A DNA stretch of 64,000 bases from Thermoplasmatota archaeon (GTDB lineage: Archaea > Thermoplasmatota > E2 > JACPAO01 > JAHFTW01), in the NCBI GenBank assembly GCA_041601615.1, contig JBFIHX010000002.1, positions 128,001-192,000 of the forward strand. Direction: 5' to 3'. Positions 1 through 64,000 of this stretch are shown here, piece after piece. Position 1 is the stretch's first letter, and every line of letters starts with the position of its first letter. The position numbers were made by a program, and so were the translations under genes. The notes below the pieces were generated by a model. That model worked only from the letters and a program-made list of their open reading frames with translations, did not search any database and was not told where the DNA came from.

Positions 1-182
1 GGCAAGAATGCAATAGCCACCACCCCCACTGCAATGGACCTCAGCAAATCGGCCCCGAACATGCCCGCATCGTACTTCGAGATTGACTCTGCCGACGTCC
101 CTGCAAAAACCGAGGCTACTGCCGAAAACGCCATCATCAGGCCAGAAAAGACAAACCAAAACCAACGAGGGACACAATCCAT
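1..182 (-). CDS. Hypothetical membrane protein, N-terminal part (runs off the window edge)
   Basis: Manual translation from ATG at 182: MDCVPRWFWFVFSGLMMAFSAVASVFAG...LLRSIAVGVVAIAFL, two hydrophobic segments, open to position 1. Not in the ORF track. Confidence 0.4.
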   Translation of the reverse strand, partial: MDCVPRWFWFVFSGLMMAFSAVASVFAGTSAESISKYDAGMFGADLLRSIAVGVVAIAFL

Positions 183-393
183 AGTCCCACGCAAGGCCAC
201 AATGGTTCCAAAAGATTCCGATGCTCGAATCGTCAAACAGCCCCACACATTGTAATTCAAGCAAAAAAGACCGAAATGCCCCGGGAGTCCAAGGCAGCGG
301 GAAGCTGATTTGTGCCATGAGGGCCACCAAGCCCGATACATTCACTCCAGTCCCCCACCTTCGTTGATATAGCAAATGAGCATCCGCGAGGCC

Positions 394-1479
394 ATGCGCT
401 CGATCATCCTGCTAGCCCTCGTGGCGATGTCCTTTGCCGGATGTGCCCAAACCGAGGATGCCGCCCCGCTCGACTCCGACCCCTCCCTCACCATCGGCGA
501 TCGGCCCGAGGAAACGTTTGGAAACGTCGAAACCGGTCCCGCCGTCGGCCCCGACCTCAACGCCACCACCGCCGCAGCCCCTCGGCTCGTGCCCGGAGAA
601 TGGTGGCGCGTGCAATTCGACTCCTACCTCTCCTCCGAAGTGGTGGAAGTGGTCCGAGTCGTAGCCCACGCGGACGAAGACGGCTACATCGTCGGCATGC
701 CCCACTCGGGCTGGCTCAAGGAGGCCATCAGCTTCCACTCGCCAGCATTCGGCGACGTAAGCCTCGATTTGTCCTACAACACCCACAACGAACGCTTTGA
801 GCCCGTGCGTTTCCCCATGGCAGTGGGAGACACGTGGGAAACAAGCTTTGCCACCCAACCCATGCGAGCAGAGGTAACGGCGGCAAACGACAAGACCGCA
901 ACCATCCACTTTGCACCGATCATCGAATCGGCGCCCACCGACCCCGTATTCGCGCTTCTTGGATTTGCAAGCGGCGGCACCATGGAATTGGTGTACGACG
1001 CCGAACAGCACGAGATTGTCCGCATGTCCAGCGACATCGGCACTTGGAGAGTTGTGGAGCACGGCTACGGCTACGAGGGATGGGTGACGGTGCCACGCGG
1101 CGAAGACACCGTCATTGACTACGGAACCTTTGGGCCCGTGTCCGAATCCCACAGTCCTGTGGCAAGGACCTTCGAAGTGGAGGGCGGTTTCAACCGCCTC
1201 ACCATGATGCACTTCGTCGGTAGCGCCGACAACATCCCGGGGACGTTCCGCATCCGCGACGTGGACCCCGAGGGAAATGAGTTCTTGACGGAAATGACCG
1301 GAACGGGCCTTTCCATTCAGTTCTACGAGAGCAATTCCCCCGACGGCACATGGACCGTGGAAGATCTAAACGGCGGCGTTGGGTTCACCTACAGCATGGG
1401 CATCGCGTACCACCAGTACGACATTCATCTTCCAAGCGGCAACCGACGCAGCGACCACAGCCACGGCGTCATTCGGTAG
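394..1479 (+). CDS. Secreted lipoprotein of unknown function
   Basis: MRSIILLALVAMSFAGC signal peptide with lipobox; acidic beta-rich body. Start trimmed from 376 to the second ATG. Confidence 0.8.
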   Translation: MRSIILLALVAMSFAGCAQTEDAAPLDSDPSLTIGDRPEETFGNVETGPAVGPDLNATTAAAPRLVPGEWWRVQFDSYLSSEVVEVVRVVAHADEDGYIVGMPHSGWLKEAISFHSPAFGDVSLDLSYNTHNERFEPVRFPMAVGDTWETSFATQPMRAEVTAANDKTATIHFAPIIESAPTDPVFALLGFASGGTMELVYDAEQHEIVRMSSDIGTWRVVEHGYGYEGWVTVPRGEDTVIDYGTFGPVSESHSPVARTFEVEGGFNRLTMMHFVGSADNIPGTFRIRDVDPEGNEFLTEMTGTGLSIQFYESNSPDGTWTVEDLNGGVGFTYSMGIAYHQYDIHLPSGNRRSDHSHGVIR

Positions 1480-1489
1480 GCAAGCTAGG

Positions 1490-1753
1490 TTATGCTGCGA
1501 TGGCGCCTGCGTCTTGGTCCAGGTACCAGTAGGTCTGGCGCGTGTCGCGCAGGCTGATTTTGTGGCCCAGCAAGCCTTCGTCTTCCAGGCGGCGCAGGGC
1601 GCTGTAGAGGGTGCGGCGCGGTAGGCCGGTCTCTTCCTGGAGTTGCTTGTTGGTCATCGGTTCGTGGTCTTCGAGGGTGCAGAGGACCTTCATGACGCTG
1701 TCCGGGGCTCCGGGAACGAGGCGGGCGGCGTCACAGGGCGTGGGGCCTTCCAT
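1490..1753 (-). CDS. Small winged-helix transcription regulator (TrmB/MarR-like)
   Basis: MTNKQLQEETGLPRRTLYSALRRLEDEGLL...DTRQTYWY wHTH pattern. Confidence 0.8.
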   Translation of the reverse strand: MEGPTPCDAARLVPGAPDSVMKVLCTLEDHEPMTNKQLQEETGLPRRTLYSALRRLEDEGLLGHKISLRDTRQTYWYLDQDAGAIAA

Positions 1754-1823
1754 AGTAAATGGTATACATCCTTAACCTATATTACTGCAATGCTTAAACC
1801 AAAGGTGCCCCCATAGGACCCCT

Positions 1824-2174
1824 GTGAGCCCAGGCTGCTGTCCTTTCGAGAACGCCTTCGACCTGCTCTCGAAGAGGCACGCCCTCTCCATTCTGTGGTT
1901 CCTATCCGAAGAGAGCCCGCGACGGTTCACCGCATTTCGACTGAGCCTCTCCATCAACCCTGTTACGTTGACCCAACGGCTTGGAGAATTGGAACGCGCC
2001 GGCGTGGTCGAGCGCTCCGAATTCCGCGAAACACCCCCCCGCGTCGAATACGCCTTGACCCCAAAGGGCCAAGATTTGCTGCCCCTGCTGCAACAGGCGT
2101 GCACCTGGGCTAAGCGCTGGCAACCCGTCGAAGCCACAAACAGCGTCCCAAGCGGCGTAGCAACACGCCCATAA
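1824..2174 (+). CDS. HxlR-family winged-helix regulator
   Basis: N-terminal CP, LTQRLGELERAGVVER, PPRVEYALTPKG signature; divergent from the 1490-1753 regulator. Confidence 0.85.
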   Translation: MSPGCCPFENAFDLLSKRHALSILWFLSEESPRRFTAFRLSLSINPVTLTQRLGELERAGVVERSEFRETPPRVEYALTPKGQDLLPLLQQACTWAKRWQPVEATNSVPSGVATRP

Positions 2175-2197
2175 CCCGGACGCTCCCTGCAAGCGCC

Positions 2198-3106
2198 GTG
2201 GCACGCATCCTGGTGGTCGGCGAACGCGCCGGAGTAGCCGGACGCACCCTCCTGGAGCGCCTTGTGCGGCGCCTGCGCAGCCTAGGCCAGGACGCCGCCC
2301 TATACGGCCAGACCGACGAAGGCCCCGCTCGCTCCGTTGCCGAATGCGACGGCATCGTGGCCGTCCTAGACACCGCCGGAGCCGAAACCGCAGCCGTGGT
2401 CGCCTATGCGCACGCAAAGGGCAAACCGGTCCTGGGCCTCGCCCTACCGGACGCCACCATTCCCAAATTCCTAGCCGACGCCGCAAGCCTACACCGAGGC
2501 GCGGATGAAGAGACATGGAGCGAAGCGCTTCCCGGATTCTGCGACAAAGTGCGCCCCTTTGCAGGCAGACTCGTTCGCGACCAGGTCCCGAAGCTCGTCA
2601 AGGAAGCCGGCTACGACTTGACATTCCGCCAACTCAGTGCGGACGACAAACCGCGCTTCTTGAAGCAGAAAATCGCAGCAGAGGCGCAGGAATTAGAGAA
2701 AGCCGACCTGGGCCGCGAAAAAGAGGAAGTCGCCGACGTCCTAGAAGCACTGGAAGCGTTCCTAGTGGCCCGTGGCTTCGACCGCGAGGACCTACGGCGC
2801 GTCAAGGACGCCAAGCGCAAGCGACGCGGCGCATTCGAGCAATGCTGGGTGGTCGAAGCAACCGTGCCCGCGCAAGCACCCAACCAAACTCCCGGCCCCG
2901 CAGACCCCGCCGAGGCGTCCCCCGTCAAGGCCACCAAGCCCTCCACTTCCCCCAACCCCTCTGCGGCTACCGGACCCGTCCCGGAGCCAGCCTTGGAGCC
3001 CGCTGGCATCGACTTTGAGTTTCCAGAAGAAGACGTAGTGCCCGAGGAAAACGTGGATTCCGTCGGCCCGAACAAAACCGTGCAAGCCAACTTCTTCGAA
3101 GTATGA
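2198..3106 (+). CDS. Fusion of a nucleoside 2-deoxyribosyltransferase-like domain and a MazG-like NTP pyrophosphohydrolase, with a disordered tail
   Basis: ECDGIVAVLD...YAHAKGKPVLGL (NDT-like), then RLVRDQVP...EAQEL...EEVADVLEAL...KRKRRGAF (all-alpha NTP-PPase); Pro/acidic C-terminal tail. Confidence 0.7.
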   Translation: MARILVVGERAGVAGRTLLERLVRRLRSLGQDAALYGQTDEGPARSVAECDGIVAVLDTAGAETAAVVAYAHAKGKPVLGLALPDATIPKFLADAASLHRGADEETWSEALPGFCDKVRPFAGRLVRDQVPKLVKEAGYDLTFRQLSADDKPRFLKQKIAAEAQELEKADLGREKEEVADVLEALEAFLVARGFDREDLRRVKDAKRKRRGAFEQCWVVEATVPAQAPNQTPGPADPAEASPVKATKPSTSPNPSAATGPVPEPALEPAGIDFEFPEEDVVPEENVDSVGPNKTVQANFFEV

Positions 3107-4098
3107 CGACGCCGCCCCGCGGGCCGCTCGGCCTGCCTTTGCCCCTCGTGCTTTCGCCCATGGTGGACGTCACCGACGCAGCGTTTCGTAGTGTTGCGGC
3201 CGAATGGGGCGCCGACATCACATGCAGCGAAATGGTCAGTTCCGCCGGCCTGCTGCACGGCAACGACAAAACCTGGAGCCTCGTGCAGCGCTGGCCCGGT
3301 GAATCCCCCTACGGCGTGCAAATCATGGGCGGCGACCCGGAGCACATGGCAGAGGCGGTGCGGCTCGTTTGCAACCGCGTCCAGCCCGATTTTGTGGATC
3401 TCAACTTGGGGTGTCCGAGTCCGAACATCCTACGCTCCTGCGCCGGCGGCTTCCTACTTCGTGACCCCCAACGTGCAGGCCGAGTCATTCAAGCCGCCGT
3501 AGACGCGGGCGACGAAACAGGGACACCTGTGTCGGTGAAGATGCGCGTGGGACCCGACTGGGACCGCCCAACATACCTCGAAGTGGGCCGAGAAGCGGAA
3601 GCAGCAGGCGCCGCGTGGTGCACCCTGCACGGACGCACCGTGGACCAAGGCTACAGCGGCACCGCGGACTGGAACACCATCCGACGCCTCGTAGATGCAC
3701 TATCGATTCCCGTGGTGGGCAACGGCGACCTTCGCGACCCCGACGACGTACTGCGCATGCGCGACGAAACCGGCTGCTCCGGGTTCTTCATCGCCCGCGC
3801 CGCCATGCACGACCCAACTGTGTTCGAGCGAATGCGGCAGGCCCTCGACAGCAAACCCGTGGCGCCAGCGCCGCCGCTCTCGGTGCGCCTGGATGCCCTC
3901 CGGACCTACCTGCAACGAACCGCCGAGCGGGGAGAAGTGCATCCTGCCGTCCTGAAGCGCCAAGCGACCCGATTCATCAGCGGAGCGCCCGGCGCCAAGG
4001 CAGTCCGACAAGCACTACACGAAGCAGGCTCCGTGCCGGATTTGATTGGCGTGCTGGAACGGCTGCTACTCGAAGTCGCGACGCTGGACCACGAGTAA
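3103..4098 (+). CDS. dus: tRNA-dihydrouridine synthase family protein
   Basis: LSPMVDVTD, DLNLGCP, VSVKMR, LHGRT, VGNGD motifs; ATGA overlap with the upstream gene. Confidence 0.9.
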   Translation: MTTPPRGPLGLPLPLVLSPMVDVTDAAFRSVAAEWGADITCSEMVSSAGLLHGNDKTWSLVQRWPGESPYGVQIMGGDPEHMAEAVRLVCNRVQPDFVDLNLGCPSPNILRSCAGGFLLRDPQRAGRVIQAAVDAGDETGTPVSVKMRVGPDWDRPTYLEVGREAEAAGAAWCTLHGRTVDQGYSGTADWNTIRRLVDALSIPVVGNGDLRDPDDVLRMRDETGCSGFFIARAAMHDPTVFERMRQALDSKPVAPAPPLSVRLDALRTYLQRTAERGEVHPAVLKRQATRFISGAPGAKAVRQALHEAGSVPDLIGVLERLLLEVATLDHE

Positions 4099-4965
4099 GG
4101 CGAGCCCCACGAATACGACGATGTGCGCCACGAGGGCAAGCGAAATGGCCACACCGTTGACATCCTGGCCGCCGCCCAGGAACCCGAATAGGTCCCCGCC
4201 GCCGCCCGGCACCAGCACACTGCTGGAACTTTTCATCAATTCACCGGGGCTCAGGTATTGGCTCCAGCCGATGCCAGCTTCCTCGTTGCTCATGGCGAAG
4301 GACCTGCTGCCGAATCGGAACAGGGCCACGAAGAAATCAAGCCGGGCCATGAGCGGGAAGAGGATGATCCAAGAAACCACCGCCAGGAGCATGCTGACAA
4401 CACTGCTTCGAGTGAGGGTGGAGTAGAACAAAGCCACTGCGCTGAAGGCCATCACGCCCAGCACGATGATACCGAGCGCTCCCAGGAACCTGCCGAAACC
4501 GGCGGCGGATCCGCTGCCAAACAACCCGAGCATCACGACGTAATCTAGGGCCAAGAGGACGCTGACAAAGACCGCGATGGACCCGGCGATTCCGAGGAAT
4601 TTTCCAAGCACGAACGCTTGCCGGGGCACCGGTTTGGACAGGAGCAAGAAGATTGTCCGGTTTTGCCATTCGCTACACACGGCATCCGCCGTGAGCAGAA
4701 TCGGCAAGAGTTGGATGAAGAAGAAGCCGGAGAGCAAAAACAGCCCTGACAAGAAAAACAGGAGAATGAAGTTGGCCGGCGGCAGCCCTGTGGTGCCGGT
4801 GAGATCTTGCAGTTCTTCGGCCGTTAGGAACCAGCTTGGAACGAAGATCGTCAGCAGCAATAAGCTCAGAATGAGCGCAATGCCGACGCCCATCAAGCGC
4901 TTGGTGCGCAGCAGTTGGAGCACTTCTTTGCGGGCGACCTCGTACGTGGCGCTGGCAAAGCTCAT
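4066..4965 (-). CDS. ABC-2 type transporter permease
   Basis: Multiple TM helices; E..NRTIFLLLSKPVPR..FVLGKF motif; coupled to the ATPase gene. Confidence 0.88.
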   Translation of the reverse strand: MSFASATYEVARKEVLQLLRTKRLMGVGIALILSLLLLTIFVPSWFLTAEELQDLTGTTGLPPANFILLFFLSGLFLLSGFFFIQLLPILLTADAVCSEWQNRTIFLLLSKPVPRQAFVLGKFLGIAGSIAVFVSVLLALDYVVMLGLFGSGSAAGFGRFLGALGIIVLGVMAFSAVALFYSTLTRSSVVSMLLAVVSWIILFPLMARLDFFVALFRFGSRSFAMSNEEAGIGWSQYLSPGELMKSSSSVLVPGGGGDLFGFLGGGQDVNGVAISLALVAHIVVFVGLALLVVQRRDFE

Positions 4966-5909
4966 GCGGCCACCTCCCGGGGGCGGGGTGTTGCGCCTCC
5001 GGTCAATTCCAGGAACACCGATTCCAAACTGGCCCCTGCCGATTCCACCGAGCGGACCCGGGCGCCGGCCCCCACGAGCGCCGCTACAGCGTCCGGCACC
5101 CGTTCGTCGTCGAGGCTGAAGCTTGCGATGTTGGCGTCCAATTTGATCGCGGTGGCGCCGGAGCTTTGGAGTGCAGCGTGGTGCTTTTGGGTTGGGTTGT
5201 CGATGTGTACTCGGACTTGAGCCCCGGCCCCTGCGCGCTTTCGCAGTTGGTCCACGGGGGCGACGATTTTCAGTTCGCCTTTGTCGAGGATTGCCACGCG
5301 CTTGCAGGTGGTTTCGACTTCGTGTAGTTGGTGGCTGTTGAGGAAGACCGCGGTGCCGTCGCGAGCGAGTCCTTTGATCATTTCGCGCAATTCGTAGGCA
5401 CCCTTGGGGTCGAGGCCGTTGGTGGGCTCGTCAAAGAAAATCAGTTTGGGCCTGTGCAGGATAGCTTGGCCGATGCAGATGCGTTGCTTCATGCCGTGGC
5501 TGTAGCCCTTCACACGGCTGTCGGCGCGGTCGCTCATACCGACGAGTCCGAGCACTTCTTCGATGCGGGCGCTGCGGTCTTCTCGCTCCATGCCGGCCAA
5601 TCGGCCGTAGAAGTCGAGGTGTTGGCGGCCGCTGAGGTTGCTGTAGAAGTCGTATTGGTCAGGCACGAGCCCGATGTGGCGGGCAGTCCCGGGAGGATCT
5701 GCAAGTGCATCCTGGCCAAGGAGGCGGACGGTGCCGGCGTCGGGGCGCACGAAGCCCGTGACGCATTTGGTGAAGGTGGTTTTCCCCGCGCCATTGGGGC
5801 CCAAAAATCCGAACACTTCTCCCGCCTCTACGGTGATGTCCACGCCCTTGAGGGCTTCGATATTCCCGTATCGTTTGCGCAGGCCATGGACTTCGAGGAC
5901 GTTCGCCAC
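4962..5909 (-). CDS. ABC transporter ATP-binding protein
   Basis: GPNGAGKTT Walker A, YSHGMKQR signature, FFDEPT Walker B. Start trimmed to GTG 5909 because the longer ORF overlaps tiaS. Confidence 0.9.
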   Translation of the reverse strand: MANVLEVHGLRKRYGNIEALKGVDITVEAGEVFGFLGPNGAGKTTFTKCVTGFVRPDAGTVRLLGQDALADPPGTARHIGLVPDQYDFYSNLSGRQHLDFYGRLAGMEREDRSARIEEVLGLVGMSDRADSRVKGYSHGMKQRICIGQAILHRPKLIFFDEPTNGLDPKGAYELREMIKGLARDGTAVFLNSHQLHEVETTCKRVAILDKGELKIVAPVDQLRKRAGAGAQVRVHIDNPTQKHHAALQSSGATAIKLDANIASFSLDDERVPDAVAALVGAGARVRSVESAGASLESVFLELTGGATPRPREVAA

Positions 5910-6000
5910 GCCGGACGCATCCACGGGCCCTCTTTTGGTTGCTTGGGCCGGGCTACTGCATCGCGGCACGCTCAAGCAGGGCAGCGGGCTCGCAGCGCCG

Positions 6001-7308
6001 ATGCGGGTCGCTTTCGATGACACGGACGACCCGGAGGGTGGTTGCACGACGCATGTGGTGTTTCGTGCCCTCTTGGCGGTGCCGGGGTTGGCGTTGCGGG
6101 GCCTGCCGCGCCTCGTGCGATTGAATCCGAATGTGCCCCACAAGACGCGAGGCAACGGTGCCGTGTGCTTTGATTTGTGCGTGCCTGAGGGCCCACAAGC
6201 GACGGTGGGTGAGTTGATGGGACATGAGTTGCGGGCGTTTCCTGATGGAGCCCCGGTGCCGGTTGCGCGTGCGGCGGAGGTGGCCGATGCGGTTTGGCAA
6301 GCGGTCCAGGCGGAGGCTCGGCCCGGTAGCGATGCTTGTGTTGTGGTGTTGCCCGAGGCGGCGCCGACGCAGCTGTACTGGGCGACGGTGCGGGGTCGTG
6401 TGGAAGTACGGGATGCATTTCGGGCGGCGGCGAGCGTTCCTGACGCCGAGGTGCGTGGATCGGGGCGCGGCATTGTGGGGGCGCTCGGGGCGGCGGCGTG
6501 GTTTGGGCCTCCATCCAGTTACGAATTCATTGCGTACCGGGTGCCAAACCGGCGCGGAACTCCTCGGGCCCTGGCGCCGGAGCCGTTCTTGTTGCTGGAC
6601 GGCATGGGTTCCACGTTCCATACGCTCGACGGCACGGAGGGGCGCCTGGCGTGCATTCCGAATACCCCCTGCCCGGTGCTGATTGGGCTTCGCGGCCTTG
6701 ACCCAGATCGATTGTCGAACGCGGCCAGGCGGGCGGTGTTCGCGGCAGCGAGTGAGCCGGTGGAAGGTTGGCTCTTGTGGGCCTCCAATCAAGCCAGTGG
6801 GGACCATGTCACTCCAGTCGAGCGCATCGCGGAGGCTCCCGAGTGGGGCACGGTGTGCGTTGCGGCGACCGTAGCGTCGGACCCTGTGGATCGGCGTGGC
6901 GGTCGCGTGGAAGTCGACCTCGTGGACCGAACCGGGCATCCGTTTGCGGCGGTTGCCTTCGAACCCACCAAGCGGTTCCGGAATGTCGTTCGGGCGTTGC
7001 GGTCGGGGGATGCCGTGGAGGTGACGGGCGCGTTGTCGGAGGACCATGTGCGGCTCGAAAAATTGGTCATTCAGCGCTTGTCGCATCCGGAGCTTAAGGT
7101 GGCCAATCCCACATGTCCCCGGTGCGGGCGGCACATGAAGAGCAAAGGGCGCTTCCATGGCTACCGTTGCCGCGAGGGCCACGGGGCGGCGCCTGAATCC
7201 GCGGCGGTGTACACCTCGGAGCTGCGGCGGGTGCGCGAAGGCGCCTACGAAGTTCCGGTGATGGCGCGGCGCCACTTGCATCAGCCCTTGGCCTTTGAAC
7301 ACTTGTAA
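6001..7308 (+). CDS. tiaS: tRNA(Ile2) 2-agmatinylcytidine synthetase
   Basis: DDTD..GGCTT, RLVRLNPNVPHKTRGNGA, PNTPCPVLIGLRG, SNQASGDH, FEPTK, C-terminal Zn ribbon CPRCG..MKSKG, RRHLHQP. Confidence 0.93.
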   Translation: MRVAFDDTDDPEGGCTTHVVFRALLAVPGLALRGLPRLVRLNPNVPHKTRGNGAVCFDLCVPEGPQATVGELMGHELRAFPDGAPVPVARAAEVADAVWQAVQAEARPGSDACVVVLPEAAPTQLYWATVRGRVEVRDAFRAAASVPDAEVRGSGRGIVGALGAAAWFGPPSSYEFIAYRVPNRRGTPRALAPEPFLLLDGMGSTFHTLDGTEGRLACIPNTPCPVLIGLRGLDPDRLSNAARRAVFAAASEPVEGWLLWASNQASGDHVTPVERIAEAPEWGTVCVAATVASDPVDRRGGRVEVDLVDRTGHPFAAVAFEPTKRFRNVVRALRSGDAVEVTGALSEDHVRLEKLVIQRLSHPELKVANPTCPRCGRHMKSKGRFHGYRCREGHGAAPESAAVYTSELRRVREGAYEVPVMARRHLHQPLAFEHL

Positions 7309-7420
7309 CTCCCGGGAATCAACGCCGGGTGGGAATCGAGTGGCGCGGGGGGAGACACGGGCCAGGATTGGAGGGGATGCGGCGGCATAGAGTTATGAGC
7401 CGTTTGAGGTCGACCCAATT

Positions 7421-8233
7421 GTGGCAAGTCCCGTCGTTTGGACCTTCCTGAGCGTCCTCGTCGTCAGCCTAGTCAGCCTCATCGGTGCATTGAGCTTGAC
7501 CTTTGGAGCGCTCAAGCGTCACGGCGTGATGATGTTCCTGATCGCCATGGCGGCCGGGACACTCCTTGGCGACGCGATGCTGCATCTTCTTCCCGAAGCG
7601 GCCGAAGTTGGCGGATTTACTCCCCGCATTGGCGGCTTCGTGCTCGGCGGCTTCCTGGTGATGTTTGGTATCGAGGTCGTGTTGCGACGCGGCCACAGCC
7701 ACGCCGAGGCAATCGAACCTGCTGAGCACCACCATGACGATGGCCACGGGCACGGCGCCGACAGCGACCACGTCCAGCCGTTCGGGTGGATCAATCTCGT
7801 AGGCGACGCGCTGCACAACCTCCTGGACGGCGTCATCATCGCGGCGGCGTTCTTGATCGACACCTCCGCCGGCATCGCCACAACCATTGCGGTGCTTGCC
7901 CACGAAGTGCCTCAGGAACTTGGCGACTTCGCGGTCTTGGTGCGAAGCGGCATGAGCCACAAGAAGGCCCTAGCCCTGAACCTAGCAAGTGCGCTTTGGG
8001 CGGTGGCAGGTGCCGTGGCGGTGCTTGCAGCAGGCCTTGACCCAGACACGCTCACGACCCTGGCGCTGCCTCTCATCGCGGGTGCATTCGTCTACATCGC
8101 GGCAGCTGATCTCGTGCCGGAACTGCACCACCACAACAAGGGCCGCGACGTGGCCGTGATTGTCACGGGACTATTGGTGGGTCTCCTATCCATGTGGTTG
8201 TTGCTGGGTTTGGAAGACGTGCTGCCGGCGTAG
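7421..8233 (+). CDS. ZIP-family metal transporter
   Basis: GDAMLHLLPEA, His-rich loop, DALHNLLDG, HEVPQELGDF. Confidence 0.93.
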   Translation: MASPVVWTFLSVLVVSLVSLIGALSLTFGALKRHGVMMFLIAMAAGTLLGDAMLHLLPEAAEVGGFTPRIGGFVLGGFLVMFGIEVVLRRGHSHAEAIEPAEHHHDDGHGHGADSDHVQPFGWINLVGDALHNLLDGVIIAAAFLIDTSAGIATTIAVLAHEVPQELGDFAVLVRSGMSHKKALALNLASALWAVAGAVAVLAAGLDPDTLTTLALPLIAGAFVYIAAADLVPELHHHNKGRDVAVIVTGLLVGLLSMWLLLGLEDVLPA

Positions 8234-8487
8234 CGCAGTGCGCCAGAACCCCCTGGCTGCCTGGGTGAGCGGTTCGTTCTGCATCACGTTCGTGCCAAGT
8301 CGCGTCAGTTCCAGGTTGAAGGCGGCGTCGCCTAGGTATCACCATGAGGGAGCGTCGAGCCCATGTGAAGCAAGACCGCCACGATGACGGCTCTGTGATT
8401 TCTTGCTCTGGGAATCAATGCAGACGGGCGGGTGCTCGCGGCGCGTGGCGTAGAATCAAGGCGCAATCTGGAGCCCGTTGGCGGGAC

Positions 8488-10521
8488 TCACATGCCCCAA
8501 AAGCGATCCACCTTGCGCTTGACCATCATCATCTCTTCGAGCACATCGCGCTCTTCCGGCTTGATCTGCCCCTCGTGCCAGAGCCACTTCGCGTCGCCGG
8601 CGGGGATGTCCATGTACAGCACATCGCCCTCCTTGATCTGGCGACCGATGGTGGGGCCAGGAACACTGATGGCCACTTCATCGCCCATTTTGGCAATGTG
8701 TGCCGTGTGGTTGTCCTTCTGGATGCTGCGGATGCGCCCCACGTCCTGGCCGTCTTGGCGAATCAAAACGCGGCCGTTGTGCAGTTCGCCTGCAAGCACG
8801 CGCACGCCAAACACGGCGGGGTCGCGCTGGCGGAACGAACAGCCATCCAGGAACAAGACCTTGCACGGGTGGACACGGGTCTGGCGCTGCTTGGCCTCGA
8901 TTTCCGCCTTTTTCTTGGCCAGCCAATCCTGGTAGTCTTCCACGAGCGAGTAGATGACCTTGTCCGCAAACACGGGCAGCTCCTTGTCTGCCGCCTCCGC
9001 CTCCACGCCGGGCAGCATTTTGACACTGAAGCCAAGTAGGACTCGGTACAGGGGATCCGTCATGGCAGACGCTTCCATCACATCGCGGCGGCTGATATCT
9101 CCGACGCGTGCGTTGCGAATGGGAATCCCGAGGGCTCCTAGCTCTCCCGCGAGCGCTTCGAGGCTTCCGATGGTGTCCGCCTTGACGTAGACACCGTGGT
9201 CCTTGAGCGGGATGTTGATCTGGCTTGCTTTCTCCACGGCCTCCCAGGCTTCGTCGTCGTTGCCGTCACGAAGCACCCGCATCGGTGCCCCTGACACCAC
9301 GTCTTCTACGTCGGTGCACACAAGCTTGATGCCGGCCGCCGCAACCACTTCGTCCACGTCATCAAACGCCTTGCGTGCGTCGCGCATATCGTCGTTGGGC
9401 GAAGGCTTGAGAAGGGCTCGAATGGAGCGCTCGATTGGTTCGCCTTGGGTTCCGAGGAGGATGCGATCGTCCTTGCGGATGCTGCCAGCGTACAGCACAA
9501 GGTCCAAGGTTTGGCCGAGGCCCTTGTCTTCCTTGACCTCCAGGATCGTGCCTTCGCCGGGCATGTCTGAGTCACTGACCAAGCGTTCTTCGAGGAACTT
9601 TTGCGCAAGGCCCACCAGCATCGCCAGCAAGTCCTGGATGCCCTCGCCGCTTGTGGCACAGGTGGGCACGATGGCAATTTGCTTGGTGAAATTTCCAACG
9701 CGGTCGTAGCGCTCCGAAGGGAGGCCCTGGTCGTACAGCGCACCGATGAGTTGGTAGAACTTCTCGTCGAAGCGACCAAGGACCTCCGCGCTCTGGTTCT
9801 TGACATTGTGAATGAAGGGCTTGTCGGCCGTTTTCCATCCCTGAATGCGGTCCACCTTGTTGGCGGCGACGATGAAGGGCGTCTTGGCGCGCTTGAGAAT
9901 GTTGATGCTCTCGATGGTTTGCGGCTTGAAGCCCTCGTTGAGGTCAACCACCAGCACCGCGATGTCGGCCAATTGCCCACCGCGGCCCCGCAGGCTGCTG
10001 AAGGCATGGTGACCAGGGGTGTCGATGCAGAGAAGGCCAGGAACGCCGAAGTTCTTGTTGGCAAGCAAGACACCCGCGCGCTCCATGATGGTTGCCATCG
10101 GCACTTCACTGGCGCCGATGTGCTGGGTGATGGCTCCGGCTTCGCGAGAGAACACCTTCGAGCCACGGATGCGATCCAGAATGCTGGTTTTGCCGTGGTC
10201 CACATGGCCAAGGACACTGACGATGGGATGCCGCTGGTAGTGGGTGTCGCTTTTGGCTTGCAGCGAAGAGAGCGTCTTGTGTGCGTCGCCTTCGGTCGCT
10301 TTCATCGCCTCGGCTTTAACCTTCTCCAGGGTCTCCTTGCTGACCTGGATCGTCTGGTCGGCGCGGGCTTCGCTGCGGCGCTTCTTTTCTTCGAGAGTGA
10401 GTTCTTCCGGCTCTGGCTCGACCGCTTCCTCGGGCTCCTCAACAAGGTCTCCGAACTCTGCCTCCAGCTCGGCGGCTAGTTCGTCGGCGAGAATTTCCTC
10501 GTCGGTGCGGTCGTCCATCAT
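8488..10521 (-). CDS. infB: Translation initiation factor aIF5B/IF-2 with an acidic N-terminal extension
   Basis: [56 protein letters not shown]. Confidence 0.96.
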
Positions 10522-10744
10522 CGAAGCGGCCCACTGAGGGCGGCTACATGGGGCTTGTGGGGCGTTGGCGCGTGCCGGGGGGCGGGACTGGCCCGGGAGC
10601 GCGGTTTGGGAGGCGCGGAATCCGTTGGGTGCGGGTCTGGAAGACGGGTTCCATGCCGAGTCGGGCGCGGGGGGAGAGCACTTGTCTCATCGAATCAGAG
10701 GAACCGCTGCCGGGCTTGGAGGCTCTGCCAAGAGGATAGCGAAA

Positions 10745-11377
10745 CTATTGCGCTGGCATCGCCTCGAATTCGTCGATGGCCAACCATCCGGGCAAAGCTT
10801 CTATGCGTGCAATCCAGGACTGAATGGCTGGATACGGCGCCAAGTCAAAGTTGCCTTCGGGCGCAACGTGGGTGTACGCATACAGGGCGATGTCGGCTAG
10901 GGTTGGGGTGTTGCCCACGAACCAATCGCGGCGGGCCAGGTGCTGTTCCATGACGGCGAGTGCGTGTTCGCCGCCCGCCCGCTTGCTGGCCATGGTGGCG
11001 TCCCTTGCGGGGCCGGGCGCATCAAAGTGCAGCACGGCGCGGCTTGTGGCGATGTACGGTTCGTGGCTGTATTGCTCAAAGAACATCCATTGCAGCACTT
11101 GGGCGCGGGTGCGGCGGTCGGCGGGGAGCCACTCGGTCCCGTCGGCAAGGTATGCGAGGATGGCGCCCGACTCCCAGACCACGAAGCCTTCATCGTCGAG
11201 GACGGGCACCTTGCCATTCGGGTTTAGGGCGCGAAATTCGCTGGTGCGGGGGTCCTCGAAGAAGTTGGTCGGCGTGTGCTCGTATTGTTTTCCAAGCAAG
11301 CTGCACAGGAGTTGGATCTTGTACACGTTGCCGGAGGAGCCGTGGCCATACAGGTGCATGACACGAGGCATCTGCAT
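10745..11377 (-). CDS. Glutathione S-transferase family protein
   Basis: SGNVYKI, NPNGKVPVL, WESGAIL, WMFFEQYSHEP, TLADIALYAYTH. Start may be 11371 or 11359. Confidence 0.9.
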   Translation of the reverse strand: MQMPRVMHLYGHGSSGNVYKIQLLCSLLGKQYEHTPTNFFEDPRTSEFRALNPNGKVPVLDDEGFVVWESGAILAYLADGTEWLPADRRTRAQVLQWMFFEQYSHEPYIATSRAVLHFDAPGPARDATMASKRAGGEHALAVMEQHLARRDWFVGNTPTLADIALYAYTHVAPEGNFDLAPYPAIQSWIARIEALPGWLAIDEFEAMPAQ

Positions 11378-11406
11378 TGTACGATTAATGTCCTTGGCGC
11401 TGGGAA

Positions 11407-12867
11407 CTAGACAAGATAGCAGAGCAACGCTGCCGGAAGGCACCATACGGGGCCCCCCACATCAAACGTGTCACGGGTCACGACGACCCGAAGGGCCTCA
11501 CGGGCTGGCAGAATTCTTTGCAGCGCCTGGATTCCCGCTTGCGGGTTCGGACTGTACTTGCATTCCACCATCAACTCCACGCATGGAAGCCTCCCGACAA
11601 AATCAATCTCGGGGCTTGGAAGATACCCCAAATCGAAGCGTCGGCTCTTGAACGCGGTAAAAAGAATCCGGGAAAGATGGTCCAGAACTACGCCCTCGAC
11701 GACTTCCCCCACGCGCCCCGTGCGCTCCAAGTCGGCCAAATCAAGCTCGGCAGACAAATAGGCGCGTACCCCAGGGTCTTGGATGTAGACCTTCTCCATT
11801 TTGCGAGGTTGAGGCCTTAGATCTGGCCCCATTGCTTGGAGCGAGCGGGCCAGAAAAAGTTCCTCTGCGGCGCCTTTCCAATGGGCGGGCGTCTCCTTGT
11901 CCACTCCAAGGTCCTTTGCCCGCGCATTGCTGCTGAACTTGCCTCCGTGGTCCCTTGCCAACGCCCCTAAGAACTCAGAAAACGCCCCTGGTTTGCGGAT
12001 GCTTGGGAAATGCTTGAGGTCCTTTGATAACGCGGTCGCCAACGTGGATTCCATGAAGGCGGTTCGGTGCTGCGTTTCGGGTTCCCCCCAGGACGCCGGG
12101 TATCCTCCTTGGACGAGGTACCGATCGAATGCCGCACAAAGGACCGGCCACGCATCTTGAACATCGAACCACAGCAGTTCAAGGGCCGCTGCCAGGCTTT
12201 CTAGGTCCTGGAACTCGGCGTGGGCCAATGCGGCCCGTGCGCGCATGGCTTCTCTAAAAATTGGCGAACCCGGGCCAAAAATGGCGGGGTCCAATGCCTC
12301 CATGGCTTCGTTGAACTTCAACGGATACAGGTCATGTCGAACGGCGCGCCCTGGAAGGTCTGCTTCAGGGTTCAGTAGGGCTGCGCTGCTGCTTCCGGTT
12401 GCAACCACCCGCAAAATCGTGGAATGGGTGTCATGAAGCGCTTTCAGTTCGTTTGCCCAATTATCCAAGCTGTGGATTTCGTCCAAAAAGAGGTACACAT
12501 CTTCCTTGGATTCCTGGAGTGGCCCTCGTAGCAAGAGGCGCTCGACCATATCGACGAGCGGAGTCAAGTGCCCTTGCGTCTCCGCCTGAATTCGCGGCAG
12601 GTCGGTCGGGCAGTAGATGATGCGTCGGGAATCTACGCCGTCGTCCAGCAGCGCTTTCATGAGATGGCCGACTGTCGTGGTTTTTCCGATTTGCCGGGGT
12701 CCCGCCAGGATACGAATCTGGCGCTGCGCAGGGTCGCGCAACAAGCCTTGAAGGACATGGAAGACGCGCCGTTTTTGCGCATTTTTTAGCACCATCCGCG
12801 AAATCTCGCCCCCTGCCCAGTGGGGGTTCCAGTGCAGGAGTGCCTGGTAGAGTTCGGTTTCGCCCAT
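11407..12867 (-). CDS. AAA_14/DUF4143-type ATP-binding protein
   Basis: NPHW, GPRQIGKTT, FLDEIH, TGSS, GGYP, KVYIQDPG, EIDFV..VECK; appears more AT-rich than its neighbours. Confidence 0.85.
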   Translation of the reverse strand: MGETELYQALLHWNPHWAGGEISRMVLKNAQKRRVFHVLQGLLRDPAQRQIRILAGPRQIGKTTTVGHLMKALLDDGVDSRRIIYCPTDLPRIQAETQGHLTPLVDMVERLLLRGPLQESKEDVYLFLDEIHSLDNWANELKALHDTHSTILRVVATGSSSAALLNPEADLPGRAVRHDLYPLKFNEAMEALDPAIFGPGSPIFREAMRARAALAHAEFQDLESLAAALELLWFDVQDAWPVLCAAFDRYLVQGGYPASWGEPETQHRTAFMESTLATALSKDLKHFPSIRKPGAFSEFLGALARDHGGKFSSNARAKDLGVDKETPAHWKGAAEELFLARSLQAMGPDLRPQPRKMEKVYIQDPGVRAYLSAELDLADLERTGRVGEVVEGVVLDHLSRILFTAFKSRRFDLGYLPSPEIDFVGRLPCVELMVECKYSPNPQAGIQALQRILPAREALRVVVTRDTFDVGGPVWCLPAALLCYLV

Positions 12868-12888
12868 GCTCGACGCAGGCCATTTTTG

Positions 12889-12939
12889 TATATAAGTCAT
12901 CGGTGCAAACCGAAACTATTTCGATAAAATAGCGGTTTG
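12889..12939 (-). promoter_or_regulatory. TATA box plus imperfect inverted repeat upstream of the AAA ATPase gene
   Basis: TTATATA (minus strand, 12889-12895) about 28 nt before ATG 12867; CAAACCG..CTATTT / AAATAG.CGGTTTG inverted repeat at 12906-12939. Confidence 0.5.
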
Positions 12940-13020
12940 AAACGAGATTTTTGGGCACGGGCAACCCGCTTCACCGGGCGCCATTCGGGATGCTGCAGGC
13001 GGAGGCGCGCCGAGTTCCAA

Positions 13021-13473
13021 CTACTCGAACATCCACTCTTCGCCGGCGCGGGTGTACGCGGCGCCGCCGTTGGGGAACCAGAGGCCGATTTCGAAGGCGG
13101 CGGTCTCGGCGCTGTCGCTGCCGTGGATGATGTTGCGGCCGATGTGCTGGCCAAGGTCGAAGCGGATCTCTCCGGGCTTGCCTTCGACGGGGTTGGTGGC
13201 TCCCATGAGGGCTCGGCTCACAGCGATGGCGCCTTCGCCTTCGATGAGCATCGGGACGACGGGGGCGCTTTGGATGAACTCCACGAGGCCGGGGTAGAAG
13301 GGGCGCTCCTTGTGGACTTCGTAGTGCTTGGCGACGATGGCAGGGTCGGCCATCTCAAGGCGCATGGCCTTGATTTTCATGCCCTTTGCTTCAAAGCGGC
13401 TAACGATGTTTCCGACGAGGCCGCGGCTGACGGCGTCGGGCTTGATCATGACGAAGGTCTGTTCGATTGCCAT
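13021..13473 (-). CDS. ndk: Nucleoside diphosphate kinase
   Basis: EQTFVMIKPDAV, HYEVHKERPFY, GATNP, RNIIHGSDS. Confidence 0.97.
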   Translation of the reverse strand: MAIEQTFVMIKPDAVSRGLVGNIVSRFEAKGMKIKAMRLEMADPAIVAKHYEVHKERPFYPGLVEFIQSAPVVPMLIEGEGAIAVSRALMGATNPVEGKPGEIRFDLGQHIGRNIIHGSDSAETAAFEIGLWFPNGGAAYTRAGEEWMFE

Positions 13474-13573
13474 GGGCGCGGCGACCCCGGCAGGGGCAAA
13501 AGCGTTGTGCGCGATGTCGCAAGGTGGGACAGGAGGCGCCGAAGGGGCGGGGAGGGGAGCGGAGGCCGCGGCT

Positions 13574-15325
13574 TTAGTCGATGCGTGGGAGGATCATGGT
13601 CACGGTGGCGCCGGGCCCGTTTGAGACTTCCAATCGGCCGCCAAACAACTGCACTACTAGGCGTGCCAGTCGTAGTCCGACGCCGAAGCCCGTGTCGGCT
13701 ACATCGGCGCTGTGTCCTTCCATCAAGGGCGTGTGGAGTGCGGCAACGGCGTGCGCGGGCAATCCAGGTCCTTGGTCGTGGACTTCGATGCGGAGGTCCG
13801 TTGGTGTCGCTTGCACCAAAACGTGGCCCGCTCCAGGGCCGCCATAGCGTTGGGCGTTTTCAATGAGTTCCTGGACGGCGCGGCGCAGGGAGGGGGGGTG
13901 CACGCGGGCGGCCGCTTCCGGGTTTCCCTCTACACGCACGATCAAGGAATGTTCCGGGGTCTGCTGTGTTGCGGCTTGGCGCACTTCGTTTGCGATTTCT
14001 TCCAAGCTAAGCGTGTGGAAGGTGGTGCGCCGTTGGGCCAGAAGCACTTGTGCCAGCGCGTCGAGTTTCTCAGTTTTTACGCGCAGTTCTTCAGTCGCTC
14101 GCAGGCCGGTGGCGGCGTTTCGTCGCGCCGCGTCTAGGTTTCCGGATTCCAGTGCAATGCGCAGCACTTCTTGGGAAAGGATTAGTCGAGTGAGAGGCGT
14201 TCGCACTTGGTGGGAGACATGGTTGAACAGCTCTGCGCGGGTGTTTTCGAGTCCGTCGAGCGCCTCGGCCATGGTGTTGAAGGATGTTTCAAGGGCGCGA
14301 AATTCACGGGGGGCTCTGGGGACTTCCATTCGGGCAGACAGGTCGCCAGCGGTTACGCGCCGTGAGGCGTCCTCTACGGCACGCAGGGGATCTCGAACGG
14401 TGACTGCCATAATCCATGCAGCCAGAACGCCTCCAAGCACCAGCGCGGATCCTCCCAGGGCGGCGCGGGCTACCAGGAGGCGCGAGGTGGCGGCCTCGGC
14501 GGGGCCAAGGGGCAATCCGGCTACAATCAATGCCCGGACCTCGCCATCCGCTCCCAGAGTGGTGCGAACGGTGTACACGAATGGTTCGCCATCAGGGGAG
14601 GCGCGCCAGGAGCCAAGAGATTGAGTAGCTTCTTCAAACAAGGCTCGGGCGGCTTCGGGGCGAATGGCTGCGGTGTCTACGAGGAGATCTCCCGTGGGGC
14701 TGAACATCAGAATGTGGATCCCCTCGGCGTCGGCTAGTCCCGAGAGTTGGTTGCGCAAGATCTCAAGGTGCATGGCGCCGGCCACGATGCGATCGGGGGC
14801 GTCTGGGCCTACAGGCACTGCAAAGGGTACGACCCAGTCTTGGATGCGTTCGTCCCAAGCTGCGGCGGTGATGGCAAATCCCCCCATGCTCGATGCGGCA
14901 AGGACTGCGTCGTCTAGAAACGGGGCCGCGTCGAGCAGGCCGTCGCCTCGACATAGCAATTGATCGCCCTGGTAAACGGCGAGTGCTGCGAGGCGTGGTT
15001 CTTCGCCGCGAACGCCTTGCAGGATTGGGGCGCACTCGCCCAAGCTGCCCTCTCGCACTTGGGGCAGCGCCGTCAAAGGCCGGAGAAATCCGTGCATTTC
15101 TGCCAGCATGCTCTCCTCGCGCACGGCGACGCGTGCCTCTAGGTCTCGGGTCCGCGTGGCGATGCCGGCGCGAGCGTCCTGTTCGTCGTTGTAGGTGTCC
15201 ACTACGAGGGCGGCAAGCAGTGGCAGGAGCGCCACGACCACCACCGCGAGTACGCGTCCTGTGAGGGGTACGTTGTGCAGCCAACCCCTGGCAGTCACGG
15301 CGCCAAGTGCAAGCCCAATGTCCAT
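13574..15325 (-). CDS. Membrane sensor histidine kinase (Cache-like, HAMP, HisKA, HATPase)
   Basis: Two TM helices, HAMP (PL..V..AS..V.AGDL...E...L..SFNTMA), H-box SHQVRTPL, ELIENAQRY, DQGPG, GFGVGL. Confidence 0.85.
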   Translation of the reverse strand: MDIGLALGAVTARGWLHNVPLTGRVLAVVVVALLPLLAALVVDTYNDEQDARAGIATRTRDLEARVAVREESMLAEMHGFLRPLTALPQVREGSLGECAPILQGVRGEEPRLAALAVYQGDQLLCRGDGLLDAAPFLDDAVLAASSMGGFAITAAAWDERIQDWVVPFAVPVGPDAPDRIVAGAMHLEILRNQLSGLADAEGIHILMFSPTGDLLVDTAAIRPEAARALFEEATQSLGSWRASPDGEPFVYTVRTTLGADGEVRALIVAGLPLGPAEAATSRLLVARAALGGSALVLGGVLAAWIMAVTVRDPLRAVEDASRRVTAGDLSARMEVPRAPREFRALETSFNTMAEALDGLENTRAELFNHVSHQVRTPLTRLILSQEVLRIALESGNLDAARRNAATGLRATEELRVKTEKLDALAQVLLAQRRTTFHTLSLEEIANEVRQAATQQTPEHSLIVRVEGNPEAAARVHPPSLRRAVQELIENAQRYGGPGAGHVLVQATPTDLRIEVHDQGPGLPAHAVAALHTPLMEGHSADVADTGFGVGLRLARLVVQLFGGRLEVSNGPGATVTMILPRID

Positions 15326-15382
15326 GGACCTGTCGGCGAAGACGGGCGGAGAGGAAGGAGTTCTTGGGCGTGGGGCGGCGCG

Positions 15383-16885
15383 CTATCTTCGGCGAGCGAC
15401 TGCAACGGCGGCTAGCAGGACGAGAAGCGCCACGACTCCGGGGCCGGGTACTTCTGGGTCGTCGGTGGGCGGAGCCACCACATCGGGTTCGATGCCGTTG
15501 CCGGCGGTGTCGAATGCGGCAAACAGTCCTTGTCCCTCGGTTTGGCGCAGCACCTTGCCCACGCGCTGTCGGTAGCCGTTGCTGCCGGGTTCCGCAGTAT
15601 CGGCACACTCGCCGACGCAACCGTCGGCCCAGCCGATGTGAACGCGGCCCATGCTGTCGATGTCCATGTCGTTGAAGTCCAGGAGGTTGCGGCAGTTGCT
15701 GCTTCCGGATACGACCACATCGTACACCCCGCCCACTTGGATGGGGTCGTTGGTAAGCTTGTGAACACTCCATGTTGCGCCCGCGTCGTAGGTGAATGCG
15801 GCGTAGTAGTTCCAGACCAGTTCGGCTTGGCGCTCGTCGCATTGGTAGATTTGGTTGCTTTGCAGGAATTCGAGATCGGCACCGGGCCCGCCTTCGAGGC
15901 CGATGAAGGTGATGGCTGCGCGGTCGTCGTCCCCCACTTGCACGTCGGCAAAGGTGCCAGCTACGATGGGAGGGTCGTGAAATTGGCCAATGTCCAGCCA
16001 TTTCGCTCCGGCGCCATCCCCGCCGCCAGTACCGAGTGTTTCCCAGGATGCTCCTTCGTCCTTGGTCATGGCCACATGGATGCCGTGTTCGCTTGCCATG
16101 CCGTAGTACATCCAACCGCCGGGCCGACTGAATTGGAGGCTGGGGTCGAAGCCATTCGTCCATTCCTCGGTGCCCGCGATGGTGTTGCTTTGGTAGGTCA
16201 ATCCGTTGTCGGCGGTGCTGATGTAGCCAAGTTCCCCGCAGCCCGCAACCGGGACCGCCATGAGTCCCGTGGCGCGAGACACGCGGATGTGGCCGTGGAA
16301 GCCGCCGCAGGTGCCACCCACATCCTGGAAGGGCAGGAAAGTCTGGCCGCCATCAAAGCTGACGGTGCAGGCGATGGCGCCGAATTGGCCGCAGTAGTAG
16401 ACGTTGTGGGCAAACAGGAGGTTCGGGCTGCCTTCCGTGCCGGGGCCGCTCCCGATGCTTTGGTGGTCAAAACGTACACCACTGCACATGTTTCCCGTGG
16501 GCACCCAGGTGCTGCCGTCGTCATCGGTCCAAAACATCACAGAACAAGGTCCCGCGAGTCCACCGGCCCAAACGCGACCAAGATCCGGATCTGCGTGCAG
16601 CATTGGGTCAAGGTTGGTGGGCACTTGGTATTCAGCGGTCACGTCCACCCACTGCACGCCGCCGCCGGTTGCGTCAAACGCGCCACGAATCGTGCTGCTG
16701 CCAGCGTGGAAGTACACATAGTCGGTGTTCCACGGGATGCCGAGCGTCGGTTCGGGAGCGTTTTCGGCGCCGGGCACCGCGTACTCGGTAAATCCTGGCT
16801 CGCCGTTGCCAAATCCGGCAGCATCCACACCCGGCACCAAGCCGAATGCGATGAGCAAAACTAGGCTGGTCGCGGCATTCTTCAT
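15383..16885 (-). CDS. Secreted BNR/sialidase-like beta-propeller protein with PGF-CTERM-like anchor
   Basis: Signal peptide; Asp-box repeats TDDDGSTW, SFDGGQTF, TADNGLTY, TKDEGASW, TYDAGATW; C-terminus VPGPG-TM-RRR. Confidence 0.85.
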   Translation of the reverse strand: MKNAATSLVLLIAFGLVPGVDAAGFGNGEPGFTEYAVPGAENAPEPTLGIPWNTDYVYFHAGSSTIRGAFDATGGGVQWVDVTAEYQVPTNLDPMLHADPDLGRVWAGGLAGPCSVMFWTDDDGSTWVPTGNMCSGVRFDHQSIGSGPGTEGSPNLLFAHNVYYCGQFGAIACTVSFDGGQTFLPFQDVGGTCGGFHGHIRVSRATGLMAVPVAGCGELGYISTADNGLTYQSNTIAGTEEWTNGFDPSLQFSRPGGWMYYGMASEHGIHVAMTKDEGASWETLGTGGGDGAGAKWLDIGQFHDPPIVAGTFADVQVGDDDRAAITFIGLEGGPGADLEFLQSNQIYQCDERQAELVWNYYAAFTYDAGATWSVHKLTNDPIQVGGVYDVVVSGSSNCRNLLDFNDMDIDSMGRVHIGWADGCVGECADTAEPGSNGYRQRVGKVLRQTEGQGLFAAFDTAGNGIEPDVVAPPTDDPEVPGPGVVALLVLLAAVAVARRR

Positions 16886-16929
16886 GCCAGCCAGTGGCCC
16901 CCGCCGGGGATGAACGTTGTGCCCAATCC

Positions 16930-18417
16930 CTACGGACGCTTTCGTGCCACGAGTAGGGCGCCAAACACGGCCGCGAGCACGAGCAAGGCGCCCGGTGCTG
17001 CGATGCCCTCGGAGTCACCGTCCTCCGGGGGGTCTTCGAGGTCCTTGATGTCCGTCGGCTCCTTGTCGAATGCCGCAAACAGCCCCCGGCCATTGACTTG
17101 GCGAGCCAGCGTTGCATGGGCATCGCGGTACCCCTCCGATCCAGGTTGGAGCGTCTCGGCGCATTGCCGGGTGCAGCCGTCCGCAAGCGCAATGTGGATG
17201 CGACCTTCGCTGTCCAGATCCATGTCCTTGAAGTCCAGCAGATTTCGGCACGACCCGTCGCTGGCTGGGTCAAAACCACCATCAAAAATGCCTCCAACTT
17301 GGATGGGGTCGTCCGTAACGCGTTGCACGTCCCAGGTGTTGCCCGCGTCGTAGCTGATGGCAACGTAGGCGTGCCAGACCATGTTTTCCTGATTCTGGGA
17401 GCACTGGTGGATCGCGTCGCCGCCTCCGTATCCTCCCTCTCGCGCTTCGAGGCCTAGAAAACTCATGGCAACTCGATCGTCGTCTCCCGCCTGCACATCC
17501 GCAAACATCGCATGCACCACGGGCGGGTCATGCAGAGCGCCGATGTCGAGCCAGGCGTCCCCGTCTGCCCCAAGCGGCTCCCAGGTCAAGCCCTCGTCCT
17601 TGGAAAGTGCCACATGGGCCCCTGAATCGCCGGCTTGTCCAAAGTAGATCCAACCACTGGGTCGACTGAATTGGATGCTTGGATCAAACGCCCGCTCCGT
17701 TGGCGCCACAGGCACCGCTCGGCTGTCCCAAGTCAAGCCATCATCCTCCGTGTACGCAAATCCGGCAACTTCCCCGCAGGAAGCATCCGGCAGAGCCGCA
17801 AGCCCGGTGGCGCGAGACACCCGGATATGGCCATGGATGCCTCCACAATCCCCGAGCACCTGCACAAAGGGGCCCCACACGACGCCGCCATCCAAGCTGA
17901 AAGCGCAGGCGGTGCGCACGAGCTGAGCGCAGTAGTAGGTAGCGTGCGGAAACACCTGCAAAGCCTCAGGCGTCACCGCGAAGGGGCCGCTGCCGATGCT
18001 CTGGTGGTCAAACTGCACGCCGCTGCACATGTTGCCCGTGGGCGTCCAAGTGGAACCGTCGTCGTCCGTAAACGCCATTTGGCTGCACGGACCAAGAAGC
18101 CCGCCCGCCCAAACGCGCCCGGTGTCCGGGTCCGCGTGGACCATCGGATCTACATTCATCCGACTCGTAATGGGCGTCACGTCCTGCCAATCCGGTACAT
18201 CCATCTCGTCGAATGTGACGCGGAAAGTGGCGGTGTAGCTCTGGTAGAACACATGGTCCGTGGTCCACGGAATGCCAATCGTCGGCTCGCCGGCCGAATC
18301 CGACAAGGGCAAACCAGGGGGCGCCGCGTAGACCTCGAATGCCGGACTCCCAAGCCCAAGCTCGGCGCTCGCTACGGGCACCAACAGGAGCAGAAAAACC
18401 AGCAACAGTGTGCGCAT
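16930..18417 (-). CDS. Secreted BNR/sialidase-like protein, tandem paralogue of 15383-16885
   Basis: Shared blocks EPTIGIPW, DPMVHADPD, PTGNMCSGVQFDHQSIGSGP, HGHIRVSRATGL, CRNLLDF; C-terminus AAPG-TM-RKR. Confidence 0.85.
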   Translation of the reverse strand: MRTLLLVFLLLLVPVASAELGLGSPAFEVYAAPPGLPLSDSAGEPTIGIPWTTDHVFYQSYTATFRVTFDEMDVPDWQDVTPITSRMNVDPMVHADPDTGRVWAGGLLGPCSQMAFTDDDGSTWTPTGNMCSGVQFDHQSIGSGPFAVTPEALQVFPHATYYCAQLVRTACAFSLDGGVVWGPFVQVLGDCGGIHGHIRVSRATGLAALPDASCGEVAGFAYTEDDGLTWDSRAVPVAPTERAFDPSIQFSRPSGWIYFGQAGDSGAHVALSKDEGLTWEPLGADGDAWLDIGALHDPPVVHAMFADVQAGDDDRVAMSFLGLEAREGGYGGGDAIHQCSQNQENMVWHAYVAISYDAGNTWDVQRVTDDPIQVGGIFDGGFDPASDGSCRNLLDFKDMDLDSEGRIHIALADGCTRQCAETLQPGSEGYRDAHATLARQVNGRGLFAAFDKEPTDIKDLEDPPEDGDSEGIAAPGALLVLAAVFGALLVARKRP

Positions 18418-18521
18418 ACATCGCCATCGAAGCCTCGACTAAAGACAGACGGGTAACGAAGCGGGCATACTTTCACTTGCCCCTCCGGACAGCCTAGAAC
18501 CCCGCCAGGACTCCTCCTTAC

Positions 18522-20258
18522 ATGGCCCGGCTCGACGTACACGGAGGCGCCATCCTCATCGACGCGCCCCCAAGCCCGCGCCTGCCGGTCGTTATGAAAC
18601 GGATCCGCGCCCAGCGCCGCGACCGCCTCTGGACCACCCCCTCCCATCGCGGCCTCGATGTCATCGACATGCTGCACCACACCGCGATTGAACGCAGCCC
18701 CGCCTTCGACGACCTAGAATACAGACTCCTGTACGGCAGCGACATGGACCACGTCCAAGCCTGCCTTGCCCTCAAACGGGGACTCGAACCGCCAGGCACC
18801 ATGCCGGAGCTCCGCAAGCCCCTCTACCCATACCAGGAGCAAGCCGTGGCCTTCTTGGACCGCGCCGGCAGCGGCATTCTGGCCGACGAACCCGGCCTCG
18901 GTAAGACCCTGCAAGGAATCTCCTTCGCCCTCCTTCGCCCAGGCCCCTGTCTCGTGGTCTGCCCCGCCACCGCCAAGCACGTCTGGGCCCGCGAAGTCGC
19001 CGCAAGCAGCAATGAAACCGCCGCGATTCTGCAAGGCACCAAACCCCAAACCCTCCCCGACGCCAAGTTCCTCATCATCAACTACGACGTGCTTGAACAC
19101 CACGAAGAAGCACTCGCCGCACACGGCTTTACAACACTCATTGCCGACGAAGCCCACCGCGCCAAAAACATCCGCGCCAGGCGCACCAAGGCCCTCATTC
19201 GACTCGCCGACCAGATCCCACGCAAGCTCTTGCTCTCCGGGACACTGCTGATGAACAGCCCCGAAGACCTGTTCCCCCCGCTGCGCATTGTCCGACCCGA
19301 AGTCTACCCCGACTTTGGCGCCTTCTGCGACCGCTACATGCATACGCGCAGCATCAAGAAAAAAGTCCGAGGCCGCCTCAAGAGCCAAACCGTGCGCGAA
19401 GGCAGCCAACGCCTGCCCGAATTGCACCACCGCATGGACGCCTTCACCATCCGCCGCACACTCGCCCAAGTGCGCGACCAACTACCAGAACTACGCCACA
19501 CCTTCCTCGAAATCGACCTCCCGGACGACCTACGAACCGCATACCGCACACGCATCGGCCCCGCCGTGCGCGCCGGCCCCGGAGCCGAACGGTTGCGGGC
19601 CGCCAACGACGCCCTCAGCGTCTGCATCGAAGCCAAATCCCGCGTCCTTGCCGACCTCGTAGAAGACCGCCTCGCCCTCGACGGCCGCAAAACGCTCGTC
19701 TTCAGCACCCGCCTCGCCCTCCTGGACGCCGTGGACCAACGGCCGCGCATCCACAAAGCCGCCTTGCGCATCGACGGCTCCGTACCCGCCGATACCCGAC
19801 GGGCCATCGAAGACCAATTCCAGACCGACGATTCCGTCCGAGTATTTCTGGGCCAAACCCGCGCTTGCGGCGAAGCCCTAACGCTCGACGCCGCCGATAC
19901 CGTACTGATTGCTGAAGCCGACTGGTCTCCCCAAGCCAACGAACAAGCCATCCGACGCGCCCTTCGGATCAACACCGACCACCCCGTCGAAGTGGTCTGG
20001 CTCGTGGTGCGTGGTACCCTCGACGAAGCCCGGCTCGCGGTACTGGAGCGCAAAAAGGCGGAGTTCGGCATCGTCATGGACGGCGCCAATCCGGAAGACC
20101 TCCTACGCGAAGCGCTGCACGGTTGCCAGGAACCCGCTCAATCTTCGCGCCTGGACCAAGCAACCCCCGCCACGAGCACCGCCACCATGAGCAACACAAA
20201 TGCCGCCGGACTTTCCTCTGCGGGCTCCTCTTTGCCACCTTGCGTATACGCCGAGTAG
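18522..20258 (+). CDS. SNF2-family (HARP/SMARCAL1-like) helicase/translocase
   Basis: LYPYQ, LADEPGLGKT, INYD, DEAH, LLSGT, RIDGS, WSPQANEQAIRRALRI. Confidence 0.87.
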   Translation: MARLDVHGGAILIDAPPSPRLPVVMKRIRAQRRDRLWTTPSHRGLDVIDMLHHTAIERSPAFDDLEYRLLYGSDMDHVQACLALKRGLEPPGTMPELRKPLYPYQEQAVAFLDRAGSGILADEPGLGKTLQGISFALLRPGPCLVVCPATAKHVWAREVAASSNETAAILQGTKPQTLPDAKFLIINYDVLEHHEEALAAHGFTTLIADEAHRAKNIRARRTKALIRLADQIPRKLLLSGTLLMNSPEDLFPPLRIVRPEVYPDFGAFCDRYMHTRSIKKKVRGRLKSQTVREGSQRLPELHHRMDAFTIRRTLAQVRDQLPELRHTFLEIDLPDDLRTAYRTRIGPAVRAGPGAERLRAANDALSVCIEAKSRVLADLVEDRLALDGRKTLVFSTRLALLDAVDQRPRIHKAALRIDGSVPADTRRAIEDQFQTDDSVRVFLGQTRACGEALTLDAADTVLIAEADWSPQANEQAIRRALRINTDHPVEVVWLVVRGTLDEARLAVLERKKAEFGIVMDGANPEDLLREALHGCQEPAQSSRLDQATPATSTATMSNTNAAGLSSAGSSLPPCVYAE

Positions 20259-21448
20259 GGACCAAGCCCGCCGCCTAGATCCTTGAAGCCACTCGCAGCC
20301 CCTCCTGTGACCGAAGGAATCGCCTGCTCCGAACTGGAGGGCCCTTCGGCAACGCCGGCCTGCTCCGCGTACAGGATGCAGCAACCGCCGTAGCGAGCCG
20401 TGCCCTGTGCTACCCGCACCTCCATGAATTCGACCCCGCCCGGCGCGGCTCGCACTTCGCCCTCCCAGGGAAAATAGCCCTCCGCGTAGAGGTAGAGTTG
20501 CGTCAAACCGCTGCGCACCGCCGCTCGAAACGAGCCATCTGCGTCCGTCTTGGCCACCGCCCATCCATAGGAATCTTGGTTGCCAAATCCAATCTCGACA
20601 CCCGGCATCGGAGCACCCGTGGCCGCATCAAGCACATATCCCTCAATGGTCGCATCCGGCCCGGGTCGTGCCGGGAGATCCACGTCCATGCGCGTCGTCT
20701 GGCCCGCAGGCAAATCCACCACGCGCACATGCGAGTAATACTCAGGACCCTCATCGCGCCAGGATTCATGATAGAACCGAACAATGCTGTACCCGGGCGT
20801 GATATCGCCGGCAAACCGTCCGTCGCTTTGCACCTCAATGGCGCAGCCGGCAAAAAAATCAGGTACCGGGGACGCAATGAGTTCCGCCGAAGCAGACCCC
20901 ACAATACTCGGTGCGCCAGGCTCCTCAATCGGCCGTGGAACGGGCGGCTGTTCGCCCTCGACGAAACTGCACTCGTAGATTCCATACTCGGGATTCTGCA
21001 CACTGACCGACACGGAACGCAACGGCGAACCGGCACCCATCACTTGGCCCTCGATGCGCGCGGTTTTCGCGGGATACTTCAGAACGTCGATCACTATGTT
21101 TTGGTCGCCGGCCACAACAAGTTCGCGCCACTCGGAAGTGTAGCCTTCGCGCCAAACTTGGAGACTGGCTTGCCCCACGCGCACCGGGAGCATGAACTGT
21201 CCGGCGTCGTCGCTCGTGGCGTTTGCTTCCCGGAAGGTCCCGTCAATGACATCGCAGCTCTCTTGTCCGTCCGATTGGACCCGACATTCCACGGCGCCGT
21301 ATTGGTAGAGCCAGACCAACGCGCCAGAGACAGGCACTTCCTCTTGGTCGAGGACCATGCCGGTGAGGGTGAAGTCCTGGGCTGAAGCGGTCGATAACGC
21401 GAACAGTAGGATTGCCACAACAGACGCCCGAAGCACGGACCGGTCCAT
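20138..21448 (-). CDS. Surface protein with carboxypeptidase-regulatory-like beta-sandwich repeats and a C-terminal anchor
   Basis: Signal peptide; G.VLD...P..GA.V / TD..G.F repeats; C-terminus ESPA-TM-RR. Confidence 0.8.
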   Translation of the reverse strand: MDRSVLRASVVAILLFALSTASAQDFTLTGMVLDQEEVPVSGALVWLYQYGAVECRVQSDGQESCDVIDGTFREANATSDDAGQFMLPVRVGQASLQVWREGYTSEWRELVVAGDQNIVIDVLKYPAKTARIEGQVMGAGSPLRSVSVSVQNPEYGIYECSFVEGEQPPVPRPIEEPGAPSIVGSASAELIASPVPDFFAGCAIEVQSDGRFAGDITPGYSIVRFYHESWRDEGPEYYSHVRVVDLPAGQTTRMDVDLPARPGPDATIEGYVLDAATGAPMPGVEIGFGNQDSYGWAVAKTDADGSFRAAVRSGLTQLYLYAEGYFPWEGEVRAAPGGVEFMEVRVAQGTARYGGCCILYAEQAGVAEGPSSSEQAIPSVTGGAASGFKDLGGGLGPYSAYTQGGKEEPAEESPAAFVLLMVAVLVAGVAWSRRED

Positions 21449-21665
21449 GCGCGCAGGACGGGAGCGTGCCGGGTTGAGGCGATTCCCCACGACGGGCGGT
21501 CAAGGCGCTTGGCGGGCGCCGGGTCAATCCATGAAGTCCGACAGTCTTCGCTCGGAGGGTGCTCTGAGCGCCGCCATTTGCGAGAGAAGCATCGGGTGCC
21601 GACCCTTTGAACACCAAGTTCGACGAGCTGAGCCTGCCCCGCTTCATTCCACATTCCAGCACGCC

Positions 21666-21694
21666 GAGTTTAAACTCAAATCGAGTTTAAACTC
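21666..21694. promoter_or_regulatory. Twin perfect 12-bp palindrome GAGTTTAAACTC-N5-GAGTTTAAACTC
   Basis: Copies at 21666-21677 and 21683-21694, in an intergenic gap; function unknown. Confidence 0.65.
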
Positions 21695-21717
21695 CGGCCC
21701 GACACAACGCGAATGAA

Positions 21718-23058
21718 CTACGCCCGCCCAAACACACCAAGCGGTCCGAGCACGTCTTGGACGAAGTGGTGCCCGCGCACGCCGAGGGCGCCCGACTCGT
21801 ACACGACACCTTCGTGGACAATGATGTCCCAGACATTGGTGCCGGGTTCTCGGTCGAAGCCCAGCACGGCGGGAGCGAATTGTAGCTTGGGCGTGCTGAT
21901 GTCGAGCACAAAGATGCCAAGGCCATAGTGGGCGAGGTACACCTTGCCGTCTTCGACCTGAATGTTGTGGGTGCTGGTGATTTCCTCGCCGGGGACCATG
22001 TCGCGGCCGGCGGGGGCTTGATCGGGGTTTTCCCAAGTACCTAGGAGTTTGATGTCGGCGGGATTGGTGGTGTCCCAGACGTAGACGATGCTGCGGTCGG
22101 TGCCAAGAACGTAGTGCGTGCCGCCCACGACCGCGAATCCTACTTCGACGCTGCCGACGGTGATGCGTCGGTCGCCGATCCAGTCGGTCACGGTGGTGTG
22201 CAGGTTGCCCTCGTGTCCTTCAGGGAAGGCATTCCATCCTCCCAGTTCCACGGGTGCCGCGGGGTCGGTGACGTCGACGATGCGCAATCCCGCGTCCCAG
22301 TAACTGACATACATCAAGGTGCGGCCGTCGGGCTCGTTCATGACAAACATGTCGTGCGCGTAAAGCTGGTAGTATGCGTCCAGAACCTCAGGGTCGCGGT
22401 TGACGTCGGTCACCGGGTTGGCTGCGTATCGGCTGACCTCGTGCAGGGTTCCCGTTTCGCGATCAAAGTGGTTGATGCTGATGTCCGCGTTGGCGCCGAA
22501 CACCCACTCCGTGCCATCGGGTTGCTGGTGGTAGAACACCATATGCGGGCCGCGCAGAGGGCCGACGGGGAGGTAGGAGACGATCTTGGGCGCGGTCTTG
22601 TCGGCAAAATCCAGGACATAGAAGCCGCCGGCGCGCAGAGGTGTTCCGCCAAGGGGGGCCATGCTCAGTTGTTCGTCGTTGCCCACGAATGCCCACATGC
22701 CGTCGTCGCTCACTTTCACGTCCTTGGCTCCGGGAACGTCAATGCTGGAAACCGTCTCCAGGCCCAAGGACCCGTCGGCGTTCCAAGTGCGCTCTAGGAT
22801 GTAGATGGTGCTGCCACGGTCCACGAACACGTAGTCGCCCCAGGCGTCCACTTCCTCGCCGCCGCCTTCGCCCCAAATGCCTAGGTGGTGCATATTGGCC
22901 GAGACGTTGCCCCCGGACCAAGCCGCAAGCACGTCTTCCAGCACAATTGCCGGAGGGCGCTTGCCAAGGTCATCTTGATTGTCGGAGTCGCCTTCGTCGT
23001 CAAGGCACCCCGCCAGGGTGGTTAATCCGAGGACTGCAACAAGCATCCAGGAGCGCAT
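21718..23058 (-). CDS. LVIVD-repeat lipoprotein
   Basis: LAGC lipobox; GLRIVDVTDPAAP, GIFVLDISTP, HDM/HT/HN His motifs. Confidence 0.85.
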   Translation of the reverse strand: MRSWMLVAVLGLTTLAGCLDDEGDSDNQDDLGKRPPAIVLEDVLAAWSGGNVSANMHHLGIWGEGGGEEVDAWGDYVFVDRGSTIYILERTWNADGSLGLETVSSIDVPGAKDVKVSDDGMWAFVGNDEQLSMAPLGGTPLRAGGFYVLDFADKTAPKIVSYLPVGPLRGPHMVFYHQQPDGTEWVFGANADISINHFDRETGTLHEVSRYAANPVTDVNRDPEVLDAYYQLYAHDMFVMNEPDGRTLMYVSYWDAGLRIVDVTDPAAPVELGGWNAFPEGHEGNLHTTVTDWIGDRRITVGSVEVGFAVVGGTHYVLGTDRSIVYVWDTTNPADIKLLGTWENPDQAPAGRDMVPGEEITSTHNIQVEDGKVYLAHYGLGIFVLDISTPKLQFAPAVLGFDREPGTNVWDIIVHEGVVYESGALGVRGHHFVQDVLGPLGVFGRA

Positions 23059-23135
23059 GGGCGCTCGACGACGGGCCCAGTTGATGAGTATTGTCGTGGG
23101 CTAGCAGCGAAACAAGGTCCGCCGGGCCAACCAGG

Positions 23136-23450
23136 TCAACGCTGAACTCGAAAGTCCACGAACGAACCCTGGGCAGTTTCGTCCTCCGCGTGCACCGCCG
23201 TCACCACGGCCCGTTCTGGCCCATGGCGGCACCAAGCAAGCCATTGATCCACGGCAGCAGCCGGTCCCTCCGCCACCGCCTCCACGCGCCGATCCGGTAA
23301 ATTGCGCACCCAGCCCACGACACCGAGCGCCTCCGCCGCCTTTTTGGTGGACTCGCGAAAGTAGACGCCTTGGACGCGCCCAGAAACCCAGATGTGCACC
23401 CGCTTCTGGCCCGCACCTCCAGGTTCGCCGGGCGCGCCCGCGTCGCTCAA
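23136..23450 (-). CDS. acyP: Acylphosphatase
   Basis: GRVQGVYFR, GWVRNLPDRRVEAVAEG. TTG start overlapping the mscS stop is inferred. Confidence 0.92.
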   Translation of the reverse strand: MSDAGAPGEPGGAGQKRVHIWVSGRVQGVYFRESTKKAAEALGVVGWVRNLPDRRVEAVAEGPAAAVDQWLAWCRHGPERAVVTAVHAEDETAQGSFVDFRVQR

Positions 23451-24268
23451 CCAGGCACCTGCCGAACGTGCACGTCGGTCTGGGGATACGGAATCGAACA
23501 ACCAGCGTCGGCGATAGCCTTCTTCACGGTCTCATGCAGGTCCGCCTTGGTCTGCCAGAAATCCCCCGTCTGCACCCACGGCCGCACTTGCAAATCGACG
23601 CTGCTGGCGCCGAGCCCTGTGATGCGCACACTCGGAGCCGGATCCGAGAGCACCCTGGAGTCGGACGCGACAGCCGCGAGAATGGCGCGCGTGGCAGCAC
23701 CAATATCGTCGTCGTAGCCGATGCCCACCATCACGTCCGCCCGTCGCTTGTCGTTGCGCGTGTGGTTGATGATGGTGCCCCCAAGCACATTGCCATTCGG
23801 GAGCGTAATGATGCGACCGTCCGCCGCCTTCAGCGTCGTGAGCGCGAGGCCCAAATCCACCACGTCGCCATCTTGGCCCGCCACGGTGATGGTGTCGCCT
23901 ACGTTGAACGGCCGGTAGAACAAGAGCATCACGCCCGCCGCGAGGTTGCCAAGCGTATCCTTGAGCGCGAAGCCTATGACGAAGCCGCCGATGGCAAGCC
24001 CGCCAAGCATCGCCCCCACGTTGACCCCAGCGACGCCGAGTGTGAAGACAACCACGAGCGCCCAACCGACCACATCCACGATGGTGTCCAGGAAGCTTCG
24101 CAGCGTTGCGTCGATGCGCTTCTCCCGTTGCAATGCGCTGTCGACAGTCTTGACGACGATCTTCAGGAAAAAATACCCCGCAATCAGGGTCAGGGCGACC
24201 AATGTGGCGCGCTGGCTCCAGCCGGGGAGGGCCTGGAAGCCCGTCTGGAGGTCTGATAGGAACGTCAT
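23447..24268 (-). CDS. mscS: Small-conductance mechanosensitive channel
   Basis: IGFALKDTLGNLAAG, RPFNVGD, LPN, GIGYDDD, IPYPQ. Confidence 0.92.
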   Translation of the reverse strand: MTFLSDLQTGFQALPGWSQRATLVALTLIAGYFFLKIVVKTVDSALQREKRIDATLRSFLDTIVDVVGWALVVVFTLGVAGVNVGAMLGGLAIGGFVIGFALKDTLGNLAAGVMLLFYRPFNVGDTITVAGQDGDVVDLGLALTTLKAADGRIITLPNGNVLGGTIINHTRNDKRRADVMVGIGYDDDIGAATRAILAAVASDSRVLSDPAPSVRITGLGASSVDLQVRPWVQTGDFWQTKADLHETVKKAIADAGCSIPYPQTDVHVRQVPG

Positions 24269-24402
24269 TGTCGGGCCAATGAGGCTACGGGTAAGAGGCT
24301 GGTGGGCGGCTGCGCCGTGTCAGTCATGCCGCATTCATCCCCAGTCTTGCTTTTTGTAGGCGATGCTCATGCAGCGCCGGCCAAACACGGCCGGTGAATT
24401 CC

Positions 24403-24612
24403 ATGAAGACCTCAGCCCTCCTCGTAGCAAGCCTGCTCCTGATCGGCGCCATCGCAGTGACCCCGAGCGCCAGCGCCATCGACTGTAGCCAGTCCCCGAA
24501 TGTGGTTCGCGCAACGTGCGATACCGCGCAAGCCGCCATCGACAACTACCTGCCCATCCTTGTGTGCATTCTGTTCGACGAGGGCCCGGCAAACTGGGGC
24601 AAGTGCCTCTAA
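24403..24612 (+). CDS. Small secreted 4-Cys peptide (P1)
   Basis: Signal MKTSALLVASLLLIGAIAVTPSASA; mature part has C-x10-C ... C-x12-C; fills an intergenic gap. Confidence 0.75.
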   Translation: MKTSALLVASLLLIGAIAVTPSASAIDCSQSPNVVRATCDTAQAAIDNYLPILVCILFDEGPANWGKCL

Positions 24613-24696
24613 TCCTGCCGACTCTGGCACTCTTCCCCTCTCTCCATTTTGCTGATGGCTTGCGCCGAGCCGGACTCATCCGGCACCCTTGACGCC

Positions 24697-25953
24697 TCAG
24701 ACCAACCGCGTCGCCAGCAAATCATCACTGGCGTGGTACACCCATCCATCGTAGTACATGGAGTCCCAAGTGCTTCCTTGTGGCGGCTGCACATCGAGCA
24801 CCGTGGGGGCGGCTAGGTCCGTGAAATCCACAAGCACGGTGCCGCCTTCGTACCAGCCCATGACGAACGCTTCGTGCCCGGGGATGATGTCTCCAAAGTG
24901 GGCACCGCAGTTGCCTTCGAGGGGGCTTGGCGGGGCTCCGTCTCCGCTCCAGCCGCTTGGGTTTTGGACGTATGCCTTCTGGACGGGGCTGGTTTCGTCG
25001 CTGATGTCGTAGATCCATGCAGCAGCGAGGGGAACTTGGTCTTCGCTGCCAACTCCGGGGATGTCTGCGTCCATGCAGTTGTTTGCGCCGGCGGGCACGT
25101 TGGGCAGGAAGGGCCCCACGTATTCGTCGTTGATGATGAGCACGGTGCCGGCGTCGTTTGCGAACGCTTGGTGGTGGTACTTGATGCGCGGGTCGTCGAT
25201 GGCAGAGAGCCAGACGGGGGCGAGCGGGTCTGTGATGTCCCAGATGAAGGTCTCGCCACCAAGGCCGTAGTATTTGCCTCCGCCACCGGCACAGTAGGCG
25301 CGGTTCAAGTCCACTCGTACGCTGATGTCGTGGCAGCCGTTGCTTTCGACCACGGTCGTGCCGATGAGGCGCGGAATCGGGAAGCTGTGCGACACGGGGG
25401 CAGCGGGGTCCGTGATGTCGAGCACGTCGACGCGGTACAGGTCGCCGCTGGAGCCGCTGCTGTAGGCGTAGGGCGTGCCGGGTACGGCCGCGAGGTTGTG
25501 CACGCCTCCGGAGGGGAGCGTCGTGGTGGACACGAGCACGAGGTCACGGGGGTCCGTGGCGTCCACGATGTGCACGCCGTTGCCGCCGCCCGCCAGGAGC
25601 GCATAGGTGCGACCTTGCCATTCGAGCACGTCCACGTCGCGGGCGCCATTGATGCTCGTAAGGTTGCCAAGAATCACGACGTTTTGCGCGTCGCGTGCGT
25701 CAGCGGTCCAGAGTTCGCCGCCGTTGGTCCAGAACAAGACCCCCTGGTGCAGCCAAATGCCTTGGCCGCCGCCGGGCATTTCCTTCGACACCGTCTCGCC
25801 GAATTGGCTGAACGAAACAGGCGGAAGGAGTTCGCCTGCAATGCCGGTGTAGATGGGGTCTGGACCGGTGTCGACGGGGCCCGTGGCGTCGTTGTCGAGG
25901 CAACCTGCGAGGGTGCCGACGGCGAGAACGAGGAGGACCGTGATGGCGCGCAT
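24697..25953 (-). CDS. LVIVD-repeat lipoprotein
   Basis: MRAITVLLVLAVGTLAGC; GVHIVDATDP, VLDITDPAAP, GCHD, YHHQ, CGAHFG, GTVLVDFTD. Confidence 0.85.
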   Translation of the reverse strand: MRAITVLLVLAVGTLAGCLDNDATGPVDTGPDPIYTGIAGELLPPVSFSQFGETVSKEMPGGGQGIWLHQGVLFWTNGGELWTADARDAQNVVILGNLTSINGARDVDVLEWQGRTYALLAGGGNGVHIVDATDPRDLVLVSTTTLPSGGVHNLAAVPGTPYAYSSGSSGDLYRVDVLDITDPAAPVSHSFPIPRLIGTTVVESNGCHDISVRVDLNRAYCAGGGGKYYGLGGETFIWDITDPLAPVWLSAIDDPRIKYHHQAFANDAGTVLIINDEYVGPFLPNVPAGANNCMDADIPGVGSEDQVPLAAAWIYDISDETSPVQKAYVQNPSGWSGDGAPPSPLEGNCGAHFGDIIPGHEAFVMGWYEGGTVLVDFTDLAAPTVLDVQPPQGSTWDSMYYDGWVYHASDDLLATRLV

Positions 25954-26054
25954 GCGGGAGCGGGTGGGTTCGAGGAGCTTAGGGATTGTGGCGGTGCCTG
26001 TGCGGGGGAGTGAATTGGAGACAACTCTGAACGCTTTGAGTCCGATTGGTCCCA

Positions 26055-26258
26055 ATGCGTGGATGGACTCTCGCCATCTTTGCCCGATTCGTCCTGCGGA
26101 TGGTTGCGCCAGCTGCTACTGCGGAGACCTCTATGTGTACAACAGTGGAGCGTTTGGGCTCGGGCATCAATGCCAGGTACAGTCCATACCCTCCGCCCTC
26201 TGCGTGGGTCCAGGTGCTAGATTACCGGGTGACGGTGATACCCTTCGAATGCTTGTAA
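26055..26258 (+). CDS. Possible small secreted 2-Cys peptide (P2)
   Basis: Signal-like MRGWTLAIFARFVLRMVAPAATA, then ETSMC...FECL; fits the gap between two genes; the h-region is interrupted by Arg. Confidence 0.4.
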   Translation: MRGWTLAIFARFVLRMVAPAATAETSMCTTVERLGSGINARYSPYPPPSAWVQVLDYRVTVIPFECL

Positions 26259-26266
26259 GACGCCGT

Positions 26267-27037
26267 TTATGCGCGCACCACATCCCGCACACTTGCCTGA
26301 TCCGTCGGATACAACACCAACTCTTGCACGTTGACGTGTCCAGGGCGGCCAACGCACCATAGGATGGTCTCCGCCACGTCCGCCGCCGTGAGCGCTCGCG
26401 TGTCCGAGTACACTGCCGCCGCTCGTTCCTTGTCGCCGTGGAAGCGCACCTCGGAGAATTCGGTTTCTACGAGGCCGGGTTCGATGTTGGTGACGCGAAG
26501 TCCAGTGCCTTGCGCGTCGAGTCGGATGCCTTCACTCAGAGCCCGCACTGCGAATTTGCTGGCACAGTACACGGCGCCGCCGGGGTAGGTCCAGCGGCCG
26601 GCGACACTGCCCAGGTTCACGAGGTGTCCTTTGCGCTTGATGAGGTTGGGCAGCGCCTTTCTCGTGATGTAGAGAAGCCCCTTGACGTTGACGTCGATCA
26701 TTTGCTCCCAGTCGTCGACACTCGCTGCTTGGATGGGGTCGGTGCCGCGTGCGAGGCCTGCATTGTTGACAAGAATGTCCACGTCGAACACTTCCGGGTG
26801 CTTGGCAGCTATGCGATCCACGGCGGTGCGATCGCTTACATCCAGGACGACGGGGGTGACGTGCGCGGCGTGCTCGTCTGCCCATTTCGCGGCGAGTTCT
26901 TGGAGCCGATCTTCGCGTCGGCCGACCAAGAAGACGTGGCTGGCGCCGGCCGCACAGAACGCTTCGGCGGTTGCTGCTCCGATGCCTGCGGTGGCTCCGG
27001 TGACGAGGACTCGGCGGCCTTGGACGGGGTGTCGCAC
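26267..27037 (-). CDS. SDR oxidoreductase (YdfG-like, NADP-dependent)
   Basis: TGATAGIG, NNAGLARG, YCASK, IEPGLVETEFSEVRF. Confidence 0.92.
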   Translation of the reverse strand: MRHPVQGRRVLVTGATAGIGAATAEAFCAAGASHVFLVGRREDRLQELAAKWADEHAAHVTPVVLDVSDRTAVDRIAAKHPEVFDVDILVNNAGLARGTDPIQAASVDDWEQMIDVNVKGLLYITRKALPNLIKRKGHLVNLGSVAGRWTYPGGAVYCASKFAVRALSEGIRLDAQGTGLRVTNIEPGLVETEFSEVRFHGDKERAAAVYSDTRALTAADVAETILWCVGRPGHVNVQELVLYPTDQASVRDVVRA

Positions 27038-27181
27038 GAGGCGTGGAGTTGTGGTGGGGCTGATGGTCGTTTGGTCCGGGCTCGGCGAAGCTCATCACTT
27101 AGTGTCACAGCGGGGCCCAGGGGGCGGCGGGCACAGGGACATACCCGAGGCCCTATGTGGGAGCGGAGAGTGGACGCATTC

Positions 27182-28141
27182 GTGGGTGTCAACCTTCGTG
27201 ATCTGTTTCCTCCGTACGACGTAGCTGAGAGCTGGTACGACGGGAAGACGATCGCCATCGACGCGCACAATGTCAGCTTCCGGTACCTGACGACCATGCG
27301 GGGCCGCGACGGAGACATGCTCAAAAACGACGACGGGCGCGTCACGGGCCACATGATTGGGTTCATGAATTTGGTTCGCAACTTGCGCTCGCGTGGCGCC
27401 GAACCGGTGCTTGTCTGGGACGGCCCAGTGCACCCACGCAAGCGCGCCACCGTAGACGCCCGCCGTGCCAAGCGCGACGAAACGCTCGCTCGTGCAGAGG
27501 CGGCACAGGCTGCCGGCGACATGCGGGAGTACGCTCGACTCATGCGCGGGACCGTGTACATCACCCCGCAAATGATCAGCGACTGTACGCAACTCATGGA
27601 ATCCGTGGGTGTTGCGGTGGTGACGGCGGACCACGACGGGGAGCGATTTGCCGCCGCTATGTGCTTGGCTGGGCACGCGGACGCTGTTGCCACGGAGGAC
27701 TTTGATGCCCTCGTTGCGGGTGCTCCTGAAGTGCTTCGCAAGGCGGGCGGCGCGGAGCCTTGGCTTCTGAAACTGTCGGACTTGGAGCGCAACAAGATGA
27801 CCCAGGCGCAGCTTCGCCAAGTCGCTGTTCTGTGTGGCACCGATTGGCACCCCGGCGTCAAGGGGTTCGGCGCCAAGACCGCTGTGCGGGCCCTCAAGGA
27901 GTACCCAGATCTGGCCGTGCTGTTTGACGAAGTGGAAGCAGGCCGCAAGGATACCCGCTACCACACCATGGTGGCCAAGTCAGACATGGACGGCGACACA
28001 TTCCGTGCACTGGACCATTTCATCGCCGACTTGCCCGTGCCGGAGGCCCCCAAGCGCGCCAAGCCCTGCCCCGATATGGCGACCGCCGCGGCCGAGGATC
28101 TTGGATTGCAGTCGGCGCGTGTGCTTGGCTGCTTTGTCTAG
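27182..28141 (+). CDS. Flap endonuclease-1 (XPG/FEN1) family nuclease, divergent
   Basis: GTG start gives MGVNLRDL; IAIDAHN, VWDG, DGE, TEDFDAL, GTDW, GVKGFGAKTA (H3TH); no clear C-terminal PIP box. Confidence 0.85.
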   Translation: MGVNLRDLFPPYDVAESWYDGKTIAIDAHNVSFRYLTTMRGRDGDMLKNDDGRVTGHMIGFMNLVRNLRSRGAEPVLVWDGPVHPRKRATVDARRAKRDETLARAEAAQAAGDMREYARLMRGTVYITPQMISDCTQLMESVGVAVVTADHDGERFAAAMCLAGHADAVATEDFDALVAGAPEVLRKAGGAEPWLLKLSDLERNKMTQAQLRQVAVLCGTDWHPGVKGFGAKTAVRALKEYPDLAVLFDEVEAGRKDTRYHTMVAKSDMDGDTFRALDHFIADLPVPEAPKRAKPCPDMATAAAEDLGLQSARVLGCFV

Positions 28142-28268
28142 CGCGCGCCCATGTTCGTACATTGCCGGTCGTGAAATTCAGACTAAGCAAGGCTGGGCGA
28201 GGCGCCGCGATTGCAGCATTCCCTTCGAGAGAATGACGAATTTCGCGTGCGGGGCACCTGAGCTTTCA

Positions 28269-28290
28269 ACCCCTTCATTTCCTGTGGAAC
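28269..28290 (-). promoter_or_regulatory. ORB-like origin recognition box 1
   Basis: Minus strand GTTCCACAGGAAATGAAGGGGT matches the archaeal ORB pattern (TTCCA..GAAA plus G-string). Confidence 0.75.
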
Positions 28291-28552
28291 CCAATGCCGT
28301 CGGCACGTTCCCAGGTTTTATTCGTTGTTTACAAAACAAAAAGAAAGCGAGGAACTGCGGGAAGTCCCTGTTTGAGGCAGTTCATCCCTTGCCCGCAGCC
28401 CGAATGCATCCCATCCGATCGAGAGGCCAACCGAATGTCCCCCGAGGGGGTCCAAATTCCAACAAGCGCGTGGGGTATACAGATTCATTGGTAACTAATG
28501 CGAGGCTTTCAGATGGGACCAGTGGAAGCTCTGTTACCAGTTTCTCTGTAGG

Positions 28553-28574
28553 GTTCCACCGGAAGTCATGGGGT
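28553..28574 (+). promoter_or_regulatory. ORB-like box 2
   Basis: GTTCCACCGGAAGTCATGGGGT; 18/22 identical to box 1, inverted. Confidence 0.7.
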
Positions 28575-28683
28575 CACGCAGGGGTGGGCCTTAGCACCCA
28601 TGCCGAATGCCGGCCAAAGGCGTCGCCTGGCGTGGCGGGCAGCCCCGCCTCAGGCTGCGAGGCCCGCGAATTGTGCGTCGCGC

Positions 28684-28764
28684 CACCACCACCACCACCA
28701 CCACCACCACCACCACCACCACCACCACCACCACCACCACCACCACCACCACCACCACCACCAC
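28684..28764. repeat. Perfect trinucleotide microsatellite (CAC)27
   Basis: 81 bp of uninterrupted CAC repeats read directly. Confidence 0.95.
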
Positions 28765-28882
28765 AAAGCAGGGAACCAAGCCACAGCGGCTATGGCCCGA
28801 GGACCCAAGGGCGTCAGGAAGCCCCTCCGACGCCACAACCCAAGGGGCGACAGCCATCAAGGGGTCACCCCATCCTGCAGCC

Positions 28883-30529
28883 GTGGCCCGCGCCGTCGTC
28901 AACGCCCGCATCTACCCCATGGACTCCCCGGAGCGCACGGAAACTGCTCTGCTCGAAGAGCATGGCCGCATCGTGCTCGTAGGTAGCGACGAGGAAGTCC
29001 GCGCCGCCGCCAAGCGCATCGGAGCCCCCGTGGAAGACCTGGAGGGCTGCGTAGTGCTGCCTGGCTTCGTAGACGCACACATGCACTTTCTGCACGTCGG
29101 CGTCAAACAAACCCGGCCTGACCTCTCCGGCGCCTCCAGCAAAACCGAGGCGCTGGAGCGAGTGCGGTCCTGGTTGGCAGCAAACCCCGGCAGCGGCCCC
29201 GTGACTGCGGAAGGCTGGGACGAAGCCGAATGGCACGGTGACACACCGCCGACCCTTGCCGAACTCGACGAACTAGCACCCGACCGCCCCCTCGTGCTCC
29301 GGCGCATCTGCGGACACAAAGCAGTCGCCAATACCCACGCCTTGTCCGTAGTGCAGGCACGCTGGAGTGACCCCGAAAAGGTGCACCCCGACGGGGTCCT
29401 GTTGGAGGAACCGAGCCTGTTTCTCAACGAAGTGCTCCCGGAAGATCCCGAGTTGCTTGACAAGGCGCTGCGCGTTGCCTGCGCCGAAGCGCATCGGCTC
29501 GGAGTCACCACCATTGGGGATTTCGAGCAGGCTCCGTTGCGTGCAGCACTTATTCGAGGCGTCGAAAGCGGTGCTCTTTCTGTGCGCGTCAACTGCAGCA
29601 TCTACCCGCAGCAACTGGACGCAGCCCTTGCCGAGGGGTTCCGGACAGGTCGCGTGCCCGGTACTGCTGGCGCGCTCGAACCTGCTGACAGTTCCATTGT
29701 GAAGCCGGAACGCGCCGCTGGATCCACCACAGCCCAGAGCCAAGCCCAAGAAGACCCAAGCTCCCTTCCCGGCATCCTCCTTCGCGACGGTGGCATGAAG
29801 GTGTTTCTGGACGGCAGCATCGGCGGACACACCGCGCTCCTGCTGGAACCCTACACGGACAAACCTGACACCCGGGGCACCAAGATCTGGACCGATGCGC
29901 AACTAGACGACCTCTTCTGGCGCGGTCACGAAGCAGGCATCCAGCTCATGGTTCACGTCATCGGGGATGGCGCCGTAGAACAAGGGCTTCAGGCCTACGA
30001 GCGCCTTTCCGCCCGCGTCGGGGTTGCAGCAATCAAATCGATGCGCCACCGATTCGAGCACTACGAAATCGTACACGACGACCAGGTGCAACGCACTGCG
30101 GTGCTGGGACTTGTGCCATGTAGCCAACCCAACTTTGTCGGCGTTTGGAGCAGCAAAGGTGGGCTGTACGAAGAACGCCTAGGCCACCGCTACGGCGCCA
30201 ACAATCGATTCCAGACCTTCAAGGCCGCCGGGATCCGACTCAGCTTTGGCAGCGACGGGATGCCCTTTGGCCCCCTAGTCGGACTCGACGCAGCAATCCA
30301 CCATCCAGACCCTGCTGAACGCATGACCATTGAGGAAGCGATTTGGCACTACACCTCAGAAGCCGCCTGGAGTTTGCACCGCGAGGACGAAGTAGGCACC
30401 TTACAGCCAGGGCGACTTGCAGATTGGATCGTTTTGGACCGAAAGGACTTGCACGAGGCGCCCAAAAAGTGGGTGGTCCAGGAGACAGTCCTAGGCGGGA
30501 CCACTTGTTTTCAAGCGCCCATTTCATGA
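28883..30529 (+). CDS. Amidohydrolase-3 (YtcJ-like) metal-dependent hydrolase
   Basis: NARIY, PGFVDAHMH, RICGH...N, KVFLDGSIGGHTA, HVIGD, HRFEH, GSD, GTLQPGRLAD. Start trimmed to GTG 28883. Confidence 0.9.
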   Translation: MARAVVNARIYPMDSPERTETALLEEHGRIVLVGSDEEVRAAAKRIGAPVEDLEGCVVLPGFVDAHMHFLHVGVKQTRPDLSGASSKTEALERVRSWLAANPGSGPVTAEGWDEAEWHGDTPPTLAELDELAPDRPLVLRRICGHKAVANTHALSVVQARWSDPEKVHPDGVLLEEPSLFLNEVLPEDPELLDKALRVACAEAHRLGVTTIGDFEQAPLRAALIRGVESGALSVRVNCSIYPQQLDAALAEGFRTGRVPGTAGALEPADSSIVKPERAAGSTTAQSQAQEDPSSLPGILLRDGGMKVFLDGSIGGHTALLLEPYTDKPDTRGTKIWTDAQLDDLFWRGHEAGIQLMVHVIGDGAVEQGLQAYERLSARVGVAAIKSMRHRFEHYEIVHDDQVQRTAVLGLVPCSQPNFVGVWSSKGGLYEERLGHRYGANNRFQTFKAAGIRLSFGSDGMPFGPLVGLDAAIHHPDPAERMTIEEAIWHYTSEAAWSLHREDEVGTLQPGRLADWIVLDRKDLHEAPKKWVVQETVLGGTTCFQAPIS

Positions 30530-30615
30530 GTTTGGGCCTTTACGTGGTGATGAAAACAATGTCGTGCCCCTGAACCCGTTGTTTGCAGATATCCATCAGC
30601 ATGACTGCCTAGGGG

Positions 30616-30632
30616 TTGATTTCGCGTGGAAC
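30616..30632 (-). promoter_or_regulatory. Mini-ORB-like box (no G-string)
   Basis: Minus strand GTTCCACGCGAAATCAA. Confidence 0.5.
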
Positions 30633-30667
30633 TGGGCCAACAGGAGTGGGGGTGGATGAAAGGGGGG

Positions 30668-30689
30668 ACCCTAGCATTGCTTATGGAAC
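30668..30689 (-). promoter_or_regulatory. ORB-like box 3
   Basis: Minus strand GTTCCATAAGCAATGCTAGGGT; 16/22 identical to box 1. Confidence 0.6.
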
Positions 30690-30833
30690 TGCAAAAAGGG
30701 TAAGGATGACCAAGAACGAGATGAATACTGGATGAAATAGACCCTGGTGCGTCAAGCACGACCATATCATAAACCCTCGGGAAAAATTTTCGCCAAAAGA
30801 AGCCCGTTTTTGCCGGTCCCTTAGAGAAAATCC

Positions 30834-30855
30834 GTTCCAGGAGCAATCAAGGGGT
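30834..30855 (+). promoter_or_regulatory. ORB-like box 4
   Basis: GTTCCAGGAGCAATCAAGGGGT; 17/22 identical to box 1; inverted partner of box 3 around A/T tracts. Confidence 0.65.
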
Positions 30856-31351
30856 CCCCCCTCTCCCGCCAGGGTTCACTCTCGTAGGCCTCCGAATGGA
30901 CTGCAGGAAAGAACGGCGACCGAAGCTCCACTTCCCGGCATGAAGTTCTTTGACAGGCCTGGGGGTTTCGTAGCACTTCCAAATATGCCCGCAACAGCAC
31001 AAGAAATTTTGTGAAAATTAAGGCAAGCTGGACGAGCTCGTGGATGACTGAACTGAATCCCCGATGCCTGAGCTAGGTTATGGATGCCAGGGCTGAATCA
31101 TTCCTGACTAAACCGACTCGTGATTTTCTCTGCCCTGACGAGCATGGCGCCCCAGGCCACACCATGCCTTCGCAATCACAAGCTCCGCTCCGCATTCTTC
31201 AGGGTTTTGCAAATTCCATCTGTTCAAGCAAACAGGCTCCATTCGGGTAGCCGCCAGGCGTTCTAGGGTCATCAACGGCGCGCTTGGGTGCGCCGCGACT
31301 CAGGGGTAACCAACTCGCTCTCGAAAGAGAACGGCTTTCTCCCGGAAGGCA

Positions 31352-33088
31352 ATGGTACGCTTGGCCATGGCGATCACACGCAGTGCCACCGCACTCCTTC
31401 CTGCCACTGATTTGGTGGCCATCCGCACCCGCCTCGCCGAGCAGTACGGCAGCGAGCTCTACGAGGCAGACGATGACCGGCGCATCCTGTGCATCCACGT
31501 TCCACGCGCCGAGCCAGACCCTGTCAACGACGTGGAGGCCGCCGTAGAGTACCTCGACCCCACCGACGTAGGTGCGGCAACCCAAGTGCTCCTCATCGGC
31601 ACCCAGCGCATGGCCCAAGTGTACGCCGAACCCCTGAAACAACTCGTCCAAGAGCGCGTTCGCACAGACCAACGCATCGCGGACGAATGGCGCCAACGCC
31701 TCCCCGGGACGCTTTCGCACGAATTTTTCAAAGACCCCGCTGACCCACGCCGCCGCTCACGCCTGGTCGTCCGATTGCCCGTCGGCTCCATGGCCGAAGT
31801 CGAAGACAGTTTGCTGGAACCCCTTGCCGACGAATTGGGGCCGCAAGTGGACACGCCCCGCGTCAAGAGCCTCGCCGCAGTCTACCTCATCTCCGCCCGC
31901 GACCACGTGCGCCTCGCGCCAGATGTGTTCATCCAGGAACTCTTGCGAAAATGGCGCGACGAGGATCGCCGCATGCGCGCCCAAGCCGCCCGCGAACTCG
32001 AAAAGCAAGCAGAACGGGAGCGCAAGGAAATCGAACGCCGCCGCCTGATGGCTGACTTGGACCGTACCCTCGGCCGAAGCGAACGCGTCGCCCGCGCCCC
32101 CCTGCGGCGCCACCAGACCCCTTCGAATCGCGTTGACTCGTTGCTCGGACACGGCCGCCACTTGGATCTCACCCCAGGTACCCGACTCAGCGCTCGTACT
32201 CTCGCGGAGCAAAAGCAACCCTCGACGTCCAATGAACCTCCTGGCGCCACCCAGGACCACGACTCAGGGCACACGGGAGCCCGCGAACACCGCTTTGGCA
32301 CCAACTACCAATATCTAGATGCCGTGTTGGGGCGAGGTGCTCCGACAGGACAGGATTCCGCCACCCCGGGTCACTTCGGCGCGACCCCGCCGTCGCCACG
32401 AGCGCAAGAACCTGCACTAGGGACGAAAGAACCTGCGCCGCCTCTAGCACGGACACCCAGTTCCGGTCCACGCTCGCAAGTCGCCGGAACCCCTCGGTCG
32501 GCCCCAGAACCTAGCTACCCTCGAGCTGCCTTGGCATCCACGGACGACGTGATCCAGACTCGTGGCCCGAGCAGGGGCCCAAGCAGTGCTTCAAGGAGCA
32601 CCGCGCACCCTTCTCGCGCCACTCCGGCTGCCACACCGGCATCCTCTCAGGCAGCTTCCTCGTCCGGCCCCGCCGCAGAAACGGCCGTGGTGGAACACAA
32701 CCACCGCATGGAGCGCATCAAAAACCGCGTCGACGGCCTTGGCAAGCGCGCCGTCGAACTCAACGACCGACCCGGCGGGCGCCTCGGCCGCATCGCAGAG
32801 CACCTCATGGACTGTGGCTTTGACGTATTGGTTCGCCCCGAGACCCCGGGAGCCCGCATCGACCTCGCTGCAGAACGACCCGAGGGCAATCCACAACGGA
32901 TTGTGCTTCGCCTCGAGGACAAACTCACCGTGGCGGCCGCCAACAAGGGACTAGAGTTGGCACGAACACTGGACGTGGACCAAGTGGTCGTTGTTGCAGA
33001 GCACGCCGATCCCGAAGCGGAGCGACGCCTTCTGGCCACCAAGGTCCAATGGCTGACTCCCACGGACTTGGCAAAGGCACGTTTGTGA
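31352..33088 (+). CDS. Hypothetical protein: N-terminal globular domain, coiled coil, disordered linker, C-terminal Mrr/restriction-endonuclease-like domain
   Basis: Long ORF with host-like codon usage; C-terminal IAEHLMDCGFDV...RIDLAAER...RIVLRL...VVVVAEHADPEA resembles a PD-(D/E)xK fold lacking ExK. Confidence 0.75.
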   Translation: MVRLAMAITRSATALLPATDLVAIRTRLAEQYGSELYEADDDRRILCIHVPRAEPDPVNDVEAAVEYLDPTDVGAATQVLLIGTQRMAQVYAEPLKQLVQERVRTDQRIADEWRQRLPGTLSHEFFKDPADPRRRSRLVVRLPVGSMAEVEDSLLEPLADELGPQVDTPRVKSLAAVYLISARDHVRLAPDVFIQELLRKWRDEDRRMRAQAARELEKQAERERKEIERRRLMADLDRTLGRSERVARAPLRRHQTPSNRVDSLLGHGRHLDLTPGTRLSARTLAEQKQPSTSNEPPGATQDHDSGHTGAREHRFGTNYQYLDAVLGRGAPTGQDSATPGHFGATPPSPRAQEPALGTKEPAPPLARTPSSGPRSQVAGTPRSAPEPSYPRAALASTDDVIQTRGPSRGPSSASRSTAHPSRATPAATPASSQAASSSGPAAETAVVEHNHRMERIKNRVDGLGKRAVELNDRPGGRLGRIAEHLMDCGFDVLVRPETPGARIDLAAERPEGNPQRIVLRLEDKLTVAAANKGLELARTLDVDQVVVVAEHADPEAERRLLATKVQWLTPTDLAKARL

Positions 33089-33449
33089 ACCAAGCGCACT
33101 CAGGCGCGAGGACCGAGCAAAAGCCACGAAGGAACGAATGGAATCGCACCTTGGTGGGCCCGAATCAGACCAGGGCACAGCGAGTCGATCGCAGCAAGCT
33201 GAAGCTTCGAGGAATGCCAAGGCAACTTCGGAGACAAGCACCACGGATATCGCACGCACGGGATGGGCTGAATCAGGACAATTTGGCCGCGGCTGCGTGC
33301 CTGGAGCGCCCTACTGAGCCCCTGGAATTACACCGCCTTCGCAGGAGCTTGCCCGCCCTTTCGCCCAACGCAAGAACCAGATGCGCCCCCCGGCTCCAAG
33401 TTCCTAGGTCCCCCCGCCTTGGACGGACCTGAGCAAGAGGGAACGCCGC

Positions 33450-34718
33450 ATGCACACCGTCAGCACCGATTGTCAAGCCCTAGATGCACTCTTGGACGGC
33501 GGTCTCGAATCCGACGCCATCACCCTGGTGTTCGGAGAGGGTGGCAGCGGCAAAACCAACCTCGCACTGCAATGCGCTCGCGTAGCCATCGCCGGCGGCC
33601 AGCGCGTCGCCTACGTGGACACGGAAGGCGTGAGCGAAAAACGGCTTGCACAAGTGTTCAACGCCCTGCCCGACGAGGGACGCGAAGGCGCCATCGAACG
33701 GTTGCTGTTCTACAAGCCCTTTTCCATCGACGAACAGGAGAAGATGGTCAAGAAAACCGCCCTCTTGAAGGACGTCGGTCTGATTGTTGTGGACTCCGTC
33801 AACATGCACTACCGGCTCCACATCGATGCACCCGGAGGCGAAAAGGAAGCCGGCCAAAGCCTGCTTGCCCAACTGCATCACTTGACCATGCACGCTCGGC
33901 GCCACCACATCCCCGTGCTCATCACAGGCCAAGTGTACGGAGGCGAAGACGCGACGCAACCGTTTGCCCGCCGCACCATGGAACACCTCGTCAAAGCGCT
34001 CGTTCGCTTCGAGAAACGACCCGATGGCACCCGCCGCGCCACCGTCCTCAAACATCGCAGCATTGAGGAGGGCAGACAGGTCCGGTTTGTCATTGGGCCC
34101 AACGGACTTGAAGACCTAGCCCAGGCACGAACCTCTGGTTCCGTAGGCGCAGGCGCGGGCAGGGGCGTGGGCGCGGACAAACCCGCTTTGGGAACATCCA
34201 ATGTGGCACGGCCCTCGGCGACGAATGCCGCCGGAACACCGCAGAGGCTGAGCCCAGAAGAGGCGCGTGCTCGCTTCGAGCGCTTGCGACAAGCCCAGGC
34301 CGAAGCAGGGGACGAATCAGGGTCGGAAATGAGCGCGGCCTCCATGGCCGATCCGGTGCGACACTCGACCATCGGAATCGAATCGAAGAACGAACTCGAA
34401 TCGGCCACCGAGGAAGAACCAAGCCTCGATGCCGCAATCGAACCGGGAATGCAACGCCACCCTGCTCAATCAGACCCAATTCCAATTCCCGCAGACACAC
34501 CGCCGTCCGAAACAGCCACGAACCCCATAGCTTCGGGCCAGGCGGCAGACGCGCCCTCGGCACCCCTCCGCGCCCACGACGACGCAACCGATGAATCGGA
34601 CGCCCCCGAGGGCCCGGCGACCGAACTCATGACCGAAACCGAGCGCAACGAGGCCGAATCCTTGCCTGGATTCACCTCCGCCAACAAAATTCCGCGCAGC
34701 GGGGAACAACCCTCCTGA
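33450..34718 (+). CDS. radB: DNA repair and recombination protein RadB with a long acidic tail
   Basis: LDALLDGG, GEGGSGKTN, YVDTEG, LIVVDS, KHRS basic patch; about 190 aa low-complexity C-terminus. Confidence 0.9.
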   Translation: MHTVSTDCQALDALLDGGLESDAITLVFGEGGSGKTNLALQCARVAIAGGQRVAYVDTEGVSEKRLAQVFNALPDEGREGAIERLLFYKPFSIDEQEKMVKKTALLKDVGLIVVDSVNMHYRLHIDAPGGEKEAGQSLLAQLHHLTMHARRHHIPVLITGQVYGGEDATQPFARRTMEHLVKALVRFEKRPDGTRRATVLKHRSIEEGRQVRFVIGPNGLEDLAQARTSGSVGAGAGRGVGADKPALGTSNVARPSATNAAGTPQRLSPEEARARFERLRQAQAEAGDESGSEMSAASMADPVRHSTIGIESKNELESATEEEPSLDAAIEPGMQRHPAQSDPIPIPADTPPSETATNPIASGQAADAPSAPLRAHDDATDESDAPEGPATELMTETERNEAESLPGFTSANKIPRSGEQPS

Positions 34719-34792
34719 GCCCCCAGAGGGACCCGGCCGGGGGCCCTGATGCCAAAAAAACCATAAGGTACGAGGCTCCCACGTATCTTGCT

Positions 34793-35695
34793 ATGCGCAC
34801 GTTGTCCCGACTCGGCGTACCGATTCTGTTGTTGCTTGCAGCCTGCTTGGTCCAAGCCTCAGCCCAGCCCATCGCCCCAGACGGACCCCCGGTCGCGCCC
34901 GACGGCCTCGTCCCCGAGGACCCACTGATCGACCCAGAAGCCCTCTCCGAATTCAAGGAACTAGGCCCCGTCCTGGACCTCGTACGTGGTGAAGAAGGCG
35001 GCGCCGCACCACCCGAAGAGGACACCGCCGCGCCGTCCGAGCCCGGATTCGCCGACCGTGTACGCGCTGCCATGCAAGACAAACTGCTCACCGCAGGCCT
35101 CGCAGGCGTGGTTGCGGCCGCGCTGGGTGCGGCTGGATTCGGCCTCGTGACGCGCTACGTCAGCCCCAAAGAGGCCCTCAAAAATCCGCAGCGAGCCATG
35201 CTGTACGGCTTCATCCGCGCCACCCCCGGCGCGCACCTGAAGCAACTCTCGGACGAATTCGTCATGAAAACCAGCAGCATCCTATGGCACATCCGCAAGC
35301 TCGAAGCGGCAGAACTGGTGCACAGCGACCGCGTCAACGGCTACCGAGTCTTCTACCCCGTCGACGGCGGCATCGAAGCCAAGCGCGTCAGTCGCGCCAT
35401 CACCGCCCTGCAAAACGACAACGCCAAAGCAATCTTCGAAACCATCCAACGGGACACCGGCTGCACCACGCGCGCCATTGCCGAACGCCTCAGCTTGCAC
35501 GGCGGCACCGCCCGCTGGCACCTGAAAAAACTGCGCGACCACGGCCTCCTAGAGGAACTGGTACGCGACGACGGCTCCCGCTTCTACAACACGCCGCTGG
35601 GCGACCGCGCCATCGAGGCCATGATGGGCCGCCCCGTCGAACCCGCCAGGGTCCTCCCCCGGCGCGCCCCCGTTCCCCTTCCCGCTTCCGAGTGA
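34793..35695 (+). CDS. Membrane-anchored double winged-helix regulator
   Basis: Signal peptide, acidic linker, TM helix, then two wHTH repeats (PGAHLKQL...WHIRKLE; TRAIAERL...RWHLKKL). Confidence 0.82.
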   Translation: MRTLSRLGVPILLLLAACLVQASAQPIAPDGPPVAPDGLVPEDPLIDPEALSEFKELGPVLDLVRGEEGGAAPPEEDTAAPSEPGFADRVRAAMQDKLLTAGLAGVVAAALGAAGFGLVTRYVSPKEALKNPQRAMLYGFIRATPGAHLKQLSDEFVMKTSSILWHIRKLEAAELVHSDRVNGYRVFYPVDGGIEAKRVSRAITALQNDNAKAIFETIQRDTGCTTRAIAERLSLHGGTARWHLKKLRDHGLLEELVRDDGSRFYNTPLGDRAIEAMMGRPVEPARVLPRRAPVPLPASE

Positions 35696-35700
35696 TCCAC

Positions 35701-36525
35701 ATGTACAGAACCGCCACCATCCTCCTGCTGCTCGCCCTCATTCCCGTTGCGCTTGCGCAGGCGCCCGTGGACCCCAACGATCCACTGGGCCTCGGCGAGG
35801 ACCCCGAACCCGCAGAGCAGGCCCCTGACCTGGCACCCGGGCAATCGGGCGACGACCCCGCCGGCGGCGTCACCGACCCGGTCCAAGGAAACGACGGAGG
35901 CATCGATTGGGGACGTGGCATCGTCTGGGGCGTTGGCATCGGCGGCGTCGGACTCGCAGCACTCGCCGGCATTGCCTACTACCTCGGCATCGGGGGATTG
36001 CGGCACGTGGACAAACACAACGTCCTCGAACACCCGATGCGCAAGAGCCTGCTCGAAGTGGTGGAATCCGAACCCGGCGTTCACTTGCGCGAACTCGCAA
36101 CACGCCACGGCACCGCAGTCACCAACACCCAATGGCATCTGCGCAAACTAGAGATGGCCGGGCTCGTCAAGACGCAAAAAGTCCAGGGCCGACGCCTCTA
36201 CTACCCCACCGCAGGCGGCGCCCAAGCCAAGCAAGTCGCCGTCCAGAATGCTGCAGTGCAAAACCCCAACGCCCGCCGCATCCTCGACTACCTCCAGACG
36301 CGCCCCGGCACGAACCAACGCAGCCTCGCAGAAGCCCTGGAGATGAACCCGGGCACCGTGCGCTGGCACTTGCGCAAAATGGAAGCCGCTGGCATGGTCA
36401 AGTGCATCCCCGACGGCACCCAAAGCTGCTATTTCCCGTTGGACACCACCGGACCAGGGACCTGGAGCGACGACTCCGACAGCAAGAAGGAAGCCATCCT
36501 CAGCGTCGACGGACCACGCAACTGA
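35701..36525 (+). CDS. Membrane-anchored double winged-helix regulator, tandem paralogue
   Basis: ATG 35701 MYRTATILLLLALIPVALAQA; Gly-rich TM helix; PGVHLREL...WHLRKLE; PGTNQRSL...RWHLRKME. Confidence 0.82.
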   Translation: MYRTATILLLLALIPVALAQAPVDPNDPLGLGEDPEPAEQAPDLAPGQSGDDPAGGVTDPVQGNDGGIDWGRGIVWGVGIGGVGLAALAGIAYYLGIGGLRHVDKHNVLEHPMRKSLLEVVESEPGVHLRELATRHGTAVTNTQWHLRKLEMAGLVKTQKVQGRRLYYPTAGGAQAKQVAVQNAAVQNPNARRILDYLQTRPGTNQRSLAEALEMNPGTVRWHLRKMEAAGMVKCIPDGTQSCYFPLDTTGPGTWSDDSDSKKEAILSVDGPRN

Positions 36526-36636
36526 ACGAGGCCAAAATCTGGCCCACAGTGCACACCGCAGCGTCGAGCATGACTCGGGCGCATTGAGCCGGAACCGAAA
36601 AGCAACCGCCTTCAGCACGCCGCCTTCTGGGTCCAT

Positions 36637-37854
36637 GTGCAGCGACGCGTCTTTGCCGGGCTCGCCCTCCTGTCCACCCTGCTTGGCGCCCCCTTGGCCC
36701 AAGCACAAACCGACCCCGTTCCGGTGCCTGCGCCGTTTGCACCGGCTGCCGCTGCACGCCCCGAGCGCCCATGGGACTCCTGGCTTGCGCCCTACGTGGA
36801 CACAGCCCTCGAACGTTTTCTGGGCGACATCGTTGCATGGGTCCTCGTGGGCCTACTGGTGGTCCTCGTCGTTGCACCCCTTCTGAAATGGGCAACCAAA
36901 CGCATCCCCGGCGACCTAGACAGCCACATCGTGGGCATCGTTAGCACCCCCTCCTTCGTGCTCGTGTTTGCCTTTGGAATCGTCGACAGCCTGCACCAAT
37001 TCGACCTTTCTTGGCGACTGGCAAGGAACCTCGACAACACCTGGAACGCCCTGCTCATCGTGGTGCTCACCTACGTGGCGTTCCGGCTCTGGCACGAAAT
37101 CCTGCGCGGCGTCGGAAAACAAGTCAGCGCACGCACCGAGACGGAACTGGACGACCAACTGTTTCCACTCATCGACAAAACCGGCGGCGTGATCATCATT
37201 CTCGTGGGCATCTGGCTCACCATCGGCAGCTTCGGCATCGACATGACGTTGTTTGCCGCCGGCAGCGCCATCGGCGGCCTCGTCATCGCGTTTGCCGCCC
37301 AAGACACTCTAGCCAACTTCTTTGCCGGCGTGCAGATCCTCATCGACCGGCCCTTTCGCGAAGGCGACCGCATCGAAATCAAGGACGAAAACACCTGGGG
37401 TGACGTGGTCGAAATCGGCTTGCGCACCACACGCGTGCGCACCCGCGACAACCGACTCGTGGCAATCCCCAACAGCATCATCGGCAACAACCCCGTCATC
37501 AACCACAGCTACCCCGACGCCAGCTACCGCCTCAACGCCTTCGTGGGCATCGCCTACGGCAGCGACATCGAACACGCGCGCAGCATTATGATCAACGCCG
37601 TGCAAGCGGCCGAAGGCGTAGACACAGACAAGCCCGTAGAGGCCCTGTTCTTGGAGTTCGGAGAAAGCAGCCTCAATTTCCGCGTCCGCTACTGGATTCC
37701 AAGCTACGCCGACACCAGGCGGACACTCGATCGCGTCAATACGGCGCTGGAGCGGGCGCTCCGGGAAGGCGGCGTGCAGATTCCGTTCCCGCAGAGGGTG
37801 CTATGGAACGGAGCGACGCCGGGGGCACCAATCGTGGGAGTAGGCGGGAACTGA
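36637..37854 (+). CDS. MscS-family mechanosensitive channel with extra TM helices
   Basis: IAFAAQDTLANFFAG, DRPFREGDRI, IGLRTTR, IPN, IPFPQR. Confidence 0.9.
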   Translation: MQRRVFAGLALLSTLLGAPLAQAQTDPVPVPAPFAPAAAARPERPWDSWLAPYVDTALERFLGDIVAWVLVGLLVVLVVAPLLKWATKRIPGDLDSHIVGIVSTPSFVLVFAFGIVDSLHQFDLSWRLARNLDNTWNALLIVVLTYVAFRLWHEILRGVGKQVSARTETELDDQLFPLIDKTGGVIIILVGIWLTIGSFGIDMTLFAAGSAIGGLVIAFAAQDTLANFFAGVQILIDRPFREGDRIEIKDENTWGDVVEIGLRTTRVRTRDNRLVAIPNSIIGNNPVINHSYPDASYRLNAFVGIAYGSDIEHARSIMINAVQAAEGVDTDKPVEALFLEFGESSLNFRVRYWIPSYADTRRTLDRVNTALERALREGGVQIPFPQRVLWNGATPGAPIVGVGGN

Positions 37855-37874
37855 AGGGTTCCAGGACCTCTGGC

Positions 37875-38681
37875 CTACTGCCCCTTCATCAACTCCCGCA
37901 ACCCCTCCAGGATGATGCGGGTGTGCCGAATGTCCTCGGCGTTGTAGTCGATCAAATCCTTCTTGACTTGAGGGTCGGCGCGGCGGCGGTAGCCACGGTA
38001 CATACGCAGCGCATGGTAGCCGTCCTTGACCTTGAGGCGCGGCTTCTCGTAGCCAAAGTACTGCGCCACCTTCTCCGACTTGAACTTCGAAACGGGCAGA
38101 TAGATGCGCTGGGTCTCGGGGTTGGCGGTGTAGACCACCTCGGTCTGCAGATCAAACCAGTTGACCTTGTTGACCCAACTGGGGTTGATGCCGTATTTCT
38201 CGCTCGCGCGGCGAAGCTGCACCGTGTCGCTGCTGGCACCACCCCACGTCACCATAGTGCCGCCTTGTTCGCAGAGGGCCTTGAAGTCGCGAAGCAGCTG
38301 TTCCTGGCCCTTGCGCGTGGTTTCGAACCAGCTCTGGACCTTCTCGGTCTTGTGGTCAAGCATCCCGTACAGGAAAATCTCGCTCACAGGGCCATCGAAC
38401 TCCAGGTCCATGTGGATGATGGGCTCGGGTAGATCGTAGATGCGGGGGTCGGCGGCGTAGATGACGGCCTTCTGTTCCACGTGCGCTTGCGCGAACCCTT
38501 GCAGGAGCGAAAGCTGGCCCAGGAAGCCCTCGTCGCCGGCAAATGCGGGACTGGCGCGCAGGTCCTCGATGTCGGCTTTCCAGAGCTTTTCGACCGTGTC
38601 GATGCCGGCCGATTGCAGACGCTGCGCTCGCCCCTCCTTGATCATGGGGAGGTCCGTGAGCGCAATTGGACGGCCCGACAC
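37875..38681 (-). CDS. RNase H-like (YprB/TM0106 C-terminal type) exonuclease with an N-terminal HhH-like domain
   Basis: RLQSAGIDTVEKL (HhH-like); HMDLEFD, TWGGASSD, YNAEDI acidic motifs. Confidence 0.75.
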   Translation of the reverse strand: MSGRPIALTDLPMIKEGRAQRLQSAGIDTVEKLWKADIEDLRASPAFAGDEGFLGQLSLLQGFAQAHVEQKAVIYAADPRIYDLPEPIIHMDLEFDGPVSEIFLYGMLDHKTEKVQSWFETTRKGQEQLLRDFKALCEQGGTMVTWGGASSDTVQLRRASEKYGINPSWVNKVNWFDLQTEVVYTANPETQRIYLPVSKFKSEKVAQYFGYEKPRLKVKDGYHALRMYRGYRRRADPQVKKDLIDYNAEDIRHTRIILEGLRELMKGQ

Positions 38682-39043
38682 ACCCGGACGACTGGGGGCG
38701 GCGTGAAAAACCCCCCCGCTTCGATTGATCCCTCCCTCGGGGTGCCTCGGCTCGCTTCGGCGGGCTCAAGTAGACGCAATCGGATGAGGGCCCAGATGGA
38801 TGCAAAGACCGTAACCCATGTTGTCGACGAGGTTCAGGTCGTGGGAGCCGCCGCGGCATAGACCTGCCTCAACGGAAGGAACGGGGCCGGGCCAGAGCGG
38901 GAACAGAATTCACAGACCGCTTCCCTACTGAACGATGGCCCTGGACGGCCGGGGCCGTGCAACGCGCCGCGCCACGCCGTGGAGCATTGGATACGTACGG
39001 TTCACTCGCCAAGCGCTTTGAAACCTCGACCTATTGATTGCGC

Positions 39044-39316
39044 ATGCGAATTCTGCTCTTGGTAAGCATGGCTGTCAGTCTCGCCGTCGTCCCGTCTGCC
39101 TCTGCGTCCCCGTGTGTCGGCGCCAACGTGCCTTGCTGGTCCGAATACGGTCAAGAACAAGCCAACCGCGAGATCGACAATGTTCAGCAGGCCATCAACG
39201 ACGGCATCGACACCGCGCAGGACCTGCTTGTATGGCTGCTGGGCATGGCCACGGATCCGCCGCCTGTTGTGTGCTGGAATCAGGAACCCATTTGGCCTGT
39301 CATTGGACGTTGCTAG
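39044..39316 (+). CDS. Small secreted 4-Cys peptide (P3)
   Basis: Signal ending AVVPSASA; C-x6-C, amphipathic acidic helix, C-x12-C. Confidence 0.78.
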   Translation: MRILLLVSMAVSLAVVPSASASPCVGANVPCWSEYGQEQANREIDNVQQAINDGIDTAQDLLVWLLGMATDPPPVVCWNQEPIWPVIGRC

Positions 39317-39402
39317 GCTGCGTTTTGCTCCGGCGTCGGCCGCCCACTCGATAATGAAGAGCCGCCGCACAAGCGTCTAGGACCTGAGCGATATGTCCTC
39401 GC

Positions 39403-39669
39403 ATGCGCCCCCTCCTCGTGCTCGCCCTTCTGGGCCTAAGCCTCGCATTCGTACCGTCGGTCTCCGCTGCGCCTTGCAATGGACAGCTTGCCATTGAGAC
39501 GGAATGCTGGATCGAATACGTCGAACCCCGGGTCAACAGTGTCGTCGACACGGCGCAGGAAACCGCAAACGACGCCGTCGACGATGTGCAGGGTATCCTG
39601 TTTCCTGAAGACCCGTACGCCTGCTGGCGCCTGCCTCCCGTGCGCCCCTACATCGACCAGTGCTGGTAG
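39403..39669 (+). CDS. Small secreted 4-Cys peptide (P4)
   Basis: Signal ending AFVPSVSA; C-x9-C, helix, C-x12-C-W. Confidence 0.8.
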   Translation: MRPLLVLALLGLSLAFVPSVSAAPCNGQLAIETECWIEYVEPRVNSVVDTAQETANDAVDDVQGILFPEDPYACWRLPPVRPYIDQCW

Positions 39670-39670
39670 G

Positions 39671-39930
39671 TCGGCACCGGTCATTCCTGTGACCGCGCAG
39701 GCTGCGGCGTGCCCTGCAACGCCCAGTACTTGTCGGGCATCGACTGCCACATCGATTACTGGCAAGTCCGCACCGATTACGCCATCGACACCGTGGAGGA
39801 CACGACCCAACAGGACCTGAGCCTAGTCCAGGACGCGGTCAACCGGCAACTCGACAAGTGGGGCGCCATCGCGGACGACATCTACGAGGGCATCCCCTGC
39901 GTCGGCCCCGGCGGGCCCGTCTGCTGGTAG
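39671..39930 (+). pseudogene. Third tandem 4-Cys peptide (P5), 5'-truncated or frameshifted
   Basis: Mature part PCNAQYLSGIDC...PCVGPGGPVCW (39709-39930) is intact; the signal remnant VIPVTAQAAA lies in another frame. Confidence 0.6.
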
Positions 39931-39941
39931 GTGGGTAGCCG

Positions 39942-41114
39942 TTATGCGGTGACGTGCTGGATGACGTCGGGCACCGGAGGCGCTTCCACGAACTCGCCTT
40001 CCCGGCGTTCGATCTTCTTGCCGCCCATCTCCACCAATTCATTCCCGTTCCACTTCGGCCGCAGCAATTCGCGGGGCTTGCACGTCGCCAACAGGTAGTT
40101 GGCCACGATCGGCCAGGCCATGATGACGTCGGCGTAGCAGGTGGCCTTGGTGGCCTTGGCGTGGACCTTGCCCCATGCCTGCGCTTCCTCCAGGGTCGAG
40201 CCGGAGAGGCCGTTCCATTCGGGGCGGTCCATGGTAATATTCACCGCATACTCGTGGCCTTCGCGGTCCGTGTACTCGGTGGTCTCGCAGACAACCTCGC
40301 AGTCGTTGACGAAGTTCTTGGGCACACCGCCGCCGAGGTAGATGACGCAGCTCTTCTTCGAGTTGCCCTTGAGTTGGGTGATCTCCCAGTTGTCTGCCAC
40401 GGGGTCGTGGATGAACGTCTTCTGGGTGCCGGCGCGGGTGTGGCGCCAGTGGTTGATGCAGAGGCCGATGCCCATGCTGCAGTCGGTGAGGGCGGGGATC
40501 CACAGGGGCACGTCGAGGCGGTTGACGGCGGCAAGCACGCCCTCGTTGGCGGCCTTGAGGTCATTGAACTCGCGGCGCTCGCGGATCGTCTGGCCTACGA
40601 AGTCGGTGAACTGCCGGCTGGTCTTGGGGCCCCGCAGCTCAGCGGCGTCGGCGAGGTAGCTGATGTAACCGTCGCAGGCACGCAGGAAGTCCTCGTCGAT
40701 GTAGGAGTCGTAGAGGCGGTCGATCATGTGCTCGCGCAGGAGCAAATTGTCGATCGAGGGGCGTCCTTGGCCGACGGGGCCGCCGAGCGAGAGGTACAGA
40801 TCGTCGTCGATGCAGCCGCCGGTGCTGACCCAGGCGTCGATGAAGCCTGCTTCCATGAGCTTGACGAACAAGTCGCGCATGCCCGTAGAAATCAGTGTGC
40901 CTGCGGTGGCGAGGATGATGGTGGGGCGCTCGGGGTCTTCGATGGCGCGGCGCAGAATGTCGCAGACCATGCCGAGCTGTCGGCCTTGGGCGCTGGTGTT
41001 GCGCATTTGGTCGATGAGCTCTACAAGGCCCGCGGTGGGCTGCACTTGCGTCACGGGTGTTTGAAAGAAGTCGGTCTTCTGCCAGTCGTATTCGGGGTCG
41101 ATGCGGGGTACCAT
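39942..41114 (-). CDS. Deoxyhypusine synthase-like protein (DHS or homospermidine synthase type)
   Basis: GTLISTGMR, VSTG, IDRLYD, PALTDCSMG, GGGVPKNF, GLSGSTLEEAQAWGKV (catalytic Lys present); SD GGAGGTGA 5 nt before ATG 41114. Confidence 0.9.
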   Translation of the reverse strand: MVPRIDPEYDWQKTDFFQTPVTQVQPTAGLVELIDQMRNTSAQGRQLGMVCDILRRAIEDPERPTIILATAGTLISTGMRDLFVKLMEAGFIDAWVSTGGCIDDDLYLSLGGPVGQGRPSIDNLLLREHMIDRLYDSYIDEDFLRACDGYISYLADAAELRGPKTSRQFTDFVGQTIRERREFNDLKAANEGVLAAVNRLDVPLWIPALTDCSMGIGLCINHWRHTRAGTQKTFIHDPVADNWEITQLKGNSKKSCVIYLGGGVPKNFVNDCEVVCETTEYTDREGHEYAVNITMDRPEWNGLSGSTLEEAQAWGKVHAKATKATCYADVIMAWPIVANYLLATCKPRELLRPKWNGNELVEMGGKKIERREGEFVEAPPVPDVIQHVTA

Positions 41115-41228
41115 GGGGTTCACCTCCAGGTGGGCCGCCGGGCTCGCAGGCTGGCAGGGCCGTGTAGGGGGTGTTCCAGTGGAGGTGGTAGATGAAGTTG
41201 ACGCGCAAATTGCCCCCACACCATAATT

Positions 41229-41242
41229 ACCCAAATTTGGGT
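41229..41242. promoter_or_regulatory. Perfect 14-bp palindrome ACCCAAATTTGGGT between divergent genes
   Basis: Read directly; lies in the AT-rich gap between the DHS-like gene and the RLAN operon. Confidence 0.55.
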
Positions 41243-41293
41243 TCATAGGGCATTCCTAAACCCTGCCCACGCAAGACCCCCAACGGGAATCCA

Positions 41294-41941
41294 TTGCCTG
41301 ACCCCCCTCCTGCCGCCTCGACGCCGCCTCGACGACTTCCGTCTCGACGAGGTGCCGCTCCGCTGGCCCCCGTTTTCGTAAACCTGTGTGGTGATTATCG
41401 CTTCCTGCGCGGTGGCTACTGGGCCCTCGTGGACTCAGAACTCAACGGCGTCGAAAGCCGCCCAACTCCGATGCAAGCGGTCACCGCCCAAAACGCCGCC
41501 GCAAGCCTGCTTGTTGCCGCCCGCAACGGCATACCTTGTGCCGCCTGGACCGTCGCCAAACGCGCCGAAGACGTAGTGCCGCCGTGCATCCTTGTGCCCA
41601 ACGCTGGCCACACGGACACCTACTACCACGTCCAAAGCCCACGATCGGCCGCAAGCCAATGGCGAAGTGCTACCCAGAACGGCACCCGTGCAGCCCTTGC
41701 GATTCAGAAGGCCGGCCCACTCAAGAGCCTCAAATCCATCACAGGCGTCACCACCAACGCCGAGTTCGACCTCGCCTGGCGCGTCTGGGCAGTCTTCGGA
41801 ATTCCCCTATGCACGGTCTGGTACCTGGACGCCCCCGAAGGGCCGCAGTTTGTCAGCCTGGACCCCTTGCCCTTGCACGAGCTTACGGAGCGCGAGCTGC
41901 GCATGTACGAGGGGGTGAGCGCACGTCCCATGTCGCAATAG
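41294..41941 (+). CDS. RimK-like ATP-grasp N-terminal (RLAN) domain protein
   Basis: FVNLCGDYRFLRGGYWALVDSELNG..SRPT matches the RLAN pattern NLC..Y.Y...GYY.SL.AE..G....P; TTG start uncertain. Confidence 0.75.
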   Translation: MPDPPPAASTPPRRLPSRRGAAPLAPVFVNLCGDYRFLRGGYWALVDSELNGVESRPTPMQAVTAQNAAASLLVAARNGIPCAAWTVAKRAEDVVPPCILVPNAGHTDTYYHVQSPRSAASQWRSATQNGTRAALAIQKAGPLKSLKSITGVTTNAEFDLAWRVWAVFGIPLCTVWYLDAPEGPQFVSLDPLPLHELTERELRMYEGVSARPMSQ

Positions 41942-42819
41942 TTACGGAGGCCGCAAGCCGGGCCCGGTCCGCCGAGCACCGCGCCATGCGCGCCTACATC
42001 GACCAAGCACCGGAACACGGGCACACCGCGGCCATCATCGACGTATCCGAATTCCACAAGCTGGCCGAATTCGACGCCGCCCTGCTGCGCCTGGACACGA
42101 ACGTCCTGGGCCTGAGCTGGGCTGCGAGCCGCCACGCCTGGGAACTGGGTCTTCGCGTTGTGGATGATCCTCGCAGCATTCTCACCTGCATGAACAAAGC
42201 CCACGTCCAGGGGCTCTTGGAGCGTGCGAGCGTTCCAACGCCGGACACGATTCTCTTGACGCGTGCCGGATACGATCACCTGGATGCGGAAGCGATGTTC
42301 GAGGAACTCGGATCTCCCATCGTATGCAAAGCGCCTTCGGGGGCATTCAGCAGCGCCGTCGAAAAGGCCCACGACGCGGCGGGCCTCCGTGCGACCGTCA
42401 AGCGGTTTGCCGGGCGCAGCGACGTGGTCCTCCTGCAGCGCTATTCTCCGAGCACATTCGACTGGCGCGTCGGCATCCTCTGCGGCATTCCGCTCTATGC
42501 TGCTCGCTACCACATCCCCAAGGGTGCCTGGCGCATCCATGACAAACCCGAAGGCCAGACCCGCAAGGAATGGGCCAAAGTGGAGCGCGTGGAACTCGCC
42601 GACGTTCCCCCGGCCATCATGGACGCGGCGCAACGAGCCGCGGACACCATTGGTCGTAGCCTGTACGGCGTCGACTTGAAGGAACTGGCCGACGGCAGCG
42701 TCGTGGTTATCGAGGTCAACGACAACCCCAACATCGACTGGGACAGCGAACTTCCTGCCGGCAGCCCCGTCTTCGGGCGCATCCTAGACCTCGTCGCCCG
42801 GGAAGGGCCCCGTGCCTAA
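41923..42819 (+). CDS. RimK-family ATP-grasp ligase
   Basis: VVDDPRSILTCMNK, PIVCKAPSGAFS, FDWRVGIL, LYGVDLKE, VIEVNDNPNID. Start placed at in-frame ACG 41923; first ATG is at 41986. Confidence 0.88.
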   Translation, partial: TSHVAIVTEAASRARSAEHRAMRAYIDQAPEHGHTAAIIDVSEFHKLAEFDAALLRLDTNVLGLSWAASRHAWELGLRVVDDPRSILTCMNKAHVQGLLERASVPTPDTILLTRAGYDHLDAEAMFEELGSPIVCKAPSGAFSSAVEKAHDAAGLRATVKRFAGRSDVVLLQRYSPSTFDWRVGILCGIPLYAARYHIPKGAWRIHDKPEGQTRKEWAKVERVELADVPPAIMDAAQRAADTIGRSLYGVDLKELADGSVVVIEVNDNPNIDWDSELPAGSPVFGRILDLVAREGPRA

Positions 42820-43261
42820 GCCCGCGCTGCGTCGGGCGGAGGTCGCGGATCTGGACGGAATCGTTGCGCTGGAAACTGCGTGCTTCGAGCCGGAGCGACG
42901 AGCAAGCCGAAGCAGCCTGCGCCGCAGCCTACTGAGCCCACGCCAAGCGGTCTGGGTCTTAGCGGATGGTGCCGCCATCGTTGGCAGCCTCGTCTTGTGG
43001 CACCACCCCCTCACGACCCGCATCTACGGCGTGGCGGTTGACCCTGCGTGTCAGGGACAGGGGTTGGGGGAAGTACTCATGCAGCACGCCGAGCAGGAAG
43101 CCATGCAGGCCGGCGCCCGGCACGTGACCCTGGAGGCCGACGAAGGGCGCGCACGGCTGGTGGGTTGGTACGAACGCCTTGGATACCGCCGCGTGCGGTT
43201 GCGCGAGGACTTCTACGCGCCTGGGCGCGGGGCGTGGCGGATGGAAAAAAGCCTCCCCTGA
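42812..43261 (+). CDS. GNAT (RimI-like) N-acetyltransferase
   Basis: RIYGVAVDPACQGQGLG, LEAD, WYERLGY, DFYAPG; overlaps the ATP-grasp stop. Confidence 0.9.
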   Translation: MPKPALRRAEVADLDGIVALETACFEPERRASRSSLRRSLLSPRQAVWVLADGAAIVGSLVLWHHPLTTRIYGVAVDPACQGQGLGEVLMQHAEQEAMQAGARHVTLEADEGRARLVGWYERLGYRRVRLREDFYAPGRGAWRMEKSLP

Positions 43262-43285
43262 GTCCGACACGGGTGCAGATATCGT

Positions 43286-43984
43286 TCATGCAACGGGGGA
43301 CACAGCCGTTGGCGCGCTCTCGGCGGGGGTGCCGGGGCCGTCGTGTTCGCCGACTAGGGCTTGGTAGTACACGGCCACCGCCTGGCCAATCCAAGTGATG
43401 GATACGAGCACCCCGAGCACCAGCACCAAAAGGCCTGCGAGCACGATGAGAAACGACAGGATTCCGAGCCCAAACAGCGACCAGAATCGACCGCGTGTCA
43501 GCTCCCAGCTTCGACGCAGCGCAGCAACCGGGCCCTGCCGCTCGTCCAACAGCGCATAGGTCGTGAAGGTCAAGCGAACCGCCACGTAGATTCCCGGCAG
43601 AATCAGCAGTAGTAGCCCGGCCATGACGGCGAGCCAGGCAAGAACGGCCGTCCCAACCGCCTGGGGCCAGATGCGCCAACCCTCCAACCAGTCGCCAAAC
43701 TTGGGTGTCTTGCTGCGGCTTACTCGAAGATGGGCCCACGCGAGGCCCGTAGAAAACGGAGCAAGCACAAGAAACGCATACAGCAGAAAAATCGTCTGAA
43801 GTCCAAAGGCGGCCGCCGCGCTAGCATCGCCAAGAACGAGCCCCGCGATGCTACCCGGAGCTTCCAGCAAGAGGGTTAGGAATGCGAGACCGACGAGAAG
43901 CCAGAAAGGTGCTCGAATGTTTTGGAACGCCCGTTTCAAAACGGCCGCGACGCGAACGGGTCGGTTGCTTGGAGGAGACGACAT
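43286..43984 (-). CDS. Hypothetical membrane protein (GDPD membrane-domain/DUF975-like)
   Basis: [25 protein letters not shown] motifs; about five TM helices. Confidence 0.8.
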
Positions 43985-44081
43985 TCAGCCACGCCACCCG
44001 GCGCGCCCTCAAGAACGGGCCTTGCAGCTTTGGGCGGCAGCAACCGGAGCCCGGGTCAGACAGCGCGATGTGTCGGCTTGC

Positions 44082-44336
44082 TCAGTTGCTCGTTTCGAAC
44101 ATGTTGATGACACAAGCGCCGTCCCAAGTGCGCCCGTAATCATCGTACCACCCGGCGCAGTACTGCGTGCACGTGGACTGCGAACAGGGGTAGGTGCCGA
44201 CGCAATAGTAGCGCGGAATCTCCATGTGGTCCAAGACACACACTTCGTCTTGAGCAGCGGCAGGCTCGGCGACCAGCAATGCGGCAAGAGGCATGAGCAG
44301 GAGCAGAGCTGTGGCGACCAGGGTTTGGCGGCGCAT
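44082..44336 (-). CDS. Small secreted 6-Cys peptide (P6)
   Basis: Hidden at the end of a shadow ORF: signal [28 protein letters not shown], then a 56-aa mature peptide with 6 Cys, Tyr-rich. Confidence 0.7.
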
Positions 44337-44495
44337 GGGGCCGAATCTTGGGCTTGCAAATTGAGCGTTGTCGCCAACATCCTCCCCACATCTGGTCCAC
44401 ACTGCCTGGAACGGAGGGGCACGGTGCTGCATTTGGGCCTGCCTTCGGGGACCCCTCTCGCCAACCCTTATCAATTCGGTCGGGTCGGCACGGCC

Positions 44496-45827
<1,332 letters not shown>

Positions 45828-45922
45828 GCCAATAGGCTGCAAGGAAAAAGGCAGGAAAAGGCGTCGCGGAGCCATGAGCTCAGGCTCGGCCACGCAACGT
45901 AGCTCTACAACGTGCGTTCTGC

Positions 45923-46285
45923 TTACGGGAAGACTACGTTGCAGAAGGAACCGGCAAAGGCACGGCAGTTGCTCTCCGCCACCGTCTCGGCGGTCGTGAT
46001 GTAATCATTGCCGATGCCAACCGCGGTTTCGATTCGGAGGTTGACTTCGACGATGAGGGGGTTCACGATGCCTTCTGCCGTGGTGATGGCAAAGCATTGC
46101 GTGTCGAGCACGAAGTCCACCGTTTGTTCCACGGGGGAGTCGCCGGGTTGGCTACACGGAATGGGCGGGGCTTCCGACATCTCCAGTTCCTCCAATTGGG
46201 GCGGCTGCATGGCAAACGCGGAGGCAGACGGCAGGAGCATCAGGGTCAGCATCGCGGTCATCGCGACGGGTAGGGCTTTGGTCAT
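45923..46285 (-). CDS. Small secreted 4-Cys peptide (P7), divergent from the LOX-like gene
   Basis: Signal ending MLLPSASA; C-x19-C, long amphipathic helix, C-x7-C. Confidence 0.72.
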   Translation of the reverse strand: MTKALPVAMTAMLTLMLLPSASAFAMQPPQLEELEMSEAPPIPCSQPGDSPVEQTVDFVLDTQCFAITTAEGIVNPLIVEVNLRIETAVGIGNDYITTAETVAESNCRAFAGSFCNVVFP

Positions 46286-46480
46286 AGAATTCACCGACTC
46301 CTGTTGGAGTCCGTGTCGCATAGGCACCGCCTGCATGATTCTTTGCCAGCGCACCGTTTGTATCCAATCGGCCCAATAGAATACTAGGGCGGTGCCCGCG
46401 TGGCCTTGGGTGCCAACGAAGGAGGATTGGAACGGTTGCAATCGAGAAAAGCCTGAAATCGTAGACCACGATGCTGTAGA

Positions 46481-47845
46481 ATGGGCGCACAACTCCCCTG
46501 CCTGCTCTTGCTTGCCTTGACGGTATTTGGGGGATGCCTCGAGAATGATTCCGCCGGCTTCCAGCCACTGGAAAGAGTGGATGAGGACCTGATTCTCATG
46601 TGGCAAAGTCCAAACTTGGTTGGACCCGAACAGAGCAACGACAACAACCCCCCGCCCATCATGCCCCGCCCACCCCGCCCCGCGTGCGACGGCGCCAATT
46701 GCCATGTGCAGAACTTCACCATCGGGGACACCGGCGGCCGAGACGTCGCCATCAGCATCGAATGGGAAGGCCAGGACGAATCCTATGACCTTGGCAACGG
46801 GCCCGCCGGGTACCTCGGATCTGCGAACCTAGCCCTTGACTTGGTGATTCTGCGAGACGGCGTGCAGATCACAGACGGCGTGGAGTCGTTCCACTATGCC
46901 GGCGTTGCAATCCTGCACGACCCGGAACCCGGCGCGTACGCCGCCGAAGTGGTCGCCCGCTGGGGCACGGGAAGCTACCTCGGCGTCGTGCGTATCCAGG
47001 ACCCGAACCCCGGCTCTGATGTGCAAAAGCATGCTCTTGGGTTGCCAGACCTGGTGATGCTGCCGCCGGACCATTTGACCTTCGAGCAACCGCTGCTTGC
47101 CCAAGCATCCTTGGCACTCTCGGCAATTTCCCCCGGCTGTGGCCCCGACGAATTTGTAGAAGATCAAGAGCTGCGCTGCCTGCGCTTTGCCGGAATTCTA
47201 GGCAACCAAGGGCCCGGCGACCTAGAAACCCGGCTGCAATACGACGAAGCGGTTCGATCTACACTGGGCTCCGGCAACTGGGAACAACGCATCTTTTTGC
47301 CCGAAGGTGAAGAGACCATCACGATTGGGCCCGCACAGTACCATGCCGTGCACGGCCACTACCACATCCTCGATTTCGTAGACACCCACCTCTACGCATA
47401 CGACGAGGAAACCGGCACCCGCGGCGACGAACTGGGCACCGGACGAAAAACAGGCTTCTGCATCATCGACGGCGGCCTCATCGACCCCCTTGCACCAGCC
47501 GTCCCGCCCAAGTACCACGGCAACGGCTGCTGCTATCTGGCCGGCCTTTGCCAACTCGACATGGCAACCAACCCACACTTCGTCATGGGCATGAGTGCCG
47601 GCTGGTACGACATCTACCCCTGGTGGCGCGCCGACCAATACGTGGAGGTCCGTGGAATCACCGACGGCACCTACGAACTCGTGTCCGTGATCAACCCCGA
47701 TGGACTCCTACGAGAAGGAAACCAAGCCAACAACGAAGCAAGCACCGTGTTCCGCCTCACCGGAAACACCATCGAGATGCTGTCGCAACACACCCAAGCC
47801 GACGTAGGGCCCCACCTCGACGCCGATTGGGGCTACGGCGCATGA
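46481..47845 (+). CDS. Lysyl oxidase-like lipoprotein
   Basis: FGGC lipobox; RCLRF, YHAVHGHYH (Cu site), GRKTGFC (LTQ Lys), GMSAGWYDIY (LTQ Tyr), DQYV..DGTYEL..INPD..E..NN. Confidence 0.83.
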   Translation: MGAQLPCLLLLALTVFGGCLENDSAGFQPLERVDEDLILMWQSPNLVGPEQSNDNNPPPIMPRPPRPACDGANCHVQNFTIGDTGGRDVAISIEWEGQDESYDLGNGPAGYLGSANLALDLVILRDGVQITDGVESFHYAGVAILHDPEPGAYAAEVVARWGTGSYLGVVRIQDPNPGSDVQKHALGLPDLVMLPPDHLTFEQPLLAQASLALSAISPGCGPDEFVEDQELRCLRFAGILGNQGPGDLETRLQYDEAVRSTLGSGNWEQRIFLPEGEETITIGPAQYHAVHGHYHILDFVDTHLYAYDEETGTRGDELGTGRKTGFCIIDGGLIDPLAPAVPPKYHGNGCCYLAGLCQLDMATNPHFVMGMSAGWYDIYPWWRADQYVEVRGITDGTYELVSVINPDGLLREGNQANNEASTVFRLTGNTIEMLSQHTQADVGPHLDADWGYGA

Positions 47846-47957
47846 CGAAGTGCCGAGGCCGATTACGACCGATGCACACGCAGATCCGCACCCGCAGTAT
47901 TGACCGGTTCGGGCCGTCGCGGACACGCTGATATACATCCGTCCGACTGGCCGCGCA

Positions 47958-48758
47958 ATGACTAGCTTCCAGGATTTCGAGGCCAAGGTGAACGGCATCG
48001 TGTTCAACCACCCCGTCGTTACCAGCAACGAATACACCAAGTGGGTCGCCATGGGCGAAATGACCGAAGAAGATGTGCGCGATTTGACCGTGCAATTTTC
48101 GGTCTTCAGTCACTACTTCATCCAAGCCCAACTTCTCAAGTGCTTCAGCGCGAAAACCCTGGAGCAATACCGCAGCGGCAAAGAGATTCTGATGAACGAA
48201 CTCGGCGTCTCCTTCACCAAGCCCGGCGCCACAGACACCGACGACCCCAACGCCGTTCCCACCGAAGGCACTGTCCAAGGCGGCAAGTACCGCCACACCG
48301 CCGCCCACTTCGAGTGGCTCCTGAAGTTCGCCGAACCCCTCGGCCTCGGCTTCAACGAAATCGGCAAATGGAACCAAGGCAGCGACGCCACGCACCACTT
48401 CTGCAACGCCCTCAATGAATGGTACGGCAACCCCGACCCCTGCGTCGGCGCCGGTGCCAGCTACGCCGTCGAAAACTGGGCCGCCCACGGCTTCTGGAAG
48501 GAACTCATCGCCGGCCTCACCGCCTTCAACGACCAGAGCGACAAGAAACTCAACCTCGGCTTCTGGAAGTGGCACGACATGGTCGAAGACCAACACGCCG
48601 AGCACACCCAGGACGAACTGAAGGAAGACTTCGAAGAAGACTGGTTCGACCAGGAGAAGTACCTGGAAGGCGCCGCCGCCATCCTCGAAGCCGTCAATGT
48701 GTTCTGGAAGGGCCTCAACGAGAGCCGCCTCGCGCGCCTCACGGCCACAGTGGCCTAG
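47958..48758 (+). CDS. Heme-oxygenase-like (TenA/PqqC/CADD superfamily) iron-binding redox enzyme
   Basis: HP near the N-terminus, NELG, AHFEW, AVENW, WHDMVEDQHAEH ligand set; strongly biased codons; ATATACA box about 27 nt upstream. Confidence 0.75.
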   Translation: MTSFQDFEAKVNGIVFNHPVVTSNEYTKWVAMGEMTEEDVRDLTVQFSVFSHYFIQAQLLKCFSAKTLEQYRSGKEILMNELGVSFTKPGATDTDDPNAVPTEGTVQGGKYRHTAAHFEWLLKFAEPLGLGFNEIGKWNQGSDATHHFCNALNEWYGNPDPCVGAGASYAVENWAAHGFWKELIAGLTAFNDQSDKKLNLGFWKWHDMVEDQHAEHTQDELKEDFEEDWFDQEKYLEGAAAILEAVNVFWKGLNESRLARLTATVA

Positions 48759-48779
48759 TCGTCGCCCGACGCACCGAGC

Positions 48780-48820
48780 CTTTTTCTCTTCTTCTCATCC
48801 TTTGATCCTCTTTCTTTGTT
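48780..48820 (+). terminator. T/pyrimidine-rich archaeal-type terminator tract
   Basis: TTTTTTCTCTTCTTCTCATCCTTTGATCCTCTTTCTTTGTT just after the 47958-48758 gene. Confidence 0.55.
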
Positions 48821-50019
48821 CACCGTCTTTGGCGCCCGAGCAGAGCCACCGCGAGGGTCAGAAATCCGACTGCAAAGCCCGCGAGGGCTACAAGGTCAGG
48901 CCAGATTCGATCCAGCCCCCATCCCCGAAGTAGGACGGAGCGCAAACCTTCGGTGGACCAGGTCGGGGGCACAAGAAACGAGAGAGGGCGGAGCCAGCCG
49001 GGCAGGCTCTCGATGGGAAGAAAAATGCCTCCAAGCAGTAGGGTGGGAACGACCAGGAGCGGCATGAACTGCACCGCTTGGGCTTCTCTGCGGGCCGCAG
49101 CACTAAGAAGGATTCCAAGGGCTTGGCTGGTGATTCCCAGCAAGACGACAATGGCGATGCCCAGCAAGAATGAGCCTTCTACTTGGACATCGAAAACGAG
49201 GACTGCGAGAACGAACAGGATTGAGACTTGGACCGTGGCGATGCCGCCGAACGCAATGGCGTTGCCGAGGACGATCTCGCTGTCGCGGGTCGGGCCTGCT
49301 TGCAACCGGGCAAGGGTGCCTCCGGTGCGCTCCTGGACAAATGCGAGCACGGTGAGAAGCGTCGTGAAAATGAAGACGCTGAAACTCATGATTCCCGGGA
49401 CGAAGAAGTCGATGAACTTGGCGCCTTCTGCATAGATGATGGTGGATGTGGCCGCAGGCCCAGCATCGGCGCGATCGTCGACGCCGGAAAGTGCGCGTCG
49501 GACCTCTTGCTGGACTGCTTCCACGACCTGGGCATTGGAACCGTCGAGGATCAACCGGGCCTGCGGGTCGGAGGATCCGGTCTCAGGGCTTCCGGTGCTC
49601 CCCGATGCCACATTCGTAGAGGGTCCAAGGCTCGGATTCGGGAGCGGAGGCAAGGGCAGGGGTAAGGCCGAGGGTGGAGTGTGGCTGGCCTCTTGCATGG
49701 CTTCACTGAACCCCGGAGGCACAATGATCGCGGCCCACGCGTCGCCGGCTTCCACGCGGTCGATGGCGCGGCGCTCGCTTGGCTCGTATTCGACATCCAG
49801 TAGATCGGAATCAAGCTCGTCAAGGAACTGGGCCGCCGCGTCTCCGTGGTCGAGGTCCACGACGACCACGCGGAGGTTGGCAAGGTCTGTGCCAAAGACA
49901 AACCCGAACGCAAGGATCGACAGCATGGGGCCGACGAGAATCAAAGCGAGGCTGCGTTTGTCGCGGCGCAGACTTCGCAAGACCTTGAGAGCGATTGCCC
50001 AAGTGCGGCCTGCATTCAC
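48820..50019 (-). CDS. ABC-2 type transporter permease
   Basis: LRRDKRSL, VVDLD, DGSN, FFVPGI, ERTGGTLARL, PIESLPGWLR. Confidence 0.9.
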   Translation of the reverse strand: MNAGRTWAIALKVLRSLRRDKRSLALILVGPMLSILAFGFVFGTDLANLRVVVVDLDHGDAAAQFLDELDSDLLDVEYEPSERRAIDRVEAGDAWAAIIVPPGFSEAMQEASHTPPSALPLPLPPLPNPSLGPSTNVASGSTGSPETGSSDPQARLILDGSNAQVVEAVQQEVRRALSGVDDRADAGPAATSTIIYAEGAKFIDFFVPGIMSFSVFIFTTLLTVLAFVQERTGGTLARLQAGPTRDSEIVLGNAIAFGGIATVQVSILFVLAVLVFDVQVEGSFLLGIAIVVLLGITSQALGILLSAAARREAQAVQFMPLLVVPTLLLGGIFLPIESLPGWLRPLSFLVPPTWSTEGLRSVLLRGWGLDRIWPDLVALAGFAVGFLTLAVALLGRQRR

Positions 50020-50771
50020 GGCGCGCTCCGGGCGGCCAGGTGCAGGAACGCAGATTCAAGATCCTCTTGGCCAGTCGATTCAACTAGGCTTGCGGGGCCG
50101 CCCTCCGCGATGAGTCGGCCTTTGTCCATCAATCCGACGCGGCCGCAGTGCCGGGCCTCATCCATGTAGTGCGTCGTCATCAGGATCGTCACTCCGTTGG
50201 CTTGCAGGCGTCGAAAGAAGGACCAGAAGTTGGCACGCAATTCCGGATCGACGCCGACGGTAGGTTCGTCAAGGACCAACAGGCGCGGGTGGTGGAGCAT
50301 CGCCGTGATGAGGCTGACACGGCGCTTCATGCCGCCAGACAATTCCGAAATGACCGAATCACTGCGGTCTTGGAGCGCAACGAGGCGCAACAGCCGCTCG
50401 GCCTGTTGGCAGAATGTTGCACGGGGCATGCTGTGGATGCGGCGAAAGGTGTCCAGATTCTCCCAGATCGTCAAGTCGTTGTACAATGCGGGCTCCTGGG
50501 GCATGTAGCCGATGAGGCGGCGCGCTGCATCGGGCGGGGTCGCTTCGCCAAGCACCCACGCGCGGCCCGCTGTGGCACGGGTCAGGCCCGTCAGGACCCG
50601 GATCGCCGTCGTCTTTCCTGAGCCGTTGGGGCCGATGAGTCCGTAGATTTCGCCGGCTCGCACGCGCATGGATAGATCGTCGAGTGCCGCCAAGGCGCCG
50701 TACCGTTTGGTAATCCGGTCCATGATGATCGCATGGCGAGGCCTCCTCGGCAAATCATTTGCGCCGGTCAC
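50016..50771 (-). CDS. ABC transporter ATP-binding protein
   Basis: GPNGSGKTT, LSGGMKRR, LDEPTVGVDP, TTHYMDEA. Start inferred (GTG 50771 or ATG 50723). Confidence 0.9.
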   Translation of the reverse strand: MTGANDLPRRPRHAIIMDRITKRYGALAALDDLSMRVRAGEIYGLIGPNGSGKTTAIRVLTGLTRATAGRAWVLGEATPPDAARRLIGYMPQEPALYNDLTIWENLDTFRRIHSMPRATFCQQAERLLRLVALQDRSDSVISELSGGMKRRVSLITAMLHHPRLLVLDEPTVGVDPELRANFWSFFRRLQANGVTILMTTHYMDEARHCGRVGLMDKGRLIAEGGPASLVESTGQEDLESAFLHLAARSAP

Positions 50772-52173
50772 GTCGGGCCTCCGCCGTCCTCGGTTGCTCG
50801 GGGGGCTTCGACCCGGGCCTGGGTGCTGGGCTGCTCGGCTGTTTTGTCCGGGGTCTTTCGGGGCGCGTCCTCGCACCTTGGGCCGTTGAGGGACTCGGCG
50901 CCGGCCCCTGGGCAAGAAGATGAAGATCCTCTGCGTCCAAGGCATCAAGCTCGCTCATCGTGGCCTCCTCTTTCGCCCCGATCTTCCGGGCCCGTGCCCT
51001 GCGGCGACCAATGAGAATGGGGCCAACAATCAGCAGCTCTAGCAACAGCACACCTCCTACGCTCAAGGCGACAATGCCTCCTGTTCCAAGCCGAGGTCCT
51101 GCGGCGAGGTTCTGAAGTGGAATCACCGTGGATTGCTCATGGCGTGTGCCAAAGCTGTCGGTATAGGCCAACTCGATGAGTGCGACGGGGCCCCCGTCGC
51201 CTTGGGAACGCACATCGAACGCGGCGGTGGAAAACGCACCCGCAGGCAGGTTTCCAAGCGCAATCGTATCGGCGTTCGTCACCGTGATCCCCTTTTCAGA
51301 AATCATGCGGACCTGGACGCCGGTGACCGGTTGCAGGCCGATGTTTGCCACCGCGAGGGTCACGGTCTCCTCGTCGATGTCCTGCACCCCCACCGACAAT
51401 CCGAGGCTGCCCGCCACCAGGACTCCCACCGTGGAGGTCGTGTCGAATCCGAATCCTGTGGGGTCGTTGTAGGTCGCTTGGAAGGTCAGTGCATAAGGCC
51501 CCGGCACCGCGCTTGAACTGCTCGTCATGCGCACGGGGACCTGCACCTCAGAGCGCGGCGCCACGGCCGGAATCTGGAACTCGTTACTGCCTCCCAGCGG
51601 AAACACCACGTTTCCGGCGCTGCTCCACCGCACCACCACATTCGACAGGACCGCGGGGCCGACATTCGCTACAGTGATGTTGATGTCCGTACCGAGCCCC
51701 GGGGCCAAATGGTCGGGAGACAGAGATCGGACCACGAGCGCGGCAGGGGAGCGGACCGTGATCGTCACATCCTGCGTTTCCCGGATGTGGTCAGAGGTGG
51801 ACGAGCCCTGCAACGTCACTCGGATCCGGTAGTACCCCGGGGCCAGATCCGCCGGGACTCCAAACGGGATCTGTGGCGTGGCCGTACCCTCCGGGCCCAA
51901 TGTGCCAAGAAACAGGCGCTCCGGTTCGACCACGAGCCCAACGTCTAGGGCCTCCACCTCCACCTCTAGGCTGTAGACCGTGACCGTGCCGACATTGCGC
52001 ACCTCGATTGCCAGGCTCCCAACCGTATCTGGCAAAGAGGTGGCCGGGGATGGGAGGGGCGATAATTGGACACGGGGCGCTGGCTGGGCTGCCATGCTAG
52101 GTACGAGGACAACCAAGATCAACAAAGCTGCCAACAGAAATCCCGGTCCGATGCGGGGGCTCGCACGGCGCAT
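50755..52173 (-). CDS. COG1361/CARDB-type Ig-like surface protein
   Basis: Signal peptide, three N.G...V...LG.L..G beta-sandwich repeats, C-terminal TM plus basic tail; heads the ABC operon. Confidence 0.8.
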   Translation of the reverse strand: MRRASPRIGPGFLLAALLILVVLVPSMAAQPAPRVQLSPLPSPATSLPDTVGSLAIEVRNVGTVTVYSLEVEVEALDVGLVVEPERLFLGTLGPEGTATPQIPFGVPADLAPGYYRIRVTLQGSSTSDHIRETQDVTITVRSPAALVVRSLSPDHLAPGLGTDINITVANVGPAVLSNVVVRWSSAGNVVFPLGGSNEFQIPAVAPRSEVQVPVRMTSSSSAVPGPYALTFQATYNDPTGFGFDTTSTVGVLVAGSLGLSVGVQDIDEETVTLAVANIGLQPVTGVQVRMISEKGITVTNADTIALGNLPAGAFSTAAFDVRSQGDGGPVALIELAYTDSFGTRHEQSTVIPLQNLAAGPRLGTGGIVALSVGGVLLLELLIVGPILIGRRRARARKIGAKEEATMSELDALDAEDLHLLAQGPAPSPSTAQGARTRPERPRTKQPSSPAPRPGSKPPEQPRTAEARRDRRK

Positions 52174-52301
52174 ATAGGGTATTGCTGGGCGCCAAGAGGC
52201 CATAAATGCCGAGGCGAGCGGCTCTCTGGCTCCCTGCGCCGCGACTCGGCCTTGTTTTTGGGTATAGGAGGCTCTTTCGCGGCGGCCCGACTGGCGCGCC
52301 T

Positions 52302-53618
52302 GTGCGCCTTCTCGTCGTGGCCCTGTTTCTGATTCTCCCACTTGCTGGGTGCCTGGATGCTGACTCTAGCGATCCGATCATGGACGAACCCGACCTTTTT
52401 GCTCGCAAACCCGCCCTTGCGTTTCGGGCAGTCGTGGACCTTGGAAGCAAAGCCGGCATCATGGACACCGGCGTTGGCGCCGTCGGGACCTCCTGCCAGG
52501 ACAGCGTGGATGACGGCGACTGCGGTCTCGGTGAACCGACCCTGGAAGTGGACGGCCGAGGCACGGTATACGTCAGCGGCGTCTGCTGCCTCACCGTGGC
52601 GCCCCCGGTCGTCGTAAGCCGCGACGGCGGCGCAACGTTCTCGCCTCTGTCCACGCCGGGTGTTCGCGAGGCATTCGGAATCGAGGGTGACTTTGCCGTG
52701 GACGCAGAGGGGCGCGTGTACTTCTCGGACATCGAAATGGCCGGCACGTTCCAGGTCACCGTCTGGGACAAGGATGGCGAGTACCTGCGACACACCAAGT
52801 GGCCTGCCCCCCCGCTCGTCGACCGCGACTGGGTGCGCGCCGAAGGCGACGGCACGGTCTACTACATCTACAACACCGGATTCTTTGGCACCCGCGTCTA
52901 CAAGAGCACAGACGCCGGCATGACCTGGAGCCCCGACGCCATCCACGTCGTCCCCTACGGCCTTGGCAACGTCGCAATTGACCCCGGACGCGAACTTTGC
53001 TTGTTTGGCGGCAACCTCGACGGCTTCCGACGCCTCGATTGCAGCCAAGACGGCGGGGCAACCTGGACCACCGAAACCAGCTCGCTCCCCGTGGGCGACG
53101 AGGCCTACCCCGTGGGCGCCTACGACGAAGCCGGCACCTTGCACCTTGCCGAGGCCGCAGGCGGACGCATCACCTACACACACCGCGACGCCAACGGATC
53201 CTGGGGCGAAGTGCAACAAATTGGCCCCGACGAAGGCCAACAACGCATGCCGTGGATCGCAGCCGGCGCCCCTGGCGCTGTGGCACTTGCTTGGTACGGC
53301 ACCAACGCCACCGACGGCAACGGCGACTGGTTCCTACATGCTGCAGCCAGCCGCAACGCCGACCAAACCGTGCCCGCCGCTCGCTGGGATACCGTCATCG
53401 CCGACCCCGAACCGGTCTTCCAGGGTGCACTTGGCCGCGACCTTCTCGACTTCCTGCAAGTAGAACTCGGCCCCGACGGAGCCATGCACATCGCCTACAG
53501 CAAGAACCGCCCCGGCCAAGGCCCCGACGGCAACGAGGAACAATTGCAGTACGTCCGCAGCGAAGCAAGCCCTCTAGCCGCCAGCCGGTACGCTTGGGGT
53601 CCTGTACCGGAAGCCTGA
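52302..53618 (+). CDS. BNR/sialidase-like lipoprotein
   Basis: GTG start, LAGC lipobox; SRDGGATF, STDAGMTW, SQDGGATW Asp boxes; GEP, DRDW, LLDF. Confidence 0.83.
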   Translation: MRLLVVALFLILPLAGCLDADSSDPIMDEPDLFARKPALAFRAVVDLGSKAGIMDTGVGAVGTSCQDSVDDGDCGLGEPTLEVDGRGTVYVSGVCCLTVAPPVVVSRDGGATFSPLSTPGVREAFGIEGDFAVDAEGRVYFSDIEMAGTFQVTVWDKDGEYLRHTKWPAPPLVDRDWVRAEGDGTVYYIYNTGFFGTRVYKSTDAGMTWSPDAIHVVPYGLGNVAIDPGRELCLFGGNLDGFRRLDCSQDGGATWTTETSSLPVGDEAYPVGAYDEAGTLHLAEAAGGRITYTHRDANGSWGEVQQIGPDEGQQRMPWIAAGAPGAVALAWYGTNATDGNGDWFLHAAASRNADQTVPAARWDTVIADPEPVFQGALGRDLLDFLQVELGPDGAMHIAYSKNRPGQGPDGNEEQLQYVRSEASPLAASRYAWGPVPEA

Positions 53619-53644
53619 ATCGCAGCAGACCTTCCGCAAGCGAC

Positions 53645-53980
53645 ATGGCCGGACCGACACGGTGGAAACGGTTCGTCGCCTGGATGAACGACAAGCAACG
53701 CAACGACACGCTCGTGGATGCCTGGAGCTTCGTCCACTTGCTCACAGGCGTCGCGGCGGGTTGGGTCATGGACCCCTTCGTTGCACTCCTGCTGCTCGTC
53801 TTGTGGGAGCCCCTCGAAATCCTCGTCCTGTCGCCCGTCATCGAGCGCCTAGCAGGCATCAAATTCGGCTTCGAGACCCTCCGCAACAGCACAAGTGACA
53901 TTGTGTTTGATGCCGCTGGCGTGGCGCTTGGATATTGGGGGTTGCGGGCCGTGGTGGATGCGCCGTTTGCTTGGTTTTGA
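53645..53980 (+). CDS. Small membrane protein (DUF2585-like)
   Basis: DAWSFVHLLTG...WEPLE...ETLRNSTSDI motif set. Confidence 0.72.
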   Translation: MAGPTRWKRFVAWMNDKQRNDTLVDAWSFVHLLTGVAAGWVMDPFVALLLLVLWEPLEILVLSPVIERLAGIKFGFETLRNSTSDIVFDAAGVALGYWGLRAVVDAPFAWF

Positions 53981-54136
53981 CGGCGCCGAGGGTTCGGGTG
54001 GCCGAGGCGTAGCCGAGTGCCGCCCAAAATGGTCGAACTTTTTGAAGGTCGAGCGAAATCGTGTTTGATGCCGCTGGCGTGGCGCTTGGATATTGGGGGT
54101 TGCGGGCCGTGGTGGATGCGCCGTTTGCTTGGTTTT
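53903..54136. repeat. Exact 76-bp direct repeat (53903-53978 and 54061-54136)
   Basis: Base-by-base identical; duplicates the 3' end of the 53645-53980 gene; 82-bp spacer. Confidence 0.92.
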
Positions 54137-54185
54137 AGCAGGCCCCCGTCGCCAACTTGAAACCCGTGAAGCGGATGGGTGCTCT

Positions 54186-54947
54186 ATGTCCAGGCAGCTT
54201 GGAATCGTGGCCGGAGTTGCCGCTGGAATCCCCGCGTCCCTCGCCGCGATTCTGATGGCGGCAGAACGCGGTGCGTTTTTTTCCCAGACCAGCCTAGGAC
54301 AGGAATTGATACAGGGGACGTTGGCGCTCGTGTTGGCGCCTTTGATGTTGGGAGCCTCGGTGGGACTTGCGTGGGGGCATCCGGTGCCGAAGTGGCGACA
54401 TGGCCTGCCGGTCCTAGCCGGGGTGTTTGCCGGAATGCTCGTGCTGGGATTGAGCAACTTCGGCCCGGCGCTCGTGTCAGGAGACGGCGAGGGTAATTTC
54501 GACGCGGCTCCCGCGGCCTATGGGGTCATGGCGTTGTTCTTGGCGACACTTGCGCTTGGACGCTGGTGGCCCACGGACGGGTCGGCAGCGCCGTTGGTTG
54601 GGCTTTCCACGCTTACGGTCGCCTCCGTTGTGTGGACGGATCACGCTTTGTTCAAGGATACGAGCACGCCGGGAGTCTGGTGGCTGATTCTCGCGGTGGC
54701 GGCGGTGGCCGTTTTTGCGTCGCCTTGGGTGCGGTCTCGGCTCGGGGTGCGTTCGCTCCTGGTGGGTGTTGTGCTCGCGGCGATTGCTCTGGTGGGCGTG
54801 GTCGCGACCTCCTGGTATGCCACTTGGACTTCGGACTCCATCGCGCCTTTCATGCTCCTGGCGGGCACCGTCGTTCTGGTTCCGGCTGCCGTGGTGCTCT
54901 TGGATCTGTGGCTCGCGGCACGGGAGCTCCGCGTGGCGGCCGGCTAG
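54186..54947 (+). CDS. Hypothetical polytopic membrane protein
   Basis: About eight hydrophobic helices; start trimmed to ATG 54186. Confidence 0.7.
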   Translation: MSRQLGIVAGVAAGIPASLAAILMAAERGAFFSQTSLGQELIQGTLALVLAPLMLGASVGLAWGHPVPKWRHGLPVLAGVFAGMLVLGLSNFGPALVSGDGEGNFDAAPAAYGVMALFLATLALGRWWPTDGSAAPLVGLSTLTVASVVWTDHALFKDTSTPGVWWLILAVAAVAVFASPWVRSRLGVRSLLVGVVLAAIALVGVVATSWYATWTSDSIAPFMLLAGTVVLVPAAVVLLDLWLAARELRVAAG

Positions 54948-55026
54948 ACCCGCTGGTTGGGCACAGAGTTTCGACACCTCGAATCGGTTCGATTCAACAA
55001 CCCCGCCCGCCTCCTTGCTTCTGCCC

Positions 55027-55965
55027 GTGAACATCCACACCGAGCACGCTCGCCCGCAACAGCGCCACCAGCACTACGGGCGCAACCTGCTCGTGGCTCT
55101 ATTGGCCAGCGGCAGCGTGTTGATCGTGGAGGTCTGGGCAAGCATCCGAACCGGCAGCCTGGCGCTCCTGTCCGACGCTGGGCACCTGCTCATTGACTTA
55201 TCGGGCCTGGTGCTTGCGTACTTTGCCCTGCGCTGGGCCAGCCGCCCCGCAACTCCGCAAGCAACGTATGGATTCTACCGCGCCGAGGTTCTGGCAGCCG
55301 GAATCAACGGGGTGCTCCTCGTGGGCATTGTGTTGTTTTTGGTGTACCGTGCCTTCGAGCGACTGCGCGATCCGCTGCCGGAGCTCGACACCAGCCTCGT
55401 GTTGATCGTGGCGCTCATTGGCTTGGCCGCGAATATCATTGCAGCCCTGATGCTGCACCGTGACGCCCAAGAGAACATCAACACGCGTGGTGCCTACTGG
55501 AACGTCCTTGGCGACGCCGTGGCAAGTGTCGGCGTGGTGTTCTCGGCGCTGCTTGTTCGCTGGACCGGGAACTCCTCCTGGGACACCTACGTTACCTTCC
55601 TCGTTGCGGCCATCATTGCGTACGGCGCCTTGGGGTTGCTGCGGGCCAGCGCCTCCATTTTGCTCGAAACCGCACCGCCCCACCTGGACATGGCGGACGT
55701 AAAACGCGCCGTCGAGGGGCTTGGCGACGTGGTGAACGTGCACGATTTGCACTGTTGGACCCTGACGCCGGGCCAGTACAGCCTCACCATGCATGTCAGC
55801 ATCGCAGCCGCAGCGGTGCCTCGCTTCCACCACGTCATCCATGACATTGAGGAATTGTTGCTGGAGCGATTCGAGCTAGACCACTGTACCATTCAAGTGG
55901 AGCCCGAGGGAGCGGACCCGGAAAGCGACCGGTTTGATCCGGTGCACGGCGAATTGCCGCTGTAG
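55027..55965 (+). CDS. Cation diffusion facilitator (CzcD/ZitB-like) exporter
   Basis: SLALLSDAGH..D, TYGFYRAEVL, NVLGD, VHDLHCW, HCTIQVE; GTG start inferred. Confidence 0.92.
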   Translation: MNIHTEHARPQQRHQHYGRNLLVALLASGSVLIVEVWASIRTGSLALLSDAGHLLIDLSGLVLAYFALRWASRPATPQATYGFYRAEVLAAGINGVLLVGIVLFLVYRAFERLRDPLPELDTSLVLIVALIGLAANIIAALMLHRDAQENINTRGAYWNVLGDAVASVGVVFSALLVRWTGNSSWDTYVTFLVAAIIAYGALGLLRASASILLETAPPHLDMADVKRAVEGLGDVVNVHDLHCWTLTPGQYSLTMHVSIAAAAVPRFHHVIHDIEELLLERFELDHCTIQVEPEGADPESDRFDPVHGELPL

Positions 55966-55988
55966 GGGCAAGCGCGTCGAGAGGCAGC

Positions 55989-56240
55989 TTAGGCGTCGTC
56001 GATGGCAATCATGCCGTCCCGCTCAGCCGCCTCTTCTGCGGCCAAAGTGTCGGGCTGCAGCACACTCATGGGGACCGGAGCCAGCGTCACGATGATGCCG
56101 AGCACGATCAATGCGAGGCCAAGCCAGACCCGTCCGAAATCAAAGAGGTTGATGGAGCCCGCTGCGAACGTGAAGATGCCGCCAATCTTGGCAAACAAGG
56201 TCAGGCGCTTGTAGTCCGTCTCGGAGAGCACCAGGGGCAT
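55989..56240 (-). CDS. Small two-TM membrane protein
   Basis: ATG start, two hydrophobic segments, host-like codon usage. Confidence 0.6.
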   Translation of the reverse strand: MPLVLSETDYKRLTLFAKIGGIFTFAAGSINLFDFGRVWLGLALIVLGIIVTLAPVPMSVLQPDTLAAEEAAERDGMIAIDDA

Positions 56241-56465
56241 GAATCGTTCGACGGGGCCGTCCTATTTGGTCGTTGGTGCAGGCCCGGCGTCCAAGTCCAC
56301 CTAGCTCCCGACCATGGCCTGCACATCGGTGGCCTGCGAAGGCGGGACCTCGTAGTCGTGCGGGGTCTGGGGCGGGCCGCCAAATACGAACGGCAAGACG
56401 AACGGCGCGATGCGGGGGCCGGGGGGTCGCATACAACGTGCTTTGGCGCCAGCAAACCACCTACG

Positions 56466-57035
56466 TTATGGTGGATTTCTGGAACGGTCCCTCGATACCC
56501 ACCACGCAACCCCCAGGAGCGCGGACGCGGCGAGCGCGAACCACCAACCGGCAGCCGGATAGAAGGTCGCCGTTGCTGTGGCGCCCTCGGCAAGCCCCGA
56601 GTAGCTGCGCCCGCCCCAGAAGGGCAAGTCCGTAGGCCAAAACCACGCGGACGCGACGGCGAGGGCCACCATTCCGGATTGGATGCAAAGGTCACGGCGC
56701 CAAAGTCGAGGCTCGTAGGCGTGGCTGCGGCCGGCGATGCGCACGAACAGCCACATCGCGGCGCCGGATGCAACCACGGACGTCACCCAGATTGCAGCGG
56801 CGTGGGTGCCATCGTCGGCGTTGCCAAGGCCAAAGGGCCGAGCGTAGAAATCGTAGCCAAACCCGGTCGATTCCTCGTAGCTAGCGTGCCACCACGGAAG
56901 CCAAAGGGCAGTCAAAAGCAGAAGGAACGCGGCGATGGCCACGGCGCGGGAGCGGCGAAGCGGCGCGGGGACGGACTCTTCGGGCCATTCCTTTCCGCTT
57001 CCAGGCACGAGGGGCGCGACGGATGCCGCGTGCAT
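56466..57035 (-). CDS. Hypothetical membrane protein
   Basis: Four TM helices with LPWW and GWW..AL motifs; start uncertain. Confidence 0.6.
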   Translation of the reverse strand: MHAASVAPLVPGSGKEWPEESVPAPLRRSRAVAIAAFLLLLTALWLPWWHASYEESTGFGYDFYARPFGLGNADDGTHAAAIWVTSVVASGAAMWLFVRIAGRSHAYEPRLWRRDLCIQSGMVALAVASAWFWPTDLPFWGGRSYSGLAEGATATATFYPAAGWWFALAASALLGVAWWVSRDRSRNPP

Positions 57036-57109
57036 GAGCGTGGCGGTCGAGGCCAGGACTCCAACAATCCTCAAGGACCCCCACGGCTCGTGCGGCCCAC
57101 GGAGCCCCC

Positions 57110-57757
57110 ATGGACCCCCTCCAGCACGCCCCGAACCCGGCCCACCACGAGCACTTGCTTGCGGCCCGCCGCGTGCTGGAATTGCCCATTGAAGTCAGTC
57201 GCTTGCACTGGCATCCGTTCGGCCTGTACACGATTCCCCTGGCCAAGCGACGGGAGGACGAAACCGATGGAGGGCGAATCTGGTCCCGCCGCCTCCACAT
57301 TTGGCATCCCTTGGCGACCCCCGTTGGTGAAGCGAGCCCCTACGGCGTCCACACGCACACCGGCACCGCCGCGAGCCACGTCCTTGTCGGCACCCTGCAC
57401 CACCACTTGTACGACTTCGAGCCCGACGCGGACGGAATCTGGCAACGAGCCGCGCTCGGCGTCCCCGAGGGTCGAGCAACGCTGCGGGGCCATCTTCAGG
57501 CGCCCACGGTGGCAGGCCAGACCCACACCTTGCCCGCGCACCAGCCGCACGGCGTGAGCAAACCGCCCGGGTTCGCCATGAGTCTCTTTGAGCAACTAGA
57601 CGAACCCAAAAATCCCGGGCACGCAGCCGAATTTACGACGTGGCAACGAACGGACGTGCCGGCCGAGCCCTTGCTCAAAACCGGTCCCGTGCCCCTCGCC
57701 GCCGTGCAAAGGGAAGCATTGCTCGTAGTGGACGCCGCCATTGCCACCCTTGCCTAG
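57110..57757 (+). CDS. Hypothetical cupin-like protein
   Basis: RLHIWHP...VHTH....SHVLVGTL and AGQTHTLPAHQPH resemble the two cupin motifs. Confidence 0.6.
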   Translation: MDPLQHAPNPAHHEHLLAARRVLELPIEVSRLHWHPFGLYTIPLAKRREDETDGGRIWSRRLHIWHPLATPVGEASPYGVHTHTGTAASHVLVGTLHHHLYDFEPDADGIWQRAALGVPEGRATLRGHLQAPTVAGQTHTLPAHQPHGVSKPPGFAMSLFEQLDEPKNPGHAAEFTTWQRTDVPAEPLLKTGPVPLAAVQREALLVVDAAIATLA

Positions 57758-57828
57758 GCAACGCCGGCAGCCAAATTGCACCGGCGAACGCGGCAATCCT
57801 TTTGATGCAGAGAGCCGACCGCGAATCC

Positions 57829-59265
57829 ATGCGCCTGGACGTTTCCACCTGGGTTGCCGCGCTCATGACGCTCGCCGTCGTGTTCTCCGGTTGCCTCCAA
57901 GATGTTGAAGAAAACCCCGACAAGCTCAACGTGGGCAACACAACAAAGCTCGCCCACACAATACCCGTCGAAGTGCTCAACTCCATTGGCCTCAACGAAT
58001 CCATCGTCACCGCAGCCATTGGCTACGCCAGCGACTTGTATGAGCCAACCATGGAAGTGTCCGACAGCGGCGTCATCTACGTCACCGGCCACACCATCGG
58101 CGCAGACACCACCGGCGCCCCCGTGTTCTTCAGCAAGGACGACGGCGCCACCTGGGCCCAACTGCCCTTCCTACTCACCGCCACGATGCCCGCCGACATG
58201 CACGGCGCCACCCCCCCGCCCAGCGACGAAATCTTCCTCGTAGCCGGCGACAATGGCCAACTCTGGGGCGTCGACATCACCCTTCTGACCTTCCCCGTCA
58301 ACGGCTGGTGCAACAACGGCGGCGACCACTGCTACCACAACCCCAACGCCTACGACCCAGCCCAAGCCATGACCAGCCGCGCCGACGCCGTAGCCGGTGA
58401 ATCCAGCTCGTGCAGCCTTCTGAATCTCAACGACCGGCCCTGGGCCGCGTACGGCAACGGCAAACTGCTGATGGTCAACAACCCCGGCGGCGGACCCGTG
58501 CAAGTAGGTATCATGGACGTACCCCCCGCCAACCTCGTCGGCGGCCCCACCGTCGGCCCTACGGGAGCCACCTGGAACCTCTGCGCCGGCGCCGGCGGCG
58601 GAGCCATCCCCGGCATCCCCGACATGCGCGACGACCACTTCTTTGCCGTGCCGCAAGTACAACGAGATCAACTGGTCATCGTCAAGGGACACGACGGCGA
58701 CGTCATGAACGTGCAACAAGTCCACGTCCTCAACAACACCAACACCGGCGGCGGCACCAGCAACTACGGCCAAGTGGTCTTCGACGCCGACGGCACCATG
58801 TTCCTCGGCATCCGCAACAACACCAAAGAAAACAGCCTAGGCGAACGCACCGGCCAACTCCAACTCGCCGTCAGCACCGACGACGGTGAAAGCTTCGTCA
58901 CCCGCACCCTGGTCATCGGCACCCCCACCACCAGCATCTACCTCGACGGCAACATGAACGGCCCCGGAGCCCTGCTCACCTGGGCCCAAGAAGGCGAAAC
59001 CCGAACCGACTGGTACGTGGCCCACCTCGCGCTTGGCCCCAACGGCGAACCGCAAGTGTCCAACGTCAGCCTCGTCGTCGATGAAGGCCCCGCGCCCTCG
59101 GCACACGTCCAAGGCGCCGCCCTCGGCCCCGACGGTCGCGCCCACATCGTGACCTTCCACGGCGGCTACGGCCCCCTCGACCGCGCCACCCCGCTGCACG
59201 TCTGGAGCCAATCCAGCGGCCCCACCCTGCCCGTGGCCGCCGTTGCAGCCGACACGGTCGCCTAG
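57829..59265 (+). CDS. BNR/sialidase-like lipoprotein
   Basis: FSGC lipobox; YEPT, SKDDGATW, DRPW, STDDGESF. Confidence 0.8.
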   Translation: MRLDVSTWVAALMTLAVVFSGCLQDVEENPDKLNVGNTTKLAHTIPVEVLNSIGLNESIVTAAIGYASDLYEPTMEVSDSGVIYVTGHTIGADTTGAPVFFSKDDGATWAQLPFLLTATMPADMHGATPPPSDEIFLVAGDNGQLWGVDITLLTFPVNGWCNNGGDHCYHNPNAYDPAQAMTSRADAVAGESSSCSLLNLNDRPWAAYGNGKLLMVNNPGGGPVQVGIMDVPPANLVGGPTVGPTGATWNLCAGAGGGAIPGIPDMRDDHFFAVPQVQRDQLVIVKGHDGDVMNVQQVHVLNNTNTGGGTSNYGQVVFDADGTMFLGIRNNTKENSLGERTGQLQLAVSTDDGESFVTRTLVIGTPTTSIYLDGNMNGPGALLTWAQEGETRTDWYVAHLALGPNGEPQVSNVSLVVDEGPAPSAHVQGAALGPDGRAHIVTFHGGYGPLDRATPLHVWSQSSGPTLPVAAVAADTVA

Positions 59266-59434
59266 CATCGCATAGCCAAGCTTTGCCCTCTCCCCTCTTT
59301 CCTATCCCTCGTGCCTACTCCTTCGCTCTGTTCCTCGCCTGCCGCCTCCGTCCATTGCTTTGCTTGCGGCCTATGGCTCAAATGCTCTCGACCCTCTGCC
59401 CGCACAGGGCCCATGGTCCTACAGCCGGTGCTCC

Positions 59435-60409
59435 ATGACCTACGCCATTGAAACCAACCAATTGACCAAACGATACGGCGAAACCGCCGCCCTCGACGGC
59501 ATCGACCTTCGTATCCCCAAAGGCACCGTCTACGGCTTGCTCGGCCCCAACGGAGCCGGAAAAACCACCACCATCCGCGTGCTTGCCACGCTTGCCAAAC
59601 CAACCTCCGGCAGTGCCACCGTCCTCGGCCTCGACGTAGTGCGCGACGCCGCCGCCGTACGCCAAAAAGTCAGCCTCACCGGACAATACGCCTCCGTAGA
59701 CGAGGAACTCAACGGCCACGAAAACCTCGTACTCGTCGGACGATTGCTCGGACTCCCATGGAAAGCCGCCCGCCGCCGCGCCACTGAACTTCTTGACGCA
59801 TTCGGACTCGCGGACGCCGCCAAACGCCAAGTGCGCACCTACTCCGGCGGCATGCGACGCCGCATCGACATCGCCGCCAGCCTCGTCAGCACACCTGAGA
59901 TCCTATTCTTGGACGAGCCCACCACCGGCCTCGACCCGCGCAGCCGCAACCAAGTCTGGGACATCATCCGACACATCGCAGGCCAAGGAACCACTGTACT
60001 CCTGACCACGCAATACCTCGAAGAAGCCGACCGCCTCGCCGACCGCATGGCCGTCATCGACCACGGCCGCGTCATCGCCGAAGGCACCAGCCGCGAACTC
60101 AAAGCCTCCGTCGGCGCCAACGCCATGCACATCCACCTCACGGACCCCCAACAACGCGAAACAGCACACGGAGTCGTCACCAAACTCCTAGGCGACGGCG
60201 TCCTGCCCGCCACCGAGGCCAGCATCCTCACCGTACAACTTTCCAGCGTCGCAGACGCCTCCAAAGTCCTGGCAAACCTCCACAAAGCAAAGATCGGAAT
60301 CACCGAATTTTCCCTCGGAAGCCCCAGCCTAGACGACGTGTTTTTCGCACTCACCGGCAAACCCGCAGAACCCAAAGCCGACGCGGGAACCTTGGAGGTC
60401 ACTGCATGA
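59435..60409 (+). CDS. DrrA-type ABC exporter ATP-binding protein
   Basis: [55 protein letters not shown]. Confidence 0.93.
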
Positions 60410-61233
60410 GCGCCGACAACCTCGCCGACGGCGAAGGACTTCGCCGGGTGCTTTCCAATCAAGCCCGCCCGCAACCCGCCAGCGCACTGGCCGCAACCAC
60501 CACCCTCGCCTGGCGCGCCATGCTCAAAATCAAGCACGTGCCGTTCCAGCTCTTCGACGTGACCGTCATGCCAATCATGTTCACGCTGCTGTTTACGTTC
60601 ATGTTCGGCGGAGCACTGGCCGGATCACCACGAGAATACCTCCAGTACCTCTTGCCCGGCATCCTCGTGCAGACCATCCTGTTCATCACGGTCTACACCG
60701 GCGTCGGCCTCAACACGGACATCCAAAAAGGCCTCTTTGATCGCTTCCGCACCCTCCCCATGTGGCAACCGGCCCCCATCCTCGGCGCCCTCGCAGGCGA
60801 CCTATTTCGCTACACCGTCGCGTCCGCCGTCATCCTCGCCGTCGGTTTCATCCTCGGCTTCCGACCCGACGGCGGCTTCCTCGGCGTGCTCGCCGCCTTC
60901 GGCCTCGTATTGGTGTTCGCGCTGGCGCTCTCGTGGATTTGGATCATCTTCGGCATGAAGGTCAAAACGCCCGAATCGGTCATGACCACGAGCTTCATTT
61001 TCCTCATGCCGCTGACCTTCGCCAGCAACATCTTCGTCGGCCTCGAAACCATGCCCGGCTGGTTGCGCACGGTCGTCGGCAACAACCCCGTCACCCATCT
61101 TGCCAGCGCATCCCGGGCCCTCATGCATGGAGAACCGGCCGGCATCGAAGTGCTCTGGGTGCTCGGAACCTCCGCCGCATTCGTGCTCGTGGCGGCCCCC
61201 GTGGCGATGCGCATGTACCACAAGGAGCGGTAG
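60406..61233 (+). CDS. DrrB-type ABC exporter permease
   Basis: KIKHVPFQLFD, YLQYLLPG, GLFDRFRTLP, MPGWL..NPV; ATGA overlap. Confidence 0.92.
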   Translation: MSADNLADGEGLRRVLSNQARPQPASALAATTTLAWRAMLKIKHVPFQLFDVTVMPIMFTLLFTFMFGGALAGSPREYLQYLLPGILVQTILFITVYTGVGLNTDIQKGLFDRFRTLPMWQPAPILGALAGDLFRYTVASAVILAVGFILGFRPDGGFLGVLAAFGLVLVFALALSWIWIIFGMKVKTPESVMTTSFIFLMPLTFASNIFVGLETMPGWLRTVVGNNPVTHLASASRALMHGEPAGIEVLWVLGTSAAFVLVAAPVAMRMYHKER

Positions 61234-61245
61234 GGGCAGAAGGAA

Positions 61246-62496
61246 TCAGCTCGCTCGCAATTCCGCAGGCGTGCCCAGAATCTCCACGTCGTTGCCTGTC
61301 AGCCGGAACACGATGCTTGCTTCATTGTCGCTGGTGTCCGATTCCACGAGTGTGCCATCGGGGTCGGCAACATTGACCAATTCATAGACGCCGTCGGGAA
61401 CGCCCGCCATGTCCACATATTGGTCTGCTAGGTAGTATCCATACAAGTCGTACCACCCAGCACTGACTCCCATGCGCGGCTCAATGGTCGCCAGGACGAT
61501 TTCCACCGGGAGCGGCAGCTCGCCATCTAGGCACTTGTAGCCCCCTGCCGAAGTGCCAAGGCTGCCCGGTTGGGCTAGGCCCCAATCCTCGAAGCAGAAC
61601 CCCGTCTTGCGGCCGGAGTTCACGGCCTCGCCGCGGGACAAGGTATCCAAGTCGTAGCCGTACACGGTGGCTCCGAGGGCGCCTTCGTAATGGAAATGGC
61701 TGTGAAACGGGTGGAACCGGGCAGGAGCCGCGGGAACCTCTCGTTCTCCATTTGCCGTTTGGATGACCTGGATCCATTGCCGTTGTGCGTTGGTCTCGTC
61801 GTTCAAATGCGCCACGAGGTCGCCTGCACCCGTGTTCGTAAAGCCACTCGAAAAGCGCAAGCAACGGCGCGAGCCTTGCTCCACGAACTCCTCGGCAAGG
61901 CAACCGCTGCCCAGCACGGGCCCCAGCGGGACGAACAGGTCGTCAAAGATTTCCAAGTGCGCCGGCACTAAGGCCCCCAGATTGGGCAACAAATCGTCGG
62001 AAGCATCCGGAACCGGGGCAGTCTCCAGTTGCACAACCACCTCAAATGGAACATCCTCCGATAGCTCTGGTGCGGCTTGGATGCGCAATTCGTAGGAACC
62101 CGACTGCGCCGTCTTCATGAGGGAGACGCTGGAGTAGTACAAGTCCGTCGCAGAAGCAACTTGGATGGCCTCTCCGGCTCGGTGCAAGGACGAAGTGTAC
62201 GCATGCCGGATGGAACCATACGGACGGTAGTCCCAAGTGACGCTCGCCTCCAAATTCAAATCGCTGCCCTCGGGAACGGACACCTGGAATTGGTACACGG
62301 GGCACGCCGAGGTGCATTGGCCAAGCCAGCGCAAAGGCTCCGTGCCGGTGGTGGCCGCCGCACTTGCCAAAGCGTCCTGAGGCGACGTTGCCAATCGAGG
62401 AACGTTGTTGGACAAAAGATCATCTTGGCCCGGTTCAGAACCGCCAAGACAACCGCCCAAGGACATAAACAGAAGCAGAACGAGCACTACCCGCAT
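61246..62496 (-). CDS. Lysyl oxidase-like lipoprotein (second paralogue)
   Basis: LGGC lipobox; RCLRF, FHPFHSHFHY, GRKTGFCFED, GVSAGWYDLY, DQYVD..DGVYEL..DPD..ES..DN. Confidence 0.85.
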   Translation of the reverse strand: MRVVLVLLLFMSLGGCLGGSEPGQDDLLSNNVPRLATSPQDALASAAATTGTEPLRWLGQCTSACPVYQFQVSVPEGSDLNLEASVTWDYRPYGSIRHAYTSSLHRAGEAIQVASATDLYYSSVSLMKTAQSGSYELRIQAAPELSEDVPFEVVVQLETAPVPDASDDLLPNLGALVPAHLEIFDDLFVPLGPVLGSGCLAEEFVEQGSRRCLRFSSGFTNTGAGDLVAHLNDETNAQRQWIQVIQTANGEREVPAAPARFHPFHSHFHYEGALGATVYGYDLDTLSRGEAVNSGRKTGFCFEDWGLAQPGSLGTSAGGYKCLDGELPLPVEIVLATIEPRMGVSAGWYDLYGYYLADQYVDMAGVPDGVYELVNVADPDGTLVESDTSDNEASIVFRLTGNDVEILGTPAELRAS

Positions 62497-62595
62497 ACGT
62501 TGGGCAAGAATGAGGGGTGGAAAAGGGATGCTGGGTAGTAGGTGCCGGAGCTGGCAGAGAAACATCGCGTTGCTCGGCTTCTCTACCGCCCCCCA

Positions 62596-62679
62596 AGCGC
62601 CTGTCGGCGCTCGGGGTCCGCTCGGCCTGCGGCCTCGCTGCGTTGAAGAAACTTCGCTGCGCTCAGCATCTTCAACGCA
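62596..62679. repeat. REP-like multi-hairpin element
   Basis: AGCGCC-tgtc-GGCGCT hairpin (62596-62611) and 11-bp stem TGCGTTGAAGA/TCTTCAACGCA (62639-62679) enclosing CTTCGCTGCGCTCAG. Confidence 0.55.
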
Positions 62680-62785
62680 CTTTGTAATCGGTCCAATGGT
62701 CAGTACGTAGAACACACATAGAACACGGGTTCTCGCTCGGCAAGGGGTGCAAACGCGAGTGGGACTTAGGGGAATGCCCGCACGG

Positions 62786-63559
62786 CTATTCGAACCGTAC
62801 AGCGCGCATGGACAAGTCGCCCATGTCGAATCCCTCGATGGGGAAAGAGACCTCGTCCCCTTCCGCAACCCCCGCGGCGTACAGCAAGGGCAGGTAATGG
62901 TCGGGCGTGGGGTGTGCGTCTCGACCAACGTCGGTCTGAAGAGCCGATAGCAGCCATTGTTTGTCGCCTTGCTCTACGGCTTTTGCCGCGCGTTCATCGA
63001 ACTCGGCGGTTTGAGGTTCGGTGCTGGTGTCCCGGACCCGCATCTTGTGGAAGGCGCGACCAAAGTTGTGCGTGATGTTGCCGGAGCCCACGATGAGCAC
63101 ACCCTCATCCCGCACCGGGCGAAGGGCTTGCCCGATGGCCCAATGGGTCTCCATGGCCGCCGTGGCGTCGATGCTGACTTGGACAATCGGCACGTCGGCT
63201 TTCGGGTACATGTGGCGTAGGACGCTCCATGTGCCGTGGTCGATGCCCCAGTCGTGGCGCACGTCGGCTCCGACGTCTTGGAGCAAGTCTGCGGTCTCTA
63301 TGGCGAGATTCGGGTCGCCTTTGACGGGGTATTGCACGTCGTACAATTCGGGTGGAAATCCCCCGAAGTCGTGGATGGTCTCTGGGTCGTCGTTGCCCGT
63401 GATGTGGGTTCCTTGGGTGTAGTAGTGGGCAGAGATTGCCAGCACGGCCCACGGCGTGGGGATGCCATCGCTCAATCCTTGGAACGCCTTGCTCCATTGA
63501 TTGTCTTGGATCGCATTCATGGGGTTGCCGTGGCCCACGAACAGTGCTGGCATCGTCAT
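62786..63559 (-). CDS. ygiD: 4,5-DOPA extradiol dioxygenase (YgiD/LigB family)
   Basis: LFVGHGNPMNA, ISAH, TIHDFGGFP, GIDHGTW, GSGNITHN, AHPTPDHYLPL. Confidence 0.92.
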   Translation of the reverse strand: MTMPALFVGHGNPMNAIQDNQWSKAFQGLSDGIPTPWAVLAISAHYYTQGTHITGNDDPETIHDFGGFPPELYDVQYPVKGDPNLAIETADLLQDVGADVRHDWGIDHGTWSVLRHMYPKADVPIVQVSIDATAAMETHWAIGQALRPVRDEGVLIVGSGNITHNFGRAFHKMRVRDTSTEPQTAEFDERAAKAVEQGDKQWLLSALQTDVGRDAHPTPDHYLPLLYAAGVAEGDEVSFPIEGFDMGDLSMRAVRFE

Positions 63560-64000
63560 CAGTGCCTCAGGTGGAACCCGATGTCTGGGCCCATTCCAAT
63601 GACGTAACCGAGTTGGATGTTCAAGTATCCAAGGGGTTCGAGGAGCCGGGCGTTCTGGAGGGGTCCTGCGTCCACGGCGTCGAAGCCGATGGCCTTGGCC
63701 AGGTCAATCACGCGTTGCTTGGCTTCGGCATCGTCTCCGGCGACGAACGTGGTGAGTTGTTCGCCCTTGAGCCGGCCGGTGTTCATGTGTTGGGCGAAGA
63801 TGCCGTTGAACGCCTTGACGACGCGAGCATCCGGGACAGCCTTCTGTAGCTCTTCGGCCCCACTAGTCGTGTAGCCGAGCGCCAGCTGCATGTCCTCCGC
63901 CAGGGCATTGGTGACGTCGATGACGGTCTTGCCGACCCAAGTCGAGCCGGCCGTCTTGACGACGTCCTGCACGGCGCCAAACGGCACCGCCAGGATGATG
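63559..64000 (-). CDS. NADPH-dependent F420 reductase-like oxidoreductase, C-terminal part (5' end outside the window)
   Basis: IILAVPF, GKTVIDVTN, SGAEELQ, VVKAFN, AGDDAEAK, DAGPL..AR.LEP. Confidence 0.88.
   Translation of the reverse strand, partial: IILAVPFGAVQDVVKTAGSTWVGKTVIDVTNALAEDMQLALGYTTSGAEELQKAVPDARVVKAFNGIFAQHMNTGRLKGEQLTTFVAGDDAEAKQRVIDLAKAIGFDAVDAGPLQNARLLEPLGYLNIQLGYVIGMGPDIGFHLRH

Follow-up and report, generated by a model that had tools for sequence, protein, structure and literature searches.

Genes and features of the locus

The locus lies at 156–159 kb on contig C2 (351 kb) in the genome of an uncultured marine archaeon of the Thermoplasmatota (2.79 Mb, 62% G+C; 30 contigs, 93% complete). 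We analysed a 64-kb stretch of this contig, hereafter called the window. Two intergenic gaps, gap 1 and gap 2, flank an amidohydrolase gene, and each contains a pair of related 22-bp boxes (Table 1). The comparison set consisted of 31 related genomes, with f1 denoting the host family and f2 and f3 other families.

Table 1. Coordinates of the genes, boxes, and other elements, numbered within the window
Feature	Position	Strand	Remarks
FEN1-like flap endonuclease gene	27185..28141 (start approximate)	+	left neighbor; PF00867, PF00752
ORB box 1	28269..28290	−	score 36.6 (family-trained matrix); 44 nt downstream of the RNA 3′ end; same orientation as the RNA
Oligo-T run	28331..28349	−	at the RNA 3′ end; seen in sequence and alignment
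Structured non-coding RNA gene	28335..28505	−	~170 nt; conserved; no Rfam family
Degenerate half-box	28519..28528	−	same position as the second full box of genus g4
ORB box 2	28553..28574	+	score 30.9 (family-trained matrix); 47 nt upstream of the RNA 5′ end; opposite orientation to the RNA
(CCA)27 microsatellite	28684..28764		in the own-lineage extension of gap 1; outside the conserved module
Amidohydrolase gene	28883..30529	+	PF07969, E 1.9e-77; between the two box clusters
Third gap-2 box, without G-string	30611..30632	−	score 14.0 (four-box matrix); kept in G002 (L008, position 410, minus strand)
ORB box 3	30668..30689	−	left arm of the origin-like core; C-run on the outer side
Gap-2 spacer	30690..30833		144 nt, 55% A+T; candidate duplex-unwinding element
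ORB box 4	30834..30855	+	right arm of the origin-like core; then C-run
UNK, conserved unknown protein	31352..33088	+	folded N-domain, disordered linker, C-domain (residues 474–578)
radB	33450..34718	+	TIGR02237, 180 bits (cut-off 172); syntenic

The first-pass annotation of this DNA had named a FEN1-like nuclease, an unknown protein, and RadB as the neighbors. The FEN1-like gene scores 194 bits against TIGR03674, below the cut-off of 352, and is syntenic in the relatives, while radB in this genome encodes a C-terminal extension of ~200 aa. The amidohydrolase gene likely starts with the GTG at 28883. Since it separates the two box clusters in all 14 assembled family loci, with a protein identity of 45–77%, the gene is, as judged from synteny, an ancient resident of the locus and not an insertion. 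The earlier proposal of a single origin interrupted by this gene is not supported.

The UNK protein occurs in all 24 genomes of the order and has no sequence match in Pfam, NCBIfam, or the PDB. The eight homologues found are likewise without a Pfam domain or an informative name, and the protein has neither a Walker A motif nor an AAA+ match. In the structural model, the C-domain matches AF1548 (Z 12.3, rmsd 2.6, 99 residues) and NucS (Z 11.1), with a Foldseek E of 2e-4, and is thereby predicted to adopt the PD-(D/E)xK, or restriction-endonuclease-like, fold. A search of its alignment for the catalytic D...(D/E)xK residues showed an invariant AAER motif, but the strand that follows has no conserved (D/E)xK. 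The N-domain, when folded alone, has no clear fold match; its best Z of 5.4 is below the noise guide of the tool.

Both gap sequences were reproduced with 0 differences in four metagenome runs, which belong to one study and include one that is possibly the source sample. Every Logan contig in these four runs breaks at the (CCA)n repeat of gap 1 (28674–28773), and the join across the repeat is without confirmation by an independent contig. The gene order across it is confirmed by the relatives, and the microsatellite itself is missing in the relative G001.

The boxes are rare and of the ORB type

All five boxes of the earlier annotation were recovered at their positions, including the copy without the G-string, and an independent repeat finder detected both inverted pairs. 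The arms of the gap-1 pair (24 nt, 83% complementary) are 258 nt apart, and those of the gap-2 pair (32 nt, 78% complementary) are 144 nt apart.

How widely is the motif distributed? With a first matrix built from the four boxes of the locus, the 2.79-Mb genome contains seven sites scoring at least 28.6, four of them at the locus, and the next best site scores only 21.0. A family-trained matrix finds nine sites scoring at least 20 in the 2.79 Mb, again with four at the locus, which is therefore the densest ORB cluster of the genome. The motif is very rare, and its occurrence here goes far beyond chance. In the 31 related genomes, a degenerate box pattern gives 108 matches, as compared to 9 for the reversed control. 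In G020, which belongs to family f3, a four-box cluster on contig C72 adjoins the genes for Pus10, a GTPase, and unknown proteins.

We derived the box consensus from 61 boxes and compared it with the ORB oligos and core motifs given in PMC1904270. The core, with its TTCC and GAA motifs, has about 15 of the first 17 positions in common with the Pyrococcus furiosus ORB oligos, which are bound by Cdc6 in vitro in the gel shifts reported there. In addition, orc1 is preceded by the same box, both here and in the relatives. The sequence comparison thus upholds the earlier assignment: the four 22-bp boxes are genuine ORB-type elements and putative Orc1/Cdc6 origin recognition boxes, to which we infer that Orc1 binds.

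Gap 1 contains a structured RNA gene

Gap 1 had been described as gene-free; it contains a conserved gene for a structured RNA on the minus strand, between box 1 and box 2. The covariation in ten sequences, with 95.1% of the cells paired and 17 of the 34 pairs compensatory, reaches a score attained by none of 500 shuffles. The RNA gene rests on this covariation, since the fold energy of the single sequence (−52.1 kcal/mol, z = +0.42 relative to shuffles) gives no support. The fold energy of the region is −33.3 kcal/mol on the minus strand, as compared to −16.8 kcal/mol on the plus strand. The RNA model R1 finds a single copy per genome in 10 of the 31 genomes, all of family f1. No Rfam family matches the window at the gathering threshold, and none matches the gap-1 RNA at E values up to 10 in the window or up to 5 in the ten homologous loci. 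An ARAGORN scan of the window was negative for tRNA and tmRNA genes. On these comparisons, the predicted RNA is a previously undescribed structured RNA family.

The oligo-T run at its 3′ end is probably an archaeal terminator. The first-pass annotation had placed A/T tracts within each box pair; the tract in gap 1 is this oligo-T terminus. As a whole, the gap-1 spacer reaches only the top 3–5% of the genome windows for A+T.

A box in the box-1 orientation lies 43–60 nt from the RNA 3′ end in seven of the ten RNA-bearing genomes, and the box-2 placement upstream of the RNA is the same in all four genomes of the genera g1 and g2. The two boxes are inverted in g1 and g2 (4/4 genomes) and form direct repeats in g4 (3/3 genomes); the degenerate half-box of the present locus may correspond, by its position, to the second box of g4 (L042–L044). 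Gap 1 of G007 has no boxes scoring at least 12.

Two other candidates in gap 1 were rejected. A 66-aa ORF (28294–28494) was ruled out by a 1-nt indel relative to G001 inside a conserved block. A heptamer, chosen as a one-base-shifted pick, occurs twice in gap 1 (0.14 expected) and is absent from gap 2; in the relatives it appears at most once, in the gaps of 3/15, and it was dropped.

Gap 2 has the geometry of an origin core

The gap-2 module (30668–30855) has the order ORB(−), A+T-rich spacer, ORB(+), with the dyad ends directed inward and the G-strings outward. The A+T content of the spacer is 0.55, as compared to 0.37 for the whole window, in which it is the sole 144-nt segment reaching 55%, and it falls in the top 1.1–1.3% of the genome windows. 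Genome-wide, 211 regions reach 55% A+T over 144 nt, so the enrichment is moderate. Inverted ORBs around an A+T-rich unwinding element, as in a canonical oriC, are thus found in gap 2, and not in gap 1. The second hallmark of a canonical oriC, an adjacent initiator gene, is missing here, as the only two orc1 genes lie on the contigs C11 and C5.

The module is conserved throughout the family. An inverted (−,+) pair precedes UNK, followed by radB, in 17 of the 19 family genomes; one of the two exceptions is unassembled at this place, and the other has only the + box. The inner spacer is 141–165 nt long in 16 of these 17 genomes and 206 nt in the remaining one, and its A+T content, measured in 13, is 47–66%, as compared to 32–40% for the locus. 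The + box lies at very different distances from the start of UNK (about 130 to 870 nt), and therefore the module is not anchored to a promoter. In a census of (−,+) pairs at most 400 nt apart in the 31 genomes, such pairs occur only at this locus (G000, G001, G013, and G004) and beside orc1 in G029. At UNK-radB in families f2 and f3, no boxes score at least 11 with the f1-trained matrix, whose sensitivity is lower in these families.

The family-wide conservation bears out the origin-like geometry suggested earlier for gap 2. The idea that the two gaps are equivalent half-origins is not supported: gap 2 frames A+T-rich DNA, and gap 1 frames an RNA gene with a box orientation that is not conserved. 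Direct repeats within the gap-2 spacer were also considered and play no part in the main claim. They are significant in 6 of 16 spacers (L042, L043, L046, L048, L050, and L051; no more than 5 of 200 shuffles reach their length), and in the host genus they are not significant (91 of 200 shuffles).

The initiator genes and the ancestral gene order

Where are the initiator genes? As the first-pass annotation had noted, no orc1/cdc6 gene is near the locus. The C11 copy has one box 129 nt upstream of its ATG, and the orc1 of the family has a single + box 150–208 nt upstream of the matched start in all 14 genomes. No partner box scoring at least 7 lies beside it in these genomes, except for one weak site in G004, and the maximum A+T in any upstream 100-nt window is 0.39–0.52, so that all 14 genomes are without an A+T-rich stretch there. 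The search for a better ORB cluster beside orc1 therefore returned only this single box. Moreover, in 9 of 15 loci of the family, mcm is preceded by one or two tandem boxes. With boxes before orc1 and mcm as well, Orc1 would clearly have promoter sites in this lineage.

The second orc1 gene, on C5, has nothing origin-like beside it in this genome or in eight relatives, and its neighborhood in the eight relatives contains neither boxes nor an A+T-rich window. An inverted repeat next to the C5 gene was dismissed as weak (26 nt, 73% complementary); the gap that holds it aligns at the DNA level only with G002 of the same genus (71% over 326 nt).

The gene orders in other genomes suggest an ancestral replication island. 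In the outgroup G029, an inverted box pair and a third box surround a window of 81% A+T directly upstream of orc1. The order orc1-X-DP1-Y-UNK-RadB is found inside 8 kb in G023, and the order DP2, box, orc1, X, DP1, box in G027. In the host genome, the island genes are scattered over the contigs C11, C9, C5, and C2.

GC skew

The cumulative GC skew of C2 has no turn at 156–159 kb; its maximum is near 50–60 kb and its minimum near 210–220 kb. GC-skew and Z-curve analyses of C2, C11, C1, and C9 show no turn at any box site, and the skew, which follows the gene strand, gives no support to an origin at the locus. Another origin could lie in unassembled DNA, as the assembly comprises 30 contigs at 93% completeness.

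Proposed model and alternatives

With some reserve, we consider it probable that gap 2 serves as an oriC core whose initiator is supplied in trans, with gap 1 as an accessory module bound by Orc1.

Origin core: Box 3, the 144-nt A+T-rich spacer, and box 4 would constitute the ORB(−)/DUE/ORB(+) origin core of the chromosome. The Orc1 encoded on C11 would act in trans, binding both arms and loading MCM at the spacer, where the origin would fire.

Separation from the initiator gene: The ancestral replication island (origin-orc1-DP1...UNK-radB) would have broken up in this Thermoplasmatota family, presumably in the following order. The orc1 gene moved off, retaining one promoter-proximal box that may now act like an autoregulatory operator, and the paired box module stayed beside UNK-radB.

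Accessory module: Gap 1 would be a second Orc1-binding module, built around a small RNA gene and not around an unwinding element. Any role of the RNA is conjectural; most likely, the module places the RNA under Orc1 control, provides extra initiator occupancy near the origin, or both, and such a module would resemble the second ORB cluster of the Thermococcales. A more elaborate version, which we consider doubtful, would make the two modules an initiation control region including the RNA. Orc1 would gate the transcription of the RNA, or else Orc1 or MCM loading would be subject to feedback from this transcription (an R-loop) or from the RNA itself. UNK, the nuclease-fold protein constantly found beside the origin, would be a lineage-specific origin factor in the place held elsewhere by orc1.

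Could the boxes instead serve transcription only? All of them might be operators of an Orc1 paralogue for replication and repair genes (orc1, mcm, the small RNA gene, and UNK-radB), with the origin elsewhere or not defined by ORBs. This reading, a serious possibility that we nevertheless judge unlikely, would account for the lone box at a fixed distance and orientation before orc1 (14/14), the tandem or single boxes before mcm, the fixed distances from the RNA gene (7/10), and the absence of a skew mark at the locus. Furthermore, every box-linked neighbor is a DNA-metabolism gene, the UNK-radB operon could simply be a further Orc1 promoter target, and Sulfolobus Orc1-2 is a known transcription regulator that is not an initiator (PMC9738581). 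However, the spacing and the A+T-rich filling of gap 2 are kept while the distance to UNK varies ~7-fold, unlike a promoter-anchored operator. Gap 2 is also the sole such module per genome, each genome needs an origin, and the same module is a classical orc1-adjacent origin in the outgroup.

The module has kept its boxes, spacing, and A+T content in 10 or more genera with proteins that have diverged to 45–65% identity. This conservation argues for ongoing selection and makes it improbable that the module is a dormant or relic origin, which binds Orc1 and no longer fires while replication proceeds from another site or by recombination; the missing skew signal would fit such a state, and dormant origins are documented in haloarchaea (PMC4595724). 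It is very improbable that the gaps act as two independent ORB(−)...ORB(+) origins, both of them firing. The inverted boxes with inward dyad ends in both gaps, in this genome and in g1 and g2 (4/4), favor this arrangement, but the gap-1 spacer is weakly A+T-enriched and filled by the conserved RNA gene, and its boxes are direct repeats in g4 and, at a score of 12 or more, lacking in G007. Imperfect inverted repeats around a short A+T-richer segment could also be the ends of a small MITE-like mobile element. We give hardly any credence to this explanation: the position is syntenic throughout the whole family, elsewhere in the genome the box stands singly, at the promoters of orc1 and mcm, and not in paired elements, and no transposase is present.

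If gap 2 is the origin core, the locus bears on how archaeal origins are predicted. A current pipeline gives first priority to the intergenic regions adjacent to initiator genes (preprint 10.64898/2026.08.15.744077). In this marine family, the adjacency rule would choose the single-box promoter site and miss the sole ORB(−)/DUE/ORB(+) module. The synteny at the locus also records how an initiator gene can part from its origin and yet retain an operator. Moreover, the gene of the new structured RNA family has initiator boxes on both sides, which provides a concrete link, open to testing, between an archaeal replication initiator and an RNA.

Comparison with known systems

ORB(−)/DUE/ORB(+) is described as the canonical archaeal pattern, with one model origin lacking an adjacent initiator gene (preprint 10.64898/2026.08.15.744077), and the ORB3-DUE-ORB2 unit of Sulfolobus is required in vivo (PMC12141716). 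Like Sulfolobus oriC1, gap 2 has inverted ORBs of defined polarity around an A+T-rich stretch. Unlike origins of the oriC1 type, it has no adjacent initiator gene, as orc1 is on another contig, and the candidate spacer, in a genome of 62% G+C, has an A+T content of only 55%. The model origin mentioned above, the oriC of Hyperthermus butylicus, has the same ORB(−)/DUE/ORB(+) arrangement without an adjacent initiator gene (same preprint). H. butylicus belongs to a different phylum, and in the present family synteny allows the uncoupling to be followed back to a break-up of the orc1-DP1-UNK-radB island, with orc1 keeping an operator-like box.

In the Thermococcales, two Cdc6-bound ORB clusters, at oriC and dp1, lie on either side of cdc6 (Matsunaga et al. 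2007, PMC1904270). The present locus resembles this region in having two ORB clusters 2–3 kb apart with a gene between them, a near-identical box core, and radB and PolD genes in the ancestral neighborhood. The intervening gene, however, is an amidohydrolase gene here and cdc6 there, and the second cluster surrounds an RNA gene here, while it lies inside dp1 in the Thermococcales.

The oriC2 of Haloarcula hispanica also has a secondary ORB cluster near the origin, for which a regulatory role was proposed (PMC4010727); in contrast to the present locus, that origin is adjacent to cdc6, and no RNA gene is involved as the system is described there. Finally, Orc1 may also act as a regulator in this lineage, like Sulfolobus Orc1-2 (PMC9738581), as suggested by the boxes at the promoters of orc1, mcm, and the RNA gene. 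Unlike in the Sulfolobus case, the motif is the canonical long ORB, which either of the two Orc1 paralogues may bind.

Identity and distribution of the boxes

The five boxes reported by the first-pass annotation lie in two gaps flanking an amidohydrolase gene, and reading the sequence confirmed the position of each (table). A repeat finder independently recovered both inverted pairs, with arms of 24 nt separated by 258 nt in gap 1, and arms of 32 nt separated by 144 nt in gap 2. When the whole genome (2.79 Mb in 30 contigs, 62% G+C, 93% complete; the sequencing runs containing the locus are marine metagenomes) was scanned with a matrix of boxes 1–4, seven sites scored at least 28.6 and the next 21.0. 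Four of the seven are at this locus, in the window that spans G000:C2:128001-192000. After retraining on 61 distinct boxes, whose sequences were taken from this genome and from relatives by their coordinates, the matrix gave nine sites genome-wide at 20 or higher and two at 16–18, with noise at or below 14.8; its training set includes the genome's own boxes, and the independent support consists of the three non-seed hits of the four-box matrix and the relatives. Across 31 genomes, a degenerate box pattern matched 108 times, versus 9 for the reversed control.

One strong box lies on contig C11, where a bona fide orc1 (NF001625, 568 bits versus a cut-off of 501) has its ATG 129 nt downstream of the box. 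Two tandem strong boxes lie 261–303 nt upstream of mcm on C1, with hef two genes off, and boxes upstream of mcm recur at 9 of 15 family loci. Except at two variable positions, positions 1–17 of the box consensus match the P. furiosus oligonucleotides of the origin recognition box (ORB) of Orc1/Cdc6, which were bound by Cdc6 in gel shifts (available part of PMC1904270). The consensus also contains both the “TTCC” and “GAA” motifs, termed perfectly conserved in ORBs in the same part of that source. Because of this match and the copy at orc1, we regard the boxes with high confidence as real ORBs; judging from the sequences, Orc1 would be expected to bind them. Two other strong boxes were observed, one on C9 between a gene for a 132-aa unknown protein and the 3′ end of sfsA, and one on C11 at an ORF end, with the orc1 box 3.7 kb further downstream.

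Features of the locus (window coordinates) and of related sites (G000, this genome; C, contig; L, locus)
Feature	Coordinates	Strand	Location
Box 1	28269-28290	-	gap 1
RNA oligo-T end	28331-28349		gap 1
Box 2	28553-28574	+	gap 1
(CCA)27 microsatellite	28684-28764		gap 1
Box copy without G-string	30611-30632	-	gap 2
Box 3	30668-30689	-	gap 2
Box 4	30834-30855	+	gap 2
Partly palindromic block	about 31320-31345		gap 2
UNK	31352-33088		
radB	33450-34718		
Overlapping HTH ORFs	34793-36525		
Tandem mcm ORBs	G000:C1:63416-63479 (L004 6417-6483)		upstream of mcm
Strong box	G000:C9:15993		beside sfsA
Strong box	G000:C11:60771		ORF end
Second orc1 cluster	G000:C5:92213-98723 (L006)		
Four boxes of one f3 genome	L123 (G020:C72) 5861, 7493, 12082, 12171		

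A structured RNA gene in gap 1

Gap 1, previously called gene-free, holds a structured RNA gene according to covariance evidence. A block between boxes 1 and 2 is near-identical in the relative G001 and is alignable to genus g4, in which proteins are just 55–65% identical. The consensus fold reaches −33.3 kcal/mol on the minus strand, with G-C/G-U alternations, and −16.8 on the plus strand. One hairpin has wholly different stems among genera. With a covariance model of five sequences, 10 of 31 genomes gave a match, always a single copy, and each of the 10 belongs to this genome's own family (f1). The five hits outside the training set all lie upstream of the amidohydrolase gene, or are box-adjacent on contigs fitting that place. 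In the alignment of ten sequences, which was fitted to the model and is biased toward structure, 95.1% of cells are paired, 17 of 34 pairs are compensatory, and 0 of 500 shuffles equalled the score; with partners slid by 1–3 columns, 35–54% are paired. At four more loci, the top weak match of a filter-free scan lies upstream of the amidohydrolase gene on the opposite strand (E 2e-4 to 0.24). The RNA matches no Rfam family, and its single-sequence energy is not better than that of shuffles (z +0.42). As a formal alternative to RNA, the element could be structured single-stranded DNA. At its end, the RNA has an oligo-T run, which had been taken for an A/T tract bracketed by the boxes.

In seven of the ten RNA-bearing genomes, a box lies 43–60 nt past the RNA 3′ end in the RNA's orientation, and a second lies upstream of the 5′ end. 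The 5′-side box is 4 nt from the RNA in the same orientation in the three g4 genomes, and 47–48 nt away in the opposite orientation in the four genomes of g1 and g2. The ORB-RNA-ORB unit is therefore conserved while the inverted arrangement is not, and gap 1 is an ORB-RNA-ORB module distinct from gap 2.

The amidohydrolase gene lies between both clusters in all 14 family loci with the region assembled (45–77% identity), and is accordingly an old resident, not the interruption of an origin that had been suggested. The (CCA)27 microsatellite lies in a gap-1 extension absent from G001. In four metagenome runs, every contig breaks at this repeat and none spans it, so the repeat length and the contiguity of the two sides are those of this assembly; the gene order is backed by relatives.

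The gap-2 module upstream of UNK

UNK, the conserved protein gene downstream of gap 2, occurs in every one of the 24 same-order genomes searched and in none of 6 genomes representing other families in the class. An inverted (−,+) box pair lies upstream of UNK in 17 of 19 family genomes, this one counted; of the exceptions, the G003 contig ends there and G009 yields the + box only. The inner spacer measures 141–165 nt in 16 of the 17 (206 nt in G016), and its A+T content, measured at 13 loci, is 47–66% versus 32–40% for the locus. The dyad ends point toward the spacer and the G-strings away from it, and a C or G run follows most of the gap-2 boxes. This internal geometry is kept with the + box anywhere from about 130 to 870 nt from the UNK start, indicating that the module is not promoter-anchored. 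In this genome, the 55% A+T of the spacer is in the top 1.1–1.3% of genome windows and occurs in no other window of the 64 kb, a level that is not extreme, as 211 regions genome-wide equal it.

Lineage-specific direct repeats of 12–17 nt with a period of 21–46 nt occupy the spacer half nearest UNK at L042, L043, L046, L048, L050, and L051 (as long in at most 5 of 200 shuffles); their sequence differs among genera, and none is significant in this genome's genus. A short, partly palindromic block immediately precedes the UNK start codon and is conserved among the three genomes of the genus, unlike the roughly 450 nt on its upstream side; it is possibly an operator or 5′-UTR element.

Neither a Walker A motif nor a match to any family was found in the UNK protein. 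In its structure model, a disordered linker connects two confidently modeled domains: the C-domain has the PD-(D/E)xK fold by structure comparison (AF1548, Z 12.3; NucS, Z 11.1), and the N-domain has no convincing fold match (best Z 5.4). The tie of UNK to replication is solely its constant position beside the gap-2 module. The adjacent radB encodes 422 aa, and relatives align mainly to residues 1–223, so that the protein is extended at its C-terminus by about 200 aa here. The next two ORFs overlap in different frames, each with HVO_0163-type and winged-helix HTH domains, and both are syntenic downstream of radB family-wide.

Separation of the locus from orc1

Where is the initiator encoded? 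The genome has only two orc1 genes, on C11 and C5. Neither is near the locus on C2, where the first-pass annotation had likewise seen no orc1/cdc6. A single box, oriented like the gene, lies 150–208 nt upstream of the matched orc1 start in each of the 14 family genomes examined. At these orc1 loci, no partner box scores 7 or higher, bar one weak G004 site, and no 100-nt window exceeds 0.52 A+T. The C5 gene belongs to a conserved orc1b-u244-PolB-like cluster, with no boxes and no A+T-rich gap in this genome and eight relatives. Since the C11 gene has a single box and the C5 gene none, no better ORB cluster sits beside orc1. The C5 cluster, kept in relatives, encodes a divergent second Orc1, a 244-aa unknown protein, and a 988-aa PolB-like protein with weak NCBIfam matches.

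In the outgroup G029 (96% complete), the sole two pattern matches form an inverted pair, which together with a third box frames a window of 81% A+T immediately 5′ of orc1. The order is DP2, box, orc1, X, DP1, box in G027 (family f6), and orc1-X-DP1-Y-UNK-RadB in G023 (f2), where these genes share a strand and span no more than 8 kb. In this genome, orc1 retains only X alongside, with DP1 on C9, DP2 on C5, and UNK-radB on C2. Considering this synteny, a split between the origin pair and an orc1-proximal box may have produced the present arrangement. In f2 and f3, no box at the UNK loci scores 11 or higher with the matrix, which is less sensitive outside f1. One f3 genome has four boxes beside Pus10, an HflX-like GTPase gene, and unknown genes; this third locus, away from both orc1 and UNK, may be the origin of that family.

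Origin or regulon

Cumulative GC skew, proposed as a check of the origin, does not turn at the locus. It is also possible that the boxes form a pure regulon, all of them regulatory, because the orc1, mcm, and RNA promoters carry boxes; Orc1 thus also has regulatory sites. Weighed against this, the promoter-independent geometry of gap 2 leads us to favor, with moderate confidence, gap 2 as the family's sole ORB(−)/DUE/ORB(+) module (DUE, A+T-rich duplex-unwinding element) and best origin candidate, served in trans. The RNA of gap 1 is, as a by-product, a new RNA family. The open-access texts searched yielded no account of replication origins for this lineage.

The proposed origin has known counterparts. 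The available part of a preprint (10.64898/2026.08.15.744077) describes ORB(−)/DUE/ORB(+) as the canonical origin pattern, and gap 2 has this layout. The module likewise resembles the ORB3-DUE-ORB2 core of Sulfolobus, which is required in vivo according to the available part of PMC12141716.

Follow-up and report, generated by a model that had tools for sequence, protein, structure and literature searches.

Three tandem genes in a Thermoplasmatota genome belong to a fast-evolving family of small predicted-secreted proteins with paired cysteines and 11-residue repeats

Do three small tandem open reading frames of a Thermoplasmatota archaeon, P3, P4 and P5, encode functional proteins, what kind of protein would that be, and are they kin to two similar frames, P1 and P7, elsewhere on the same DNA? 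The window analysed here is a 64,000-nucleotide stretch of contig JBFIHX010000002.1 (features in Table 1). The original prediction joined all five ORFs in one family of secreted, disulfide-stapled, lipid-binding peptides that gene prediction would mostly overlook. In eukaryotes and some bacteria, small secreted proteins rich in disulfides have been studied extensively. For Thermoplasmatota, our literature search returned no description of small secreted Cys-rich proteins, and extending it to small secreted proteins of archaea in general returned none either.

Table 1. Features of the window discussed in the text (positions count from the first nucleotide of the window; Cys spacings run from the first to the fourth cysteine)
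Feature	Position	Strand	Description	Cys spacing	GC3
P1	24403..24612	+	69-aa predicted-secreted four-Cys protein of a separate family, not a trio member; conserved Trp in last loop	x10 / x15 / x12	
P3	39044..39316	+	90-aa precursor: 21-aa Sec-type signal peptide (39044-39106) and 69-aa mature part	x6 / x45 / x12	0.69
P3 hendecad repeat region	39161..39259	+	three 11-mers from the invariant Asp anchor; lag 11 best, p 0.003		
P4	39403..39669	+	88-aa precursor: 22-aa signal peptide (39403-39468) and 66-aa mature part	x9 / x38 / x12	0.75
P4 hendecad repeat region	39532..39597	+	two 11-mers; lag 11 best, p 0.009		
P4-P5 spacer	39670..39708	+	out-of-frame remnant of P5 signal peptide		
P5	39709..39930	+	73-aa ORF, GTG start, without signal peptide	x9 / x50 / x7	0.92
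P5 hendecad repeat region	39772..39870	+	three 11-mers; lag 11 best, p 0.004		
P7	45923..46285	-	120-aa orphan predicted-secreted four-Cys protein, not a trio member	x19 / x42 / x7	0.78

We found that sequence searches join only the three adjacent genes. Among the genome's own six-frame ORFs, P3 and P4 are linked at E 1e-12 and P4 and P5 at E 0.004; with the mature domains alone, the corresponding phmmer values are 2e-6 and 0.008-0.014. Judged by these similarities, P3, P4 and P5 are true paralogues. The mature domains of P1 and P7 match only themselves in the same type of search, the P1-family profile set against that of the trio family in hhalign yields a probability of 0.13%, and the jackhmmer links of P1 and P7 to the trio arise through the signal peptide only. 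P1 and P7 are thus unrelated to the trio by sequence, and the single family of five does not stand. P1 has its own family, which numbers five copies here and three in a sister genome; the syntenic orthologue of P1 in G002 is about 77% identical. For P7, neither 40 related genomes nor a collection of 5.8 billion proteins contained a credible relative. The DTAQ motif that was said to unite P1, P3 and P4 is present in all three, but the P1 orthologue reads NTAQ in its place, and DTAQ occurs in 22 of the 38,653 stop-to-stop ORFs of the genome.

The shared signal-peptide ending fares similarly. An ending of the type P-S-A/V-S-A does occur in P1 (TPSASA), P3 (VPSASA), P4 (VPSVSA) and P7 (LPSASA), as originally described, but not as a mark of one family: a loose pattern of this ending fits 107 ORFs, 76 of them with a mature part of at most 130 aa, both figures being raw pattern counts that include some non-coding frames. 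Of these small signal-peptide ORFs, 65 have an even, non-zero number of Cys and 34 have exactly four, while Cys makes up 1.11% of long ORFs. The signal-peptide ending and even Cys counts are genome-wide traits, not family marks. In fact, the genome holds many tandemly duplicated small secreted Cys-rich families, the trio family being one of dozens with even Cys numbers, and the locus points to a predicted genome-wide repertoire of about 50 such genes.

All five ORFs are already called in predicted-protein collections, P3 with a shorter start, contrary to the expectation that gene callers would mostly miss them. The longer P3 start, which opens with 'MR', is conserved and is common to P4 and to the G002, G001 and L007 members described below. 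Composition is coding-like over P1, P3, P4, P5 and P7 (GC3 0.69-0.92 versus GC2 0.41-0.49).

Beyond the trio, homologue searches yielded four further members, designated G002, G001, P0005 and L007. The resulting seven sequences represent about four or five lineages, and all come either from a single genus or from a lone unassigned metagenome contig. The G002 member (E 2.4e-24) is a syntenic single copy with its signal peptide intact, the L007 member is 85% identical to P0005 and also adjoins an RNase-H-like gene, and most members occupy one slot next to that gene. Of 32 genomes in the taxonomic family, 3 carry these genes; none of 29 genomes from ten other genera does. In some related genera the slot is empty (a gap of 65 bp in G003 and of 170 bp in G006). 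In G012 it holds a 259-residue open frame, P0018, with two modules of 'Cys pair, helix, Cys pair'; as a homologue of the trio this frame was rejected (hhalign probability 0.28%), and no relative of it turned up when 38 genomes from the order were searched.

Wider searches added no further member. A profile search of 1.84 billion representative proteins returned 17 matches but no additional relative; 11 of them are large proteins that align only at profile positions of about 20-57. P0007-10, P0013 and P0014 are RTX calcium-binding repeat proteins by Pfam and P0011 is RTX-like by eye; these, together with P0012, P0015 and P0016, were set aside as repeat or composition matches, whereas P0017, which has a CAP domain, was retained as a lead. 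Six trio-family members gave no Pfam match at E up to 10, and likewise none at E up to 0.01, and no NCBIfam model matched the family. A PDB profile search produced nothing credible; its influenza haemagglutinin HA2 helix segments (E 0.035 or worse) were judged chance helix matches. The ESM Atlas gave no usable match for P4 or the G002 member. We conclude that the trio represents a previously undescribed, fast-evolving family of small predicted-secreted archaeal proteins that is genus-restricted as far as searched.

The trio is flanked by one divergently and one convergently oriented housekeeping gene, its neighbours being the RNase-H-like gene and a gene for deoxyhypusine synthase. No transporter, immunity, export or maturation/modifying-enzyme gene was found in the trio locus, and inspection by eye revealed no conserved promoter or ribosome-binding motif upstream of the three genes. 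DNA of the locus is present in four DNA sequencing runs, all from one study labelled marine metagenome; the listing of runs that carry it included no RNA run.

The locus differs between sister genomes in copy number, with three genes here versus one in G002, and P5 is the positional orthologue of the single G002 gene. P5 and this orthologue share 62.5% amino acid identity (dN 0.263, dS 0.846, dN/dS 0.31), versus 88.8% identity and dN/dS 0.068 for the neighbouring RNase-H-like gene in the same comparison. The value of 0.31, an estimate from a single orthologue pair, is relaxed for a functional gene. The original description of a fast-evolving archaeal family holds for the trio.

DNA alignment revealed that about 60-70 nt of signal-peptide coding sequence, present in G002, are absent before P5. 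The signal-peptide remnant that had been noticed at P5 does exist, in another reading frame directly upstream. The P4-P5 spacer is identical in bridging contigs from four runs of one study, three of which are possibly the source of this DNA. Because the contigs of all four runs bridge the junction unchanged, an assembly error in a single data set does not explain the loss. P5 is the ancestral copy with its signal-peptide coding region lost, and P3 and P4 are lineage-specific duplicates. P5 is probably decaying or no longer exported, and may be a pseudogene. In our reading, a single gene between the RNase-H-like gene and deoxyhypusine synthase was duplicated twice in this genome; P3 and P4 have shorter helices and a new x12 C-terminal loop, and the ancestral P5 lost its signal peptide.

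P4 and P5 lie in the same frame, one TAG apart. TAG ends 524 of 1,314 long ORFs and is thus an ordinary stop in this genome; a product joining P4 to P5 by read-through is therefore not expected and was rejected.

The mature parts of P1, P3, P4, P5 and P7 have exactly four cysteines each, and within the trio family all four are conserved in 7 of 7 members at an overall identity of 25-43%. The layout common to the family consists of a signal peptide (intact in 6 of the 7 members, missing in P5), a P-C-xn-C-[WHM] loop, two to four hendecads set on an invariant Asp, and a C-xn-C-W loop. The Cys pairs thus sit in two terminal 'PC-xn-CW' loops, and we read them as loops because Pro and Gly stand between the paired Cys. 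Spacing ranges from x6 to x11 in the first pair, with C-x9-C in 5 of 7 members, and from x7 to x12 in the second, which is x7, x8 or x12 and never x9. The C-terminal spacings first reported, x12 in P1, P3 and P4 and x7 in P5 and P7, are correct. Outside the cell, the four Cys are probably oxidised to two disulfides. The genome encodes a DsbA-like candidate whose frame combines a Thioredoxin_4 domain (70 bits) with a transmembrane segment and a CSSC site; a VKOR-type partner was not found in this genome, which is 93% complete.

Between the Cys loops lie two to four copies of the hendecad [VA]-N-x-x-[ILV]-D-x-[VA]-[QE]-[DE]-x, so that helix length does vary between members. The proposed 11-residue repeats are above chance: self-similarity is greatest at lag 11 in 5 of 7 members (shuffle P-value 0.0006-0.009), and the two units originally quoted for each of P3 and P4 match at 4 of 11 residues. 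In 6 of 7 members the maximum of the hydrophobic moment falls close to 99 degrees (period 3.64; shuffle P-value ≤0.004 in those six). In a profile of 21 repeats, only positions 1, 4, 5 and 8 (a/d/e/h) are mainly hydrophobic (fractions 0.67, 0.62, 0.95 and 1.00), which gives a narrow seam. Asp fills position 6 in 16 of the 21 repeats, and with Asn at position 2 and Gln/Glu at position 9 it is regularly spaced along one face. Lys and Arg appear among the top five residues per position as minor entries only, at positions 2, 3 and 7. All family members are strongly acidic, with net charges from -7 to -13 and very few Lys or Arg residues; the proteome median is -0.027 per residue. The helix region averages about -0.6 to 0.0 in Kyte-Doolittle hydrophobicity.

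Structure prediction places helices at low confidence. For P4, AlphaFold2 with a 5-row alignment places a helix at mature residues 12-32 with a very low mean pLDDT of 40.7. For the L007 member it places helices at 7-33 and 38-59, with a weak mean pLDDT of 58.3 and core blocks at 62-72. A complex prediction for two mature P4 copies scored 0.02 versus a mark of 0.42; run without controls, this value counts neither way on self-association.

Overall, we suggest, with moderate confidence, that the trio genes encode Sec-exported, disulfide-capped helical mini-proteins that pack helix against helix. The precursor carries a Sec-type signal peptide, by which it would be exported and which would be cut after A-x-A. 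In the mature protein of 64-77 residues, the four invariant Cys would form two extracellular disulfides. The two to four hendecads would fold into a strongly acidic, amphipathic 11/3 helix, and its narrow hydrophobic seam would be buried by helix-helix packing, which could occur between subunits and/or, for longer members, inside a helix-turn-helix hairpin. With the Cys loops clamping the helix ends, this would yield a soluble extracellular mini-protein that resists proteases rather than a membrane-coating helix. As to its role, a weakly held guess is extracellular binding or a surface-associated function under rapid diversification.

The original prediction had instead placed all five ORFs among disulfide-stapled peptides that lie on lipid surfaces like apolipoproteins, synuclein or LEA proteins. 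The 11-residue periodicity and the amphipathicity behind it are real. All five also share the layout of signal peptide, Cys pair, helix and Cys pair, which recurs under loose spacing limits in 11 of the 76 small signal-peptide ORFs and so leaves room for a fast-evolving structural class beyond the reach of sequence methods. However, P1 and P7 have no sequence link to the trio, and no Pfam match to apolipoprotein (PF01442), synuclein or LEA_4 (PF02987) appeared at E up to 10. Moreover, the 11-mers of lipid-surface helices have a broad hydrophobic face, with basic residues where the polar and non-polar sides meet, whereas the trio family has almost no Lys or Arg, a narrow seam whose a/d/e/h pattern is that of helix-helix packing, and a helix of low hydrophobicity. 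Because of the extreme acidity we disfavour lipid binding and consider this reading very unlikely, although helix-helix packing is preferred over a lipid surface only on charge and seam width, and lipid binders use the 11/3 amphipathic helix too. In another reading, the Cys, perhaps with Asp/Glu, would bind a metal or cation in place of forming disulfides, making the proteins extracellular buffers or chaperones, or the 11-spaced Asn, Asp and Gln would bind a periodic surface such as mineral, ice or glycan. Invariant Cys pairs flanked by aromatic residues, the regular polar face and the extreme acidity fit this proposal, and metal transporter genes (ZIP, cation efflux) occur within the window, though not adjoining the trio and with no genomic link to it. 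The variable Cys spacing fits loops better than a fixed metal site and the even Cys numbers seen throughout the small secretome favour disulfides, which leaves metal or surface binding quite unlikely.

Arms-race diversification would offer another account of the rapid evolution. The proteins would then be conflict molecules (an archaeocin-like antimicrobial, an anti-competitor effector or an anti-virus decoy). The lower identity relative to the neighbouring gene, the copy-number difference between sister genomes, the restriction to one genus and the many tandem Cys-rich families of the genome speak for this. Most membrane-active peptides are not strongly anionic, as these proteins are; the locus holds no immunity, export or maturation gene, dN/dS is not above 1, and no Pfam or NCBIfam model matched, so that we regard a conflict role as doubtful. 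A bolder picture, which we think unlikely, is a genus-wide, fast-turnover arsenal of the order of 50 Sec-exported disulfide-rich mini-proteins, many of them tandem, akin to eukaryotic effector or defensin-like secretomes. Within this arsenal the trio would stand for a new class of fold, in which a hendecad helix is capped by Cys loops and its repeat number is tuned by duplication. Assembled outside the cell as an acidic bundle, it would bind some periodic target, such as an S-layer lattice, a virus capsid or a mineral or ice surface, in cell-surface defence or attachment. Finally, the ORFs could be chance frames or decaying relics in a variable intergenic slot. The lost signal peptide of P5, the empty slots in G003 and G006 and the lack of relatives of P7 speak for this, but the frames are intact, the four Cys are kept in seven members from several lineages, dN/dS is 0.31, the GC3 signal is strong and signal peptides survive in all members but P5. 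We consider this the least probable explanation, and the disulfide-capped, helix-packing mini-protein remains our preferred reading.

As it stands, this is an orphan family of moderate importance. The trio locus is nevertheless a clean minimal example, combining seven members, invariant Cys, variable hendecads and a datable duplication history. If expressed, the proteins could readily be synthesised, have their disulfides mapped and their structures solved, and would show what a marine archaeon releases into its surroundings.

Several known systems resemble the trio in part. Archaeocins (halocins, sulfolobicins) offer no described family that the trio matches in Pfam or NCBIfam, and the trio has no linked immunity or export genes. 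The mitochondrial intermembrane space houses twin CX9C (CHCH) proteins, which are helical hairpins with four Cys. The C-x9-C first pair of most trio-family members and the four-Cys helical hairpin expected of them recall this design, but the second pair departs from it, the pairs lie in Pro/Gly loops, export by signal peptide is predicted, and no Pfam match links the two. In alpha-hairpinins the motif is C-x3-C ... C-x3-C within two helices, whereas the trio pairs are spaced x6-x11 and x7-x12 in Pro/Gly loops, with no C-x3-C and no homology. Alpha-hairpinins, like other hairpins of disulfide-stapled helices, are comparable to the trio; they are small secreted four-Cys plant defence peptides (PMC7191063, PMC11591084). 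The likeness thus lies in small size, four Cys and secretion, and in the helix-loop-helix predicted with low confidence for the longer trio members; alpha-hairpinins are eukaryotic and usually basic. Repeats of 11 residues also build the lipid-surface helices of apolipoproteins, alpha-synuclein, perilipins and group 3 LEA proteins, which share with the trio an 11/3 amphipathic helix and a variable repeat number (PMC5889406, PMC4276801). The trio differs from them in its signal peptide, four conserved Cys, narrow seam and strong negative charge.

The repeats themselves resemble those of P0017, a 322-aa protein of the representative library for which lag 11 is again best. Its repeat consensus is [AV]-N-x-x-[IV]-D-[TN]-[AV]-Q, and one of its units almost matches a unit of P3; the profile E-value of 7.8e-4 falls on the repetitive region. 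In P0017 the hendecad region is followed by a CAP (PF00188) domain, and Cys-pair loops do not surround the repeats. Tetrabrachion-like hendecad coiled coils have hydrophobic a/d/e/h positions, as in the trio pattern. By the PDB profile search they share no sequence similarity with the trio proteins, which span only 64-77 residues with two to four repeats, are far more acidic, and bear Cys-pair loops at both ends; yet they are likewise extracellular, archaeal and built on an 11-residue period.

The five small ORFs (P1, P3, P4, P5 and P7) that the original prediction grouped as one family of secreted proteins are present as described, and the Cys spacings are as given. Their GC content is 0.69-0.92 at third codon positions versus 0.41-0.49 at second positions, and confirmed genes of the window are alike in this respect. 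The mature part of each contains exactly four Cys, and comparison with Pfam and NCBIfam models gave no match for any of them. All of them are found as called proteins in predicted-protein collections, contrary to the expectation that gene callers would mostly miss such genes. The window corresponds to G000:C2:128001-192000 in the genome under study (G000; 2.79 Mb, 61.7% GC, 30 contigs) and has archaeal gene content: aIF5B-type IF2, TiaS, deoxyhypusine synthase, FEN1-like and RadA-like genes.

Positions of the five small ORFs (in the window) and of the gene for the DsbA-like protein (in the genome)
Feature	Position	Strand	Start
P1	24403-24612	+	
P3	39044-39316	+	
P4	39403-39669	+	
P5	39709-39930	+	GTG
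P7	45923-46285	-	
DsbA-like Thioredoxin_4 gene	G000:C1:208349-211798 (locus L020, ORF 1432-2502)	-	

We compared these proteins with G000's own six-frame ORFs and found that P3 and P4 match each other (E 1e-12) and that P4 finds P5 (E 0.004). With mature domains alone, P3-P4 (E 2e-6) and P4-P5 (E 0.008-0.014) are still linked, while mature P1 and mature P7 match only themselves. Profile-profile comparison of the P1 family with the trio family (P3/P4/P5 and their relatives) gives a probability of 0.13%. The proposed single family is not supported. P1 has relatives in four tandem genes at G000:C2:34418-35682 (locus L008 916-2183, minus strand, outside the window), each of ~65-70 aa with four Cys and a near-identical signal peptide; the sister genome G002 holds three copies of the P1 family, and the syntenic orthologue of P1 there is ~77% identical. 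In this family the Cys layout is x10 / x12-20 / x11-12 (xn, n residues between two Cys), and the last loop holds a conserved Trp. For P7, no credible relative was found in 40 related genomes or in a 5.8-billion-protein collection. The DTAQ motif occurs in 22 of the 38,653 stop-to-stop ORFs of G000 and is NTAQ in the P1 orthologue; hence, its presence in P1 remains unproven as a sign of kinship. The trio is a genuine family at genus level, hitherto undescribed, of putatively secreted four-Cys mini-proteins with 11-residue helix repeats (hendecads).

The likeness among the five ORFs stems from organism-wide traits. A loose signal-peptide pattern (hydrophobic core, then P-x-x-[ST]-A) retrieves 107 G000 ORFs; in 76 the mature part does not exceed 130 residues. 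The figures count raw pattern matches, a few of which fall in clearly non-coding frames. Among the 76, Cys number is at least four in 55, even and non-zero in 65 and exactly four in 34, and a 'pair, gap, pair' layout, by spacing limits chosen here, is seen in 11. A jackhmmer search seeded with P1 pulls in dozens of small G000 ORFs via the signal peptide. Judged by these patterns, G000 holds a large, lineage-specific secretome of putative disulfide-type mini-proteins. Small signal-peptide ORFs often lie in tandem arrays (for example, C2:108055-108762, C3:64475-65498, C1:204530-206138, C7:50182-51611, C11:58643-62169). Another one in the window (44082-44336, minus strand; 84 aa, signal peptide, eight Cys) is antisense to the 5' extension of the isocitrate dehydrogenase ORF (43848-45827); since this extension is implausibly long and the Iso_dh domain begins only at residue 246, the true start probably lies much further downstream. 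An identical GGTGAATTC[CT] stretch, which resembles a Shine-Dalgarno sequence, stands directly before the ATG of P1 (24388-24405) and P7 (46283-46300); the trio genes and their relatives are without an upstream element of this type. P7 terminates in ...NVVFP (45923-45940, minus strand) and has no transmembrane tail. Two secreted proteins with lysyl-oxidase-like domains (PF01186; 46481-47845, plus strand, and 61246-62928, minus strand), LVIVD-repeat proteins (21718-23058, 24697-26055) and BNR-repeat proteins (15383-18417, 52206-53618) make the window rich in extracellular proteins.

When 1.84 billion representative proteins were searched exhaustively with a profile, 17 matched the trio family at E <=0.001: eleven large proteins that align to the repeat region only, and six small ones, namely P3, P4, P5, the G002 member (P0002), a member from the related genome G001 (P0006) and the 99-residue library protein P0005. 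A metagenome scan with P0005 added a member on contig locus L007 (85% identity), and a word-based search with P4 across 5.8 billion proteins returned P4 alone. The trio family turned up in 3 of 41 relatives searched as whole genomes. Of the 32 genomes in the taxonomic family, 3 carry it, all of genus g1, and it was not found in the 29 searched genomes of ten other genera, many of which are 65-90% complete. The locus is partly conserved. As with the trio, the single G002 copy, its signal peptide intact, lies between an RNase-H-like gene and deoxyhypusine synthase, and the L007 member adjoins the RNase-H-like gene; the G001 member has a different locus. Genomes of other genera either have almost nothing in this slot (65 bp in G003, 170 bp in G006) or carry unrelated genes there. 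In the related genome G012, a 259-residue open frame (P0018; L034 2448-3224, plus strand, on G012:C130) occupies the same side of the RNase-H-like gene. It has a signal peptide along with two modules, in each of which a long hydrophobic/acidic helix stands between C-x7-C and C-x5/6-C. In position and architecture this frame is an analogue of the trio; hhalign (0.28%) detects no similarity between the sequences, and 38 genomes of the order yielded no relatives of P0018.

The seven family members have a secretion-type N-terminus, four conserved Cys and an acidic hendecad helix region. An 'MR' start and a signal peptide of 20-22 residues are present in six; mature proteins have 64-77 residues and a net charge of -7 to -13 (long G000 ORFs: median charge -0.027 per residue, Cys 1.11%). 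In the N-terminal loop, P-C-xn-C precedes an aromatic residue (n=6 in P3, 11 in G001 and 9 in the other five members), and the C-terminal loop has the form C-xn-C-W (n=12 in P3 and P4, 8 in G001 and 7 in the remaining four). Between Cys2 and Cys3 lies a periodic interval of 37-54 residues. Its hydrophobic moment is greatest at 99-102 degrees in 6/7 members (shuffle p <=0.004 in those six), and in 5/7 self-similarity is highest at lag 11 (p 0.0006-0.009; 0.08 for the G002 and 0.047 for the G001 member). Cutting 11-mers from the invariant Asp onward yields 21 repeats (four each in L007 and P0005, three each in P5, G002 and P3, two each in P4 and G001). The predicted 11-residue repeats and variable helix length are thus borne out for the trio family. 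Hydrophobic fractions at repeat positions 1, 4, 5 and 8 are 0.67, 0.62, 0.95 and 1.00, which corresponds to the a/d/e/h arrangement of helix packing by hendecads. Asn predominates at position 2; position 6 is Asp in 16/21, 9 is Gln/Glu and 10 is Asp/Glu.

Selection is purifying but relaxed: P5 and the G002 protein are 62.5% identical over 72 codons (dN 0.263, dS 0.846, ratio 0.31), versus 88.8% identity and a ratio of 0.068 for the adjacent RNase-H-like gene in the same genome pair. P5 has the x7 C-terminal loop and long helix region of the G002, L007 and P0005 members; common to P3 and P4 are an x12 loop and a shorter helix. We thus read P5 as probably ancestral, with P3 and P4 as later duplicates. 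The signal-peptide coding DNA of P5 lacks ~60-70 nt relative to G002 and the remainder is out of frame, which suggests either that P5 is no longer exported or that it is a young pseudogene. Contigs of four runs, all from one study and three perhaps the assembly source, bridge the junction without difference. P4 and P5 are in one frame with one TAG between them; read-through is not expected, since TAG ends 524 of 1,314 long G000 ORFs.

The precursor would be exported and its signal peptide cleaved. The four Cys would then form two disulfides, as the even Cys counts of the small secretome and a membrane-anchored DsbA-like protein (Thioredoxin_4, CSSC site, 70 bits) suggest; no VKOR homologue was found in G000. 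The DsbA-like protein carries a single transmembrane segment and, N-terminally, a stretch that resembles a C2H2 zinc finger; its gene lies a few kb from a small secreted Cys-protein cluster (C1:204530-206138 and C1:211645-211887). The original prediction favoured lipid binding, a reading at odds with the extreme anionic charge, the near absence of Lys/Arg and the narrow hydrophobic seam (~4/11 positions). On these grounds we prefer helix-helix packing, through which the seam would be buried. AlphaFold2 predicts a helix-turn-helix for the L007 member (helices 7-33 and 38-59, mean pLDDT only 58.3) and a single helix for P4 (pLDDT 40.7), and both models are weak evidence. No transporter, immunity or modification gene is among the neighbours of the trio locus. 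A cell-surface or antagonism role would be consistent with the fast divergence of the family, its changing copy number and its restriction to one genus.

The trio family has neither the alpha-hairpinin nor the CHCH-protein Cys motif. Its periodicity is common to the 11-mers of apolipoproteins, synuclein, perilipin and LEA proteins, but their charge pattern differs and there is no profile similarity. The library protein P0017 (322 aa) combines a region rich in trio-type hendecads ([AV]-N-x-x-[IV]-D-[TN]-[AV]-Q) with a following CAP domain (cysteine-rich secretory protein domain, PF00188). Overall, the closest known kind in its working is the short hendecad coiled-coil element, in the trio family capped by Cys loops; an archaeal extracellular example of a hendecad coiled coil, as outlined in PMC6555900, is the right-handed stalk of tetrabrachion.
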